From NCBI GenBank assembly GCA_021791675.1, contig JAJYWE010000011.1, forward strand, positions 1 to 56,807: 56,807 bases of DNA, written 5' to 3'. Each line of letters starts with the position of its first letter. Position 1 is the stretch's first letter. Position numbers and translations under genes: made by a program. Below are positions 1-56,807 of the stretch, in pieces. This DNA comes from Actinomycetes bacterium. GTDB lineage: Bacteria; Actinomycetota; Acidimicrobiia; Acidimicrobiales; JAKAOS01. The notes under the pieces were generated by a model. It saw nothing but the letters and a program-made list of their open reading frames with translations. It searched no databases and was not told the origin of the DNA.

Positions 1-384
1 GCGATCGGCCTTGCCGTCGACCCGGCAACCGGTGGCTACTGGATCCTCAAGTCGAACGGGGGCGTGGACAACTTCGACGCCCCCTGGTACGGCTCGATCG
101 CGGGCGCGAGCGGTGCCCGGACGATCGTCGCGAGCGGATCCGGCTACCTCGTCCTCACGTCCAACGGGGGCGTCCACAACTTCCACGCCCCCTGGCACGG
201 CTCGGACGCAGGGAAGCTCGCCGCCGGCGTCACGGCGATCGGCCTTGCCGTCGACCCGGCAACCGGTGGCTACTGGATCCTCAAGTCGAACGGGGGCGTG
301 GACAACTTCGACGCCCCCTGGTACGGGTCCATCGCCGGGGCGAGCGGTTCCGAGGCGATCGCCACGGTACCGCCTCCTGCCTGA
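1..384 (+). CDS. C-terminal part of a cell-surface repeat protein (Acidimicrobiia-type GYW/GGV/AP.YGS repeats), 5' truncated by the window edge
   Basis: Frame 1 is open from base 1 to the stop at 384. Three copies of a GYWILKSNGGVDNFDAPWYGS-like unit; nt 1-92 are repeated at 235-326. Confidence 0.75.
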   Translation, partial: AIGLAVDPATGGYWILKSNGGVDNFDAPWYGSIAGASGARTIVASGSGYLVLTSNGGVHNFHAPWHGSDAGKLAAGVTAIGLAVDPATGGYWILKSNGGVDNFDAPWYGSIAGASGSEAIATVPPPA

Positions 385-715
385 ACGGGTCACCCCTTCG
401 CGCACGGCCCGCCCCACGACTTTGCAGGCGGCAGCCTGGTAGCGTCCGGCCGGAGGACCGGTAGCCGAACCCCAGGGCCGGTGCACGCGCCAGGGCCGGT
501 GTGCGGGTCAGGGCTCGGGTCCGAGTCGAGGCGGGTCCCCCGGGTCCGGGCCAGGACGGTGGTGCCCCTGGGTCTGGCGGTGCCCCCCGAGGCGGGGGGC
601 ACGGAGGCGGTCCGGCGGGAGGGCTGGCCGTGCTGGTGAGAGGGGGCTCGCCGGAGGACGTGGTCAGGTGGGCTGGACGGACGACCGGCGCAACGGGCCG
701 GGAAGGGAGCCACAG

Positions 716-1939
716 GTGACGAACGAGCCAGAGCTGTCGGAGCGCCTCCGCTCCGTCTACCGAGACCTCCACCGGCACCCGGAGCTCTCCTTCGCCGAGC
801 ACCGGACGGCGGGGATCGTCGCTGCGTGGCTCCGGGAGCTCGGGCTCGAGGTCCTCGAGGGGATCGCCGGGACCGGGGTCGTCGGGGTGCTCCGCAACGG
901 TGCAGGACCGACGGTGCTCCTCCGGGCCGACATGGACGCGTTGCCCGTGGCGGAGGGGACCGGCCTCGACTACGCGAGCGAGGTCGAGGGTGTCATGCAC
1001 GCCTGCGGTCACGACCTGCACGTCACCTGCCTGCTCGGAGCGGTCACCAAGCTGGCGACGGGCCGGGGGGCGTGGTCGGGGACGCTCCTGGCCGTCTTCC
1101 AGCCCGCGGAGGAGCTGGTGCGAGGCGCGAAGTCGATGGTCGCAGACGGCCTGTACGAGCGCGCCGGGCGCCCGGACGTGGTGCTCGGCCAGCACGTCGC
1201 ACCCCTCCCAGCCGGGGCGATCGGGCTGCGGCCCGGCCCGGCGTTCGCCGCGTCGGACGCGGTCCGCATCACGCTCCACGGTGCGGGGGGCCACGGCTCG
1301 CGGCCGGAGGCGACGGTCGACCCGGTCGTCATGGCCGCGGCGACCGTGCTGCGGTTGCAGGGCATCGTCTCGCGGGAGCTGCCTGCGAGCGAGACCGCAG
1401 TCGTCACGGTCGGCTCGCTCCAGGCGGGGACGAAGAACAACATCATCCCCGACGACGCGACCCTCCAGCTCTCTGTGCGGACCTACAACGAGGCGGTCCG
1501 CACGAAGGTGCTCGCGGCGATCGACCGGATCGCGAGAGCCGAGGCCATGGCATCGGGCGCCACGAAGGAGCCCGAATTCGAGCTCGTCGAGTCGACGCCT
1601 GCGGTGCTGAACGACGCCGACGCCGTCGAGCGGACCCGCGGGGCGCTCGAGAGCGTCGTCGCTCCGGGGGCGGTCGTCGACCCCGGTCCGGCGACCGGGA
1701 GTGAGGACGTCGGGGTGCTCGCGAGCTCCGCCGGTGTGCCCATCGTCTTCTGGCTGCTCGGTGGTGCCGATCCTGGGCTGTTCGCCGGGGCGACGAGCGT
1801 CGAGGACGTCGCCCGGATCGTCGGGGGCCTGCCGTCGAACCACTCCCCCCGGTACGCGCCCGTCGAGGAGCCGACGATCACGATCGGGGTGAACGCGCTC
1901 GTGGCCGCGGCTCGGGCGTGGCTCGGGGCGCCGGCGTAG
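716..1939 (+). CDS. M20D family amidohydrolase (hippurate hydrolase-like)
   Basis: LHRHPELSFAEHRT, LLRADMDALP, MHACGHD, FQPAEE, GGHGSRP, SED, NHSP motifs; GTG start at 716 after a GGGAG RBS. Confidence 0.92.
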   Translation: MTNEPELSERLRSVYRDLHRHPELSFAEHRTAGIVAAWLRELGLEVLEGIAGTGVVGVLRNGAGPTVLLRADMDALPVAEGTGLDYASEVEGVMHACGHDLHVTCLLGAVTKLATGRGAWSGTLLAVFQPAEELVRGAKSMVADGLYERAGRPDVVLGQHVAPLPAGAIGLRPGPAFAASDAVRITLHGAGGHGSRPEATVDPVVMAAATVLRLQGIVSRELPASETAVVTVGSLQAGTKNNIIPDDATLQLSVRTYNEAVRTKVLAAIDRIARAEAMASGATKEPEFELVESTPAVLNDADAVERTRGALESVVAPGAVVDPGPATGSEDVGVLASSAGVPIVFWLLGGADPGLFAGATSVEDVARIVGGLPSNHSPRYAPVEEPTITIGVNALVAAARAWLGAPA

Positions 1940-2070
1940 GAGTCGCGGCCCCCTCCCTGGCCGAGCAGCCGCGGATCGGTTCCGCGCCCTCCGCTCGGCG
2001 ACGCAGTCCCGGAGCCGTTCGCAGGGTCCGCAGGGCGGCTTGCTCACGGAAGGCGCTCGCGGGAGCGCGC

Positions 2071-3369
2071 TCAGGTTGACGACGTGAGCTCGTCCGCGAG
2101 CTCGAGCCCCTGGTGCAGCGCGTCGAAGATCAGGTCGAGCTCCGCATCCGAGACGATGAGGGGTGGGGCGACGAAGAGCGAGGTCTGCTCTCCGCTCGTC
2201 GCGATGAGCGCCCCAGCCATGAGGGCGCGCGCGGCAACCTGCGTCGCGATCGGGTTGGCCTCCCCGCCCTGCCAGGTCCGCCAATCGGGGCCAGACAGCT
2301 CGACCGTCCAGTGCAGGCCACGCCCGTCGATCCGGGCGACCGAGGGGTGGCGGCGGGCGACCTCGTGCATGCGGGTGAGCATGGCGGCGTCCAGGTCCTT
2401 GGCGCGGAGGTAGAGCTTGCTCGCGCTCGATGTCGCAAGGTGTGCTCGGACGGCGGCCATGGCCACGGGATGCGCGCGGTAGGTGGAGTAGCTCTGCCAG
2501 CTCGACCCGGCCAGGCGGTCGAGGACGCGGGTGGAGAGCACCACCGCTCCCGCAGCCGCGCCCCCGGCGCTCATGCACTTGCCGAGGGTGACGAGGTCGG
2601 GCCGCGCCGTTCCCTGCTGGAACTGGAACCAACCCCCGACTCGTCCGAACCCCGTGACCGTCTCGTCCGCAATCCAGTACGCGCCGGCCTCCGCGGCGAG
2701 AGTGGCGACCCGGTCCTGGTAGGCGGGCGAGTGGTAGACGCCCCCCTGGCTGTAGTCGAGGATGACGGCTGCGCTCTCTGCGAGCGCCTTCCGGGCGTCG
2801 ACCAACCACTCGTTGCCCGCCGTCGGGTCCGCGTGGCCGGTGACGCGGGCGCTCGTCGGCGCGGGCAACTCGTGGACGGTTGCGAGGCGTGGCGTAGGCG
2901 CGACACCGGAGGCCGAGGAGAGGCCCCCGTGCCACTGCGGTTGTACCGTCACCTCGCGAGCGAGCCCGGCTCCGCCGTGATACGCGCGCTCGCGGGTGAC
3001 GAGCGGGGCGCGCCCGGTGAGCGCCTGGCACAGCGCGAGCGCAGCGTCGTTCGCCTCGCTCGCGCTCACGAAGAAGCGGACGGCTCCCACCCAGTCCTCC
3101 CCCTCGAAGGCGATCCCGGCGAGGTCGTCTGCGGCCAGCTCACGCTCACGCCACCCCCATCCCTCGTTCACCACCGGTGCGGTGGCAGCCCGGCGGATGG
3201 CCTCGACGATCGCCGGGTGCCCGTGGCCGAGGGGGGCAGCGGTGTTGGACGCGTCCACCACGCGCTGGCCGCTCGCCAGCTCGAACCACACCCCGTCTCC
3301 ACCCACGACCTCGGGGACGTCGTTCCCCGCCGTGAGGCTCGTGGACAGCAGGCGCGCAGCCCCGCTCAT
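2071..3369 (-). CDS. Class III PLP-dependent aminotransferase
   Basis: LGHGHP, SASEAND, AYHG, IADETVTGFGRVG, PDLVTLGK (PLP lysine), APPLIV. Confidence 0.9.
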   Translation of the reverse strand: MSGAARLLSTSLTAGNDVPEVVGGDGVWFELASGQRVVDASNTAAPLGHGHPAIVEAIRRAATAPVVNEGWGWRERELAADDLAGIAFEGEDWVGAVRFFVSASEANDAALALCQALTGRAPLVTRERAYHGGAGLAREVTVQPQWHGGLSSASGVAPTPRLATVHELPAPTSARVTGHADPTAGNEWLVDARKALAESAAVILDYSQGGVYHSPAYQDRVATLAAEAGAYWIADETVTGFGRVGGWFQFQQGTARPDLVTLGKCMSAGGAAAGAVVLSTRVLDRLAGSSWQSYSTYRAHPVAMAAVRAHLATSSASKLYLRAKDLDAAMLTRMHEVARRHPSVARIDGRGLHWTVELSGPDWRTWQGGEANPIATQVAARALMAGALIATSGEQTSLFVAPPLIVSDAELDLIFDALHQGLELADELTSST

Positions 3370-3554
3370 CCGAGCGCCCTCCCACCGATCCCCCAGCGTT
3401 CGGCCGGGACACCCTCGAGGACGACCCAGATGTCACCACGAGCCTCCTCGCCGAAGACCTGACATGCCGCGTCCGTGAGCGCCGCGATCAGCCGCTCTCG
3501 ATCCTCGGGGTCTGCGAAACGTCGCTCCGTCGCCTTCACCTCGATGTAGGGCAC
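3366..3554 (-). CDS. 4-oxalocrotonate tautomerase family protein (62 aa)
   Basis: GTG start gives (M)PYIEVK with a catalytic Pro-1; LIAALTDA and WVVLEGVPAERWGIGG signature; GGAGGAGGAAGG RBS; 4-nt overlap with the aminotransferase. Confidence 0.88.
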   Translation of the reverse strand: MPYIEVKATERRFADPEDRERLIAALTDAACQVFGEEARGDIWVVLEGVPAERWGIGGRALG

Positions 3555-3666
3555 GCCGCCTTCCTCCTCCTGGGGACCCTCGCCGATGCGCCAGCCGCAT
3601 CTCCGTGAGCCCTCGCTCCTGGCCGTTCGCTCCGCCGCCGCTCGCCCGACGGTCCCTCCCGGTCTC

Positions 3667-4464
3667 TCAGACGTCCCACCCGGCGTCGACCGGGATGTCG
3701 TGACCGGTGATGTTGCGCGCAGCCGGTGAGACGAGGAAGCGCACCGCCTCGGCCACGTCGATCTCGTCCACGAAGCGACCGAGCGCGGTCTGGGCTGCGA
3801 AGTCGGCGTAGACGGCCGTCGGGTCCTTGCCGAGCTTGCGGGCCTTCTCGGCCACGATGCGATCCATGCGCGCCCCGTTGGTGACATTCGGGCAGACGTC
3901 GTTCACGGTGATGTCGTAGGGCCCGAGCTCGAGGGCGAGCGTGCGCGTCAGCCCCCGCACTGCCCACTTCGACGCCGAGTAGCCACTCCGGTTGCGATAG
4001 CCACGAAGGCCGGAGGTGCCCGCGAGGTTGACGATCCGGCCGCCTCCCCGCCGGATGAGGTGGGGGATCGCGTGCTTGCACGGGAGGAAGGTGCCGACCA
4101 CGTTCAGCTCTAGGATCTCCCGGAGCGCCTCGACGGGGTACTCGGCCGCGGGGGTCTCGATCGGCCCGGTCCCGCCCGCAGTGTTGACGAGGATGTCGAG
4201 GGCGCCGAAGCGTGCGACGACCGACTGCGTCATCGCGGCCACTGCGGCCTCGTCGGTCACGTCACAGGCGATACCGATCGTGTCGCGGCCCGGGAACTTC
4301 TCGTCGAGCGACGCGGCTGCCGCCTCGACCGCCGATCGATCCCGGCCGACGAGGGCGAGGTGGGCGCCATCCTCCGCGAGGCAGGTCGCGACGGCGGCGC
4401 CGATGCCCTTTGCTCCGCCGGTCACGATGGCGACGCGTCCGGCCAGGGGGGTCTCCTTGGTCAA
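3667..4464 (-). CDS. Short-chain dehydrogenase/reductase
   Basis: TGGAKGIG Rossmann motif, NTAG, YSASK catalytic motif, ITGHDIPVDAG. Confidence 0.93.
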   Translation of the reverse strand: MTKETPLAGRVAIVTGGAKGIGAAVATCLAEDGAHLALVGRDRSAVEAAAASLDEKFPGRDTIGIACDVTDEAAVAAMTQSVVARFGALDILVNTAGGTGPIETPAAEYPVEALREILELNVVGTFLPCKHAIPHLIRRGGGRIVNLAGTSGLRGYRNRSGYSASKWAVRGLTRTLALELGPYDITVNDVCPNVTNGARMDRIVAEKARKLGKDPTAVYADFAAQTALGRFVDEIDVAEAVRFLVSPAARNITGHDIPVDAGWDV

Positions 4465-5306
4465 CCGAAGCTCCTTTCCGGAACAGCGACGATCGAGATG
4501 TGCTCGGTGGCGATCTCCGGTGTCCGCAGCCCGATGGCCGCGGCGACGGACCGGGCTGCCTCGTGGACGAGGAGGAGGTCACGTCGGACTCGACCGGCGG
4601 AGAGCCGGGGGCTCGGTCCTGCGATCCCGACGGCGCAAGCGATGCCGACCGGGGAGAGGACGGGCACCGCCACCCCCCACACCCCGATGTTCGTCTCCTC
4701 GAAGCTGCTCGCCCATCCCTGGGCCCGGATCGAGGCGAGCTCGTGGCGGAGGAGCTCTTCGTCCGTGATCGTCGCGTGGCAGAGCGACTCGAGCGATCCA
4801 CTGGCGACCCGGTCGATCTCGTCGGCCTGCATGTACGCGAGCAGCACCTTCTGCGATGCCCCCGCGTGCAGGGGGAGCTGGCGTCCCGGTTGGACAGAGA
4901 GCCGGAGCGGCTGCGAGGTCTCGACGCGCTCGAGGCACACGCCGCGGGTCCGGTCCGGGGAGACGACGGTGAGCAGTGCGGTCTCGCCGGTGGACTCGGC
5001 GAGGCGTCGGAGGATGTCCCGTGCCACCGCCGCCAGATCCGAGGCGGCCTGGGCCCGCTCGGCGAGGCGGATGGCCGCGGAGCCGAGGCGGAACCGGCGG
5101 GTCGCGGCGTCCTGACGGGTGTAGCCCATCCGGCTGAGCGCGACGAGTATCCGATGCGTCGTCGGCACGGGCAGCGACAGCTCGCGTGCGATCTCGGTTG
5201 CGCGCCACTCCGGGCGCTCCGCGGAGAAGACCTCGAGGATCGCGAAGGCGCGCTCCAAGATCTGGAGGTTGACTGGCCGTGCGACGACCGGCACGGCCCT
5301 GTGCAT
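4461..5306 (-). CDS. IclR family transcriptional regulator
   Basis: LERAFAILEVFS...TTHRILVAL HTH, TGETALL, LPLHAGASQK, GVAVPV; ATG at 5306 with RBS. Confidence 0.92.
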   Translation of the reverse strand: MHRAVPVVARPVNLQILERAFAILEVFSAERPEWRATEIARELSLPVPTTHRILVALSRMGYTRQDAATRRFRLGSAAIRLAERAQAASDLAAVARDILRRLAESTGETALLTVVSPDRTRGVCLERVETSQPLRLSVQPGRQLPLHAGASQKVLLAYMQADEIDRVASGSLESLCHATITDEELLRHELASIRAQGWASSFEETNIGVWGVAVPVLSPVGIACAVGIAGPSPRLSAGRVRRDLLLVHEAARSVAAAIGLRTPEIATEHISIVAVPERSFG

Positions 5307-5542
5307 GCCTCTCCCTGAGCCGACGTCGCTCACCCGGACCCTCCTTGACGGCGCCAGCGCTGTACTCTAGCATGCGCTCTCGAGTCAAGAGAACCTCTTT
5401 CACCTTGCAAGATAGCGTTTGGCGGCTCCCCGGGATCAGAGCCCTGCTCGACGGTGGAGCCCCACTCCTCGAGCCCGACCCATCGGACCGGCCACGGGGT
5501 CGAGGAGGAGCCGGGCAAGGAGACGGAAAGGACAGGTGAAGC

Positions 5543-6493
5543 ATGGAACGCCCCGACCTCGAGCTCCTGAAGGGGGCCATCGACACCCATGCGCACACCG
5601 CGCCCGCGCTGTTCCGCCGCCACATCGACGACGCTGCCCTTGCGGAGGCCGCAAGCGCGGCCGGGATGCGCGGCTTCGTGCTGAAGGACCACGACTCCTC
5701 GACCACGGGTCGGGCCTACCACGTCAACCGCATGCACCCGGAGGTGGAGTCCATCGGATCGATCGTGCTGAACCGGTCGGTCGGCGGGCTCAACCCCTAC
5801 GTCGCTGAGTCTGCGATCCACTACGGCGCGCGCGTCGTGTGGATGCCGTCCAACCACTCCAAGCACCACGCCGAGTTCTTCGACCGGCCCGACTATCCGC
5901 AGTTCGGCAGAACCCACCGGCAGCTGCCGGGGCCCGGGGTGACGGTCTTCGAGGAGGACGGCAAGACGCTCAAGAAGGAGGCCGTGACGATCTGCGAGAT
6001 CGTCGCCGAGCACGACGTCGCGCTCGCGACCGGTCACCTCTCGCTCCCCGAGATCCGGGCGCTGCTCGACGCCGCGACCGCGGCCGGGGTAACCCGGTTC
6101 ATCGTCACCCACGCAAACTGGTCGCTCTGCAAGCTCGATCTCGAGGTCCAGCGCGAGCTGATCGCGAAGGGGGCCGTGCTCGAGTACGTGGCATCGTCCT
6201 GTGTGTCGCCGATCTTCTGGGAGCAGCAGCCCGAGGAGCTCGCGCGCTGGATCACGGAGCTCCGTGGAGAGCACCTGGTCCTCGGCTCCGACGTCGGGCA
6301 GTTCGCCGGGCCGCCTCACCCCGAGGGGCTTCGCATGCTCCTCGCCGCCCTCCTCGAGCTCGGTGTGCCCTACGAGTACCTGGAGAAGATGGCCAAGGAG
6401 ACCCCGGCGAAGGTGCTCGGGCTCGACCCCGATTGGCGGCCGGCACGCGCGTCGGTGCCCGCCCCGCCGCCTGCGTCATCGCCCGCGAGCTAG
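5543..6493 (+). CDS. DUF6282-like metal-dependent hydrolase (amidohydrolase/PHP-type barrel)
   Basis: IDTHAHTAP (HxH), LKDH, VLNRSVGGLNP, VWMP, LATGHL, VTHA, LGSDVGQ. Confidence 0.8.
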   Translation: MERPDLELLKGAIDTHAHTAPALFRRHIDDAALAEAASAAGMRGFVLKDHDSSTTGRAYHVNRMHPEVESIGSIVLNRSVGGLNPYVAESAIHYGARVVWMPSNHSKHHAEFFDRPDYPQFGRTHRQLPGPGVTVFEEDGKTLKKEAVTICEIVAEHDVALATGHLSLPEIRALLDAATAAGVTRFIVTHANWSLCKLDLEVQRELIAKGAVLEYVASSCVSPIFWEQQPEELARWITELRGEHLVLGSDVGQFAGPPHPEGLRMLLAALLELGVPYEYLEKMAKETPAKVLGLDPDWRPARASVPAPPPASSPAS

Positions 6494-6770
6494 TTCTCGC
6501 CGAGAGAGATTGCCTTGCGCCTGGCAAGATCGAATGGCATGGTGAGCACACGAGGTTTGCTGTGTCGCGACCGGTGGTGAACGGGCGGGGCCCCAGGGGC
6601 GCTACGTGGCGCGAGCGGACGCCGGACCGGCCCGGACGTAGGCGTGTCGAGGAGGCTCTCCCGGCCGTGGTTTCGTCTCGCCGGACCCAGTTCGGTCGTG
6701 CCCGTCCTGGCAGGCGACCGGTGGCTCGACGGCGCGCCTCCGTCGGGTGGAAGTCCGACCCGGAGGAACG

Positions 6771-7646
6771 ATGCTGACGAAACCCTTCGACTACCAGGCG
6801 GTCGGACACCTCGAGCAGGCGTGCGACCTCTTGCGTCACCACGGCGAGGCGGCGAAGGTGATCGCGGGCGGCCAGAGCCTGCTCCCCCTCGTGAACCTCG
6901 GTCTCGCCCAGCCGAGCGTCGTCGTCGACATCTCCAGGGCAAGTGGTCACCGTGGGGTCGAGGTCGCGGACGGCTCCGTTCGCCTCGGTGCGCTCCTGAC
7001 GCACGCTCGCCTCGCTGCCGACCCGTTTCTTGCGCAGGCGCAGCCGCTGGTCGGCGCGGCCGCAGCACGGATCGGCAACGCACGGGTCCGGGTCCGGGGC
7101 ACGCTCGGTGGCTCTCTCGCCCACAGCGATCCCGCGGCCGAGCTCCCGCTCGTCATGGTCGCCCTCGGTGCCACCTACGAGCTCGTCGACCCCAGCTCGA
7201 CCCGCGAGGTCAAGGCGGAGGAGTTCCACGCCGGCTTCCTCTCGACCGTGCTCGAGCCCGACGAGCTCGTTGCCTCGGCGGTGGTCCCGGCGCTCGGGCC
7301 GGGCTGGGGCTGGGGCTTCCAGGAGGTCTCCCGACGCGAGGGAGACTTTGCCCTCATCGCGATCGCAGCCGTGGTCCGGCTGGCCGGAGGACGGATCGCC
7401 GAGGCTCGCATCGCCGCCGGCGGCGTCGCCGACCGGCCGCTCCGCCTTGCCGAGATCGAGGTGGCAGTCGCCGGGCTCGAGCCAGCCGAGCTCGAGGACC
7501 GGCTCCGCTCGCTCCTCCCCCTCCCGCGCCTGGCGCCGCCCAGTGACACCAACGCCACCGGCACCCACCGGGCGCACCTCGCGGGCGTGCTCGTTCGCCG
7601 GGCGGTCGGTGAGGCGGCGGCGCGCGCGGAGGAGGCTCGGGCATGA
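6771..7646 (+). CDS. Molybdenum hydroxylase FAD-binding medium subunit (CoxM/XdhB-like)
   Basis: PFDY, IAGGQSLLP, RGTLGGSLAHSDPAAELP, RREGDFA; GGAGGA RBS. Confidence 0.92.
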   Translation: MLTKPFDYQAVGHLEQACDLLRHHGEAAKVIAGGQSLLPLVNLGLAQPSVVVDISRASGHRGVEVADGSVRLGALLTHARLAADPFLAQAQPLVGAAAARIGNARVRVRGTLGGSLAHSDPAAELPLVMVALGATYELVDPSSTREVKAEEFHAGFLSTVLEPDELVASAVVPALGPGWGWGFQEVSRREGDFALIAIAAVVRLAGGRIAEARIAAGGVADRPLRLAEIEVAVAGLEPAELEDRLRSLLPLPRLAPPSDTNATGTHRAHLAGVLVRRAVGEAAARAEEARA

Positions 7647-8284
7647 CCCCCACCCCGCTCCCGGAGCCGGCCACCGACCGTGTCCGCCCCGCCGACGACC
7701 ACCGGCCCGGCGCCGACGCGACGCCGTCACCGCCTCGGACCGGGAGCAACGAGGTCGTCCTCACCCTGACCGTCAACGGGGAGGCCGTCCGGCGGAGCTA
7801 CGCGACCCACGCCTCCCTCCTGGACTGGCTGCGAGAGGCGGCCGGCGTCACGGACCCGAAGCTCGGCTGCGGCGAGGGGGTCTGCGGTGCCTGCGCGGTG
7901 CTCGTCGACGGAGAGCCCGTTTCGAGCTGCATCGTCCTCGCTGTCCAGGTCGACGGGGCCACGGTGACGACGGCATCGGGTCTGGCGGGACCCGGTGGCG
8001 CGCTCGGCCTGCTCCAGCGACACTTCCACGAGCTCCACGCCGCGCAGTGCGGCTTCTGTACCCCCGGCATGCTGGTCACCGCCGCCGCGCTCGTCGCGAG
8101 CGGTCGTCGGCACTCCCGCGCGGAGATCCGCCACGCCCTCCACGGGAACCTCTGTCGCTGCACGGGCTACGGCCCGATCGTGGACGCGATCGAGGCGGCC
8201 GAGGCGGATCCCCTCCTCCGGCGGGTCGTCGAGGGCGGTGCGGTGGAGGTGGCGGCGATCGCTGGTGAGGGACGGCTCCCATGA
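7643..8284 (+). CDS. Molybdenum hydroxylase 2x[2Fe-2S] small subunit (CoxS-like)
   Basis: GCGEGVCGACAV...SC, QCGFCTPG and GNLCRCTGY cysteine motifs; ATGA overlaps with both neighbours. Confidence 0.95.
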   Translation: MTPTPLPEPATDRVRPADDHRPGADATPSPPRTGSNEVVLTLTVNGEAVRRSYATHASLLDWLREAAGVTDPKLGCGEGVCGACAVLVDGEPVSSCIVLAVQVDGATVTTASGLAGPGGALGLLQRHFHELHAAQCGFCTPGMLVTAAALVASGRRHSRAEIRHALHGNLCRCTGYGPIVDAIEAAEADPLLRRVVEGGAVEVAAIAGEGRLP

Positions 8285-10716
8285 CGACCACCGCATCGCC
8301 GCCAGGCGGGCGAGCGCTGCCGGGACCGGCCGAGGTGGCCGCCGGTGAGGGTGCGGCGACGTCGGACCGGGCGCGCACCGGTGGCGGCCCGGGGGTGACC
8401 GGCGTGCGCTCCTCGAGGGCCGGTGAGCTCCGGGTCGTCGGCCAGGCTCTCGCCCGCCTCGACCAGGCCGAGAAGGTCGCCGGCACGACGCGCTACGCCG
8501 GGGACTTCGCGCTCCCGGGCATGGCACATGCACGCCTGGTCCGCTCTCCGCTCCCCTCCGCCCGGATCACCCGACGCGACGCCAGCAAGGCCCTCGCGCT
8601 TCCCGGGGCGCTCTGCGTCCTGTTCGGGGAGGACGTGCCGCACAACACGGTCTGGGTGGACGTGCCGGGCCAGACCGTCGAGGTGGCAGCGCTCAAGGCG
8701 AGCATGGAGGTGCTCGCCACGAGCCGCGTGCGCTTCCACGGCGAGCCGGTTGCCCTCGTGGTCGCCGAGTCCGAGGACGTCCTCGCCGAGGCGTGCGAGC
8801 TGGTGGAGATCGACTACGAGGAGCTCCCCGGCGTCTTCGATCCCGAAGCCGCGCTCGCGCCCGGGGCACCCGAGGTCCACGACGGGGGCAACCTCCTCGG
8901 CGAGTGGCGCATCGACCGGGGCGACTGCGACGCCGCCTTTGCGGGCGCGGCGGTCGTGGTGGAGGGCACCTACGAGACGCAGCTCGTCGACCACGCCTAC
9001 CTCGAACCCGAGGCCGGGGTCGGATGGCTCGACGACCACGGCGTCCTGACCCTCCGTGTTGCGACGCAGGTCGTGGAGCACTACCGGGACGTGGCCCGGA
9101 TCCTCGGGCTGCCCGAGTCCCGGGTCCGGGTGCTCGCCCCCTTCGTCGGCGGGGGCTTCGGCGGGAAGGAGGACATGACGGTCGAGCCCTACGTGGCGCT
9201 CGCCGTGCTCCAGACCCGCCGTCCGGTGCGCATGGTCTGGAGCCGGGGTGAGTCGCTGCTCGCCCGCCCGAAGCGCCACCCGGTCCGCCTCGCCTACCGC
9301 ACCGCCGCGGATCGGGAGGGGAACATCCTCGCCCAGGAGATCGAGATCCTCGCCGACTCGGGCGCCTATGCCTACCTGTCGGCACTCGTCCTCCTCTACT
9401 CCTCCGTGCACGCCTGCGGTCCGTACCGGGTGGCGAACGTGCGGCTGCGCGCGCGCTGCGCGTACACCAACAACCCCCCGACGTCGGCCTTCCGCGGCTT
9501 CGGGGGGATGCAGGTGGTCCTCGGCTACGAGTCGCAGATGGACCGGGTCGCCGACGCGCTCGGCCTCTCCCGGGTGGCGCTCCGCAAGCGGAACTCGCTC
9601 TCCCGCGGTGACGCCCTCCCGGTCGGTCAGGTCCTCGAGACCGAGGTCGCGCTGGCGGCGACGCTGGACGCCGCGCTCGCCGCGGCGGGGCCCAAGCCGG
9701 CGCCGTCGGGGCCGGGCCGTGCCGTCGGGCGGGGCATCGCCTCGAACCTCCAGTCCTACGGGCGCCTGGTCTGGCTCAACGACTCGGCGGCCGCATGGGT
9801 CGGTTTCCAGCTCGACGGCAGCGTGACGTTGCGCTGCGGGGTGCCGGACATCGGCGGGGGGCAGGCGTCCTCGCTGGCCCAGATCGCGGCCGAGGTGCTC
9901 GGCGTCTCGATGGAGCACATCACCGTCCACTTCGGTGACTCGTCTCTCACGCCGCTCGCAGGCACCACCACCGCCACGCGCCAGTTGCTCATGTCCGGGA
10001 ACGCCACCTACGGGGCGTGCTCGGCGCTCCGCGACCTGCTCCTCGCCGGGGTGGCCGCCGAGCTGGGCGAGCCCGTCGAGGGGCTCCGCCTCGAGCCGGG
10101 TGCGGTCGTCGGGGACGGGGTTCGCGTGCCGCTCGCCGAGGCCCTGGTCGCGTGCCGCCGTCAGAGCGTGCCGATCGAGGCGCTCGGGACCTTCTACGGA
10201 CCGAAGGGTCGCCCGGTCACGCGGGACCTGGACGCGACCAGGATCTTCCCCGACTTCACCTTCGGGAGCCACGTCTGCGACCTCGAGGTGGATCTGGAGA
10301 CGGGGCAGGTCGTGCTGCTCCGCTACGTCGCGGCGCACGACGTCGGTCGGGCGATCAACCCCCGCTCGGTCGAGGGCCAGATCAAGGGTGCGGTGGCGCA
10401 GGGCCTCGGGATGGCCCTCCTCGAGGAAGTGGTCGTCGAGGAGGGGGTCAACCTGACCGGGGGCCTGTTCCAGTACCTCGTGCCGACGGCCACGGACCTC
10501 CCGGAGATCGAGGCGGTCGTGCTCGAGTCGGGGGAGGGCATGGGACCCTTCGGCGCGCGAGGGATCGGCGAGCCGCCGATCGGGCCGCCGCTCGCGGCGG
10601 TGGCGAGCGCGCTCGAGGAGGCGACCGGCGTACGGCCGACAACGCTCCCCTTCACGCCGGAGCGGGTGCTCGCGTGCGTCGCCGCCAGCGCACCCGCGCG
10701 CGGGGCCCGACCATGA
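8281..10716 (+). CDS. Xanthine dehydrogenase family molybdopterin-binding large subunit
   Basis: HAYLEP, GGGFGGK, AFRGFGGMQ, DVGRAINP, EGQIKG, GARGIGE (catalytic Glu). Confidence 0.95.
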   Translation: MTTTASPPGGRALPGPAEVAAGEGAATSDRARTGGGPGVTGVRSSRAGELRVVGQALARLDQAEKVAGTTRYAGDFALPGMAHARLVRSPLPSARITRRDASKALALPGALCVLFGEDVPHNTVWVDVPGQTVEVAALKASMEVLATSRVRFHGEPVALVVAESEDVLAEACELVEIDYEELPGVFDPEAALAPGAPEVHDGGNLLGEWRIDRGDCDAAFAGAAVVVEGTYETQLVDHAYLEPEAGVGWLDDHGVLTLRVATQVVEHYRDVARILGLPESRVRVLAPFVGGGFGGKEDMTVEPYVALAVLQTRRPVRMVWSRGESLLARPKRHPVRLAYRTAADREGNILAQEIEILADSGAYAYLSALVLLYSSVHACGPYRVANVRLRARCAYTNNPPTSAFRGFGGMQVVLGYESQMDRVADALGLSRVALRKRNSLSRGDALPVGQVLETEVALAATLDAALAAAGPKPAPSGPGRAVGRGIASNLQSYGRLVWLNDSAAAWVGFQLDGSVTLRCGVPDIGGGQASSLAQIAAEVLGVSMEHITVHFGDSSLTPLAGTTTATRQLLMSGNATYGACSALRDLLLAGVAAELGEPVEGLRLEPGAVVGDGVRVPLAEALVACRRQSVPIEALGTFYGPKGRPVTRDLDATRIFPDFTFGSHVCDLEVDLETGQVVLLRYVAAHDVGRAINPRSVEGQIKGAVAQGLGMALLEEVVVEEGVNLTGGLFQYLVPTATDLPEIEAVVLESGEGMGPFGARGIGEPPIGPPLAAVASALEEATGVRPTTLPFTPERVLACVAASAPARGARP

Positions 10717-10845
10717 TTGCCGCCCCACGCTCCTGCCGATACGAGCTCCATTGCTGCTCGCGCCGTCATGCGGTTGGACATCCCGTCGATCGGCCACCCC
10801 GCACCGGGTGAGTCGGGCGCGACGCACGAATCAGGAGGACCTCTT

Positions 10846-11736
10846 GTGGCTGACTGCGATCCAGGAACCCCAGCAAGGCCACCCGCTCCGCCCCCCCGCG
10901 CTCTTCGAGTCGGACTCGTACAGTGGCGGAGTACCCCGGGCGAGCCGTCGGAGAATCTCGGCATGGCGATCCGTCTCGTGCACGCGGCGGCGGATCAAGG
11001 TGCGGATATCGTCTGCCTCCCGGAGCTCTGGGCATCTGGCTACGCGACCTCCAGTCTCGCCGAGGACGTACGTGCTGCGGCCGAGCCAATCCCCGGACCG
11101 AGATCGCGGCACTTGGCGGACCTCGCAAGAGCCCGCCGGGTGTGGCTCTTCGCTGGGAGTGTTCCCGAACTCTCAGCGGGGCGCCTCTTCAACACGATGC
11201 TCGTTCTCGACCGGTCGGGGAATCTTCGCCATATCCATCGCAAGACGCGCCTCTATCCCACGACGGGAGAGGATCGCATTTTCGCACCAGGAGACACGCT
11301 CTCGTACCTATCCGAGCCCGAGCTGGGTCGGATAGGCACGATGATTTGCTTCGAGGGAGACTTCCCGGAGAGTGGACGATGGATGCGGCGCCAAGGCGTG
11401 TCCATTGTCGTGCAGCCGAACGCGTACGAATACGAGGCAGGGCGGTACTGGGATTTGCTGTATCCCGCGTCCGCCCTCGTGAACGCTCTGTGGTTGATCC
11501 TCCCAAACCAATGCGGGGGACCGGAGGGGGAAACCCTGCTTGGTGGCAGCCGGATAGTCAGCCCAGATGGCACGGTTCTCGTGGAGGCACCGAGAGCGAG
11601 CCCAGGCCAGCTGTTGCCACCGAGCGTCATTGTCCGCGATCTCGTCGAGCGCGAGGAGTACGAGGAGGCGCGTGGTTTTGCAGGACTGCTCTCTTCGCGG
11701 GCGGAGCTCGTTCACTCCCCCGAGGAGTCCTCCTGA
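10846..11736 (+). CDS. Carbon-nitrogen hydrolase (nitrilase superfamily)
   Basis: Glu-Lys-Cys triad: CLPELW, HRKTRL, ICFEGDFPE; GTG start at 10846 after AGGAGG. Confidence 0.88.
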   Translation: MADCDPGTPARPPAPPPRALRVGLVQWRSTPGEPSENLGMAIRLVHAAADQGADIVCLPELWASGYATSSLAEDVRAAAEPIPGPRSRHLADLARARRVWLFAGSVPELSAGRLFNTMLVLDRSGNLRHIHRKTRLYPTTGEDRIFAPGDTLSYLSEPELGRIGTMICFEGDFPESGRWMRRQGVSIVVQPNAYEYEAGRYWDLLYPASALVNALWLILPNQCGGPEGETLLGGSRIVSPDGTVLVEAPRASPGQLLPPSVIVRDLVEREEYEEARGFAGLLSSRAELVHSPEESS

Positions 11737-11765
11737 GAAGAAGTGGCCGAGTATCGGAGGTGAGC

Positions 11766-12875
11766 ATGAGCAAGGTTCGCTCGAGGGCAGCGGTGCTCCG
11801 AGTGGAGGGTGGGCCGCTCGAGCTGGAGGAGATCCACTGGGACGACCCTCGGGATAACGAGGTAGGGGTCCGGGTGGTGGCCTGTGGGGTTTGCCACTCG
11901 GACTGGCACGCCGTGACGGGGGACTACCCCGTCACCTATCCGATACTCGTGGGACATGAGGGCACGGGGACTGTGGAACGAATTGGGTCCGCCGTCTCCC
12001 GGGTGCAGAGCGGCGACCCCGTGGTCCTCTCGTGGATGCCATCGTGCGGGCACTGCTCGTGGTGCGTACAGGGCCGGGGACACCTGTGCGACCGGGGGGC
12101 TCGGCTCCTGAGCGGCGAGAGGGACGATGGCACCACTCGCGCGACACTCTCGGACGGCACGCCGATCCGCCAGCTGTCCTTCCTTGGAGCGTTCAGCGAG
12201 TACATCGTCGTCCCTGAAGACGCGTGCATACCCGTTCCGAGGACCCTGCGTCTGGAGAGCCTCGCACCGATCGGCTGTCGCTTGCCGACCGGCTGGGGTG
12301 CAGTTACGAACGTTGCAGCCGTTCAGGAGGGTGAGAGCGCGCTCGTAGTCGGCCTTGGGGGCGTCGGTATTTCGGTGCTCCAGGGACTGCGCCACGCGGG
12401 AGCAACGGTCCGCATCGCTGCTGACGTGGCGGACAAGGAAGGCTTCGCGACAAGATTTGGCGCGACGCACTTCATCAACCTGAGCCGTGAGCCGCTGGAT
12501 CAGAGGGTCCGCCAGGTCTGCCCCGCCGGGGTTGACGTCGCGTTCGATGCTGTGGGCCGACCAGAGATCCAGGCGGCGTGCGTCGGGCTGACGACCAAGG
12601 GTGGCAGGACAATCCTTGTCGGTGTCGCGCCTCAAGGAGTGAAGAGCCTAGAAGCGGACCTGCAGAACGTGACGCTCTACGAGCGCTCAGTCCGGGGGGT
12701 CTGCTACGGAGGCGAGAGCCCCTTCAGCCTTGTACCGAAGCTCCTTGCACTGTATGAAGGGGGTCTCCTCGAGATCGAGGAGATGGTCACCAGGAGGTAC
12801 CACCTGGGCGAGGTCAATGAGGCGTTTGCAGACATGCTGAGCGGGAAAAATGTCTGCGGCACGATCGATTTCTGA
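11766..12875 (+). CDS. Zinc-dependent alcohol dehydrogenase (class III/NDMA-dependent-like MDR)
   Basis: CGVCHSD, GHEGTG, CGHCSWC...LC structural Zn site, GLGGVG; GGAGG RBS. Confidence 0.93.
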   Translation: MSKVRSRAAVLRVEGGPLELEEIHWDDPRDNEVGVRVVACGVCHSDWHAVTGDYPVTYPILVGHEGTGTVERIGSAVSRVQSGDPVVLSWMPSCGHCSWCVQGRGHLCDRGARLLSGERDDGTTRATLSDGTPIRQLSFLGAFSEYIVVPEDACIPVPRTLRLESLAPIGCRLPTGWGAVTNVAAVQEGESALVVGLGGVGISVLQGLRHAGATVRIAADVADKEGFATRFGATHFINLSREPLDQRVRQVCPAGVDVAFDAVGRPEIQAACVGLTTKGGRTILVGVAPQGVKSLEADLQNVTLYERSVRGVCYGGESPFSLVPKLLALYEGGLLEIEEMVTRRYHLGEVNEAFADMLSGKNVCGTIDF

Positions 12876-13395
12876 TGGGCTTCGCAAAGTGACCTGGCAG
12901 AAGCGCTCTCGATGGTGGGAGTGCTGTCAGGACTCGCCCGCGAGCCTGCGGACCCTCGGGGTCTCCGTCGGGGCCGGACGACCGCGAGACTGCGTGGCGG
13001 AGGTAGCCGCTCGGCACCGCCGACAGGGCGAGCAGCGGAGGGGGAGAGCGCATCGCGAGAACGTGCCGGCTGGAACCGGGGCACTCGTTCGCGACTCGAC
13101 TGCGCTCTCCAGGTACCCAGCCGTTCGTGGGGGACCTCGCCGGCTGTGGCGAGCGGCGCGGCGACGGTGTGTGGTGCAGCCCATGCGCCTGGGCTCGCCG
13201 ACAGCAGAAGCGTGCGGGTCGTCGCGAGCGAGTTCCTCCCTCGTGGCGGGTCACGCCGGGCTCGAACGTGCTCCATACCGCCGGTCGCCTCAGTGTGGGC
13301 GCCTGGCGGCTCTGTGAAGAACAAGGGAAACCACAACCAAGGGGCGGCTGGCCTTCGTGGCCGAGCACGGAGCCCGGATGAGGAGGGGGAGAGGC

Positions 13396-14838
13396 ATGGC
13401 AAGCGCCAAGCGAACTGAGGGTCGGCCTGCGCCGGGCGCATCCCGGGAGGCGGCAGGTCCGCGCGTGCTCGCGATCGAGACTCACACGATTGCGCAGATC
13501 CCCCCAGATGAGCGACACGGTCGCCCACGGGATCTCTTCACAGTGTGGTTCACCAGCAACCTGATGCCCCTCACGGTTGTGACGGGAGCCCTACTCACGG
13601 TCACCTTCAACCTGCCATTCTGGGCCGCTGTCGTCGCGGTGCTGCTCGGCAACCTCTTCGGTGGAGTGTTTGCCGCTCTGCACGCCGCCCAAGGGCCGCG
13701 GCTTGGCGTCCCTCAGATGATACAGAGTAGGGGTCAATACGGCACGCTAGGATCCGTTCTCGTGGTACTGGTGGCCGTCTTCATGTACCTAGGATTTTTT
13801 GCCTCGAACATGGTCCTTGGTGGGCAGGCCCTCCACGAGCTAGCAGGTGGGATAAGCGTCGACCTTGGCATCGTGTTCAGTGGGGTGGTAAGCCTGCTCA
13901 TCGTGGTATTCGGTTACGACCTGATCCACGGAATAAATCGGTGGTTTGCTCCAGTATTCGCGATCGTCCTGACCGCAGCGGTCGCCATCATGGTCATTCG
14001 TGGGCTGCCCGGAGACTTCCTATCTGCCGGACACTTCACCTTTGGTGGCTTCGTAAGTGCCGCCGTCGTTACTGGCGTCTTGTGGCAGATCGCTTACGCG
14101 CCGTATGTCTCTGACTACTCTCGCTATCTCTCGTCCACGGAGGGAGCAAGGCCGGCTTTCTGGAACTCGTATTTCGGCCTCGTGATTGGAAGTGTCGGGC
14201 CTATGCTGATCGGCGCGATGGTTGGTCGGATTTCCAGCAACCCCAACCAAGTAGCCGCGTTGCACGGCCTTGCTGCGCCCATTGGGTGGTTGGTGATGCT
14301 CGTCTTCGTGGTCGGCATCATGGATACAAACGCCATCAATGCCTATGGCGGGGTTCTCTGCTCTATTACCGTGGGCCAGACATTCCGGGAGGAGTGGCTG
14401 CCAGAAGCACGCACGCGAATTGCAGTTGTCGTAGTGTTTGTTGCGCTCACACTGATAGCGGCGCTAGAGTTCCAAGCTACATTTCTCAGCTCGTATCTCA
14501 ACTTCATTTCTCTATTGCTGTACCTTCTGATTCCGTGGACTGCTATCAATCTGGTGGACTACTACCTTGTCCGTCACGGTGAGTACGAGGTCGCGGAGTT
14601 CTTCCGGAAGGACGGCGGACGTTATGGCCGTGTCCAGTGGCCGAGTGTCGGGATGTACGTGTTGGGCTTCGTCGTCGAGATCCCGTTCATGAACACGACG
14701 TTGTATGAGGGACCAGTCGCGAGAGCTTTGGGAGGTACCGACATCTCGTGGCTGATCGGCTTGCTGGTCACGATTCCGGTGTACTATTTTGTCACGAGTT
14801 CCCGTCTCAAGGCGGCAAAGACGGCTTTGGCCAAGTGA
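13396..14838 (+). CDS. NCS1 purine-cytosine permease family transporter
   Basis: IPPDERHG, QGPRLGVPQMIQSRGQYG, YAPYVSDYSRY, PWTAINLVDYY, GTDISW; about 12 hydrophobic segments. Confidence 0.93.
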   Translation: MASAKRTEGRPAPGASREAAGPRVLAIETHTIAQIPPDERHGRPRDLFTVWFTSNLMPLTVVTGALLTVTFNLPFWAAVVAVLLGNLFGGVFAALHAAQGPRLGVPQMIQSRGQYGTLGSVLVVLVAVFMYLGFFASNMVLGGQALHELAGGISVDLGIVFSGVVSLLIVVFGYDLIHGINRWFAPVFAIVLTAAVAIMVIRGLPGDFLSAGHFTFGGFVSAAVVTGVLWQIAYAPYVSDYSRYLSSTEGARPAFWNSYFGLVIGSVGPMLIGAMVGRISSNPNQVAALHGLAAPIGWLVMLVFVVGIMDTNAINAYGGVLCSITVGQTFREEWLPEARTRIAVVVVFVALTLIAALEFQATFLSSYLNFISLLLYLLIPWTAINLVDYYLVRHGEYEVAEFFRKDGGRYGRVQWPSVGMYVLGFVVEIPFMNTTLYEGPVARALGGTDISWLIGLLVTIPVYYFVTSSRLKAAKTALAK

Positions 14839-15191
14839 ACCGAGAGGTTCTTCGGAGGCAGCCCCCGGCGTGGAAGTCCGGGGCCGACGAGTAGCGATCG
14901 GTTACGGACGCGCGCGGTGTGCGCGCGGCGCCCGAAGGGGACGGGCGCGTTCGCGACTCCGTGGCGTGGGGAGGGGGTGTGGGAGTCGGACCACTCCGGC
15001 CGGCTGGCGGCTGCCCGACCGGAGTGTCACCTGCAGGGGCTGTCGCGCCGGGAACGGACGGACGGGTCCCGGGACAAGGGAGGGAGCAGCGAGTGGAGGG
15101 CCAAAGACCTGCGTGGAGTGTGCGGCCGTCCCCGAGCGGGGGCCGGGGGGCGACCGAGCGTCGCCGATCAACACCGGAGCCGGCAGGGCAG

Positions 15192-17057
15192 ATGTGGGGC
15201 GGCAACAGCGGCTGGCGCTCGAGGACGTCGAGACCGACTCGGGGTGGTCGACTCGGTCGCTGGGCGGTGGCGTCGCTCGCCGCCTGCATCTCGCTCGCCG
15301 CCTGTGGCACGACCTCGCCCGCCAAGGGTGCGGCCCCGAGTGGCGGGACGCCTGTGACGGGTGGAACGGCCGTCTACGCCCACGAGGTCGGCGACAACTT
15401 CACCTGGATCTTCCCGATCCCGAACGCCACGAACCTCGAGGCCTGGGACCAGAACACCGCCTACGACTTCTGGCCCCAGCTCTACGCCCCGGGGGTGGGG
15501 ACGAGTCCCGACGTCAACGAGGCCGACAGCCTTGCGTACCCGCCGGTGTGGTCGAACGGGGACGCCACCGTCACGGTTCGCCTCCGTCACTACGTCTGGT
15601 CTGACGGCACGCCCGTTACGACGAAGGACGTGAAGTTCTTCTTCGAGCTCTACGACGCGAACAAGTCTCAGATCGGCACCTACATCCCCGGCGACCTGCC
15701 GGACAACGTGGCGAGTGTCGACTACGTGAGCCCGACCGAGTTCGTGATGCACCTCACCCATCGCGTCTCGCCGACGTGGTACCTGCTCAACCAGCTCAGC
15801 CTCATCGTCCCGCTCCCCGCGCAGTCCTGGGACCGGACGAGCATGTCCTCTCCCGCCGGGAGCGCCGCGGCCACGTCCGTCGGCGCAAAGGCGGTCTTCG
15901 CGTTCTTGAACAAGCAGTCCGAGACCGTGTCGACCTACGCGACGAACCCGCTCTGGCAGGTGGTGGACGGCCCCTTCCGGATCTCCGCGTACAACCCGGC
16001 CACTTTCCAGACGACCATGGTGCCGAACCCGCGCTACTCGGGCACGATCAAGCCGAGGCTCTCGAAGGTGGTGATGGAGACCTTCCCGAGCGACACCGCG
16101 GAGCTGGACGCGCTCCGCTCGGGACAGGTGGACTACGGCTTCCTCCCCTACTCGGACCTGGCGCTCAAGGGCTTGCTCGAGCGGGAGGGTTACACGGTCG
16201 CGCCGTGGATCGCCGAGTTCAACAACTACTGGGAGCTCGGCTACACGAGCCCCGTCTACGGACCGCTCGTCCGCCAGCTCTACCTCCGCCAGGCGCTGCA
16301 GCACCTGGTCGACGACCCGCTGTTCATGAACAAGGTGCTGCACGGGATCGGGGCGCTCATCTACGGGCCGGTGCCCTCGCTACCCGGGTCGAAGCTCGTC
16401 GACAGCACCGAGCGGAGCGATCCCGACCCGTACTCGGTCACCGCGGCCCGGGCGCTCCTGCTCGCCCACGGCTGGCGGCAGACCGGCCCCGGGGGCGTCA
16501 TGGTCTGCGCGCACCCGGGAACCGGTGGCGGGGAGTGCGGCGCAGGCATCGCAGCCGGCCGGCAACTTCAGCTCCTCATGATCTACATGACCGGGTACCC
16601 GACGATGGTGGCCGAGGCGGAGTCGTTCCAGAGCTCCGCGGCGCAGGCGGGGGTGAAGATCGTCTTCGAGCCGGAGAGCCAGACGACGATGTTCTCGAAC
16701 GGTGGCGTCTGCCCGCCTGGCCCGTGCAACTGGGGGATCGTGGCCTACGCGAACTACCTCTGGAACTACACCCAGACCGACGCCTACCCGACCGGCGGGA
16801 TCTACCTCCAGACGGGAAACTACTGGGGGGGTGGGTACTCCTCGCCGACGGCCGACAAGTTGATCGCCGCCACCCACACCGAGGCCGGCCTCGCACCGCT
16901 GTACGCCTACGAGAACTACGTGTCCCGGGACGTCGCTGGGCTCTGGGTGCCGGTCCGGGCGGATCGGATCTCGGTCGTGAAGGACACGCTCCGGGGGTGG
17001 GAGCCGCAGCAGATCTTCGCGAACCCGCTCCCGGCGCGCTGGTACGAGGTGCGCTGA
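15192..17057 (+). CDS. Family 5 ABC substrate-binding lipoprotein (OppA/DppA-like)
   Basis: Lipobox LAAC, WSDGTPVTTKDVKF, VVDGPFRI, YLRQALQHLVD; start codon uncertain. Confidence 0.9.
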   Translation: MWGGNSGWRSRTSRPTRGGRLGRWAVASLAACISLAACGTTSPAKGAAPSGGTPVTGGTAVYAHEVGDNFTWIFPIPNATNLEAWDQNTAYDFWPQLYAPGVGTSPDVNEADSLAYPPVWSNGDATVTVRLRHYVWSDGTPVTTKDVKFFFELYDANKSQIGTYIPGDLPDNVASVDYVSPTEFVMHLTHRVSPTWYLLNQLSLIVPLPAQSWDRTSMSSPAGSAAATSVGAKAVFAFLNKQSETVSTYATNPLWQVVDGPFRISAYNPATFQTTMVPNPRYSGTIKPRLSKVVMETFPSDTAELDALRSGQVDYGFLPYSDLALKGLLEREGYTVAPWIAEFNNYWELGYTSPVYGPLVRQLYLRQALQHLVDDPLFMNKVLHGIGALIYGPVPSLPGSKLVDSTERSDPDPYSVTAARALLLAHGWRQTGPGGVMVCAHPGTGGGECGAGIAAGRQLQLLMIYMTGYPTMVAEAESFQSSAAQAGVKIVFEPESQTTMFSNGGVCPPGPCNWGIVAYANYLWNYTQTDAYPTGGIYLQTGNYWGGGYSSPTADKLIAATHTEAGLAPLYAYENYVSRDVAGLWVPVRADRISVVKDTLRGWEPQQIFANPLPARWYEVR

Positions 17058-17766
17058 GGGATACCCGGAGACCCATCGGGGGGTGCGTCCACAGAGAGGC
17101 TCCAACCACAGCGCTCACGAGCACGCGATCCGGAATGCTTCCGTTCGGGTCCGGCTGCGTTTCCAACTCCCCGTGGTGGGGCGCGCTGCGATCGCCACTC
17201 GCGCCCCCGGGGACAGCCCAGCGCGCGCAGTGGAGCGCCGAGTTGGCGACCTCGGCTGACCGCCCGGGGGTGTGCAGCGCCGCTCGAGCGACACCACCAA
17301 TGGCTCGGCAGGAGACTGCCACCTCTCGGAGTCAGTCCTGGGCGACACGCGACGGTCCGGAGTGCTCGAAGCTCGAAGGGTGTGTCGAGGAGCACCTCCT
17401 GATCGAGGCCACCGCGTCGAGGGCGGCGGCAAGTGACGGCCGCGCCCGGCGCACGCCGGCGCGCCGCCGCTGTCCTCGCGACGAGTGTGGTTTGGGCGGC
17501 CCATTCGTGTTGTCCGCCGCCGGCGTCGAGGGTGATCTGCCGTCGACGCCGAAGCCGATGCGCCGGTACCGGGTGGTTCGTGCCGCGCCGGGGGCTGCGC
17601 ACCCCGCGATGCCGGAGCGCCGACATCGCCTGGTGACGCTCCTTGACGTTGTCGCTGTGCTCGACGACGCTACGACCGGAGCGGAGTCGGCGCGTGGGGT
17701 TGGCCAGTCCGGCAGTGGGGGAGCGAGTCGGCGGACCCGACGGGGAAGGACGGGAGGTGGATCGCG

Positions 17767-18486
17767 GTGGGAGACGCATCCGGCCCACGGGGGGAGCGAG
17801 ACGGGGCCCTCACTTGGCTGGTCGCAGGCGCAGTCGGGCTCGCCTTCGCGCTCTTCGTCCTCCCGGAGGTCCCCGGGGAGGGTTTCCTCGAGTTCCGCCC
17901 GCGTGCGCCACGTGGGAAGCTTTCCCTCACCGCGTTCGGGCCGACGGTGCGCTGGACGCCGACCGCGGTGCACGTCGCGCTCGTCGGCGAGCGCCTCCTG
18001 GCGGGCGGGATCTGGCTCTGGGTGCTCCGGTACCTCATCGTCCAGGTCGTGAAGGACCTGAACGAGTGGCGACGCCGGCCCGAGGCGGGCTCGATCGGAC
18101 TCTGGCGCCCGGCGCTCGAGCTCGTGGACCTGGCCGGCATCCTCGCGCTCGCCGACTTCCTCGCATCGAGGGCGGTCGGGCACCTCTTCCTCGTCGGAGC
18201 CGCCCGGCCAGCAGCCCTCTCCCCGGTCCAGGCGCTCTACTTCGCCGTGACCACCCTCTCCACCGTCGGGCTGGGCGATGTGCGCCCGGCGGATGATGCC
18301 GGGCGGATCCTCGTCACGGCGCAGGTCGCCATCGGGTTCGGAGTGGTCGCCATGACACTGCTCCCGACGCTCTCGGAGTTGCTCACCCGGACGAGCACGC
18401 GCGCCTCCACCGCGCCGAGCGAGCCACGCGAGCGCGCCGGTGCCGGCGCGGACCCGACCGTCGAACGCCCGAACGCAGCGCGCTGA
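17767..18486 (+). CDS. Potassium-channel family membrane protein (Ion_trans_2)
   Basis: ALYFAVTTLSTVGLGDVRP pore helix and filter followed by a TM helix; GGAGG RBS. Confidence 0.78.
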   Translation: MGDASGPRGERDGALTWLVAGAVGLAFALFVLPEVPGEGFLEFRPRAPRGKLSLTAFGPTVRWTPTAVHVALVGERLLAGGIWLWVLRYLIVQVVKDLNEWRRRPEAGSIGLWRPALELVDLAGILALADFLASRAVGHLFLVGAARPAALSPVQALYFAVTTLSTVGLGDVRPADDAGRILVTAQVAIGFGVVAMTLLPTLSELLTRTSTRASTAPSEPRERAGAGADPTVERPNAAR

Positions 18487-18509
18487 TCGCGGAGCCCGGC
18501 ACCCCGCCG

Positions 18510-18542
18510 CCCCGGCACCCCGGCACCCCGGCACCCCGGCAG
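18510..18542. repeat. Tandem 8-bp repeat (CCCCGGCA) x4
   Basis: ccccggca ccccggca ccccggca ccccggca, preceded by a degenerate copy. Confidence 0.85.
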
Positions 18543-18693
18543 GCTCGTCCTAGCCAGTGATCGATCCGGATCGGGCGCGAGCCGCGCGAGCGTGCTAGGC
18601 CTGAGGGACCTGGTCTGCCTGCGACGGCGAGTGCCTGCTCGTTCCGGCGCGGGACCCACCGGACACCCCACCCGGGCCGAGAGAGGACTCACC

Positions 18694-19626
18694 GTGCACA
18701 CGATCCCGCTCCCGTACTTCGTCGATCGATCCCTGCTCGACGCAGACCTCCACCTGCCCGACGGTGGCCAGCGCCCCTACCCCGTCGTGGTCGCGTGCTC
18801 TGGCTACCAGGGTCGTAAGCGCATCCACCCGGAGCGCTTCGCCAGGGCGCTCACGCCGCACGGCTTCGCGGTGCTCGCGATCGAGTACCGCGGCCAGGGC
18901 GAGAGCGAAGGGGAGCGTTGTCGCTTCGTCCCCCAGGAGCAGGCGGAGGACGTCCGGGGAGCCGTGGACCGGCTGACGACGGTGGAGGAGGTCGACACCG
19001 GACGGCTGGCGCTCCTCGGCTGGGGGATGGGTGGTGGCGTCGTCATCGCCGCCGCTGCCGAGGACCCCCGCGCCCGTGCCGTCGTCGCCCTCAACGCCTT
19101 CGGCGACGGGGAGCGCGCGCTCCGCGCGACGCACGACGACCGCTCCTGGGAGAGCCTGCTCGAGCGCGTCGAGCGGGACCGGGCGTACCGGGCGGCGACC
19201 GGCCGGTCGGAGCGCACCGCGCCGTGGGACGTCTTCCGGCTCGACCTCGATCCGTCGACGGACTCCTACGTGGCGGACGACCTCTACCGCGGCCTCGACC
19301 AGGGAGCGAGCGCGGTCACCCTCGAGTCGGCCGAGTGGATCCTGCGGTTCCGCCCCGAGCGGGTGGTGTCGCAGGTCGCGCCCCGCCCCCTCCTCCTCGT
19401 CCACGGCGCCCGCAATGGGCTGCACCGCCTCGGCGAAGCGGAAGCGCTGTACCGGCTCGCCGGCGAGCCCAAGGAGCTGTTCGTGCTGGAGGACGCCGGG
19501 CACACGGAGTGGATGTTCGACGACCACCCGACCTTCCGCCGGGTGGTCGATCGGGTAGCGCGCTTCTGCTCCGACGCGTTGGGACCCGATGCGGGTCGGT
19601 CGGGTGGCGGTCCGGGGAGCACCTGA
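18694..19626 (+). CDS. Alpha/beta hydrolase-fold protein
   Basis: GFAVLAIEYRGQGESEG, LLGWGMGG at the nucleophile elbow, PRPLLLVHG, AGH; GAGGA RBS. Confidence 0.85.
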   Translation: MHTIPLPYFVDRSLLDADLHLPDGGQRPYPVVVACSGYQGRKRIHPERFARALTPHGFAVLAIEYRGQGESEGERCRFVPQEQAEDVRGAVDRLTTVEEVDTGRLALLGWGMGGGVVIAAAAEDPRARAVVALNAFGDGERALRATHDDRSWESLLERVERDRAYRAATGRSERTAPWDVFRLDLDPSTDSYVADDLYRGLDQGASAVTLESAEWILRFRPERVVSQVAPRPLLLVHGARNGLHRLGEAEALYRLAGEPKELFVLEDAGHTEWMFDDHPTFRRVVDRVARFCSDALGPDAGRSGGGPGST

Positions 19627-20226
19627 CGAGCGGCGCTCGCCGGCGCCCCCAGCCCGAACGGGGAGCTCGTCACCCGCCGGGCGCGGCGGCGTCGCCGGCC
19701 CGGGCCCGGGGGGAGATCCCCCCGCCCCGACACCCGCGCCCGGGGGAGCGGGGGACCACGGTGACGAGATCGCGAGGGATGCGGGCCCTGGGGGCCATCC
19801 TCGGAGTCGGTTGCTCACGACGAGGCCGGGTGGGAGGCCGTCAAAGACCAGCGCGCGGCCAGCCGATCCGCGACGTCGCGCCCCGACGCGAGGAGGTGCT
19901 GAAGGCCCGACAGGTCATGGCGCTCGCCGATGAGAGGCTGCGCTTCGACAGAGGGCTTCCAGTGATCGAACGTGGGCAGTCTCGGGGATCCTCGACGAGG
20001 TCTCCCCCGGCGGGCATCAGCGTGGCCGTCCCCTCCGCCGAGAGCCGGAGCTCGGTCAGTCGCGTCCCCGGTCCGTCCCGCGGTGGCGACCAACCGCCGG
20101 CAGCCGTCGAGCTCCGCCACGCCTCCGGCGCCGCCGAGCCCGTTCTCGGCGACGGTGTCCGTGACGCGTGGCTCGGTCTCGTTGCACGGAACTCCTACGA
20201 CCTCGCTGGGGGGCTGCTCGTGCCGG

Positions 20227-21795
20227 TCAGCGAGGGACTGCCGCGGCCGTCCCGCCGTAGGCGGTGCGGAGCGCGGTCTTGCGCACCTTGCCGGTGGCGT
20301 TGCGAGGGAGCTCCTCGACCACCTCCACTCTCGTCGGGCACTTGAAGTGGGCCAGTGCCGATCGGCAGTGCTCGATGAGCTCAGTCGGGTCCACGGGGTG
20401 GTCCAAGGCCACGGCCGCCACCACCGTCTCGCCCCAGCGGGCGTCGGGCAGCCCGAACACCGCCGCCTCCCGGACCGCGGGATGGCGCACCAGGACCTGC
20501 TCCACCTCAACCGGATAGACGTTCTCGCCGCCCGTGATGATCATGTCCTTCTTGCGGTCGACGAGCGTGAGGTACCCGTCGGCGTCCATCTTCCCCAAGT
20601 CACCGGTGTGGAACCACCCACCGCGGAACGCCTCGGCGGTGGCCTGGGGCAGCATCCAGTACCCCGCGAAGATGTTCTCGCCTCGCAGGACCAACTCGCC
20701 CACCTGTCCCAGGGCCACGTCGCGGTCGTCGTCGTCGACCAGTCTGGCCTCGACGTCTGGGAGTGGCCGCCCGATCGACCCCAGCTTCTCCACGATGTGC
20801 TCGGCGTCGAGGATCGACACCGACGGGGCGGTCTCGGTCATCCCGAAGCCCTCTTGGAAGGTGATGCCTCGGGCGGTGAAGAACTCGATCACCGGCAGCG
20901 GGGTGGGGGCGCCCCCGGACAGGGCCATCTTCAGTGCCGAGAGGTCGTAGCGGTCGAAGTCGGGGACTCGGCTGATCGCCGCCCACATGGCGGGCACCAG
21001 GAACGCCACCGTGGCGCGGTGGCGGGCCATCGCGGCAAGGGTGGCCTCCGGGTCGAACCCCGGGAGGATCACGTTGGTGGCGCCGACGTAGACGAACGGC
21101 AGGCTGTGCACCCCCAGCCCACCGATGTGGAACATGGGAGCGGCGGTGACCGTCACGTCGCTGGCGCGCAACGCCTGCCCCGGCGCCAACAACGCGTTCC
21201 GGGCGTTGGCGATCGCGTTGGCATGGGTGAGCATGGCGCCCTTCGGTGCGCCGGTGGTCCCCGAGGTGTACATGAGCCCGTGCACCGCACGGGGATCCAC
21301 GTCCATGTCCAACGGGGCCATCGACGCCGACCCCACCACCTCCTGGTACGCCAGCTCACCGGCCGCCAGCTCCACCGTTCGGGCGCCGGCCAGGGGGTCG
21401 GCATCCACCAGGTGATGGCGGACCCGGACACCGGGTTCGGCCATCGCGGCTCGGGCCGCGCCGGCCAGTCGCTGGTGGGACAGCAAGACGTCGGCCCCCG
21501 CGTCGGCCAGGATGTAGGCGACCTCGGGGCCGTTCAGGCGCACGTTGACGGGCACGATGATGGCCCCCAGCTTGGCGCAGCCGTACACCGCTTCCATGAA
21601 GGTCACCGAGTTGAGCAACAGCACTGCCACCCGGTCCCCGGTCCGAACCCCGAGGGTCACCAACGCATGGGCCAGTTGATTGGTCCGCCGGTCGAAGTCC
21701 TCGTAGGTGAGGATGCGCTCACCCTCTACCAGGGCTGGCTTCTTCCCGTCGAGGCGAGCTCGCTTCGTCACCCAACTCCCGATTCCCCGGTCCAT
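20227..21795 (-). CDS. Long-chain fatty acid/acyl-CoA ligase (AMP-binding)
   Basis: YTSGTTGAPKG, GFGMTE, WFHTGDLG, DRKKDMIITGGENVYP, LPRNATGKV. Confidence 0.95.
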   Translation of the reverse strand: MDRGIGSWVTKRARLDGKKPALVEGERILTYEDFDRRTNQLAHALVTLGVRTGDRVAVLLLNSVTFMEAVYGCAKLGAIIVPVNVRLNGPEVAYILADAGADVLLSHQRLAGAARAAMAEPGVRVRHHLVDADPLAGARTVELAAGELAYQEVVGSASMAPLDMDVDPRAVHGLMYTSGTTGAPKGAMLTHANAIANARNALLAPGQALRASDVTVTAAPMFHIGGLGVHSLPFVYVGATNVILPGFDPEATLAAMARHRATVAFLVPAMWAAISRVPDFDRYDLSALKMALSGGAPTPLPVIEFFTARGITFQEGFGMTETAPSVSILDAEHIVEKLGSIGRPLPDVEARLVDDDDRDVALGQVGELVLRGENIFAGYWMLPQATAEAFRGGWFHTGDLGKMDADGYLTLVDRKKDMIITGGENVYPVEVEQVLVRHPAVREAAVFGLPDARWGETVVAAVALDHPVDPTELIEHCRSALAHFKCPTRVEVVEELPRNATGKVRKTALRTAYGGTAAAVPR

Positions 21796-22345
21796 CGGCC
21801 TCAACCCCCCTCGTCCACCGGATACCCACGTCGGCTCCCGCCACTGCGGGACGTTGCTCTCTCCTCGTCCGCTTCCGCCGAGGTGAACGCCGCCTCGGAC
21901 ATCACCCAGGCGGCGGCGAGGGCTCCCCCGTGCCAGCGACGGCCCCTCGTGGACCAGGACCTCGTCGGAGCTGTTCGACGCACCGCTCGACCACGGCATC
22001 GAGCTGGCCGGGGGCCACGGCCGTCGTCGCCAACCCCCGGGCCCCGTACCCGCTGGGGGATCTGGACATGCACGGCGACCGAGAACCGGGTCAGCCGAGC
22101 CGAGTCCGAACGCCACCCGTGCGGGCACAGCCGACGTCGACGACGGCAGGGCATGCAGGATCGACGAAGGTAGGGCACGCAGGATCCTCGGGGCCGAACC
22201 AGCCCGTTCGGCAGCCGAGCCCCCCGGACCTCGTCGAAGACCAGCTGGCCGTGCCGGCGGTCGGGGACCTCACGAGCGGTGACAGGATGCCGGTCGAGCC
22301 CCGGTTCCACCCCGACGCCCCGACGTCGGACCTCTGCGGGATCGG

Positions 22346-24229
22346 TCATCGTCCGGCTCCTGGGTCCTCGCCCCCGTTGTCGTTCACCGTCGCCGCCTCG
22401 AGGTGGGCCAGCACGGCCCGAGCCGCCAGGCCGCCATCGACGGCAGCCTCCTCGACCACCGCGGTGGGGAGCGACACCACCCTGGCTCGCAGCCACTCGC
22501 CGAGGCTCTTGGCCTGCGCGTCGACCCGGGTGTTCGACATCACGCCCTCGCCCAACAACCCCTCGACCACGAAGTTGAGCGCGCGCAGGTTGGCGAGCAC
22601 CGTGCGCCGTACCACGAGCGAGGCGGTCTCCGGCAGCAGCGACCGCAGGCGAGCCTCGTCCAAGTGTTCGATCAGCCAGCGAGCACCGAGGTCGCCTCGC
22701 GCCCAGATCCCGAGGTTGGCGTTCCCGCCCTTGTCGCCCGAGCGTGCACCGAAGGCGACACCGAGCGGCACCGCCACGGTGGGTTCCGCCGACGTCGGCG
22801 GCGTCGGGACGCTCGGGGCATCGGCCGGCGGCTCGGCGGGAGCACGCCCCGGGGCGGTGTCCGCGAACCGTGGGGGCGCCGGCGCCAGCACCGTCCGGAC
22901 GCCGTGCACCCAGACCTCTTGGCACACCAGTTCGGCGGGCACCGCCGCCGGCCAGTACACGCCGTAGACCTGGGGGCTGGCGCCGGGGCCGAGGCCGAAG
23001 AGCCCGGGATAGGACGCGAGGGCCAGCTCCGTCACCCTGGAAGTGAAGGCACGGTCCACCTTGTCTCGGTCGGGGTCCTTCACCGTGATGCGCAGCTGGG
23101 CCATCGCGGCCTCGTTGGTCGCGGGGTCGGGTTGGTCGGTGCGCAGCAGCGCCACCTCCACCTCGGCGAAGCCGTCGCGGCCGTTGGGCATCGACGCCCA
23201 CAAGGCCCGCTCGGCCAACGCCGCCTTCTCCTCGATGTCCAAACCGGTGAGCACCAAGGTGACGCTGGTGCGCCACCCCCCGACGTAGTCCAGGGCGACC
23301 TTCGCCGTTGCCGGCGGCGGCTCCCCTCTCACCGCCGCGATCCGCACCCGGTCGGGTCCCTGCTGCTCGAGCGCGATGGTGTCGAAGCGCGCGGTCACGT
23401 CGGGGTTGCGGTACTGCGCCCCGTCGATCTCGTAGAGCAGCTGGGCCGTCACCGTCCCGACGGACACCGCGCCGCCGTGGTCTGGGTGCTTGGTGATCAC
23501 CGAGGAACCGTCGGCGGCGATCTCGGCGACGGGGAAGCCGGGATGCTCGAGCCCGGGGAGCTCGGTGAAGAAGGCGTAGTTGCCCCCCGTCGCCTGCGTG
23601 CCGCACTCGAGCACGTGCCCGGCCACCAAGGCACCGGCGAGTGCGTCCCAGGCGTCGCGGGCCCAGCCGTGCCACCATGCCGCCGGGCCGATGGCGAGGG
23701 CAGCATCGGTGACCCGGCCCGTCACCACGACGTCGGCACCGCGGGCCAGCGCCTCGGCGATCCCCCAGCCGCCGAGGTAGGCGTTGGCGGTGAGCACCGG
23801 GCGGTCACCGAGTGGCGCGCCGGTGTCGAGATGGGCGAAGGTCACTCCGGCCGCCCGCAGCGCCGCCATCCTGGGCAGGAGGTCGTCTCCTTCGACGTAG
23901 GCCACGACGGGGTCCAGACCCTGGGCATGTGCCGCCGCCTCCACGGCCGCTGCGCAGGCGGCGGGCGCGAGACCGCCGGCGTTGCTCACCACCTTGATGC
24001 CCCGCTCGAGACAGGTGCCGAGCACCTGCTCCATCTGGGTGACAAAGGTCCGAGCCCACCCTGCGCCGGGGTCGCGCTGGCGGTTCTTGGCCAGGATGAG
24101 CATGGTCAACTCGGCGAGGAAGTCCCCGCTCAGGACGTCGATGGGGCCGCCGTTCACCATCTCGCTCGCCGCTGCGAGGCGGTCCCCGTAGAAGCCGCTG
24201 CAGTTGGCGATCCGGACGGGACGAGCCAC
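22346..24229 (-). CDS. atuA: Acyclic terpene utilization AtuA family protein
   Basis: RIANCSGFYGDR, DFLAELTM, NAYLGGWGI, GRVTDA, GHVLECG, ARSGDKGG, DAQAKSLGE. Confidence 0.92.
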   Translation of the reverse strand: MARPVRIANCSGFYGDRLAAASEMVNGGPIDVLSGDFLAELTMLILAKNRQRDPGAGWARTFVTQMEQVLGTCLERGIKVVSNAGGLAPAACAAAVEAAAHAQGLDPVVAYVEGDDLLPRMAALRAAGVTFAHLDTGAPLGDRPVLTANAYLGGWGIAEALARGADVVVTGRVTDAALAIGPAAWWHGWARDAWDALAGALVAGHVLECGTQATGGNYAFFTELPGLEHPGFPVAEIAADGSSVITKHPDHGGAVSVGTVTAQLLYEIDGAQYRNPDVTARFDTIALEQQGPDRVRIAAVRGEPPPATAKVALDYVGGWRTSVTLVLTGLDIEEKAALAERALWASMPNGRDGFAEVEVALLRTDQPDPATNEAAMAQLRITVKDPDRDKVDRAFTSRVTELALASYPGLFGLGPGASPQVYGVYWPAAVPAELVCQEVWVHGVRTVLAPAPPRFADTAPGRAPAEPPADAPSVPTPPTSAEPTVAVPLGVAFGARSGDKGGNANLGIWARGDLGARWLIEHLDEARLRSLLPETASLVVRRTVLANLRALNFVVEGLLGEGVMSNTRVDAQAKSLGEWLRARVVSLPTAVVEEAAVDGGLAARAVLAHLEAATVNDNGGEDPGAGR

Positions 24230-24230
24230 G

Positions 24231-26333
24231 TCAAGCCCCCTCCGGCGGCACCGGGTCGGCGGCCAGGACCACCAAGGGGTCGCCGGCGGCCACCGTGACG
24301 CCGGGGTGGACGCGGACCTCGGCGACCGTGCCAGGGTGTGGCGCGGTGACCCGGTGCTCCATCTTCATGGCCTCGACCACCACGAGCAGCTGACCACGGC
24401 CGACGCCCTCCCCGGGGGCCACCGCCACCTCCCGTACCGTCCCCGGCATGGGGGCGCTCAACGCGCCGGGAACCGGTGCCTCCGTGCCACGATCGGGGAA
24501 GCGAGGCAGCTCGCGTAGCGCCACGTCGCCGTCGGGGCCCTGCACCCAGACGCGGTCCCCGACCCGGTGGACGTGGAGTCGGTGCAGCCACCCCGCCGTC
24601 TCGAGGAGCACCCATCCACCGCCGTGTACGCGAAAGCCGACGGGCTCCCCGTCGACCAGGAACGTCCCGTTTCCCTGGGACCGGTAGGTGACCTCGACGT
24701 GGCGCGGGCTCCCGCGCCCCGGGTCGCCCACGGCCCCTCCGCTGACCTCGCCACCAGGGCCGTCCTCGCCGGAGCTCGGCACGGACGCTGGTGACGCCTG
24801 CGGGACCTCCGGCGCGCCACCGACCACCTCGTAGCGGACCCGCTGTGGCGGCATGGGGGCGAGCCGCCAGCCACTGGGGAGCGAGGCGAGGACCTCGGCC
24901 CGCGCCCGGCGCTCGGCTTGGGCCGCCAGGGCCGCTGCGGCCGCCGCCCGCTGCAGCTCGCCGGGGGTCGGCTGGCGGGCCAGCGCCACCCCCGAGCGCT
25001 CGATGAACGAGGTGGTGGCGCTGCCGGCGAGGAACTCGGGATGCCGCAACGTCGCCACGAGGAAGTCGCGGTTGGTGGTGACGCCGCGGATCCGGCTGCG
25101 GGCCAGCGCCGTGGCCAGGCGGCGCACCGCCTCGCTGCGGGTAGGGGCGTGGGCCACCACTTTCGCGAGCAGTGGGTCGTAGCGGGTGTCCACCACCGTG
25201 CCGGTTGCCACCCCGCAGTCCCAGCGCACCTCTGGTTCGCCGGCGGGTGACCATTCGAGCACCGTGCCGGTGGCGGGGAGGAAACCGGCGCCGGGGTCTT
25301 CGGCGTACAGGCGGGCCTCCACCGCGTGCCCCGTCGGCACCAGCTGGGCCTCGGTGACCGACAGCGGCAGCCCCTGGGCCACCAGGAGCTGCTCGCGCAC
25401 CAGGTCGACCCGGTGGATGGCTTCGCTCACCGGGTGCTCCACCTGGAGCCGGGTGTTCATCTCCAGGAACCAGAACGCTCCCGAAGGCTCGAGGACCAGC
25501 TCGACGGTGCCGGCACTGCGGTAGTCCACCGCCCTGGCCGCGGCCGTCGCGGCCGCCATCAGCTCGGCCCGCAGCGCGGTGCCCACGGCCGGGGAGGGGC
25601 TCTCCTCCACCACCTTCTGGTGGCGACGCTGCACCGAGCAGTCCCGTTCGGTGAAGACGACGAGGTGACCGTGGTCGTCGGCCAGCACCTGCACCTCGAC
25701 GTGGCGGGCGTCGACCACGTAGCGCTCGAGGAACACGCTGGGATCGCCGAACGCACCGGCCGCCTCCCGCTGGGCGGCGGCGACCGCGTCGGCCAGGTCC
25801 TCGGGGCGCGCCACGACCCGCATGCCCTTGCCGCCACCGCCGGCGGCAGCCTTCACCAGCACCGGGAAGGAGAGCTGGTCCAGCGCGCCGGCCACGGCGT
25901 CGCCGAGATCGGCCCCGGGGGTGATCTCGACGGAGGGAAGGACCGGCACCCCGGCAGCGGCCATCGTCGCCTTGGCGGCGAGCTTGTTCCCCATGGCCTC
26001 GATCACGGACGGCGACGGCCCGACCCAGGTGAGCCCGGCGTCCACCACCGCCTGCGCGAACGAGGCGCGCTCGGAGAGGAACCCGTAGCCGGGGTGGACG
26101 GCGTCGGCGCCGCTCCGGCGCGCCGCCTCCACGAGGATCTCCGGGTCGAGGTAGGTCTCCGCTGCGCTCCGCCCCGGGAGCCGCACCACCCGGTCGGCTT
26201 CGGCCGCCAGCGACGGCGACTCGTCGTCGAGCGCCATCACCGCCACGGTCTCGATCCCCATGGCGAGCGCGCTGCGCACGATGCGGCGGGCGATCTCCCC
26301 GCGGTTGGCCACGAGGAGCCGGGTCACGGTCAA
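24231..26333 (-). CDS. Biotin carboxylase/biotin-carrier subunit of an acyl-CoA carboxylase (AtuF/AccA2-like)
   Basis: LVANRGEIA, HPGYGFLSE, GGGGKGMR, RDCSVQRRHQK, EMNTRLQVEHPV, EAMKM biotinylation site. Confidence 0.95.
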   Translation of the reverse strand: MTVTRLLVANRGEIARRIVRSALAMGIETVAVMALDDESPSLAAEADRVVRLPGRSAAETYLDPEILVEAARRSGADAVHPGYGFLSERASFAQAVVDAGLTWVGPSPSVIEAMGNKLAAKATMAAAGVPVLPSVEITPGADLGDAVAGALDQLSFPVLVKAAAGGGGKGMRVVARPEDLADAVAAAQREAAGAFGDPSVFLERYVVDARHVEVQVLADDHGHLVVFTERDCSVQRRHQKVVEESPSPAVGTALRAELMAAATAAARAVDYRSAGTVELVLEPSGAFWFLEMNTRLQVEHPVSEAIHRVDLVREQLLVAQGLPLSVTEAQLVPTGHAVEARLYAEDPGAGFLPATGTVLEWSPAGEPEVRWDCGVATGTVVDTRYDPLLAKVVAHAPTRSEAVRRLATALARSRIRGVTTNRDFLVATLRHPEFLAGSATTSFIERSGVALARQPTPGELQRAAAAAALAAQAERRARAEVLASLPSGWRLAPMPPQRVRYEVVGGAPEVPQASPASVPSSGEDGPGGEVSGGAVGDPGRGSPRHVEVTYRSQGNGTFLVDGEPVGFRVHGGGWVLLETAGWLHRLHVHRVGDRVWVQGPDGDVALRELPRFPDRGTEAPVPGALSAPMPGTVREVAVAPGEGVGRGQLLVVVEAMKMEHRVTAPHPGTVAEVRVHPGVTVAAGDPLVVLAADPVPPEGA

Positions 26334-27973
26334 AGCCGGAACACTCCGTAGTGCCGGGCGCCGGTCACCGGGGCGCTGTGACAGGCCGACAGGGCCATGG
26401 TGACGACGGTGCGCGTGTCGCGGGGGTCGATGATGCCGTCGTCGGTGACCCGTCCGGTGGCGTACCAGGCCAGGGACTGCGCCTCGGCGAAGTCCTCCAC
26501 CGCCTTGGTCCGCGCCGCCTCTACCGCCTCGTCGACGGGGGCACCTCGACGCGCCAGCTGGGACCGGCGGACGATCTCCATCACACCGGCCATCTGCTTG
26601 GGGCCCATGATGGCGATCTTGGCCGTCGGCCAGAGGAACACGAACCGGGTGTCGAAGGCGCGCCCACCCATGCCATAGTTCCCGGCGCCGTAGCTGGCGC
26701 CGAGGATCACCGTCACGTGGGGCACGGTCGAGTTCGACAGTGCGTTGATCATCTGGCTACCGTGCTTCACGATCCCACCCCGTTCGTACTCCCGACCAAC
26801 CATGTAGCCGGTGATGTGCTGGAGGAACACCAGCGGGGTGTCGACCTGGTTGCAGAGCTGGATGAACTGCGCGGCCTTCTGCGCCGCCTCGGAGAACAGC
26901 ACGCCGTTGTTGCCCAAGATGCCGACCGGGAAGCCGCCCATGGTGGCCCAGCCGCAGACCAAGGTGGGGCCGTAGCGGGGCTTGTGCTCCTCGAACCGGC
27001 TGCCGTCAACGATCCGGGCGATGACCTCCCGGATCTCGACCGGGGTTCGGAGGTCCACCGGCATGAGGCCGAGCAGCTCCTCGGGGTCGTGCACCGGCGG
27101 GTCGGGACGCGCGGTGACGGGCCCGGGACCCGCCTTACGCCAGTGGAGGTGGGCCACGGCGTCGCGGCACATCGAGATCGCCTCGACCTCGTCCTCGGCC
27201 AGCTGGTCGGCCAGCCCGCTGACCGCGGCGTGCATCTCCGCCCCGCCGAGCGACTCGTCGTCGGCGACCTCCCCGGTCGCCACCTCGACCAGCGGGGGAC
27301 CGCCCAAGAACACCTTGGCCTGCCCGCGCACGAAGATGGTGATGTCCGACAGCCCCGGCAGGTACGCCCCGCCGGCGGTGGACGACCCGAACACCACCGA
27401 GATGGTGGGGACGCCGAGGGCCGAGAGCTCGGTGACGTCGTGGAACATGCGACCGCTCTCGGCGAAGTGGGTGAGGTTGCGCCGCAGGGCATCCTCGGGC
27501 TCGTCGGCTGCCCCGCTGCCGCGCAGGTCGCCGCCGGCGGACTCCACCAGCTGGATGTGGGGCAGACGGTTCTGCCGGGCGACCTCCAGTCCCCGCATCA
27601 GCTTCCGCACGCTGACCGCGGTCAGCGCCCCGCCCAGATCCGTGGGGTCGTTGGCCGCGACCACGCATTCGGTGCCCTCCACCACTCCGACGCCGAGGAC
27701 CATGCCACCACCGAGCGCGTAGTCGGTCATGGCCCCCGCCAGTGGTGACAGCTCGAGGAAGGGCGTGTCGGGATCGAGCAGCAGCGCCACGCGCTCGCGT
27801 GCCGGCAACTTGCCTCGCGCCCGGTGCCGGGCCGTGGCCGCCTGGCGGCTCGCCCCGGCGGCCTCGTCGAGCAGCTCGTCGAGCTTGCCCACGAGCCGGC
27901 GCATTGCGGACGCATTGGCCACGAAGGCGGGGTCCTCTCGGTCCAGCGCGCTGCGGAGCACCGGTGGCGTCAC
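26330..27973 (-). CDS. Carboxyltransferase subunit (AtuC/AccD2-like)
   Basis: RGKLPARER, FLELSPLAG, STAGGAY, FLGGPPLV, GASYGAGNYGM, DDGIIDPRDTR. Confidence 0.93.
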   Translation of the reverse strand: MTPPVLRSALDREDPAFVANASAMRRLVGKLDELLDEAAGASRQAATARHRARGKLPARERVALLLDPDTPFLELSPLAGAMTDYALGGGMVLGVGVVEGTECVVAANDPTDLGGALTAVSVRKLMRGLEVARQNRLPHIQLVESAGGDLRGSGAADEPEDALRRNLTHFAESGRMFHDVTELSALGVPTISVVFGSSTAGGAYLPGLSDITIFVRGQAKVFLGGPPLVEVATGEVADDESLGGAEMHAAVSGLADQLAEDEVEAISMCRDAVAHLHWRKAGPGPVTARPDPPVHDPEELLGLMPVDLRTPVEIREVIARIVDGSRFEEHKPRYGPTLVCGWATMGGFPVGILGNNGVLFSEAAQKAAQFIQLCNQVDTPLVFLQHITGYMVGREYERGGIVKHGSQMINALSNSTVPHVTVILGASYGAGNYGMGGRAFDTRFVFLWPTAKIAIMGPKQMAGVMEIVRRSQLARRGAPVDEAVEAARTKAVEDFAEAQSLAWYATGRVTDDGIIDPRDTRTVVTMALSACHSAPVTGARHYGVFRL

Positions 27974-28851
27974 GGCCGGGCTCCCCGGGTTGTTGCCACC
28001 GCCGCACTCGGGGGGCGCCCTGGCCCCGCGGGCCCGGCGAATGCCTGGGCCACGGCCAGCCACGCCGTGGCCGTGGCGCCCACGACCTCGAGCGACGTGT
28101 CGGCGGGATGCCGCCGCTGGGTCACCACCAGGGCCAAGTCCACCGCCCGACCGCGGACGACGTCCTCCGCATCCGGCGGGCCCCAGGTCCAGGTGGCGCC
28201 GTCGGGTGCCTGTGCCTCGACCCGGAGCGCTCCGCCTGGGTCGCTCGCTCGGTGGACGGCGAAAGCGTACGGACGGGCCGCCACGCCGAGGTGGACGACG
28301 TGGCGGAGCCGGGCGCTCACGCTCGACGGCAGTCCGAGTGCGTCCATCACGTCCTGGCCGTGGGCCCAGGTCTCGGTGAGCCGGGCGGTGAGGAAGCTGG
28401 CCAGGCCCATCGACGGGCCGTACCACGGAATCCGTGCCGCCGGGTCGGCCCGGGCAGCTGTCGCCAGGAGCGCGTGACGGGCCTGGCGCCAGCGAGCGAG
28501 GAGGCGTGGTGGCTCGAGGCTGCGACCCAGGGCCTCGTCAGGTCGCCGCACCGGAGCGTCGAAGGAGCCACCGGCCCCGCCCCCTGCCCCCGGCGACAGG
28601 TCACCGTCACCGGCCATGAAGGCGGCGCGACCGGCGGCGAAGCCCTGCCGGTCGGTCAGGGCCCGGGTCGCCGCTTCGTCGAAGAAGCACAGGTGCCCGA
28701 TGCTGTCGGCGATGTCCCACCCCGCAGCCGGGGTCGGCGTGCGCCACTGCCGGGGGGGCAGGGGAGCCACCACCTCGTCCAGCGTCTCGTGCTCGGCGGC
28801 CAAGTCGTCGAGGAGCTGGGTGATCGTGGGGGCCTGCGGGCGTGGGCTCAC
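27970..28851 (-). CDS. TIGR03084-like metal-binding protein (MDMPI-N/DinB superfamily)
   Basis: LLDDLAAE, PTPAAGWDIADSIGHL, PWYGPSM, ARLTETWAHGQD, VTQRRH, AQAFAGP. Confidence 0.85.
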   Translation of the reverse strand: MSPRPQAPTITQLLDDLAAEHETLDEVVAPLPPRQWRTPTPAAGWDIADSIGHLCFFDEAATRALTDRQGFAAGRAAFMAGDGDLSPGAGGGAGGSFDAPVRRPDEALGRSLEPPRLLARWRQARHALLATAARADPAARIPWYGPSMGLASFLTARLTETWAHGQDVMDALGLPSSVSARLRHVVHLGVAARPYAFAVHRASDPGGALRVEAQAPDGATWTWGPPDAEDVVRGRAVDLALVVTQRRHPADTSLEVVGATATAWLAVAQAFAGPAGPGRPPSAAVATTRGARP

Positions 28852-29996
28852 GGCTCGAGCCCGTCGAGACGGACCAACGTCCGAAGCATCACCTCGTCGG
28901 CACCCCCACCGATGGACAACAGGCGCCCGTCCCGAAAGTAGCGTGACACCCAGGTCTCCTCCATGTAGCCCGCCCCGCCGTGGAACTGCAGGCACCAGTC
29001 GGCCAGCTCGCGTTGGAGCCGTCCGGCCTCGAGCTTGGCGATGGTGGCGAAGCGAGTGGTGTCCTCCCCGCGCTGGTAGGCCTCGGCGCAGGCATAGGCG
29101 TAGTGGCGCAGGAGATCCACCTTCGCGCTCAGCTCGGCCAGGCGGAACTGTACGTACTGATTCGCCAGGACCGGGGCCCCGAACGCCCGCCGCTCACGGA
29201 GGTAGGCCACGGTCCGCTCGATGGCGCCGGTCATGGCTCCCACGGCCACGTAGGTGGCGATCATGCGTTCGTTCTGGAACTGCGCCATCTGCTGCTGGAA
29301 GCCGCGGCCGATCTCCCCGATGGTGTTGGCCACCGGCACCCGGGCCTCACGAAACCACAGCTCGGCGGTGTCGGACGAGCGGTTCCCCAGCTTGCTCAAC
29401 GTTCTCCCCACCGAGAACCCGGGGGTGTCGGTGGGGAACACGATCTGGGACATGCCCCGGTAGCCCCCTTCCTCGGAGGTGCGCGCGAGCAGGCACAACC
29501 AGTCGGCCTGGGTGCCGTTGGTGATGTAGAGCTTGGTGCCGCTGATCACCCAGGTGTCGCCGTCGCGCACGGCCCTGGTGCGGATGCCGGCGACGTCGGA
29601 GCCTGCGTCCGGCTCGGTGACCGCGATGGATGCCACCATTGCGCCACGCAGCGCCGGCGCCAGGTACCTGGTCTTCAGCTCGTGGCTGCCGAAGCGGTGC
29701 AACGCCGGGGTGGCCATGTCGGTCTGCACCGAGATCGCCATCGGTACCCCACCGCAACCGATGCGCCCCAGCTCCTCGCCGAGCACCACCGTGTAGGAGT
29801 GCTCTGCGCCCTGGCCGCCGTAAGCCGGGTCGTACTCGAGCCCGAGGAGCCCGGCCGCCCCGAGCGCGGCGAACACCTGGTGTGCGGGGAACCGACCCTC
29901 TGCTTCCCACCGTTCCACGTGAGGGTCGACCTCGCGGGCCAACACGCCTCGAACAGTGCGACGGAACGACTCGTGATCCTCGGTGAACAGCACCAT
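28848..29996 (-). CDS. Acyl-CoA dehydrogenase (citronellyl-CoA dehydrogenase AtuD/FadE13-like)
   Basis: VQTDMATPAL, IAVTEPDAGSDVA, QFQNER, QFHGGAGY, SIGGGADEVM; AAGGAGG RBS. Confidence 0.92.
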   Translation of the reverse strand: MVLFTEDHESFRRTVRGVLAREVDPHVERWEAEGRFPAHQVFAALGAAGLLGLEYDPAYGGQGAEHSYTVVLGEELGRIGCGGVPMAISVQTDMATPALHRFGSHELKTRYLAPALRGAMVASIAVTEPDAGSDVAGIRTRAVRDGDTWVISGTKLYITNGTQADWLCLLARTSEEGGYRGMSQIVFPTDTPGFSVGRTLSKLGNRSSDTAELWFREARVPVANTIGEIGRGFQQQMAQFQNERMIATYVAVGAMTGAIERTVAYLRERRAFGAPVLANQYVQFRLAELSAKVDLLRHYAYACAEAYQRGEDTTRFATIAKLEAGRLQRELADWCLQFHGGAGYMEETWVSRYFRDGRLLSIGGGADEVMLRTLVRLDGLEP

Positions 29997-30170
29997 CGCC
30001 TCCTTCACCGCCGCGCCGACGTGGGGCCCCGGCGTTCTCGCCCCGGGCAGCGCGGCCGGCAGGCGACCTGCCGACCGGACGACGCCGGTGCCGGCTCCAC
30101 CCTGGCGACTGGCCGCGCGGCCGACGATCGTGTGTCGTGCGCGGCCTCTGGCACGCCGGGAACTGTATTC

Positions 30171-30188
30171 GAACTTGACTTCAGGTTC
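30171..30188. promoter_or_regulatory. Imperfect palindrome GAACnTGAnnTCAnGTTC, probable TetR operator
   Basis: gaacttgacttcaggttc lies in an AT-richer patch between the divergent atu-like and fadE-tetR-fadD operons. Confidence 0.65.
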
Positions 30189-30277
30189 TAATCTGGTCCA
30201 AGACTGATCTGGTCGGCCACGAACCGCAAGCCCGGTCGACCGGCGCGCCGCTGGCGAGCAGCGAGGAGGACCGTCGA

Positions 30278-31462
30278 GTGGACTTCGATCTGGGACCGGA
30301 GGACGACCCTCGGCGCCTTGCGGTGCGATCGTGGCTGGACGCCCACCCGACTCCCACCGGGCGGCAGTTGGCCGAGGCGGGCTACGTCGTCCCCCACTGG
30401 CCGGCGCCCTACGGGCTCGGCGCGGATCCGCTGCACCAGCTGATCGTGGACGACGAGCTGCGTCGTGCCCAGGTGGAGCTCCCGTCCAACCCCATCGGCG
30501 TCGGCTGGGCCGCACCCATCATCTTGTTGGCTGGTACCCCAGCCCAGAGGGACCGTTACCTGTGGCCGGCGTTGGCCGGGGAGGAGCAGTGGTGCCAGCT
30601 CTTCAGCGAGCCCGAGGCCGGCTCCGATCTGGCGTCGCTCACCACCCGGGCAACCCGTGACGGGGACACCTGGGTGGTCGAGGGCACCAAGATCTGGACC
30701 AGCGGCGCCCATGTCGCCGCTTTCGGGATCCTCCTGGCCCGCACCGACCCCGACGCTCCCAAGCACCGCGGCATCTCGTACTTCATCTGCCCCATGTCGG
30801 CACCGGGGATCACGGTGACCCCCATCGTGGACATGACCGGCTCCCACACCTTCAACCAGGTCTTCTTGGACGGCGTCCGCCTCGGTGTCGAGCACATGGT
30901 GGGGGCCGAGGGCGACGGCTGGCGATTGGCCAAGGCCACGCTGGCGAACGAGCGTGTGTCGCTGTCGAGCGGGGGCGCGCTGTGGGGGAGCGGCCCGTCG
31001 GCGGTGGACCTGATCGACCTGGTACGTCGCAATGGGGGGACTTCGGAACCGCTGCGGCGCCAGGCGCTGGCCCAGGTGTGGGCGGAGGGCGAGGCGCTGC
31101 GACGGATCCGGCTCCGGACGCTGTCGGCGCGACTGGCCGGCGCCACACCGGGACCGGAGGCCTCGGTGCAGAAGATTCTCGGGGACCAGCACGGCCAGCG
31201 GGTGATGGCCCTCGCCCGGGAGCTGGCGGGAACCGCCGGCCTGCTCGAAGGCGCCGGGCCGGAAGGTCCCGTCCACCCCAGGGTGTCCCGCGCGCCGGTC
31301 CCCGGCCAGCCGGGCCCGGCCATCGCACCCAGCGTCGATCCCATCTGGCACTACGGCTTCCTGTTCTCACCGGCGCTCACCATCGGCGGCGGGACGTGGG
31401 CGGTCCAACGCAACATCGTGGCCGAGCAAGTGCTCGGCCTGCCCCGGGATCCAGGGACCTGA
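30278..31462 (+). CDS. Acyl-CoA dehydrogenase
   Basis: WCQLFSEPEAGSDLASL, KIWTS, FNQVFLD, LANER, TIGGGT, QRNIVAE; GAGGAGG RBS. Confidence 0.93.
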   Translation: MDFDLGPEDDPRRLAVRSWLDAHPTPTGRQLAEAGYVVPHWPAPYGLGADPLHQLIVDDELRRAQVELPSNPIGVGWAAPIILLAGTPAQRDRYLWPALAGEEQWCQLFSEPEAGSDLASLTTRATRDGDTWVVEGTKIWTSGAHVAAFGILLARTDPDAPKHRGISYFICPMSAPGITVTPIVDMTGSHTFNQVFLDGVRLGVEHMVGAEGDGWRLAKATLANERVSLSSGGALWGSGPSAVDLIDLVRRNGGTSEPLRRQALAQVWAEGEALRRIRLRTLSARLAGATPGPEASVQKILGDQHGQRVMALARELAGTAGLLEGAGPEGPVHPRVSRAPVPGQPGPAIAPSVDPIWHYGFLFSPALTIGGGTWAVQRNIVAEQVLGLPRDPGT

Positions 31463-31463
31463 C

Positions 31464-32255
31464 GTGGGCGGCGACCCTATCCGGGAGCTCGAGGGCGACC
31501 CCGACCCCGACCCCGACCAAGCGAGTGCTGCTGTCACGGTCGTCCCGGTCACTCGCCGGGGGCGGCGGACCCGGGCGGCGTTGGTGCACGCGGCGGCAAG
31601 GGTGTTCGCCCGCGACGGGTTCCTCGACGCCCGGATCGTCGACATCGCCACCGAGGCCGGAGTGGCCATCGGCAGCTTCTACACCTACTTCTCGTCGAAG
31701 GAGGTGCTCTTCCGGGAGGTCGTCGACGAACTGCTCGACGAGCTCTACCGCGAGTCCCACGTCGGGGACCTGGCGGGTCCCGACCCCAAGGCCAAGATCG
31801 CCGCCGCCAACCGGCTCTACCTCGAGACCTTCGCACGCCACGCCGCCTTGTACGCCGTGGTGTTCCAGGTGTCGACCTTCAACGAGGAGCTGCGGCGCCA
31901 TCGACAGCGATGTCGCCTCGCCTTCGTCGATCGCGCCGCCCGGGGGCTCAGGCACCTGCAGGAGACCGGTCGGGCCGACGCCACGCTCGACCCGGAGCTG
32001 TTTGCAGCACTGCTGTGCGGCATGGTGGAGAACTTCTCCGAGGTCCGCCACCTGCTAGGCCAGCCCTTCGACGACGACGCGGCCACGGCTGCGCTCACCG
32101 AGATCTGGGCGCGTGCAATCGGGCTCGATCCGCCCCCCGAGGTTCGCCGCCAGCGCGCCGGCAGCCCTGCGCGCACCACGAACGCGACCCGTCCCACCGG
32201 CCCCACCAGTCGCGCCCCGCAGTCGGACCCGGCCACGAACGTCAGGAGGTCGTGA
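31464..32255 (+). CDS. TetR family transcriptional regulator
   Basis: RTRAALVHAAARVF...IATEAGVAIGSFYTYFSSKE HTH. Confidence 0.92.
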   Translation: MGGDPIRELEGDPDPDPDQASAAVTVVPVTRRGRRTRAALVHAAARVFARDGFLDARIVDIATEAGVAIGSFYTYFSSKEVLFREVVDELLDELYRESHVGDLAGPDPKAKIAAANRLYLETFARHAALYAVVFQVSTFNEELRRHRQRCRLAFVDRAARGLRHLQETGRADATLDPELFAALLCGMVENFSEVRHLLGQPFDDDAATAALTEIWARAIGLDPPPEVRRQRAGSPARTTNATRPTGPTSRAPQSDPATNVRRS

Positions 32256-33988
32256 TGCGTCCAGACCTGAGCCAGGTGGACCCCCTCGAGCACAACCTGG
32301 CCACCCGGGTCTCGGTGGGCGACCTGCTCACCCGGTCGGCGCAGCACTTCGGCCGGCGGGTGGCGATCGCCGAGCCGGGGCTCGAGGTGAGCTACGGCGT
32401 GCTCGACGACACTGCCGAGCGGCTGGGGCGATCCCTGCTCGACCTCGGCGTGGGCCACCAGCAGCCGGTGGCCCTGCTGATGCGCAACTCCTGGCGCTTC
32501 GTGGCCACCTTCTTCGCCTGTGCCAAGGCTGGTCTCGTGGCGTTGCCGGTCAACACGATGCTCGCCCCCGCCGACGTCGCCTGGATCCTGGCCGACGCCG
32601 GCTGTGACACCATCGTCGTCGACGCGGAGCACGTGCAGTTCCTGCGCGAGGTCCTGTCCCTCGCCCCTGCCCCCGATCGAGTGCTCGTGACCGGCCGCGG
32701 CCACCGCAACGAGCTGCTGGACGGCTTCCCCGTCCGATCCTGGGAGGAGTTGGCCGGGCCCCAGTCGCCGTCGGTCGCCGGCCGAGGGGGGACGGGGTCG
32801 GAGCCCCCCGGGCGCGCCGGGCTGGGCCATCCCGACCCGGCCCCGCCGGTGGTGCCACTGCGGGTGCGGATCGAGGATCGTGACGTCGTGCACTGCCTGT
32901 ACACCTCGGGGACGACGTCGCGCCCCAAGGGTGTCCTCACCAGCCACCTCTCGGTCCACCTGGCTGCGCTCACCAACGCCGTCCAGGTCCGCCATCCCTA
33001 CGGCGACGACGCGTCGGTGATGCCCATCGTCCTGCCGCTGTTCCACACCACGGCTCTGGACACCTTGTTGCTGCCCATGCTGCTCACCGGGGGCACGGTG
33101 GTCCTCCCCGATCGGTTCGAGCCGGAGAGCTTCCTCGACGTCGTCGAGCGCTGGCAGGCCACGCACGTGGTGCTGCTGCCGACGATGTACGACGCGGTGC
33201 TCGCCTCCCCCAGCCTGCCCCGACGACGTCTGGACTCGGTCCGGCTGTGCGTCTACGCCATGGCCCCGATGGCCCCCGAGCGCATCGCCGAGATCGCCAG
33301 GGCCTTTCCCCGGGCCAAGGTCCTCCTCGGTTCGGGGCAGACCGAGTGTGTCCCGGCGACGGTGTTCCAGTGGGCGTCGCACCAGACGACGAAGTCGGCC
33401 TCATGGGGCCCGCCGGTGGCGTCGGTGGACGCTCGCATCATGGGGACCGACGGCACCTTGCTGGCCGCCGGCACCGAGGGCGAGATCGTCTACCGCGGTC
33501 CCCACGTCATGGAGGGGTACTGGCATCACGCCGACGCCAACGCCGCGGCGTTCGCGCACGGCTGGTTCCACAGCGGTGACGTCGGCCGGCTCGACGACGA
33601 GGGTGTGGTGTGGTTCACCGATCGGCTGAAGGACATCGTGAAGACCGGCGGCGAGAACGTCTCCTCGGTGGCGGTGGAGCGGGTGCTGCTCTCCTGTCCC
33701 GCCGTGGCCGAGTGCGCGGTGATCGGCACGCCGCATCCTCGATGGGGAGAGGCCGTCACCGCCGTGGTGGTCCCAGCCGAGGACGTCGACGACGCGTCGG
33801 CCCTGGAGGACCGGGTGATCGCGCACTGCCGAGCCCACCTGGCGGGGTTCCAGGTGCCCAAGCGAGTGGTGGTGGTGGGGTCCCTCCCGCGCACCGCCAC
33901 CGGCAAGGTCCAAAAGGCGGAGCTTCGGGCCCAGCTCGGCTCCACGCCCCTCGGCGCCGACCCCGAGCCGGCACGCGACCGGGACTGA
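32255..33988 (+). CDS. AMP-dependent acyl-CoA synthetase
   Basis: YTSGTTSRPKG, GSGQTE, WFHSGD, DRLKDIVKTGGENV, LPRTATGKVQK; AGGAGG RBS. Confidence 0.94.
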   Translation: MRPDLSQVDPLEHNLATRVSVGDLLTRSAQHFGRRVAIAEPGLEVSYGVLDDTAERLGRSLLDLGVGHQQPVALLMRNSWRFVATFFACAKAGLVALPVNTMLAPADVAWILADAGCDTIVVDAEHVQFLREVLSLAPAPDRVLVTGRGHRNELLDGFPVRSWEELAGPQSPSVAGRGGTGSEPPGRAGLGHPDPAPPVVPLRVRIEDRDVVHCLYTSGTTSRPKGVLTSHLSVHLAALTNAVQVRHPYGDDASVMPIVLPLFHTTALDTLLLPMLLTGGTVVLPDRFEPESFLDVVERWQATHVVLLPTMYDAVLASPSLPRRRLDSVRLCVYAMAPMAPERIAEIARAFPRAKVLLGSGQTECVPATVFQWASHQTTKSASWGPPVASVDARIMGTDGTLLAAGTEGEIVYRGPHVMEGYWHHADANAAAFAHGWFHSGDVGRLDDEGVVWFTDRLKDIVKTGGENVSSVAVERVLLSCPAVAECAVIGTPHPRWGEAVTAVVVPAEDVDDASALEDRVIAHCRAHLAGFQVPKRVVVVGSLPRTATGKVQKAELRAQLGSTPLGADPEPARDRD

Positions 33989-34234
33989 CGAGGCGACCCT
34001 TGACGACTTCTCCCGCCACCGGACGGACGGCGAAGCGCGCACCCGCCCTCGGGCGAGTGGTGCCGTGTCGTGTTCGGCACAGGCGAGACGCTGCTCGCTC
34101 TCGATCCACGGGTGGCAGGGCGGGGGAGCGCACGGTCGGCGGCACGTGTCGCCGCGGCGAAGACGGCGGTGGCGCGACCGTTTCCTCGAGGTTGCCGCTG
34201 TTCCGCTCCCGTCGGCGCCGTCGACCGTGACGGT

Positions 34235-34633
34235 GATCCGCGAACCGGACTGGCGGACCTCCCTCTCCTTCGTCGCCGGCTGGCCGATGCCTTGGCGCCA
34301 GGAGCCGGCAGGCTCCGCGGCGGCGGTCGGCCTGTCGAGCTCGGCCAGGGTGGTCGTCCTCGACACCGTCTCTGTCGCAGACCTTGCCGTGGGGGCAATG
34401 GTCCGGACGACCTCGCGCAGTCCGTCCACGACCGGGCGGTGAGCCAGTTCCTCCGCGAGGTCCAGGACAGGGCCGAGCGGACGGGCCGGGTGCTCGTGAC
34501 GGTTGCGCCTGCTCGGATCGGCCGAGCAGCACGATCCCGTCGCCGGTGGGCAGCCGGCGACCCGAGACGCCCGCTGAGCCTGGACCAGACGGGCTGGCGA
34601 CGGCCGCACCGGGCGATGGAGCAGGCGGCCTGA
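34235..34633 (+). pseudogene. Degenerate GGDEF (diguanylate cyclase) domain remnant
   Basis: DPRTGLADLPLLRRRLADAL resembles the GGDEF entry motif DxLTGLxNR; the end ARIGRAA...HRAMEQAA resembles SIGxA...DxAMYxAK; no GG(D/E)EF motif. Confidence 0.4.
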
Positions 34634-34763
34634 CGGGAGATCGCTCATCTGTTGCGTGAACGACCGAGTCAGCCGGAGTGCTCGCCCTGCGGGCCGGGGA
34701 GGTTGTCGAGTGCCGCAGCTCATCCCCTGAGCGCGCCCACTCCGGGGCCGCCGGCTCCCGGCC

Positions 34764-36128
34764 CTACGTCCCTCGCGGCGCCGGACGTCCCGGACCCGAC
34801 CCGTCCTCCCCGTCCTCGGGCGGCGCGGCGCGCACCGGTGCGAGGCGCGCCGAGTAGATCGAGCGCAGGTCGAGCCGCCGCGCGACGAGGTTCGCCCCGA
34901 CCGCGGCGAGCAGTATCGGTGCGGTGATGGCGAGGGTGTGGGTGAGCTCGAGCGTCATCGTGATCCCCGTGAGCGGCGCTTCGATCGCAGCCGTGAGCAG
35001 TGCCGCCGCGCCGATCACCGCGAAACTCGCGCTCTCGTGGCCAGGCCACACGAGCAGCCACAGCTGGCCGAGCAGCGCCCCGAACACCGCCCCGAAGCTC
35101 ATCGTCGGGGTGAAGAGCCCCCCGGTCGCGCCGCTGCGCAGGCAGGCTCCGGTCGCGACCGGCTTGAGCACGCTGAGCGCCAGCAACGTGAGCAGGCCGG
35201 CGGAGCCGGTGAAGGCGAACTGCGCGAGGTCGACGCCGTTGCCGAGGAGGAGCGGGTAGGCGATCGCGACGAAACCGAGCGCGGTGAACACGACGAGGGG
35301 CTCGACGAGCAGGAGGCGGCCCTTCGGGCGATGGTCGCTCGCCCAGGTGATCAGGCGGATGTAGCCGGCGGACGCGAGGCCGAGGACCGGCCCTGCCAGG
35401 GCGGCGAAGACCATGAGCGAGAGCGTCGGGTTCGCGAGCCGTGGGACGAGGTAGACCGTGTGCGCGGGGAGGGTGATCCACGACACGGCGGTTGCGACCG
35501 TCGAGGTGAGCAGCGCGGGAAGGACGATCGGCAGCGACAGCGTGCCGAGGTAGATCTCGACGGCGAAGAGCCCGCCGGCGAAGGGGACGTTGTAGACGGC
35601 GCCCAGGCCCGCGCCCGCTCCGCACGCAATGAGGAGCCGGCGCTGCTCGGGCGGGAGGGAGAAGCGCCGCCCGAGGAACGCGCCTGCGGCCGCGCCGGTG
35701 CGCTGCGGGGCCGCCTCCCGGCCGATCGAGCAGCCCATGGCGACACTCAGCTCCGAGAGCGCCCCGGTGAGCAGGGTGCGGACGAGGGAGAGCTCGCCCT
35801 CGCGGTTCCAGACGACCTCCGTCGGCTCACCACCCGTCCCGCCCCCGAAGCGGCGGAGGAGGTAGAGGCCAACCCCGGTGACGAGGCCGCCCGCGGCGAG
35901 CACCACGACGATTCGGAGGTCGCTCGCGCGCGCAGCGGCGGCGGAGTACTCGCCGGCGTGGTAGCCGAAGGCCAGGTGTTGCACGGCGCGGAGCACGCCC
36001 ATCATCACCATGGCACCCACCCCGGCTCCGATGCCGGTCGCAACGGCGAGCACCCAGAACCGGGGCGGCAGGTCGGCGAGCCGCGAGGGGACGTTCGGCT
36101 GGGCGGTCCCGCGACGCTCGCCGCTCAC
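34764..36128 (-). CDS. ClC family chloride channel/transporter
   Basis: SIGREAAP, GAGAGLGAVYNVPFAG, LLGNG, GGLFTP, APLTG, SIYS; multi-TM. Confidence 0.92.
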   Translation of the reverse strand: MSGERRGTAQPNVPSRLADLPPRFWVLAVATGIGAGVGAMVMMGVLRAVQHLAFGYHAGEYSAAAARASDLRIVVVLAAGGLVTGVGLYLLRRFGGGTGGEPTEVVWNREGELSLVRTLLTGALSELSVAMGCSIGREAAPQRTGAAAGAFLGRRFSLPPEQRRLLIACGAGAGLGAVYNVPFAGGLFAVEIYLGTLSLPIVLPALLTSTVATAVSWITLPAHTVYLVPRLANPTLSLMVFAALAGPVLGLASAGYIRLITWASDHRPKGRLLLVEPLVVFTALGFVAIAYPLLLGNGVDLAQFAFTGSAGLLTLLALSVLKPVATGACLRSGATGGLFTPTMSFGAVFGALLGQLWLLVWPGHESASFAVIGAAALLTAAIEAPLTGITMTLELTHTLAITAPILLAAVGANLVARRLDLRSIYSARLAPVRAAPPEDGEDGSGPGRPAPRGT

Positions 36129-36217
36129 GCCCGGCTCGAGGCCTGGGCACCCGCCACCATGGGGAGGCTAGCACTGATGCCTCCCCGCTTCGCCACCGGC
36201 AGACGCAGGCCGAGCGG

Positions 36218-36325
36218 GCACGAGTGACCCGGACAGCACGAGCGGCCCGGAGAGCACGAGTGACCCGGACAGCACGAGCGGCCCGGAGAGCACGAGCAGC
36301 CCGGACAGCACGGGCGGCCCGGAGG
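36218..36325. repeat. Intergenic minisatellite, 6 x 18 bp (GCACGAGYRRCCCGGASA) with 36-bp higher-order period
   Basis: Units at 36218, 36236, 36254, 36272, 36290 and 36308; unit 1 = unit 3 and unit 2 = unit 4 exactly. Confidence 0.92.
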
Positions 36326-36361
36326 GGAGGCGGTGGGAGAGGAGCGACGCGCCAGGTTCTC

Positions 36362-37981
36362 CTACTTCGTCAGGTACCACTGCTCCGGCGTGATGAACTG
36401 GTACGCGTTCGGCACGTACCCGCCGAGGTGGGTCGACACCACGGCCGGGAAGCCCTGGATGGGGTTGCCGCCCTCCTCGGGCTGCCAGACCACGGGGAGC
36501 TGCTTCGCGATGTAGGCCTCGTAGGCGTCCATGGCCGCCTGGCTCTCCGAAGAGGGCACCTTCGTCGTCGCCCGGATCAGCCGGTCGGCCACCGGGTTCG
36601 AGTAGTTCTCGTAGTTGGCCGAGGCGCCGGTCGCCCACAGCTCCTCGCCGGAGGGGTAGTAGTCGGGTGCGAAGCTCCATCCGCCGCCCCAGTTCTCCGC
36701 CGTCCACTGGCAGATCGACTGGTTGGGCGAGCAGGGGGTGATCGTCGAGACGACCGTCGCGTAGGGGTGCGTCGTGAGGTGGATCTGGATCCCGACGAGT
36801 GCAGCCTCCGCGGTGAGGTCTCGCATCGACAGCGCGAGCGCCTGCTCGCCGTAGGTGTAGTCGAGGTTGAACGAGATCCCCTCGCCGGCGCTGATCCCCG
36901 CGCCGCATGCCGTGGGGCCGGTGCCCGGCCGGACGCACGTCGTCCTCCCGCCCGGCACCACCTTCCATCCGTGGCGGGTGAGGATCCTGGCCGCGTCCGA
37001 CACGCTGAAGGGGTAGGGGTTCGCGAGCTGGTTCTCGTTCGCGAAGTGGTTGGGCGGCTCGGACGGGACTGGTCCGTAGTCGGGGACGGCGGTTCCGTGA
37101 TAGAAGGCGCTGATCCAACCTTGCTGGTTGACCAGGTGTTGGAACGCCTGGCGGAAGTAGAGCTGGCGGAAGATGGGGCCGACCTTCGGGTTGTTGAGGT
37201 TGAGCGGGAAGTAGCCGACGGCGAAGACGTAGCTGTTGCTCGGCCGGTAGCCGCCTGCGAGCACGCTCTTCTCCTGGGGGAGGTCCTGGGGGGGCACGTA
37301 GCCGACGGTCAGCGAGCCCGGCGAACCGGTGAGCAGGTTGAACTCCGAGTAGTCGCTCGTGAACGGCTCCTCGACGAACTTGGCGATCCTCGGCTTGTCC
37401 GGTCCGGTGTAGGAGGGGTTTGGCTCGAACGTCGCCGCGCCCTCGACCGTGAACGCGGTGAGCTTCCAGGGCCCGTCGACGACACTCCAGATCGGGCTCT
37501 TGACGAAGGCCGCCTCGTCGGTTGCCTGGCTCGCGAGGAAGTTGTAGACCGCGAGCGCTCCCTGCTTGGTCGTGTCGGGAAGGTTGGGCGAGGACGCGCT
37601 CGGCGCCGGGGCCGACAACGACGTCCGGTCCCACGCCAGTGGGAGCGGGGTGATCTCGCTCAGCTGGTTGTAGAGGTACCAGTCGGGGTTGTACGGCTGG
37701 GTGAGGTGCAGGACGATCGTCTGGGCATTGGGAAGCTGCATGGACGCGACGTTCTCGGGGAACAGCCCCTGCACATAGCCGTAGAAGTTCGCCGGGTCCG
37801 CCTTCACGAGGTTGATCCAGAACTCGACGTCCCGGCTCGTCACCGGCTGGCCGTTGGACCACATGTAGTGCTTGAGCGTGATCGTGACCGTCTGGTCGTG
37901 GTCCGACCAGACCGGGCGGTTGCCGACGGAGTAGTTGAAGTCCACCGAGGCGGTGTTGTTGTTCCCGAACCAGTAGAGGGG
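36362..37981 (-). pseudogene. 3' part (540 codons) of an OppA-like substrate-binding lipoprotein gene split by IS607
   Basis: Open frame reads PLYWFGNNN...WSNGQPVTSRDVEF...VVDGPWKL...YFRQAFQ...PEQWYLTK; it has no signal peptide and stops at the IS junction. Confidence 0.92.
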
Positions 37982-38036
37982 TTCTGAACTGCTCCAGCAT
38001 CAGTCCGTGATACACCACGTACATGTGTTCTAGTGA

Positions 38037-38042
38037 TAGAGT
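38037..38042 (+). promoter_or_regulatory. Probable -10 element (TAGAGT) of a leaderless tnpA transcript
   Basis: TANNNT hexamer 6 nt upstream of the GTG at 38049, with no clear SD. Confidence 0.5.
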
Positions 38043-38048
38043 GGGACC

Positions 38049-38708
38049 GTGAACCTGACCGAGTGGGCGCGTCGCCAGGGTATCCACCCGCAGACCGCCT
38101 ACAACTGGTTCCATGCGGGCACGCTCCCCGTCCCGGCGGTCAGGATCAACAAACGGACCATCCTCGTCCAGCCGGACGCAGCTCTCGGCACTCCAGGAGA
38201 GACCATCGGGCTCTACGCCCGCGTTTCATCCCACGACCAGCGGGGAGACCTGGACCGCCAAGTGGCAAGGCTCACGACGTGGGCCGCAACGACTGGTCTT
38301 CCCGTGGTCCGGGTGGAAGCAGAAGTTGGCTCGGGAATGAACGGGTCACGTTCCAAGCTCCGCCGCCTGCTCGCTGATCCGACGGTCACCACCGTCGTCG
38401 TTGAGCACCGGGACCGCCTGGCCCGGATGAACGCAGAGCTGGTCGAAGCAGCACTGTCGGCCCATGGTCGGAGGCTCGTGGTGCTCGACGACGGCGAGAT
38501 GGACGATGACCTGGTGCGGGATATGACCGAGGTGCTCACGAGCTTCTGTGCCCGCCTCTATGGACGCAGGTCTGCCCGCAACCGGGCAGAGAAGGCCCTG
38601 CGCTGCGCGGCCCACGACGTGGGGCCGATGGCACTGGCCAAGGAAGCGACGGTCAACACGGCGACGACACCGCGAGTGCCACACCCGACGGGCACGACGA
38701 GGCCGTGA
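38049..38708 (+). CDS. tnpA: IS607-family serine recombinase transposase
   Basis: N-terminal MerR-like HTH (EWARRQGIHPQTAYNWF), YARVSS catalytic Ser, EVGSGMN, VEHRDRLAR, DLVRDMTEVLTSFCARLYG. Confidence 0.96.
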   Translation: MNLTEWARRQGIHPQTAYNWFHAGTLPVPAVRINKRTILVQPDAALGTPGETIGLYARVSSHDQRGDLDRQVARLTTWAATTGLPVVRVEAEVGSGMNGSRSKLRRLLADPTVTTVVVEHRDRLARMNAELVEAALSAHGRRLVVLDDGEMDDDLVRDMTEVLTSFCARLYGRRSARNRAEKALRCAAHDVGPMALAKEATVNTATTPRVPHPTGTTRP

Positions 38709-40396
38709 GCAGGCGGCTTCGCAAGATCTCCCCACCGTTCGTGGTGGCACCACCATCGGGCGTTCGCGTCCGCACCAGGCTTCGGATGAGCGACACCGAC
38801 GGCGAGGTGCTCGTGGCACTGGGAACCTACCTCGGCTCCCTTGCATCCAAGGACCTGGCCGAGCGTTGCCGCCAGGGCAGGCTCGATACCAAGGGGAAGG
38901 CCGACTCCCGTCGTGAGCGCAAGCGCTCGCTCACGGCTGCGAGCTCGTCCCGCTGGGCAGGGGCGATCACCCGGACCAGCGAGGACGCCTTCGAGCTCGC
39001 CATGCGCAACCTCGTCGCCGAGCGCCGGAGTCTCCAGGCCCGCATCATCCAGATTCGCCGTCGGCTCTCGGTCCCGGCTGGAGGACGCCGTGGGCGCGCC
39101 CGTGGCTATGCCACCCAGGCCGAGCGGTTCCAGAAGCAGCGTCGCTTGCAGGTGCTCGAACATCGCCTGGCCGAGGCCGAGGCCCGTTTCGACGCAGGGC
39201 GAGTGTCGATCTGCCGTGGCGGCAAAGCCCTGGCCAAAGCCCGCCGCCACCACCTGGACGCAGCTGAGCTGACCGTGGATACGTGGCGGGAGCGCTGGCG
39301 GGCGAAGCGGCTGTTCCTCACCGCGGACGGGGAGAAGGACCAGCGCCTCGGCAACCTCACGATCCGCTGGCACCCAGATGGGCACTGGGTGGAGATCGCC
39401 CTCCCACAGGGTCTCGCCCACCTCGCCAACCGGCCCCACGCCCGCTACCGGCTCTCCTGCCCGGTCGCCTTCTCCTATCGAGGGGACGAGGTGGCAGCCC
39501 AGGCCATGACCGGGGCGGTGCGCTACGACATCGCCTTCTTGCCCGAGAAGGGGCGCTGGTACCTCGATGCCTCATGGACGTACCCGGTCCAAGAGCCCCC
39601 CACCCTCGACCAGCTCCGGGAGCATGGGGTTCTGGCTGTGGACGTGAACGCGGATCACCTCGCAGCGATGGTGCTCGACCCCTCGGGGAACCCGGTCGGC
39701 CGACCGCTCAGGTTCCCGCTCTCGCTTGCTGGTCTTCCCGCTACCACCCGTGACGGACATCTGCGCCAGGCGATCTCGGATCTACTTGGTATCGCAACGG
39801 CCGACGGCTGTCGGGCCATCGTGATCGAGGACCTGGACTTCGCCGAGGCCAGAGAGGTAGGCCGAGAGCGTGCGGGGAACCGTCCTTCGCGTGGCAAGAG
39901 AGGGCGCGGCTTCCGTCGCCTGGTCGCCGGCATCCCGACGGCCACGTTCCGCCAACTGCTCGTCCAGATGGCAACCAACGCCGGGCTCGTCGTCATCGGG
40001 GTCGACCCGGCCTACACGAGTGAATGGGGCGCTGAGCACTGGCTTCGCTCCCTTCAGGAGATCTCCGTCGATGCCACGGGCCACCATGCGGCGGCCCTTG
40101 CCATCGGGAGACGCGGGCTCGGACAGCGAGCACGGCAACGGACGAGGTGTGACTCGACCCCAGCAGCGCATGGGGAAGAGAGAGCTACCCGCCCGGTCGT
40201 GCGGTCCAGGGGTGCCGGGCAACCGGCAGTCCTGTCCGAGCAGCGAATCAGGGAAACTGGGACCCGAGGGGCCAGAGGGCAGCCACACCTGCGGCAGAAG
40301 ACCCGAAGGGCTGAACGGCGTTTCCCGGTGGACCAGGTGGCCCAAGACCGTTCGGGGCCACCCGCAAGGTGGGACTTAGTTCCGCTGAGTGTCTAG
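38705..40396 (+). CDS. tnpB: TnpB-family RNA-guided RuvC protein, long atypical variant (563 aa)
   Basis: GTGA overlap with tnpA; RuvC-I LAVDVNADH, RuvC-II IVIEDLDF, VDPAYTS; no CxxC zinc finger; GHHAAALAI at the RuvC-III position. Confidence 0.88.
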   Translation: MSRRLRKISPPFVVAPPSGVRVRTRLRMSDTDGEVLVALGTYLGSLASKDLAERCRQGRLDTKGKADSRRERKRSLTAASSSRWAGAITRTSEDAFELAMRNLVAERRSLQARIIQIRRRLSVPAGGRRGRARGYATQAERFQKQRRLQVLEHRLAEAEARFDAGRVSICRGGKALAKARRHHLDAAELTVDTWRERWRAKRLFLTADGEKDQRLGNLTIRWHPDGHWVEIALPQGLAHLANRPHARYRLSCPVAFSYRGDEVAAQAMTGAVRYDIAFLPEKGRWYLDASWTYPVQEPPTLDQLREHGVLAVDVNADHLAAMVLDPSGNPVGRPLRFPLSLAGLPATTRDGHLRQAISDLLGIATADGCRAIVIEDLDFAEAREVGRERAGNRPSRGKRGRGFRRLVAGIPTATFRQLLVQMATNAGLVVIGVDPAYTSEWGAEHWLRSLQEISVDATGHHAAALAIGRRGLGQRARQRTRCDSTPAAHGEERATRPVVRSRGAGQPAVLSEQRIRETGTRGARGQPHLRQKTRRAERRFPVDQVAQDRSGPPARWDLVPLSV

Positions 40397-40402
40397 GAAC
40401 GG
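40145..40402 (+). ncRNA. Predicted omega-RNA (right-end RNA) scaffold overlapping the tnpB 3' end; guide would extend from 40403
   Basis: Stems AGGTGTG/CACACCT, CCCCA/TGGGG, TGCCGG-GCAA-CCGGCA, GGTGGCCC/GGGCCACC, ACTTAG/CTGAGT; loop CCGTTC is complementary to the terminal GAACGG. The 5' boundary is uncertain. Confidence 0.7.
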
Positions 40403-40735
40403 TCGGTACATGAGGACCTGGAACTGGCTGATGTTGGCGTAGCTCGAGTGCTGCGCGCTGATGAGGGGGAAGATGTAGTTGGGCGGCGTCGAGGGGCCCT
40501 CTGCGAAGGTGACCGTCCCGCCGGCAATCGGCGCGCCGGTGGCTGTCGAGGAGCCGGTCGTCGACGTCGCCGACGAGGAGGACTTCGCGGACGGGTGGGA
40601 GCTGCCGCAGGCCGCGAGCAGCAGCGCGGCGGCGGCGAGGCCGGCGGCGGCGCGACGTGCGCCGTGGCTCGGGCGGGAGCTCGGGGAGGGGCTCGGGCGG
40701 GAGCTCGGGGAGTCGGGGGAGGTGGTTGCGGTCAT
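40403..40735 (-). pseudogene. 5' part (111 codons) of the IS607-interrupted OppA-like lipoprotein gene
   Basis: Signal peptide with lipobox LAAC, GGTVTFAE, PNYIFP, FQVLMYR; ATGA-coupled to the upstream hydrolase. Confidence 0.92.
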
Positions 40736-41544
40736 GGAGCCGGGGCCTTTCGGTGCTGGTCGAGGAAACGGAGCAGTGCGGTGTTGAAGTCGTCGGGGTG
40801 CTCCCAGAGGCAGGCGTGACCGCCCCGGGTCGTCGCCCACTGGGCGTTCGGGACGAGGTCGAAGAGCTGCCTCGAGAGCGAGACGGGGATCAGGATGTCC
40901 TGCTCCCCGGCGAGGACGAGGGTGGGCACGGCGAGGGCGCCGATGCGTCCGGTGGTGTCGTGGGTCTGGATGGCGGAGAGCTGCGCCAGGTAGGCGTGCA
41001 CCGGTTGGTCGATCATCGACAGGGCGACGTCCATCTCCCCCGCCTCGTCGGGCCGCTCGGCGAAGAACGCAGGGGTGAAGGCCCAGAGGGCCACGTCGGC
41101 CATGACCACGGAGAGCCCCGTGAAGCGCGCGAGCTGCTCCCAGAGCGCGAACCTCCGCCCGCAGAACGGCCCCGGTGCGGCGTAGGTGCAGGCGAGGGTG
41201 ACGCTCGAGAGCCGCTCTGGGTGCGCGAGCGCGTACTCCTGGGCGATCATCCCACCCATGGACACACCCACGAGGTGGAAGCGCTCGACCCCGAGCGCGT
41301 CGACGAGGCCGTGGAGGTCCTCCGCGAGGAGGCCGGTCGTGTAGGGTCCCGCTGGTTTCGCGCTGTGGCCGACGCCCCGGTTGTCGTAGCGGAGGACCTC
41401 GTACCCCGCCTCGACCAGCGCCGGGACCTGGAGGTCGTAGGTCACGAGGTCGTCGGCGAGCCCGTTGACGAGCACGACGAGCTCGTCGCCCCCACCATCC
41501 CGCCGGTAGTTGATCTCGATCCCGTTCGTCGTCGTCGTGGTCAT
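40732..41544 (-). CDS. Alpha/beta hydrolase (3-oxoadipate enol-lactonase-like)
   Basis: YDNRGVGHS, GVSMGG nucleophile elbow, GEQDIL, GGHAC. Confidence 0.9.
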   Translation of the reverse strand: MTTTTTNGIEINYRRDGGGDELVVLVNGLADDLVTYDLQVPALVEAGYEVLRYDNRGVGHSAKPAGPYTTGLLAEDLHGLVDALGVERFHLVGVSMGGMIAQEYALAHPERLSSVTLACTYAAPGPFCGRRFALWEQLARFTGLSVVMADVALWAFTPAFFAERPDEAGEMDVALSMIDQPVHAYLAQLSAIQTHDTTGRIGALAVPTLVLAGEQDILIPVSLSRQLFDLVPNAQWATTRGGHACLWEHPDDFNTALLRFLDQHRKAPAP

Positions 41545-42341
41545 GCACTCGCCTCCCCAATCGGGCCCGGCCGTTCCCGGGCGTCGTTCGCCGTGCCCGA
41601 GAGCACCCGGTCGATCAGCTCGTCGTTCAGTGAGAAGTGCTCCTGCGCGAGCAGGGCCGCCCGCGCTGTGTCGCCTTCGGCGATCGCCTCTGCGAGCGCC
41701 GGGTGTTGGTGCTCGGCTCGCTGGCGCAGCTCCGCGCTGAACGGCTCGGTGCCGAGCCCGAAGGTGACCTCGGCACGGAGCTGGAGGCTGAGCTGCTGCC
41801 AGAAGGGGTTGTGCGTGGCGGCGGCGATCGCCTCGTGGAGTGCGGCGTCCGCCGCCCGTGACGCCGCACGGTCGGAGTCGGCGTCGACGTAGCGCTGCGC
41901 CGTGGCGAGGATCGCCTCGCGCTCGGACGGGGTGGCCCGCTCGGCGGCGAGGCGGGCGATCTCGGCCTCGGCGCTCGAGCGGAAGTCCAGCAGGCTGCGC
42001 AGCCGGTCCCAGTTGGGCAGGAGCGTCCGCCGGATGATCGCCGCGAACTCCGGGTCGCACTCGCCGGTCACGAACGTGCCCCCGTTGCGGCCGCGACGGA
42101 CCCGGACGTAGCCGGTCGCAGCGAGCTTCGCGATGGCCTCACGCACGCTCGTGCGGCTGACCCTGAGCGACGCGGCGAGCTCGCGTTCGGGGGGGAGGCG
42201 CTGGCCCCGTACGAACTGGCCGAGCGCGATGGCCGTGACGAGGCGCTCGGCGATCAGCTCGCCGGAGTTGCGGGCCTCGAGCGGCTCGAGGAGGCTCCCG
42301 GACCAGACGGCGAGCGACTCCAGCCGCTGCCCGGGGCTCAT
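41541..42341 (-). CDS. GntR/FadR family transcriptional regulator
   Basis: GQRLPPERELAASLRVSRTSVREA...RRGRNGGTFV; FCD motif DAALHEAIAAATHNP. Confidence 0.92.
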   Translation of the reverse strand: MSPGQRLESLAVWSGSLLEPLEARNSGELIAERLVTAIALGQFVRGQRLPPERELAASLRVSRTSVREAIAKLAATGYVRVRRGRNGGTFVTGECDPEFAAIIRRTLLPNWDRLRSLLDFRSSAEAEIARLAAERATPSEREAILATAQRYVDADSDRAASRAADAALHEAIAAATHNPFWQQLSLQLRAEVTFGLGTEPFSAELRQRAEHQHPALAEAIAEGDTARAALLAQEHFSLNDELIDRVLSGTANDARERPGPIGEASA

Positions 42342-43705
42342 CGCGACCCTCCGAGCCCGCCGCGGGGCTCCGCCCGCCCACCCCGCTGGGCCGACTCCCC
42401 GGGCTCCGCCCACCAACCGGGCTGTTCCCGCCACCCGGGTTGGCCGACCCCGGCCGCGAGCAGCCGGGCGAGGGTCTTCGCCCCCCGGACGATGCTCGAG
42501 AGCTCGACCGCCTCGTCGACCCCGTGGATGTCGCGCACCACGGGCCCGTAGCAGAGGGCGGAGACGCCGGGCTCGGTCAGGTAGAGCCGGGCATCGGTCG
42601 TCGAGCCGAGTCCGAAGCGACGCGGCTCCGTGCCGTGTGCCGAGCGGTGCGCGCCGGCGAGCGCGAGGGCGAGGGGGTCGTCGCCGGCCAACGCGTAGCC
42701 CTCGGCCCGGAACCCGCTCGGCCGCACCGAGAGCGAGAGCCCGTCGTCCACACCGACCTCGGCGCCGGCGAGCGCCTCCTCGACGGCCTCGAGCGCCTGC
42801 TCCGGCGTCCAGCCCCGTGGGAAGCCGACCCGCACCCCGAGGGTGGCCTCGGTCGCGACGCTCGAGCGCCACGCGCCCGCTCGAAGCGTGCCGACGTTCA
42901 CGTTGTAGGGGGAGGCGACCCCGTCGAGCGCGGGGTCGGGATGGTCCTTCCCGAGGCGGACGGAGAGCTCGTCCAGCGCCTGGACGAGGCGCGGCAGGGC
43001 CGCGAGCGGGGTCGCGAGCTCGGAGGCGTCGCTCGCGTGCCCGCCCCGCCCCGAGAGCTCGAGGTCCACCCAGAGCACGCCAACGCCGGCGAGGAGGAGC
43101 CCGAGGTCGGTCGGCTCGGGTAGGAGCACGGTGTCGGCGAGGATGCCCTGGCGGATGCTCGAGAGCGTCCCGTTGCCGGTGCACTCCTCCTCGATCACCC
43201 CGACGACGGTGAGGGCGCGCTCGCCGGCGAGTGCCGGAGCGGCCCGGGAGAGCGCTCCCACCGCGAGCGTCACCATCGCGAAACCAGCCTTCATGTCCCC
43301 AGCCCCGCGCCCGACCATCCAGCCGTCGACGACGGTGGGACGGAACGGCGGGCTCGACCACGGCCCGTCCTCCACCGGGACGACGTCGACGTGGCCGTTG
43401 ACGAGGAGCCCCTCGCCCTCGCCGCGCCGCGCGAGCAGGTTCCCCCGACCGTCGTAGGCGAGGAGAGGGATCCCTCCTCGGGGGTCGTCGACGACGCCGG
43501 GATCGACAGGGAGGCGAGAGACGTCGAAGCCGAGTCGCGCCAGCTCCTCGCCGAGGACGTCCTCGGCCGTGGCCTCGTTGCCGAGGGTGCTGTTGGCGGC
43601 GACGAGGCCCGCGAGGAACGCGATGGCCCGGTCCGCCCCGCGGTCGACCTCCTCGTCCAGGTCCGCCAGGAGTGCCGGTGGCAAGAGTTCCCTTTGGTCT
43701 GTCAT
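42338..43705 (-). CDS. ArgE/DapE family M20 deacylase
   Basis: NGHVDVVP, GRGAGDMKAG, IEEECTGNG, EPT, TTDAR, IHGVDE. Confidence 0.92.
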   Translation of the reverse strand: MTDQRELLPPALLADLDEEVDRGADRAIAFLAGLVAANSTLGNEATAEDVLGEELARLGFDVSRLPVDPGVVDDPRGGIPLLAYDGRGNLLARRGEGEGLLVNGHVDVVPVEDGPWSSPPFRPTVVDGWMVGRGAGDMKAGFAMVTLAVGALSRAAPALAGERALTVVGVIEEECTGNGTLSSIRQGILADTVLLPEPTDLGLLLAGVGVLWVDLELSGRGGHASDASELATPLAALPRLVQALDELSVRLGKDHPDPALDGVASPYNVNVGTLRAGAWRSSVATEATLGVRVGFPRGWTPEQALEAVEEALAGAEVGVDDGLSLSVRPSGFRAEGYALAGDDPLALALAGAHRSAHGTEPRRFGLGSTTDARLYLTEPGVSALCYGPVVRDIHGVDEAVELSSIVRGAKTLARLLAAGVGQPGWREQPGWWAEPGESAQRGGRAEPRGGLGGSR

Positions 43706-43782
43706 TTAGACCTTTCTAACACGCCCTCGCCCTCCGGTCAACGTCTGGCTCCCCGGGCGAGAGGTGCCCACCACCGACGCCG

Positions 43783-43826
43783 GCAGGGGCGGCGCAGGGG
43801 CGGCGCAGGGGCGGCGCAGGGGTGGC
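43783..43826. repeat. Tandem 11-bp repeat (GCAGGGGCGGC) x4 in the divergent argE/paiB intergenic region
   Basis: Four GGGG tracts spaced by CGGCGCA at 43786-43822. Confidence 0.85.
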
Positions 43827-43871
43827 GCCGACCGGTAAGACTGGAGCCGTGCGCGTGAGGAGGAGGGGCTG

Positions 43872-44684
43872 ATGTACCTCCCGAAGCACTTCCTGGCCGA
43901 GGAGGGGCCGACCCGCGCCCTCCTCGAGCGCATGGGTGCAGCGGACCTGGTGACGGTGACGGAGTCCGGGCCGCTCGCCACGTTCCTCCCATTGCTCTAC
44001 GACCCCGCTCCCGTCGAGGCTGGCGCCGCCGCGCCCGCGCCCACCCCTGCCGGCGCGCCCGCCCCTGTCAGCGCGCCCGTCCCTGCGGGCGCTCCCACCC
44101 CTGCGGGCGCGCTCAGCCCTGCCGGTTCCACTGCCCCGGGCGGTGCTCCCACCCCCGGCGGTGCCCCGGCTGCCGCCCCGGCATCGGTCGCCGAGCCCGC
44201 CCCGATCCAAGGCTCGCTCGTCGGCCACGTCGCCCGGGCCAATCCCCAGTGGTCCACGCCCGCGATCGGCGAGGCGATGGTGATCGTCCACGGGCCAGAC
44301 GCCTACGTCTCACCCTCGTGGTACCCGTCGAAGGCGGAGCACGGGCGGGTCGTGCCGACGTGGAACTACACCACGATCCACGTCTACGGCCGCCTGGTCG
44401 TCCACGACGACCCGACCTGGGTGGAGGCGCTGGTGCGCCGCCTCACCGCACGCCACGAGGCGAGCCGTCCCCGGCCGTGGTCGGTCGACGACGCGCCGGA
44501 GCCCTACGTCGCCGGTCAGGTCCGAGCGATCGTCGGGGTCGAGGTGGTGATCACCCGCGTCGAGGCCAAGGCCAAGTGGAGCCAGAACCGGCCAGCCGCG
44601 GACATCGCCGGTGTGGAGCAGGGTCTCGTCGATGCCGGACGCCTCGACGCGCTCGACGCGCTCCGCGTTGCCCGGGCTCCCTGA
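43872..44684 (+). CDS. PaiB family FMN-binding split-barrel protein with a Pro/Ala-rich insertion
   Basis: MYLPKHF, GHVARANPQW, GPDAYVSPSWY, VPTWNY, KWSQN; GGAGG RBS. Confidence 0.9.
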   Translation: MYLPKHFLAEEGPTRALLERMGAADLVTVTESGPLATFLPLLYDPAPVEAGAAAPAPTPAGAPAPVSAPVPAGAPTPAGALSPAGSTAPGGAPTPGGAPAAAPASVAEPAPIQGSLVGHVARANPQWSTPAIGEAMVIVHGPDAYVSPSWYPSKAEHGRVVPTWNYTTIHVYGRLVVHDDPTWVEALVRRLTARHEASRPRPWSVDDAPEPYVAGQVRAIVGVEVVITRVEAKAKWSQNRPAADIAGVEQGLVDAGRLDALDALRVARAP

Positions 44685-44739
44685 TACGAACCTTCCCCGC
44701 TCTCCACCTTTCGTGTAACGCTAATAGAGAGTGCAAAGA

Positions 44740-44769
44740 TTGACGTAATGCGGAGCGGTTGACTAGCTT
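44740..44769 (+). promoter_or_regulatory. Putative housekeeping-sigma promoter TTGACG-N18-TAGCTT
   Basis: Near-consensus hexamers in an AT-rich island upstream of the ctaG remnant and ctaA. Confidence 0.5.
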
Positions 44770-44835
44770 CGTACGAAAGGGACGGCGACCGGGCAGTCCC
44801 GCGGGAATCCGGCGGGGGAGGTGGGGAGGGCCTCG

Positions 44836-45060
44836 ATGGGCGAAGGGCAAGGGCGTGCACAGGACCCCGCACGGCACGGTGTGGGTGCCGTGCACATGGT
44901 CCAACACCTCCTGGTGGGGGTGGTCGAGGATCCTCCCCTGTCCCTACGGGGCCCCCTGTCCGCCTCGCAGGCATCGGTGCGGACCGCGCTGACCTTCTCG
45001 TCCGCGACGATCGGGCAGGGCGCGTCGCGCTCATCCTGCAGCGGATCGAGCCTCCGGTGA
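44836..45060 (+). pseudogene. Remnant of a Caa3_CtaG-type cytochrome oxidase assembly gene (74 aa)
   Basis: AVHMVQHLLVGVVEDPPL matches the family HMxQHLLLxxVxPPL motif; RBS present; stop is 7 nt before ctaA. Confidence 0.55.
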
Positions 45061-45067
45061 GGCCGAA

Positions 45068-46051
45068 GTGATGCGCTCTCGCCGGACCCTTCGTCGCCTG
45101 TCGATGGCCACGGTGGTCGTCACCTACCTCCTGGTGGTGCTCGGCGATACCGTGCGCGTCACGCACTCGGGGATGGGCTGTCGCAGCTGGCCGCTGTGCA
45201 ACGGGAACATCGGGCTGATCGGCACGTATCACGCCATGCTCGAGCAGTCGCATCGCTACCTGGCAGCGGTGGTCACGGCGCTGGTGATCCTCACGTTCCT
45301 CGTCGCCCGGCGCCAGGCCCGCGCCGACCGCACGGTTCGCGCTGCGAGCGTCGTCTCCCTCGTGACGATCGCCATCCAGGTCCCGTTGGGCGCGATCACC
45401 GTGTTCGCCCACAACGCCGGCTGGACCGTGGCGATGCACCTCGCGGGTGCTTGGCTCGTGGTCGCGGCCGTGACCACCACCATGATGGCCGTGCTGAAGG
45501 GCACCGGCTCGAGATCGCTACCGGCGGGTCGTGGCGTGGCGCGGGCGCTGGTCAGGCCGCTCGGCATCTCGATCGTGGCCGTGTTCCTGGTGGCGGTGGC
45601 CGGCATGCTCGTGCTCCATGACGGCGCCACGCTCTCGTGCCCATCCTGGCCCCTCTGCGCTGGCTCCATCGGATCGTTCGGCGTGCTGTTGCAGTACGCC
45701 CACCGTTTCATCGCACTGTCGGCAGGAGTGGCGCTGGTGTGGTTGACCGCGCGCACGTGGCGGCTGGAAGGAGCCACGGCACTCCAGCGCAATCTTGCGG
45801 CGGGGACGCTCGGCCTGCTGGTGGTCACAGCCGGGTTCGGGGCCGTCGTTGCCACCACCGGGGCGCCGGAGTACGCCCAGGACCTCCACCTGGCCCTTGC
45901 CAGTGGCGTCTGGTTGAGCCTTGTCGCGCTGGCGAGCGACGTCGCGCTGTCGCGATCGGCACCCGTGCCGGTCGCCGACGGGCGGCGTGATCCCCCGGTG
46001 TGCCAGGCTGGCGTGGCGGGCGAGCGGGAGCGTGTGCTCGGGGAGGCGTGA
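45068..46051 (+). CDS. ctaA: COX15/CtaA family heme A synthase
   Basis: VRVTHSGMGCRSWPLCNG, EQSHR, MHLAGA, CPSWPLC, YAHR, LHLA; about 8 TM. Confidence 0.88.
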   Translation: MMRSRRTLRRLSMATVVVTYLLVVLGDTVRVTHSGMGCRSWPLCNGNIGLIGTYHAMLEQSHRYLAAVVTALVILTFLVARRQARADRTVRAASVVSLVTIAIQVPLGAITVFAHNAGWTVAMHLAGAWLVVAAVTTTMMAVLKGTGSRSLPAGRGVARALVRPLGISIVAVFLVAVAGMLVLHDGATLSCPSWPLCAGSIGSFGVLLQYAHRFIALSAGVALVWLTARTWRLEGATALQRNLAAGTLGLLVVTAGFGAVVATTGAPEYAQDLHLALASGVWLSLVALASDVALSRSAPVPVADGRRDPPVCQAGVAGERERVLGEA

Positions 46052-46691
46052 TTCCCCCGTGTGCCACGCTGGCGTGAGGCAGCTGCAGGAGCGAACCAAC
46101 CCGTGATGGCGCGACCGGAGCAGGTGGACAGACATGGTCCTGTCCGGGGTGGCCTCCATCGGCCACTCTTCCGAGACGCCGGTCCGCCCCGCCTCGCGCT
46201 CCGGACGTGTGGTGCACCGTTCGTCGCGACAACCGCTCGAGGTTCCCGTGCCGACGACGCTGCCTTCGTGACGAGCCTCGACGTGTGAGCGGTCGACCGA
46301 GGATCCTCTCCGAGCCATGTCGCCCCACTCGTTCCGTCCCGCGATGCCCCGTGCCATCCCCCGCAGCTACCACACGATGCCGAGCGGGCGGTACCCGAGA
46401 GGCTCGAGCAGTGCCCAGCAGAGGAGGAGCACTCGGTCGACGAGGCCCGCGTGGCGCGCTCGGGACGGCCGTACGTCCAGCGCGGACGTCGGAGCTGTTC
46501 GCGACCCGGATCGTGCCGCCCGCGGCGACGCGCCTCGTCTCCGGCGAAGCCGACGTCCTCCAGCGGGATCTTCCTCGCCACTCCCGGGGCAGCGGGTCGC
46601 CGTCATGCAACGCGAAGGCGAGCGGTGGCGGGTCGGAGGGCGGGACCGTCCGGCGATGGGAGCCGGTCTACCGGTCGATCCCATGACGGAG

Positions 46692-46759
46692 CGGCGGTCG
46701 CGCAAGCACCCGCAACAACTCGGCGGTCGCGCGAGCACCCGCAACAACTCGGTGCTCGC
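46692..46759. repeat. 29-bp tandem duplication ending in a 9-bp inverted repeat
   Basis: CGGCGGTCGCGCRAGCACCCGCAACAACT x2, then CGGTGCTCGC, which pairs with GCGAGCACC. Confidence 0.85.
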
Positions 46760-46956
46760 ATCGATCCGGAGTCCCCCACGGTGGCACGTTGGCCGCGGCG
46801 GCCGTCCGTTTCGAAGCGGAGGGAATGGGTAGCGTCTGGCTGCGCTCCGCCGCTCCCCGCGGGCGCCACTGCCGGCCGTCGTCAGCCATCGCGACGCCGT
46901 CATCGTGCCGCCGGCATCGTGACGCCGGCCACCGGGATCGGGATGAGGAGGAAGAC

Positions 46957-47469
46957 ATGGCAGACCTGATCATGCTCACCTTCGACGACACCTACGGCGC
47001 CGAGCAGGCGCTGTCGGCCGCCCGTGCGCTCCAGGAGCTGCGTTACGCGTGGATCGACGACGTGGCCGTCGTCGAGAAGCACAAGACCGGCTTCGTGACG
47101 CTGCACACGCCCCACGGCTCCGCGGCGCGAGGGGCGATGTGGGGCGGGCTCATCGGCCTGCTCCTGTTCTGGTGGTTCCCACCGGCCTGGTTCCTCGGGG
47201 GTTGGCTGGGCGGCCTCGGAGGTGGGGCGTTGATCGGCGAGGCCATGAAGCATGCCGGTTTCGACGAGAGCCTCATGCGTGACGTCAAGGCCGAGCTGAC
47301 GCCGGGGACGTCGGCACTGCTGCTCATGGGTGCGACAGGCGACGCCGACCAGATGGCACGGGCCTTCGAGCCCTACCACCCGACGAAGGTGCTGCGCCGG
47401 AGCCTGCCCGACCAGACGGTCGCCAACCTGAGAGAGGCGCTCGGGAACCACGCGGGGCCCGACGACTGA
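46957..47469 (+). CDS. DUF1269 family membrane protein
   Basis: MADLIMLTF, IDDVAVV, GAMWGGLIGLL glycine zipper, LTPGTSALLL, KVLRRSL; GAGGAGG RBS. Confidence 0.85.
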   Translation: MADLIMLTFDDTYGAEQALSAARALQELRYAWIDDVAVVEKHKTGFVTLHTPHGSAARGAMWGGLIGLLLFWWFPPAWFLGGWLGGLGGGALIGEAMKHAGFDESLMRDVKAELTPGTSALLLMGATGDADQMARAFEPYHPTKVLRRSLPDQTVANLREALGNHAGPDD

Positions 47470-47652
47470 TCGTCGAGCGGGTTCGTCGAAGCGACCCCTG
47501 CCGTCCGGCGGGCGCCGTGGGGGTGCCGGCCAGCCCGAGCCCGGGACTGGCATCACCCCCCGACTCGTGCCCATCCCGCTTGACCGCCCCTGGGGGTGGT
47601 GCTAGGACAACACCTGTCACCGGGGGGGTCCGGTGGGATTGGGGGGCGGGCA

Positions 47653-49392
47653 ATGGCGCTCGGTCTTTGGCGGGGCGTTGCTCCTCGCGCGCTGTTCGCG
47701 CTGTCGCTGCTCGGCCTCACGGTGCTCGGCCTGCAGGCCGTGCCCTCGGCGGCCAGCCCGGCAGCCCGATCGACCACGGGTCCGAGCAAGGTCCTCGTGC
47801 CGGGCAAGCTGGGTGAGCTGGACTGCAACGGGCAGAGCCCGATCCAGCAGACGCTCCGGCGCTCGATGCCCTGCACGGACATCCGGGGCTTCGCCGGCAC
47901 GACGAACGCCAACACCTGGGGCGGGCGGTTCTACGACAACAACCTCTACATCGGCCACGACGAGCCCGACCTGCGCTTCCTCTCGAACCGGTCCGGGTCG
48001 GGGGAGAACGTGACCTGGACCGAACGCCTCCCCGTCGACCCGGCCGCCCTCCCCACCGTGAAGACCCCCGGGAGCGACGTGACGCACACCTTCGAGCTCA
48101 CCATCGCACCCTGGTTCTCGATGGCGATCTGCGACCCGAGCTCCTACCCGCTCACTCCCTGCAAGCCCGGTAGCGACACGAACGCACCCAGTGCCACCTC
48201 ACCAGGCGGCGGGAGCGCGTTCATGGAGCTGCAGTTCTACCCGCCCGGTTTCGCGCCCTTCGCCGACAACATCAGCTGCGACAACACCCACTGGTGCGCG
48301 GCCCTCACCATCGACAGCCTCGAGTGCACCAACAACTTCGCCAGCTGCAACCCGAACTGCATCGAGCCCGTGAACTTCGCGTTCCTCCAGCTGAACGGCG
48401 TACCGACCGGCCCGCCGAGCCCGCAGCTCTCCGACCTCAGCAGCTTCACCCCGAACGGCCAGACGCTCCTGATGAACCCGGGTGACGTGCTCCGGGTCCA
48501 CATCGCGGACGCGGTGGTGCCCGGGACGTCGCCACCCCAGCACGCGCTCGAGACGTCGGTGACGGACCTCACGACGGGACAGACCGGCTTCATGCAGGCC
48601 TCGGCGGCCAACGGCTTCGCCGACACCAACTTCACGACCTGCGACGGCACGCCGTTCGACTTCCAGCCCGAGTACTCCACTGCGGTGCCCGGCAACATCG
48701 TGCCCTGGGCGGCCCTGCAGACCGACATCAGCACCGAGTTCGAGATCGGGCACTTCACCCCTTGCTCCTCGGTGAGCAAGCCCCAGACGCTGACCGAGGG
48801 GACCTTCAGCGACACCTTCTACAACCACTGCGCAGGTCCCTACGAGAGCTCCGCTCCCGGGGGCGACGGCAGCCACCAGGTCGAGTACAGTGACGCGCTC
48901 TGCTTCCCGGTGGGGGACACCCACGGGCTCACCGCGCCGCCGAACCTCGTGAGCGGCTGTCTCGACGACTACTACCAGAACGGGGACCTCGACTTCGACG
49001 GCAGCTCCTACTGGCCCGACTGGCCCAACAGCACGACGCCGGACTCCTTCCCCTCGACCTTCCTGCAGGCGCCGCCGCTCAGTGCGGGCAAGCCCTACGC
49101 GGCCTTCCAGATCCAGACCGACATCGCCCTGTCGGAGTCCACCTGCACCTTCGACACTGCGACCGGGACGTGGAGCGGTTGCGCCGTGCCGCCGCCGACC
49201 GCCCCGGCGCAGTTCTACCCCAAGTGGACGCTCACCAAGAACTGTCTCTGGGAGTTCGGGAACATGGCCAACGGCAACGACTTCGGTGCCGACAGCCAGT
49301 ACGGGAGCATCCCGGCGAACCTCGGGTACCCCGAGTTCCTCGGGCCGATCCAGTCCAACACCTGCCCGACGGCGGTCGTCCCGACGTCCTGA
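47653..49392 (+). CDS. Secreted cysteine-rich hypothetical protein
   Basis: Signal peptide, 18 Cys, Thr/Ser/Pro/Asn-rich composition, strong GC3 codon bias. Confidence 0.85.
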   Translation: MALGLWRGVAPRALFALSLLGLTVLGLQAVPSAASPAARSTTGPSKVLVPGKLGELDCNGQSPIQQTLRRSMPCTDIRGFAGTTNANTWGGRFYDNNLYIGHDEPDLRFLSNRSGSGENVTWTERLPVDPAALPTVKTPGSDVTHTFELTIAPWFSMAICDPSSYPLTPCKPGSDTNAPSATSPGGGSAFMELQFYPPGFAPFADNISCDNTHWCAALTIDSLECTNNFASCNPNCIEPVNFAFLQLNGVPTGPPSPQLSDLSSFTPNGQTLLMNPGDVLRVHIADAVVPGTSPPQHALETSVTDLTTGQTGFMQASAANGFADTNFTTCDGTPFDFQPEYSTAVPGNIVPWAALQTDISTEFEIGHFTPCSSVSKPQTLTEGTFSDTFYNHCAGPYESSAPGGDGSHQVEYSDALCFPVGDTHGLTAPPNLVSGCLDDYYQNGDLDFDGSSYWPDWPNSTTPDSFPSTFLQAPPLSAGKPYAAFQIQTDIALSESTCTFDTATGTWSGCAVPPPTAPAQFYPKWTLTKNCLWEFGNMANGNDFGADSQYGSIPANLGYPEFLGPIQSNTCPTAVVPTS

Positions 49393-49455
49393 CGGATCCT
49401 GACAGCGTGGCCGCCGCTCGCCGGCGGGGCGGGACGTGCGGCGTCGAGCCCCGCT

Positions 49456-51975
49456 TCAGTCCCCCGGGCCGAGGACGGCCAGCTCGCCCTGGCGGGCCGA
49501 CCCGACAGCGTAGAGATCGGCCTCGGAGTTGACCGTGGCCGACGGCTGCGAGAGCGGGGGGGCGAGAGAAGCCGTCCCACGGATGTCGACCGCCGAGGCG
49601 GCGCCTACCTCCCAGGTGGCGAGGCCTGCGTTCACGTCGTCGGTCTGGAAGAACAGCCGCTTGCCGTCCGGCGCCCAGGCGAAGGGCTGCGCAGGTACGG
49701 GAGCGATCGTCGCCCCCGGGACGACCTGGACGCGCCCCGTCGCGAGGTCCACGATGCCGAGCGTCCAGACCGGGGTGCCGTTCCACGCGTGCGCCGAGCC
49801 CTGCAGCGCGATCGCGAGGAGCTTCCCGTTCGGAGACACGGCGCCGAAGTCCGTCGTGAGCTGCGTGCCGGGGAGCAGCCCGGTGGTGCTCCCTGGCTGC
49901 CCAGACGCCGTGCCGGCCACCGGTGCAGATGCCGTGCCGGGCGACGGCGCGGACGCCGCCCCGCCGGCCACGGGAGACGTGTCCACCGGCGCCAGGGGGA
50001 GGGCCCTGGTTGCCCCGGTCGCAGCGTTCGTCTCCTCGAGCCGGAACGACGTCGGCGACTGCGTGCAGCCGAGCGAGTTCTCCCAGAAGAACGTCGTCGC
50101 CGAGGCAGCGAGGGGGAGCCCGCAGTAGGTCTCCGTGACCTGTCCCTGGTACACGCCGGTCTGGTCCGACGCCGAGATGAGGGCCACGCGGCCGCTGGCC
50201 GGGTCGAAGCGTGCCAGCTGACCGGAGAAGTCGGCTGCGCCTGCGAGCACGTCGTTCCAGACCAGGAGCTCCGGCCCCGCAGCCAGTCCGGTGAACGTCG
50301 CGGCGAGGTGCTGATCGGGGACGGGTGCCGCAGGGAGCACGGCTCGCCCGCCCGCGCCGAGTGCCTCTGCCCGGTTCGTGCCGACCACCCAAACCGAGCC
50401 GGGTCGTGGCCCGGGGGCGATGCCGACCGGTTGTCCGAGCATCCCCCCGATCTTCTCGGTGGGGATCTCGGTCTCCGAGGCCGGGAAGGAGGTGACGGCC
50501 GTCACGCCCCCGAGCGCGGCGGGCCGGCCCGCTCGCGCCGCGCGGGCGAGGCGGGCGACCGTCGCTGCGGAGGGTGCCGGCACGCCCAGCACCTCGAGCC
50601 CGCCGTCACTAGCCGGTACCCCGAGCGCCAGCCAGCGGCCGAGGCGGAGCACCTCGGCCACGGCGGCCGCTCCGGGTTCGGAGCTCCCGAGCGAGACGGA
50701 GGAGCCGGTTGCACCGACCGCAGGCGACTGGGCGGTGCTCGTCGGAGCGGTGCTCGTCGTCACGCCCGCCTCGCTGCTCGCCGCCGTCGTGGCGGGGCTC
50801 GGGGCGGTGACGGCGGCGATGACCGGGAGGGTCGCCGACCGGGCGGCCGTTCCGGCGAGGGGCACGAACGCCAGACCCCCGCTCCCGCTCCCGCTCCCAC
50901 CCCCGGCGACCACGGGGATGTCGGCGCTCGGCGTGTCGAGGGGCCGTGCGAGCAGGGCGAGGGCGCGGTCGGCGGCCGTCAGGGTGACGTCACTCCGGGC
51001 GACGGGTCCGAGGGCTTCGAGCGCGAGACGCATCCCCGCGCCGCCAGCCGTCCCGCTCCCTGCACCCGTGCCGCCCGTGCCGTCGCTGGTGCCGGTCGCA
51101 GCCGGGCCGATCGTGCTCGTGTCGAGCACGTCGAGCGCAGCCGTCGGGATGCCCCACGCGGATGCCACCGCGTCGGCCAGGGTCGTGGTCGTCGCACCGA
51201 GGCGGACCGTCGGCCCCGTCTGGGGCGCCGGCGGGTCGGGGACCGTCGTGTTGGGCGGGGGCCCGAGGGTCGGACCGAGGGTGGGGGAGCCGACCGGTCC
51301 GTAGGGGGGGGAGGCGAAGGCCTCCGGGTGGGCCCGGGCGAAGCTGGCCACCGCCCGCAGGTTCTTCGCCCAGGCGGCAAGGTAGGCCGCCGCATCGGCG
51401 CGGAGCCGGTCGAGGCGGGTGTCGTCCACGACGGTCGCCGCCTCCGCCTGTGTCGCGAGCGAGACCAGCCGCTCGGCCTCTTGGTCGTCCAGCTCGGCCA
51501 CGGTCGCGTCGAGGAGGGGGCCGTCCGTTGCCGTGCCCTCGGCCGCCATGGTGTGCTGGATCGCCTGGGCGTTGGCATCCAGCTGGTTGGCGGCGGCGAG
51601 CGAGGCGGCGATCCGGTCCGCGGCGCGATGGTCGACGGCGTGGCGGAGGCCGAGCCCCACCCCGACGACCACGGCGAGCACGGCGGCGACGAGACCGGCG
51701 CGCCGGGAGAGCCTCGTGAGGTCGAGCGCGCTCAGGCGGTCGAGGAAGTCCGGCGGCGGTGGCGTGGCGAGCTCGTCCTCGCGCTCGGCGTCCGCCGGCG
51801 CGGGGGCGGCAGCTCCGGGCTGCCAGAGCACGTCGGCCGGGCCGCTCGGAGCGGGGTCGTGGTGCCGATGGTGCGAAGCGGGAAGGCGGGCGGCGGCTCG
51901 CTCGTCGGCGTCCCCCTCGACCGCGACCTCGAGCTCGCCGTCGTCGGCGACCTCCCCGCGCCCCCCGGCTCCCAC
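49456..51975 (-). CDS. Large single-pass membrane hypothetical protein with probable C-terminal beta-propeller
   Basis: Acidic N-terminus, TM AGLVAAVLAVVVGVGLGL, helical region, Pro/Thr linkers, TolB/WD40-like VSPNGKLLAI and WAPDGKRLFF. Confidence 0.72.
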   Translation of the reverse strand: MGAGGRGEVADDGELEVAVEGDADERAAARLPASHHRHHDPAPSGPADVLWQPGAAAPAPADAEREDELATPPPPDFLDRLSALDLTRLSRRAGLVAAVLAVVVGVGLGLRHAVDHRAADRIAASLAAANQLDANAQAIQHTMAAEGTATDGPLLDATVAELDDQEAERLVSLATQAEAATVVDDTRLDRLRADAAAYLAAWAKNLRAVASFARAHPEAFASPPYGPVGSPTLGPTLGPPPNTTVPDPPAPQTGPTVRLGATTTTLADAVASAWGIPTAALDVLDTSTIGPAATGTSDGTGGTGAGSGTAGGAGMRLALEALGPVARSDVTLTAADRALALLARPLDTPSADIPVVAGGGSGSGSGGLAFVPLAGTAARSATLPVIAAVTAPSPATTAASSEAGVTTSTAPTSTAQSPAVGATGSSVSLGSSEPGAAAVAEVLRLGRWLALGVPASDGGLEVLGVPAPSAATVARLARAARAGRPAALGGVTAVTSFPASETEIPTEKIGGMLGQPVGIAPGPRPGSVWVVGTNRAEALGAGGRAVLPAAPVPDQHLAATFTGLAAGPELLVWNDVLAGAADFSGQLARFDPASGRVALISASDQTGVYQGQVTETYCGLPLAASATTFFWENSLGCTQSPTSFRLEETNAATGATRALPLAPVDTSPVAGGAASAPSPGTASAPVAGTASGQPGSTTGLLPGTQLTTDFGAVSPNGKLLAIALQGSAHAWNGTPVWTLGIVDLATGRVQVVPGATIAPVPAQPFAWAPDGKRLFFQTDDVNAGLATWEVGAASAVDIRGTASLAPPLSQPSATVNSEADLYAVGSARQGELAVLGPGD

Positions 51976-52123
51976 GACGGGAGGCTACCGCCAGCAGGGA
52001 CTGCTGTCCGAGCACGATGGCTGCGTCGGGGGAGGCCGGGTGGCGTCGGGGCAGCGGCCCCCCGACCTCCCGCACGAACCGGTTCTCGGCGAGGTGGAGG
52101 CGTGCCGACCGGCCCTGCCTCGC

Positions 52124-52648
52124 CTACTCGGGGAAGAGCTCCTCCACCAGGTACTGGACCTTCGGCAGCATCACGCGGTCGTTCCCGAAGACCCGCTGGG
52201 TGTGATCGAGCACCTGCCGTGCGGAGCGCAGCCCGCAGGCTGCCGCCAGGATCTCGATGTCGTCAGCATCCCTGTCGACACGGGCCGCGGCCACCTTCAG
52301 GGCGAGGAGGTAACCGGCTGACGCGACGCTGACCCGCAGGCCCGGTACCTCGACGAGCTCCCGTGGGGATGGATCGGGTCCTGGCAGGAGCCCCTTGACC
52401 GAGTCGTTGAGCCAACCCGGCGGGAGCCCGTGCCGTTCGCCGACCGTTGCCGCGGTGTCGTAGAGGGTGGTCTTGGGCTCGAAGACCGCGTCGACGTCGC
52501 GCGTCGAGCGGCGGGAGTTGTATGCCAGTGCCATCGCGGCGCCACCGACCACGAACATCTCTCCGCGGATCCCGCGTCGGTCGAGGTCCTTGCCCAGCTC
52601 TTCGAGCAGGAGGAGGATCGTCTCGCGATCGAGCGCCGCGTCACTCAC
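52124..52648 (-). CDS. DUF6036/AbiEii-like nucleotidyltransferase (putative toxin)
   Basis: VVGGAAMAL...RSTRDVD (GG + DxD), WLND, LLALK..A.R..D..DI; GTGA overlap with the upstream ORF. Confidence 0.82.
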   Translation of the reverse strand: MSDAALDRETILLLLEELGKDLDRRGIRGEMFVVGGAAMALAYNSRRSTRDVDAVFEPKTTLYDTAATVGERHGLPPGWLNDSVKGLLPGPDPSPRELVEVPGLRVSVASAGYLLALKVAAARVDRDADDIEILAAACGLRSARQVLDHTQRVFGNDRVMLPKVQYLVEELFPE

Positions 52649-52998
52649 ACGCATCGCAGCGAGTCCGCCTCGATGAAGACGCCGCGGATGGCGAACTCGC
52701 CGGGCGCATGCACGAGCGCGTTCGCGAACAGGACAGCCGGGCCCGGATGCCAGAAGGTCTCGCTCATTCGAGTGCGCTCGAGGGTCCACTCGGGCGTGGG
52801 CAGGGATCGATCGCGAGCGACCTGCGCCGCAGCAGCGGCGACCAACGCGTTGACGTGACGCCGACTTTCGAGGGCGGGCTCCACCGAGAGATCGAGCGCT
52901 TCATCCCCAGCCGCCCGGTCCATCCAGTCCCCGACCAAACGGACGACGTCAGCGTCGTCCGCGCCAGCGAGAGCGGCAGCGAGCTCGGTCGCGTCCAC
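52645..52998 (-). CDS. Putative partner/antitoxin of the nucleotidyltransferase
   Basis: EP...NALVAAAA...PEWT...FW...APGEFAIRGVFI pattern; translationally coupled to the NTase. Confidence 0.65.
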   Translation of the reverse strand: MDATELAAALAGADDADVVRLVGDWMDRAAGDEALDLSVEPALESRRHVNALVAAAAAQVARDRSLPTPEWTLERTRMSETFWHPGPAVLFANALVHAPGEFAIRGVFIEADSLRCV

Positions 52999-53179
52999 GA
53001 GCCAAGCGTATCGGATCGGTCACACGTGCAAGCGGGGCTCTGCGGCGGGGTCGCCTCGGGGGAGTGTCGAGGCGACGCGCTGGCCCTGGGACGAGTGGCG
53101 ACATCCAACCGGGCGAGCCGGCGTCTCGTGTGACGAGGGGAGCTTGCGCCCGACGGGTAGGTATAGAAGACTTCCGAAC

Positions 53180-54514
53180 GTGGGTGTCCAGCCCGGCCTG
53201 CTCCGCAACGTGAACCGGGGTGCGGTGCTCGCCGTCCTCCGCGCTGGGCCCAGGTCGCGGGCCGCGCTCGCTCGGGAGACCGGCCTCGCAAAGCCGACCG
53301 TCTCCGCGATCGCCGAGGAGCTCCTCGCCGAGGGACTCGTCCGGGTTGGCGGGGTCGGCACCGCGCAGGCCGCAGGTGGGCGGCGTCCCGAGCTGCTCGA
53401 GCTCGACCCGGGCGCGCTCTCCTACCTCGGGGTGCACTTCGGTGTCCGCCACGTCCAGGTCGCCCTGGCCGACGCCACCGGGGCGATCCGGGCCTCGCGG
53501 AACGGCCCGGCGACCCCGCGCAACCCCGAGCGGGCGCTTCGGCTCGCGAGCAGCCTCGCCGGGCACGTCCTCGAGGAGGCGGGCTCGTCGTGGTCGAGGG
53601 TTGCCGCAGCAGCGGTTGCGGTGCCGGGCACCGTCGAGCGCTCGACAGGCCGGTGCCGGCTGGCCCCGAACCTCGGCTGGCGGGACGTGGCGATCGCGGA
53701 GCCGCTCTCGGCGCGCTGGGGGTGTCGGGTCGTGGCCTGCAACATCGCCCAGGCGGGCGCGCTCGCCGAGGCTGCCGAGGGCGTGGCCCGGGACGTGGCC
53801 TCCTTCGTCTGGCTCTACGTCGGGACCGGCGTCGGTGCGGCGATCGTCGAGCGCGGGAGGCTGGTGGAGGGGCGGGACGGTTTCGCGGGCGAGATCGGGC
53901 ACATGCCGATCAGGGCCGGCGGGCGCCGGTGCGGTTGCGGGAGGCGGGGCTGCCTCGAGACGGTCTCCTCCGGACCGGCGATCGCCCGTACGGCGGCTCG
54001 AGCCGGGCTCGGCGCCCGACCGAGCGCGGTGCGCAGTCCTGCTGCGGCCGGCCGCCTCGAGACGGACGGCCCCGGCGAGCCGTTCGGCGCGGCTGGTCGG
54101 CTCGGCACGGAGAGCCCGGTCCGCGCGGCCGGTCGGCTCGGCACGGAGAGCCCGGTCCCCGCGGCTGGTGCGTCCGATGCGGAGTGGGTTGCCGAACGAG
54201 CGGCGAGCGGGGACGCCCTGGCCGAGGCGGCGATCCGGACGGCGGCAGAGGCGCTCGGGCGGGGGGTTGCCACCCTCGTCGACCTCCTCAACCCCGAGCT
54301 CGTGGTGGTGGGGGGCGGTGTCGCGGGCGCCGGCGAGGTGCTGCTCCGCCCGCTCCGTGCCTCGCTCGCCGACCACGGCCTTCCCGACAGCCTCGCGCCG
54401 GTCGTCGCCTCCGACCTCGGAGCCCTCGCCGAGCTCCGTGGGGCGATTCGCCTCGCGATGGACGCAGCGTCCACGACGATGGTGGTGGAGCGGGCCGCCA
54501 CCGCCCGGGGCTGA
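53180..54514 (+). CDS. ROK family transcriptional regulator (XylR-like)
   Basis: [54 protein letters not shown]; directly upstream of xylA. Confidence 0.92.
54089..54169 (+). repeat. In-frame 36-bp tandem repeat ([12 protein letters not shown]) inside the ROK gene
   Basis: Units at 54089-54124 and 54125-54160 plus a partial third. Confidence 0.88.
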
Positions 54515-54650
54515 GCCGTGGGGGCCACGGGGCGATCAGGGCTCAGCCGGGTCGCGGCGGTCGCGAGCAGATGACACCCCGCCGAACCCCACGAACGACA
54601 CCACGACGAGCAGCACGAACGACACCCCGACGAACAGGAGGCACCACGCC

Positions 54651-55844
54651 ATGGCCGACACCTTCGAGCCCCGTCCCGAGCACCACTTCACCTTCGGGCT
54701 CTGGACCGTCGGGAACCCCGGCATCGATCCCTTCGGGGTGGCGGTGCGCGAGCCGCTGGACCCGGTGGAAACCGTCCACCGCCTCGCGGACCTCGGCGCC
54801 TACGGCGTCAGCTTCCACGACGACGACCTCGTGCCGGCGGGCTCGTCCCCGACCGAGCGCGAGGCGATCGTGAAGCGCTTCCGCGCCGCCCTCGACGCGA
54901 CCGGGATGAAGGTCCCGATGGCCACGACGAACCTCTTCCGCCACCCCGTGTTCAAGGAGGGTGCCTTCACCGCGAACGACCCCGCCGTCCGGCGCTACGC
55001 GCTCGCGAAGACCCTCGACGCGATCGACCTCGGCGTCGAGCTCGGGGCCGAGGTCTACGTCATGTGGGGTGGGCGCGAGGGCGTCGAGGTGGACGCCGCC
55101 AAGGACCCACGGGCTGCGCTGGACCGCTACGCGGAGGCGGTGAACGCCTGTTGTGCGTATGTACGCGAGCGTGGCTACCGGCTCCGCTTCGCACTGGAGC
55201 CCAAGCCGAACGAGCCTCGAGGTGACATCTTCCTCCCCACCGTCGGGCACGCGCTCGGCTTCATCGAGCGCCTCGAGTGGCCCGACATGGTGGGCGTCAA
55301 CCCCGAGTTCGCCCACGAGACGATGTCCGGGCTCAGCTTCCACCTCGGCGTCGCACAGGCGCTCTGGGCCGGCAAGCTGTTCCACATCGACCTGAACGCG
55401 CAGCGTCCCGGCAAGTTCGACCAGGACTTCCGCTTCGGCTCGGAGGGCATCCGGGACGCCTTCTACCTCGTCAAGCTGCTGGAGGAGTCGGGCTACACCG
55501 GGATGCGACACTTCGACGCCCACCCCTATCGGACCGAGGACGCGAGCGGCGTCTGGGACTTCGCGCGGGGCTGCATGCGGACCTATCTGATCCTCGCCGA
55601 CAAGGCCCGGCGCTTCGCCGCCGATCCCGAGATCGCGGAGGCGCTCGCTGCGGCCAGCGCGGCCGGGATCCACGAGGAGACCGTCCCCGGCGGGGCGACC
55701 TCGGGAGCAGCGGTGAGCGCGCTGCGCGACCGCGTGCGCGCAGAGGCGGCGGATCCTGCGTGGCTGCACGCGCTCGCGACCCGTGGCTACGGCATGGAGC
55801 GGCTCGACCAGCTCGTGAACGAGCTGCTGCTCGGGGTGCGGTAG
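54651..55844 (+). CDS. xylA: Xylose isomerase (class I, actinobacterial type)
   Basis: [49 protein letters not shown]; AGGAGG RBS. Confidence 0.96.
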
Positions 55845-55947
55845 GGGCGCGGCAGAGGCGCGTGCGCGGGCCCGCGCCCCGGCTGGGCCGGGCCGTGGAG
55901 CCGCAGCCCAGCCCCGCCTGGCCGGAGGGCAGCGCGGTGGTCCACGG

Positions 55948-56325
55948 TCAGATCGCGACGAGGCGGAGCGTCGGGTCGAGGCGGTGCAGGTCGCTCGGAT
56001 CGGACGTCACGACGACCTGGCGCGTACGGCGCGCGCAGACCACGACGTGGGCGTCGACGACGTCCGTGGTGGAACTGGCGGCGAGCAGCCGGCCGACGGA
56101 GACGGCGTCCGCCCGTCCGAGGGCCACGAGATCGGTCGTCACCTGGTGGGCGAGCCGGAGCAGGGAGACCTGGCGCTCTGGCCGGCGCACGACCTGGGCG
56201 AGGACGGTGGCCGGGATGGTGACGCGCCCCCCGGTCTGCCTCGCTCGCTCCAGGAGGACCAGGACGCGGCGGTCCTGACGTTCGAGGCCGATGAGCGCTC
56301 CTGCGTCGAGGGTGATGCCACGCAT
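55948..56325 (-). CDS. vapC: PIN-domain VapC-like toxin
   Basis: ITLDAGAL, IPATVLAQV, DVVDAHVV, VTSDPSDL. Confidence 0.85.
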   Translation of the reverse strand: MRGITLDAGALIGLERQDRRVLVLLERARQTGGRVTIPATVLAQVVRRPERQVSLLRLAHQVTTDLVALGRADAVSVGRLLAASSTTDVVDAHVVVCARRTRQVVVTSDPSDLHRLDPTLRLVAI

Positions 56326-56603
56326 CAAGCTGCAGGCACGCTTCCTCGCGGCACGCCCCCTCGGGGCACGCTCCCGCCGAGGACGGCGTCCGCCCACCGC
56401 CGCTCCTCGTCCGTCAGATCACCGCCGGTTGCAGCGAGGCCCACAGCGAGCACCGCGTCCCATCCCGCCAGGTCGTCCAGGGCCGTGCCCACGGCCTGTT
56501 GCACGAAGCCCGAGACGGAGGGCGCCGCGCCGGCCTCGACGAGGGCACGGACGCGCGCGAGGTCGGACTCGTCGATCGTCACGGTCACCTTCCGGGTCGC
56601 CAT
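56325..56603 (-). CDS. Ribbon-helix-helix antitoxin (VapB-like)
   Basis: MATRKVTVTI...SVSGFVQQAV...LTDEERRWADAVL; TGATG coupling to vapC; TATGGT 7 nt before the ATG suggests a leaderless transcript. Confidence 0.82.
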   Translation of the reverse strand: MATRKVTVTIDESDLARVRALVEAGAAPSVSGFVQQAVGTALDDLAGWDAVLAVGLAATGGDLTDEERRWADAVLGGSVPRGGVPRGSVPAA

Positions 56604-56807
56604 ACCAACGACCATACTCCGGGGCGTCCCAGCGGGCCCGACACGTGCGGCCGGCACCCTCTCGGCGTTGCGCCGCGTTTCGCGCCAACTCCACCGAGCG
56701 CGACGCCACCTGCGGCGGTCTCGACGACCTCGTTCTCTCCCTCCCGACGCCCCGAAACGTCGACGCGGACGGCGAGCTCGGCGCGACGGACCGAGGCGCC
56801 ACCGAGC

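Follow-up and report, generated by a model that had tools for sequence, protein, structure and literature searches.

A TnpB relative with histidine at the RuvC-III position and without a zinc finger, encoded by an actinobacterial IS607-type element

The window analysed here, a stretch of 56,807 nucleotides from an actinomycete of the order Acidimicrobiales (contig JAJYWE010000011.1), contains on its forward strand two genes that overlap by 4 nucleotides: tnpA (38049-38708) and a tnpB-like open reading frame of 563 codons (38705-40396), whose GTG start codon overlaps the tnpA stop codon (GTGA). The 219-residue TnpA is a bona fide IS607 serine transposase, which matches the NCBIfam model NF033518 (transpos_IS607) with 195.7 bits against a cut-off of 110 (E 5e-58) and the Pfam Resolvase family with an E-value of 5e-20. 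The left end of the element (37982-38048, up to the start of tnpA) begins with TTCTGAACTGC and was defined by aligning the regions upstream of tnpA from 17 loci, in which conservation starts at T-nnn-AACTGC and the flank just before the element reads GGG(G); a fixed-string search for the left end gave matches in only 2 loci. The right end terminates with AGGAAC (40395-40400, forward strand), and the tnpB stop codon TAG (40394-40396) lies within the conserved TAGGAAC. This terminus is kept in 55 of the 55 aligned loci (as AGGGAC in one), and beyond AGGAAC|GG conservation falls sharply (57 loci).

The element interrupts a gene for a family-5 ABC substrate-binding protein, encoded on the reverse strand, and its boundaries are fixed by this split together with the intact homologues of the split gene. 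The C-terminal part (36362-37981; Pfam SBP_bac_5, E 2.8e-34) begins with PLYWFGNNN, while the N-terminal part (40400-40735) carries a lipoprotein-like signal (...LLLAAC...) and ends with ...QVLMYRP. In five of five intact homologues from related genomes the sequence LMYRPLYWF is unbroken, and deletion of 37980-40400 brings back ...MYRPLYWF... in frame. Two copies of GG flank the element (37980-37981 and 40401-40402), one of which belongs to the target; on the sequence read, the copy at the left junction is the putative crossover dinucleotide of the serine recombinase. IS607 elements are known to have ends flanked by the same dinucleotide, without a longer target duplication, and this arrangement is found here together with the serine transposase gene upstream. 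Thus, the segment 37982-40400 is an intact, apparently mobile IS607-type element, and the placement of the gene within a mobile IS607 in the preliminary description holds, given the NF033518 match, the ends with GG and the split gene.

Besides the split gene, several other signs of mobility were seen. Among metagenome contigs, in which we sought joints, one connects 37979 directly to 40401, as expected for an empty site, a weak sign given that it comes from one contig of which one side spans just 27 nt, at a 90% likeness setting. One metagenome-assembled genome harbors four full copies of the element with differing flanks; the source genome has one full copy only. TnpA is encoded upstream of tnpB in 24 of 57 loci, the remaining 33 being solo tnpB genes. 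Further contig joints (for example 37693 to 40463 and 38497 to 40631) resemble paralogous substrate-binding protein genes or other elements.

The product of the second gene is a TnpB relative that has His at the RuvC-III position and lacks the zinc finger. Its kinship to TnpB is not evident from the curated models: NCBIfam NF040570 (canonical TnpB) gives 36.5 bits against a cut-off of 100, Pfam Cas12f1-like_TNB gives 15 bits against 26.3, a Pfam domain search of the protein returned no match to OrfB_IS605, and a sequence-profile search of PDB chains returned insignificant matches only (the best TnpB/Cas12f hit with E 0.13, next to a coiled-coil coronin with E 0.11). The relationship is revealed by a profile-profile alignment (hhalign) of the family, represented by 29 sequences, with 14 canonical TnpBs (probability 96.7%, E 4.6e-10), and by the predicted structure, a model of moderate quality (mean pLDDT 65), whose best Foldseek matches are Cas12f chains (E 5e-8); Cas12g, Cas12k, RuvC and the ISFba1 TnpB are also among its matches.

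For lack of the zinc-finger segment, the default local hhalign alignment goes no further than residue 441, and it took a greedy setting (mact 0.02) to pair the residues beyond it. The alignment thus extended matches D313 with D187, the invariant RuvC-I Asp, and E375 with E271, the RuvC-II Glu, so that both lie in a domain of RNase-H fold that is homologous to TnpB. H460 falls opposite the invariant RuvC-III Asp of the D-x-N-A-A-x-N-I motif, which is itself absent, while A463, A464 and I467 fall opposite AA..I of that motif. On this greedy extension and the motif register we assign H460 to the RuvC-III Asp position, as the preliminary description had done by eye. The codon positions given there are also correct: on the forward strand the RuvC-I motif D313-V-N315, located in both the family and the canonical alignments, is encoded at 39641-39649, E375 at 39827-39829 and H460 at 40082-40084, where the two consecutive His codons read CAC CAT. 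The whole protein has just five Cys residues (55, 170, 252, 369 and 482), none of them between E375 and H460, and the canonical zinc-finger residues C344, C347, C363 and C366 have no counterpart in the family in the profile alignment with canonical TnpB; the zinc finger reported missing after VDPAYTS is indeed lacking.

The residues of the presumed active site are strictly conserved. Every one of 19 close and of 29 diverged homologues has the His at position 460, and D313, N315, E375 and H460 are all invariant across 35-61% identity, the family-invariant N315 occupying a position that is held by an equally invariant Gly in canonical TnpB. Among 270 family proteins examined, His is found in all 187 that match both motif patterns, the other 83 being fragments or pattern misses, several of which visibly have His; it is likewise present in all 74 loci whose open reading frame has a DPAYTS-type motif, out of 80 genome loci (6 are without such a frame). 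Since H460 is invariant across the family, it does not reflect decay private to this copy, one of the two observations that would have overturned the original interpretation. The other, an Asp of the ISVDAT segment occupying the RuvC-III site, was not borne out: D456 is not conserved in either the 19 close or the 29 diverged homologues and is rejected as a substitute. D434 of VDPAYTS was also rejected, as canonical TnpB and Cas12f have this Asp at the same strand too, so that it is no compensation peculiar to the family. That D313 and E375 are strictly kept alongside the His suggests that the active site is functional, although the spatial arrangement of a D313/E375/H460 center remains putative in a model of this quality.

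The family is very large and mostly actinobacterial: more than 5145 homologues of conserved length (about 560 aa) were found, 2281 representatives match the 563-aa protein after clustering at 50% identity, and reference genomes, including those of Streptomyces, Mycobacterium, Arthrobacter and Acidimicrobiales, contain at least 587 confirmed loci. These numbers bear on the reading of the gene as decaying or mis-called, i.e. as an open-reading-frame artefact of high-G+C DNA or a pseudogene mutated in this copy alone. The G+C content of the window is about 70%, long spurious reading frames are plentiful, no curated TnpB model reaches its cut-off, and the last 85 residues are not conserved as protein. 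The core, however, differs among homologues by 0.117/0.127/0.319 at the three codon positions, a third-position excess typical of purifying selection, and with the number of homologues and the universal His among scored proteins this rules out decay of the core, so that we regard such an explanation as extremely improbable.

With 563 residues the protein is about 160 residues longer than canonical TnpB, and the preliminary description attributed this to an enlarged basic N-terminal lobe. That is only partly the case. Relative to canonical TnpB, the profile alignment shows an Arg-rich insertion of about 85 residues (approximately 131-215) in the N-terminal lobe, and residues 1-300 have a net charge of +27. 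About 85 of the extra residues, however, form a disordered C-terminal tail (residues 479-563; 40139-40396, forward strand) that lies outside the enlarged lobe and overlaps the candidate omega-RNA. The tail has a pLDDT of about 32 and bears no protein-level constraint: differences are flat over the three codon positions (0.216/0.204/0.179), and the same conserved nucleotides fall in frame 0 at 24 loci but in frame 2 at 13 others. It may be a by-product of translation through an RNA gene.

A candidate omega-RNA (guide RNA) scaffold was located at about 40140-40400 on the forward strand, so that a structured RNA appears to overlie the 3' end of tnpB, stopping at the right end of the transposon. 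The case for this RNA rests on covariation, because single-sequence folding is uninformative in this G+C-rich DNA (for 40136-40400 the z-score is -1.55 and 13 of 200 shuffles fold as well). RNAalifold applied to 55 loci yielded 21 pairs, 20 of them with compensatory changes; 89% of the cells are paired, as compared to 30-43% with the partners slid, and the covariation score of 0.572 contrasts with 0.07-0.08 and was reached by none of 500 shuffles. The best-supported hairpin, helix 5 (40338-40360, forward strand), has a 6-bp stem and a near-invariant loop AAGACCGUUCG. A scan of 37800-40600 against Rfam 15 with E-values up to 1 detected no family, RAGATH-18 included. By analogy with TnpB systems, the GG at 40401-40402 and the target DNA that follows it (40401-40420, forward strand) are predicted to template the guide segment, just past the right end. 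The segment around helix 5 is common to many diverged metagenome contigs, where it appears as a spike in depth with loose ends at 40333 and 40365.

The combination of a RuvC-III His and a missing zinc finger is already known. Altae-Tran et al. (PNAS 2023, PMC10691335), in the part of the text available to us, define the major clade RIIIr-4 by the replacement of the RuvC-III Asp with His and by the lack of the C4 zinc finger. Both features, as well as a large conserved family, are found here, and because the two defining features match we infer that the actinobacterial, IS607-borne family of about 560 aa falls within RIIIr-4, although the passages on this clade stress archaeal MazE-linked and viral members rather than an actinobacterial branch. 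The clade, called poorly characterized in the preliminary description, has therefore had its defining features published, but the epithet remains apt as to function: large as it is (2281 representatives at 50% identity), we found neither biochemistry nor any other experiment on the His-type clade in the literature searched. In the accessible portion of Nety et al., who screened 59 orthologues from five major clades, an active rearranged orthologue is named for RII-r5 only and RIII-r4 is not mentioned.

Like canonical TnpB of the ISDra2 type and like Cas12f, chains of which are its nearest structural neighbors, the protein has the WED-REC-RuvC order, the RuvC-I Asp, the RuvC-II Glu, the V-D-P-x-Y-T-S strand and the AA..I..G helix of RuvC-III; it differs from canonical TnpB in the Asp-to-His replacement, in Asn instead of the Gly after the RuvC-I Asp, in a short helix in place of the zinc finger, and in the insertion and tail described above. 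The IS607 TnpBs with RAGATH-18-derived RNAs resemble it in having a serine transposase and a guide RNA encoded at the 3' end, and the ISFba1 TnpB (PDB 8iaz) also in fold (Foldseek E 1e-3). According to the sections seen of Ren et al. (Cell Res 2024, PMC11061315), the characterized IS607 TnpBs recognize AGGAG or GAGGG as TAM, and the left flank of the present element, reading GTAGAGGGG, is similarly G-rich. Those proteins, however, average about 390 aa according to a review and are demonstrated nucleases, whereas here we find 563 aa, His as the third residue, no zinc finger and an RNA without an Rfam match.

We consider it about an even chance (a probability of roughly 0.5) that the protein works as an RNA-guided nuclease, having a D-E-H site and a TAM rich in G. 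In an IS607 layout of tnpA, an overlapping tnpB and a guide RNA gene under the last approximately 260 nt of tnpB, we infer that the 3' part of the tnpB transcript would fold into the omega-RNA scaffold, ending with AGGAAC and continuing into the flank as guide. TnpB would bind this RNA, recognize such a TAM (about GGGG, like the sequence to the left of the element) and cleave the empty site left by excision via the D313-E375-H460 center, possibly assisted by N315, after which recombinational repair would restore the element. His occurs in RNase-H-fold active sites of Argonaute (DDH/DEDH) and of the Cas9 RuvC domain (H983), but it is a poorer Mg2+ ligand than Asp, which weighs against a D-E-H nuclease. 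Altae-Tran et al. argue, in the text consulted, that a conserved rearranged site implies activity (PMC10691335).

It is rather unlikely, in our estimate, that the protein is instead a cleavage-dead RNA-guided DNA binder that aids the element by repression or site marking, in the manner of TldR, Cas12k and Cas12m. Such a function would fit the replacement of a metal-ligand Asp, the loss of the zinc finger, the silence of the literature searched on activity in this clade, and the 33 of 57 loci in which tnpB stands alone; solo tnpB copies, however, are usual for active TnpB families. As in TldR, Cas12k and Cas12m, one canonical catalytic residue is not Asp, but unlike in these proteins the other two and the His are invariant, and the gene resides in a mobile element with a transposase and conserved ends. 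According to the portion available of PMC10691335, the fully inactivated TnpB/Cas12 branches carry mutations at all three catalytic positions and have gained fixed host-gene partners. We saw no fixed host-gene partner for tnpB, and the TldR-like pattern of lost catalytic residues and immobilization beside host genes is not what is found here.

Equally modest odds attach to an active enzyme with a changed chemistry or substrate, such as a nickase, a nuclease dependent on Mn2+ or another transition metal, or one directed at ssDNA or RNA. His prefers softer metals than Mg2+, and the stretch found in place of the zinc finger lies between RuvC-II and RuvC-III, where Cas12f and TnpB control the access of the substrate. 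The sections available of the published surveys point the same way, as Altae-Tran et al. mention 'potentially altered substrate specificities' of rearranged sites (PMC10691335) and Nety et al. report orthologues that process omega-RNA yet show no dsDNA TAM activity. The sequence data, however, do not separate such an enzyme from one that performs ordinary double-strand cleavage. Homing by IS605/IS607 TnpB is thought to need a double-strand break, which argues against altered chemistry if the element depends on homing. The specific proposal that the D-E-H center makes no double-strand breaks and that the protein remains of use to a mobile IS607 as a binder or nickase directed by guide RNA appears improbable to us; in that event G-rich target or donor sites might be marked or opened for the serine transposase, and a transposon-borne TnpB would have a cleavage-independent role.

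Should the D-E-H site of the favored RNA-guided nuclease indeed cut, the chemistry known for RuvC sites of the Cas12/TnpB type would be widened and zinc-finger-free enzymes with a G-rich TAM would be available from high-G+C hosts; should it not cut, a mobile element would be keeping a guide-RNA protein that does not cut, and present ideas of how TnpB serves its transposon would have to change. New to this study are the exact ends of the element, a likely RNA scaffold of about 260 nt with the near-invariant AAGACCGUUCG loop, and a likely GGGG-like TAM. In expression constructs residues 479-563 are probably dispensable, but the RNA encoded beneath them is not.

Reading of the tnpB-like ORF at 38705-40396 (forward strand; 563 aa, GTG start) by ORF calling and codon inspection showed that it is real, with D313, E375 and H460 encoded at 39641, 39827 and 40082, in agreement with the preliminary description. 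Its GTG start shares 4 nt with the end of tnpA, the gene before it, stop codon included (GTGA). The protein is barely detected by curated models: it scores 36.5 bits with the NCBIfam model guided_TnpB, against a cut-off of 100, and its sole Pfam match is a sub-threshold Cas12f1-like_TNB hit at residues 414-440. The absence of the zinc finger also proved genuine: no CxxC...CxxC arrangement was found in this TnpB, whose five cysteines are at positions 55, 170, 252, 369 and 482, with none between E375 and H460. An AlphaFold2 model built with 19 homologues (mean pLDDT 65, pTM 0.52) gave Cas12f chains as its top Foldseek matches (E 5e-8); further matches were Cas12g, Cas12k, the bacterial RuvC of T. 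thermophilus (target-normalised TM 0.64) and ISFba1 TnpB (E 1e-3).

The family alignment of 29 sequences was compared with an alignment of 14 canonical TnpBs from related genomes and a homologue search, whose invariant columns include G185-D187-G189 (RuvC-I), E271 (RuvC-II), C344, C347, C363 and C366 (zinc finger), and D373, A376, A377, I380 and G384 (RuvC-III). Using hhalign, the two are related with a probability of 96.7% (E 4.6e-10). With the greedy setting the alignment spans residues 18 to 478 and pairs D313 with D187, N315 with G189, E375 with E271, H460 with the invariant D373, A463/A464 with A376/A377 and I467 with I380, as expected from the earlier placement by eye of the His at the third catalytic position; past residue 441 the pairing, that of H460 included, rests on the greedy setting and motif register. 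The canonical zinc-finger segment has no counterpart in the family, which differs also by an insertion of about 85 residues in the N-terminal lobe (roughly 131-215). N315 (39647-39649) is an invariant Asn two residues past the RuvC-I Asp, where canonical TnpB has an invariant Gly (GIDLG), and may be a co-adapted change alongside the Asp-to-His swap.

The family is very large: of 8000 candidates scored, more than 5145 are hits, which keep a length of about 560 aa, and there are 2281 representatives at 50% clustering (E up to 1e-3). At least 587 loci were confirmed in reference genomes, with hosts such as Acidimicrobiales, Streptomyces, Mycobacterium, Nonomuraea, Arthrobacter and others, and 80 were kept for analysis. 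Conservation among homologues had been proposed as a check on the His: H460 is kept in 19/19 close and 29/29 diverged homologues (35-61% identity), the latter also having D313, N315, E375 and R470 invariant. It is likewise found in all 187 proteins, from a set of 270, that match both motif patterns (the other 83 are fragments or pattern misses, several visibly carrying His), and in 74/74 loci having an ORF with a DPAYTS-type motif, which the remaining 6 of the 80 lack. Judging from these alignments, the His is not private to the window copy. At the adjacent position 461, His alternates with E, Q, D, A and other residues. D456 of ISVDAT, suggested earlier as a possible occupant of the RuvC-III site, is not conserved and was ruled out as a stand-in catalytic Asp; D434 of VDPAYTS is common to canonical TnpB and Cas12f, and is therefore not a compensating change.

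Altae-Tran et al. (PNAS 2023, PMC10691335) divided TnpB into five major clades and, in the available text, infer catalytic activity of such clades from conservation. Both features defining their RIIIr-4 clade (RuvC-III Asp replaced by His, no C4 zinc finger) also occur in the window TnpB, which, by these features rather than by tree placement, appears to belong with this kind. The term is also used by Nety et al. 2023 (PMC10278001), who screened 59 orthologues drawn from the five clades; the available parts of that paper report an active rearranged orthologue for RII-r5 only. Among papers on TnpB that concern IS607, a histidine, the zinc finger, rearranged sites or Streptomyces, none was found to report biochemistry on this clade, and the available portion of a 2026 review does not mention the clade.

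The window tnpB sits in an intact IS607-type element (37982-40400, forward strand), a setting already recognized in the preliminary description. Its tnpA (38049-38708, forward strand; 219 aa) matches the IS607-family serine transposase model NF033518 (195.7 bits against 110). The element interrupts a reverse-strand gene for a family-5 ABC substrate-binding lipoprotein (SBP), and its limits follow from the split halves, the N-terminal part (40400-40735) ending ...QVLMYRP and the C-terminal part (36362-37981, SBP_bac_5) beginning PLYWFGNNN, with LMYRPLYWF unbroken in 5/5 intact homologues from related genomes. GG flanks both sides (37980-81 and 40401-02), and deleting 37980-40400 restores the SBP reading frame. 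In one public metagenome run (X11), a contig fuses 37979 to 40401, skipping 2421 bases, a joint that is exactly the predicted empty site, albeit weak evidence (one contig, 27-nt side); other contigs of the run have the occupied junctions. The window's genome has one full copy, and one MAG has four with different flanks (L055, L057, L059, L061). In 24/57 loci tnpB is preceded by tnpA in the same orientation, the remainder being solo tnpB.

RNase-H-fold active sites with a His include Argonaute (DDH/DEDH), Cas9 (H983) and Thermus RuvC (H143). We estimate a probability of about 0.5 that the window TnpB is active as an RNA-guided nuclease with a D313-E375-H460 site. What speaks most for activity is that the first two catalytic residues and the His are strictly kept in still-mobile elements; what speaks most against it is that no activity has been reported and that His has a weaker affinity for Mg2+. 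A protein that binds without cutting seems unlikely, and we are similarly doubtful of a nickase, or of an enzyme that prefers another metal or substrate. Decay is highly improbable, the His being invariant family-wide. In an active nuclease, N315 in place of the canonical Gly would be a possible helper of the D-E-H site, and by cleaving empty donor sites the enzyme would help the transposon to persist.

Residues 476-563 are predicted to be disordered (AlphaFold2 pLDDT about 32) and diverge completely among distant relatives. Beneath them lie near-invariant DNA blocks, e.g. AAGACCGTTCGG at about 40344-40355, which falls in frame 0 of 24 loci but in frame 2 of 13, one of the latter having its stop codon before the block; the +2 frame of the window (...GVTRPQQRMGKRELPAR...) is similar to the in-frame tails of loci L022 and L048. 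Differences per codon position among the window and loci L003-L005 are 0.117/0.127/0.319 in the core and 0.216/0.204/0.179 in the tail. For 55 loci aligned from the core end to AGGAAC, RNAalifold yielded 21 pairs, 20 with compensatory changes. With the structure fixed, 89% of cells pair, against 30-43% with partners slid by 1-3 columns, and the covariation score of 0.572 (0.07-0.08 with slid partners) was reached by 0/500 shuffles. The covarying helices map to 40140-40193, 40282-40295 and 40338-40360 (forward strand), a region without a family match in an Rfam scan. Disorder, frame switching, flat codon-position differences and covariation together indicate that the tail reflects RNA: the DNA of the C-terminal 85 residues appears to be conserved as an RNA gene and not as protein, and the working part of TnpB is likely to stop at about residue 478. 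Of some 160 "extra" residues, about 85 are therefore a by-product of translation across a candidate omega-RNA gene. The enlarged N-terminal lobe proposed earlier thus accounts, through its insertion, for only part of the length; an IS607-borne TnpB relative with a family-wide His and no zinc finger stands, but its kind, put down earlier as a poorly characterised clade, had already been described.

Over 57 loci the right end reads [T/C]AGGAAC, then GG and usually T, after which conservation collapses; the stop codon TAG of the window tnpB is part of TAGGAAC. At the left end of the 17 loci with full tnpA, conservation begins at T-nnn-AACTGC, preceded by a flank ending GGG or GGGG (in the window, GTAGAGGGG). 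If the element resembles other TnpB systems, DNA immediately beyond AGGAAC would serve as template for the guide, and the G-rich left flank would be the TAM. Characterised IS607 TnpBs have AGGAG or GAGGG as TAM (PMC11061315). The occupied right junction is GGAAC-GG, not xGGG-GG, which would spare the element from its own TnpB.

Summed over four metagenome runs, contig depth rises several-fold over 38456-38562 and 40275-40381, and many contigs match 40333-40365 only, then diverge; these stretches look like the most conserved cores of numerous related elements from communities of mine drainage and sediment. Compared with the window, contigs from 4/4 runs have a 24-base deletion at about 40666, where the SBP lipoprotein has its Ser/Thr-rich linker. 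The N-terminal part of this lipoprotein has at least 13 genome matches, hence many paralogues, and disruption of a single one may be of small consequence. An alpha/beta-hydrolase-like ORF upstream (40732-42060, reverse strand) overlaps by its end (40732-34) the SBP start ATG (40735-33) as ATGA, which suggests co-transcription before the insertion. The distance from tnpA end to tnpB start is about 400 nt in L053, L055, L057, L059 and L061, against the 4-nt overlap in the window. The window's own genome contains a second IS607-like element (contig C138:43627-45521; L002, L087, L092), whose tnpA part has 71% DNA identity to the window tnpA. That element has a typical TnpB (RuvC-III DRDINAAKNL), which may be frameshifted, since the guided_TnpB matches are split over two separate open frames. 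One genome thus carries related transposases with two different TnpB clades.
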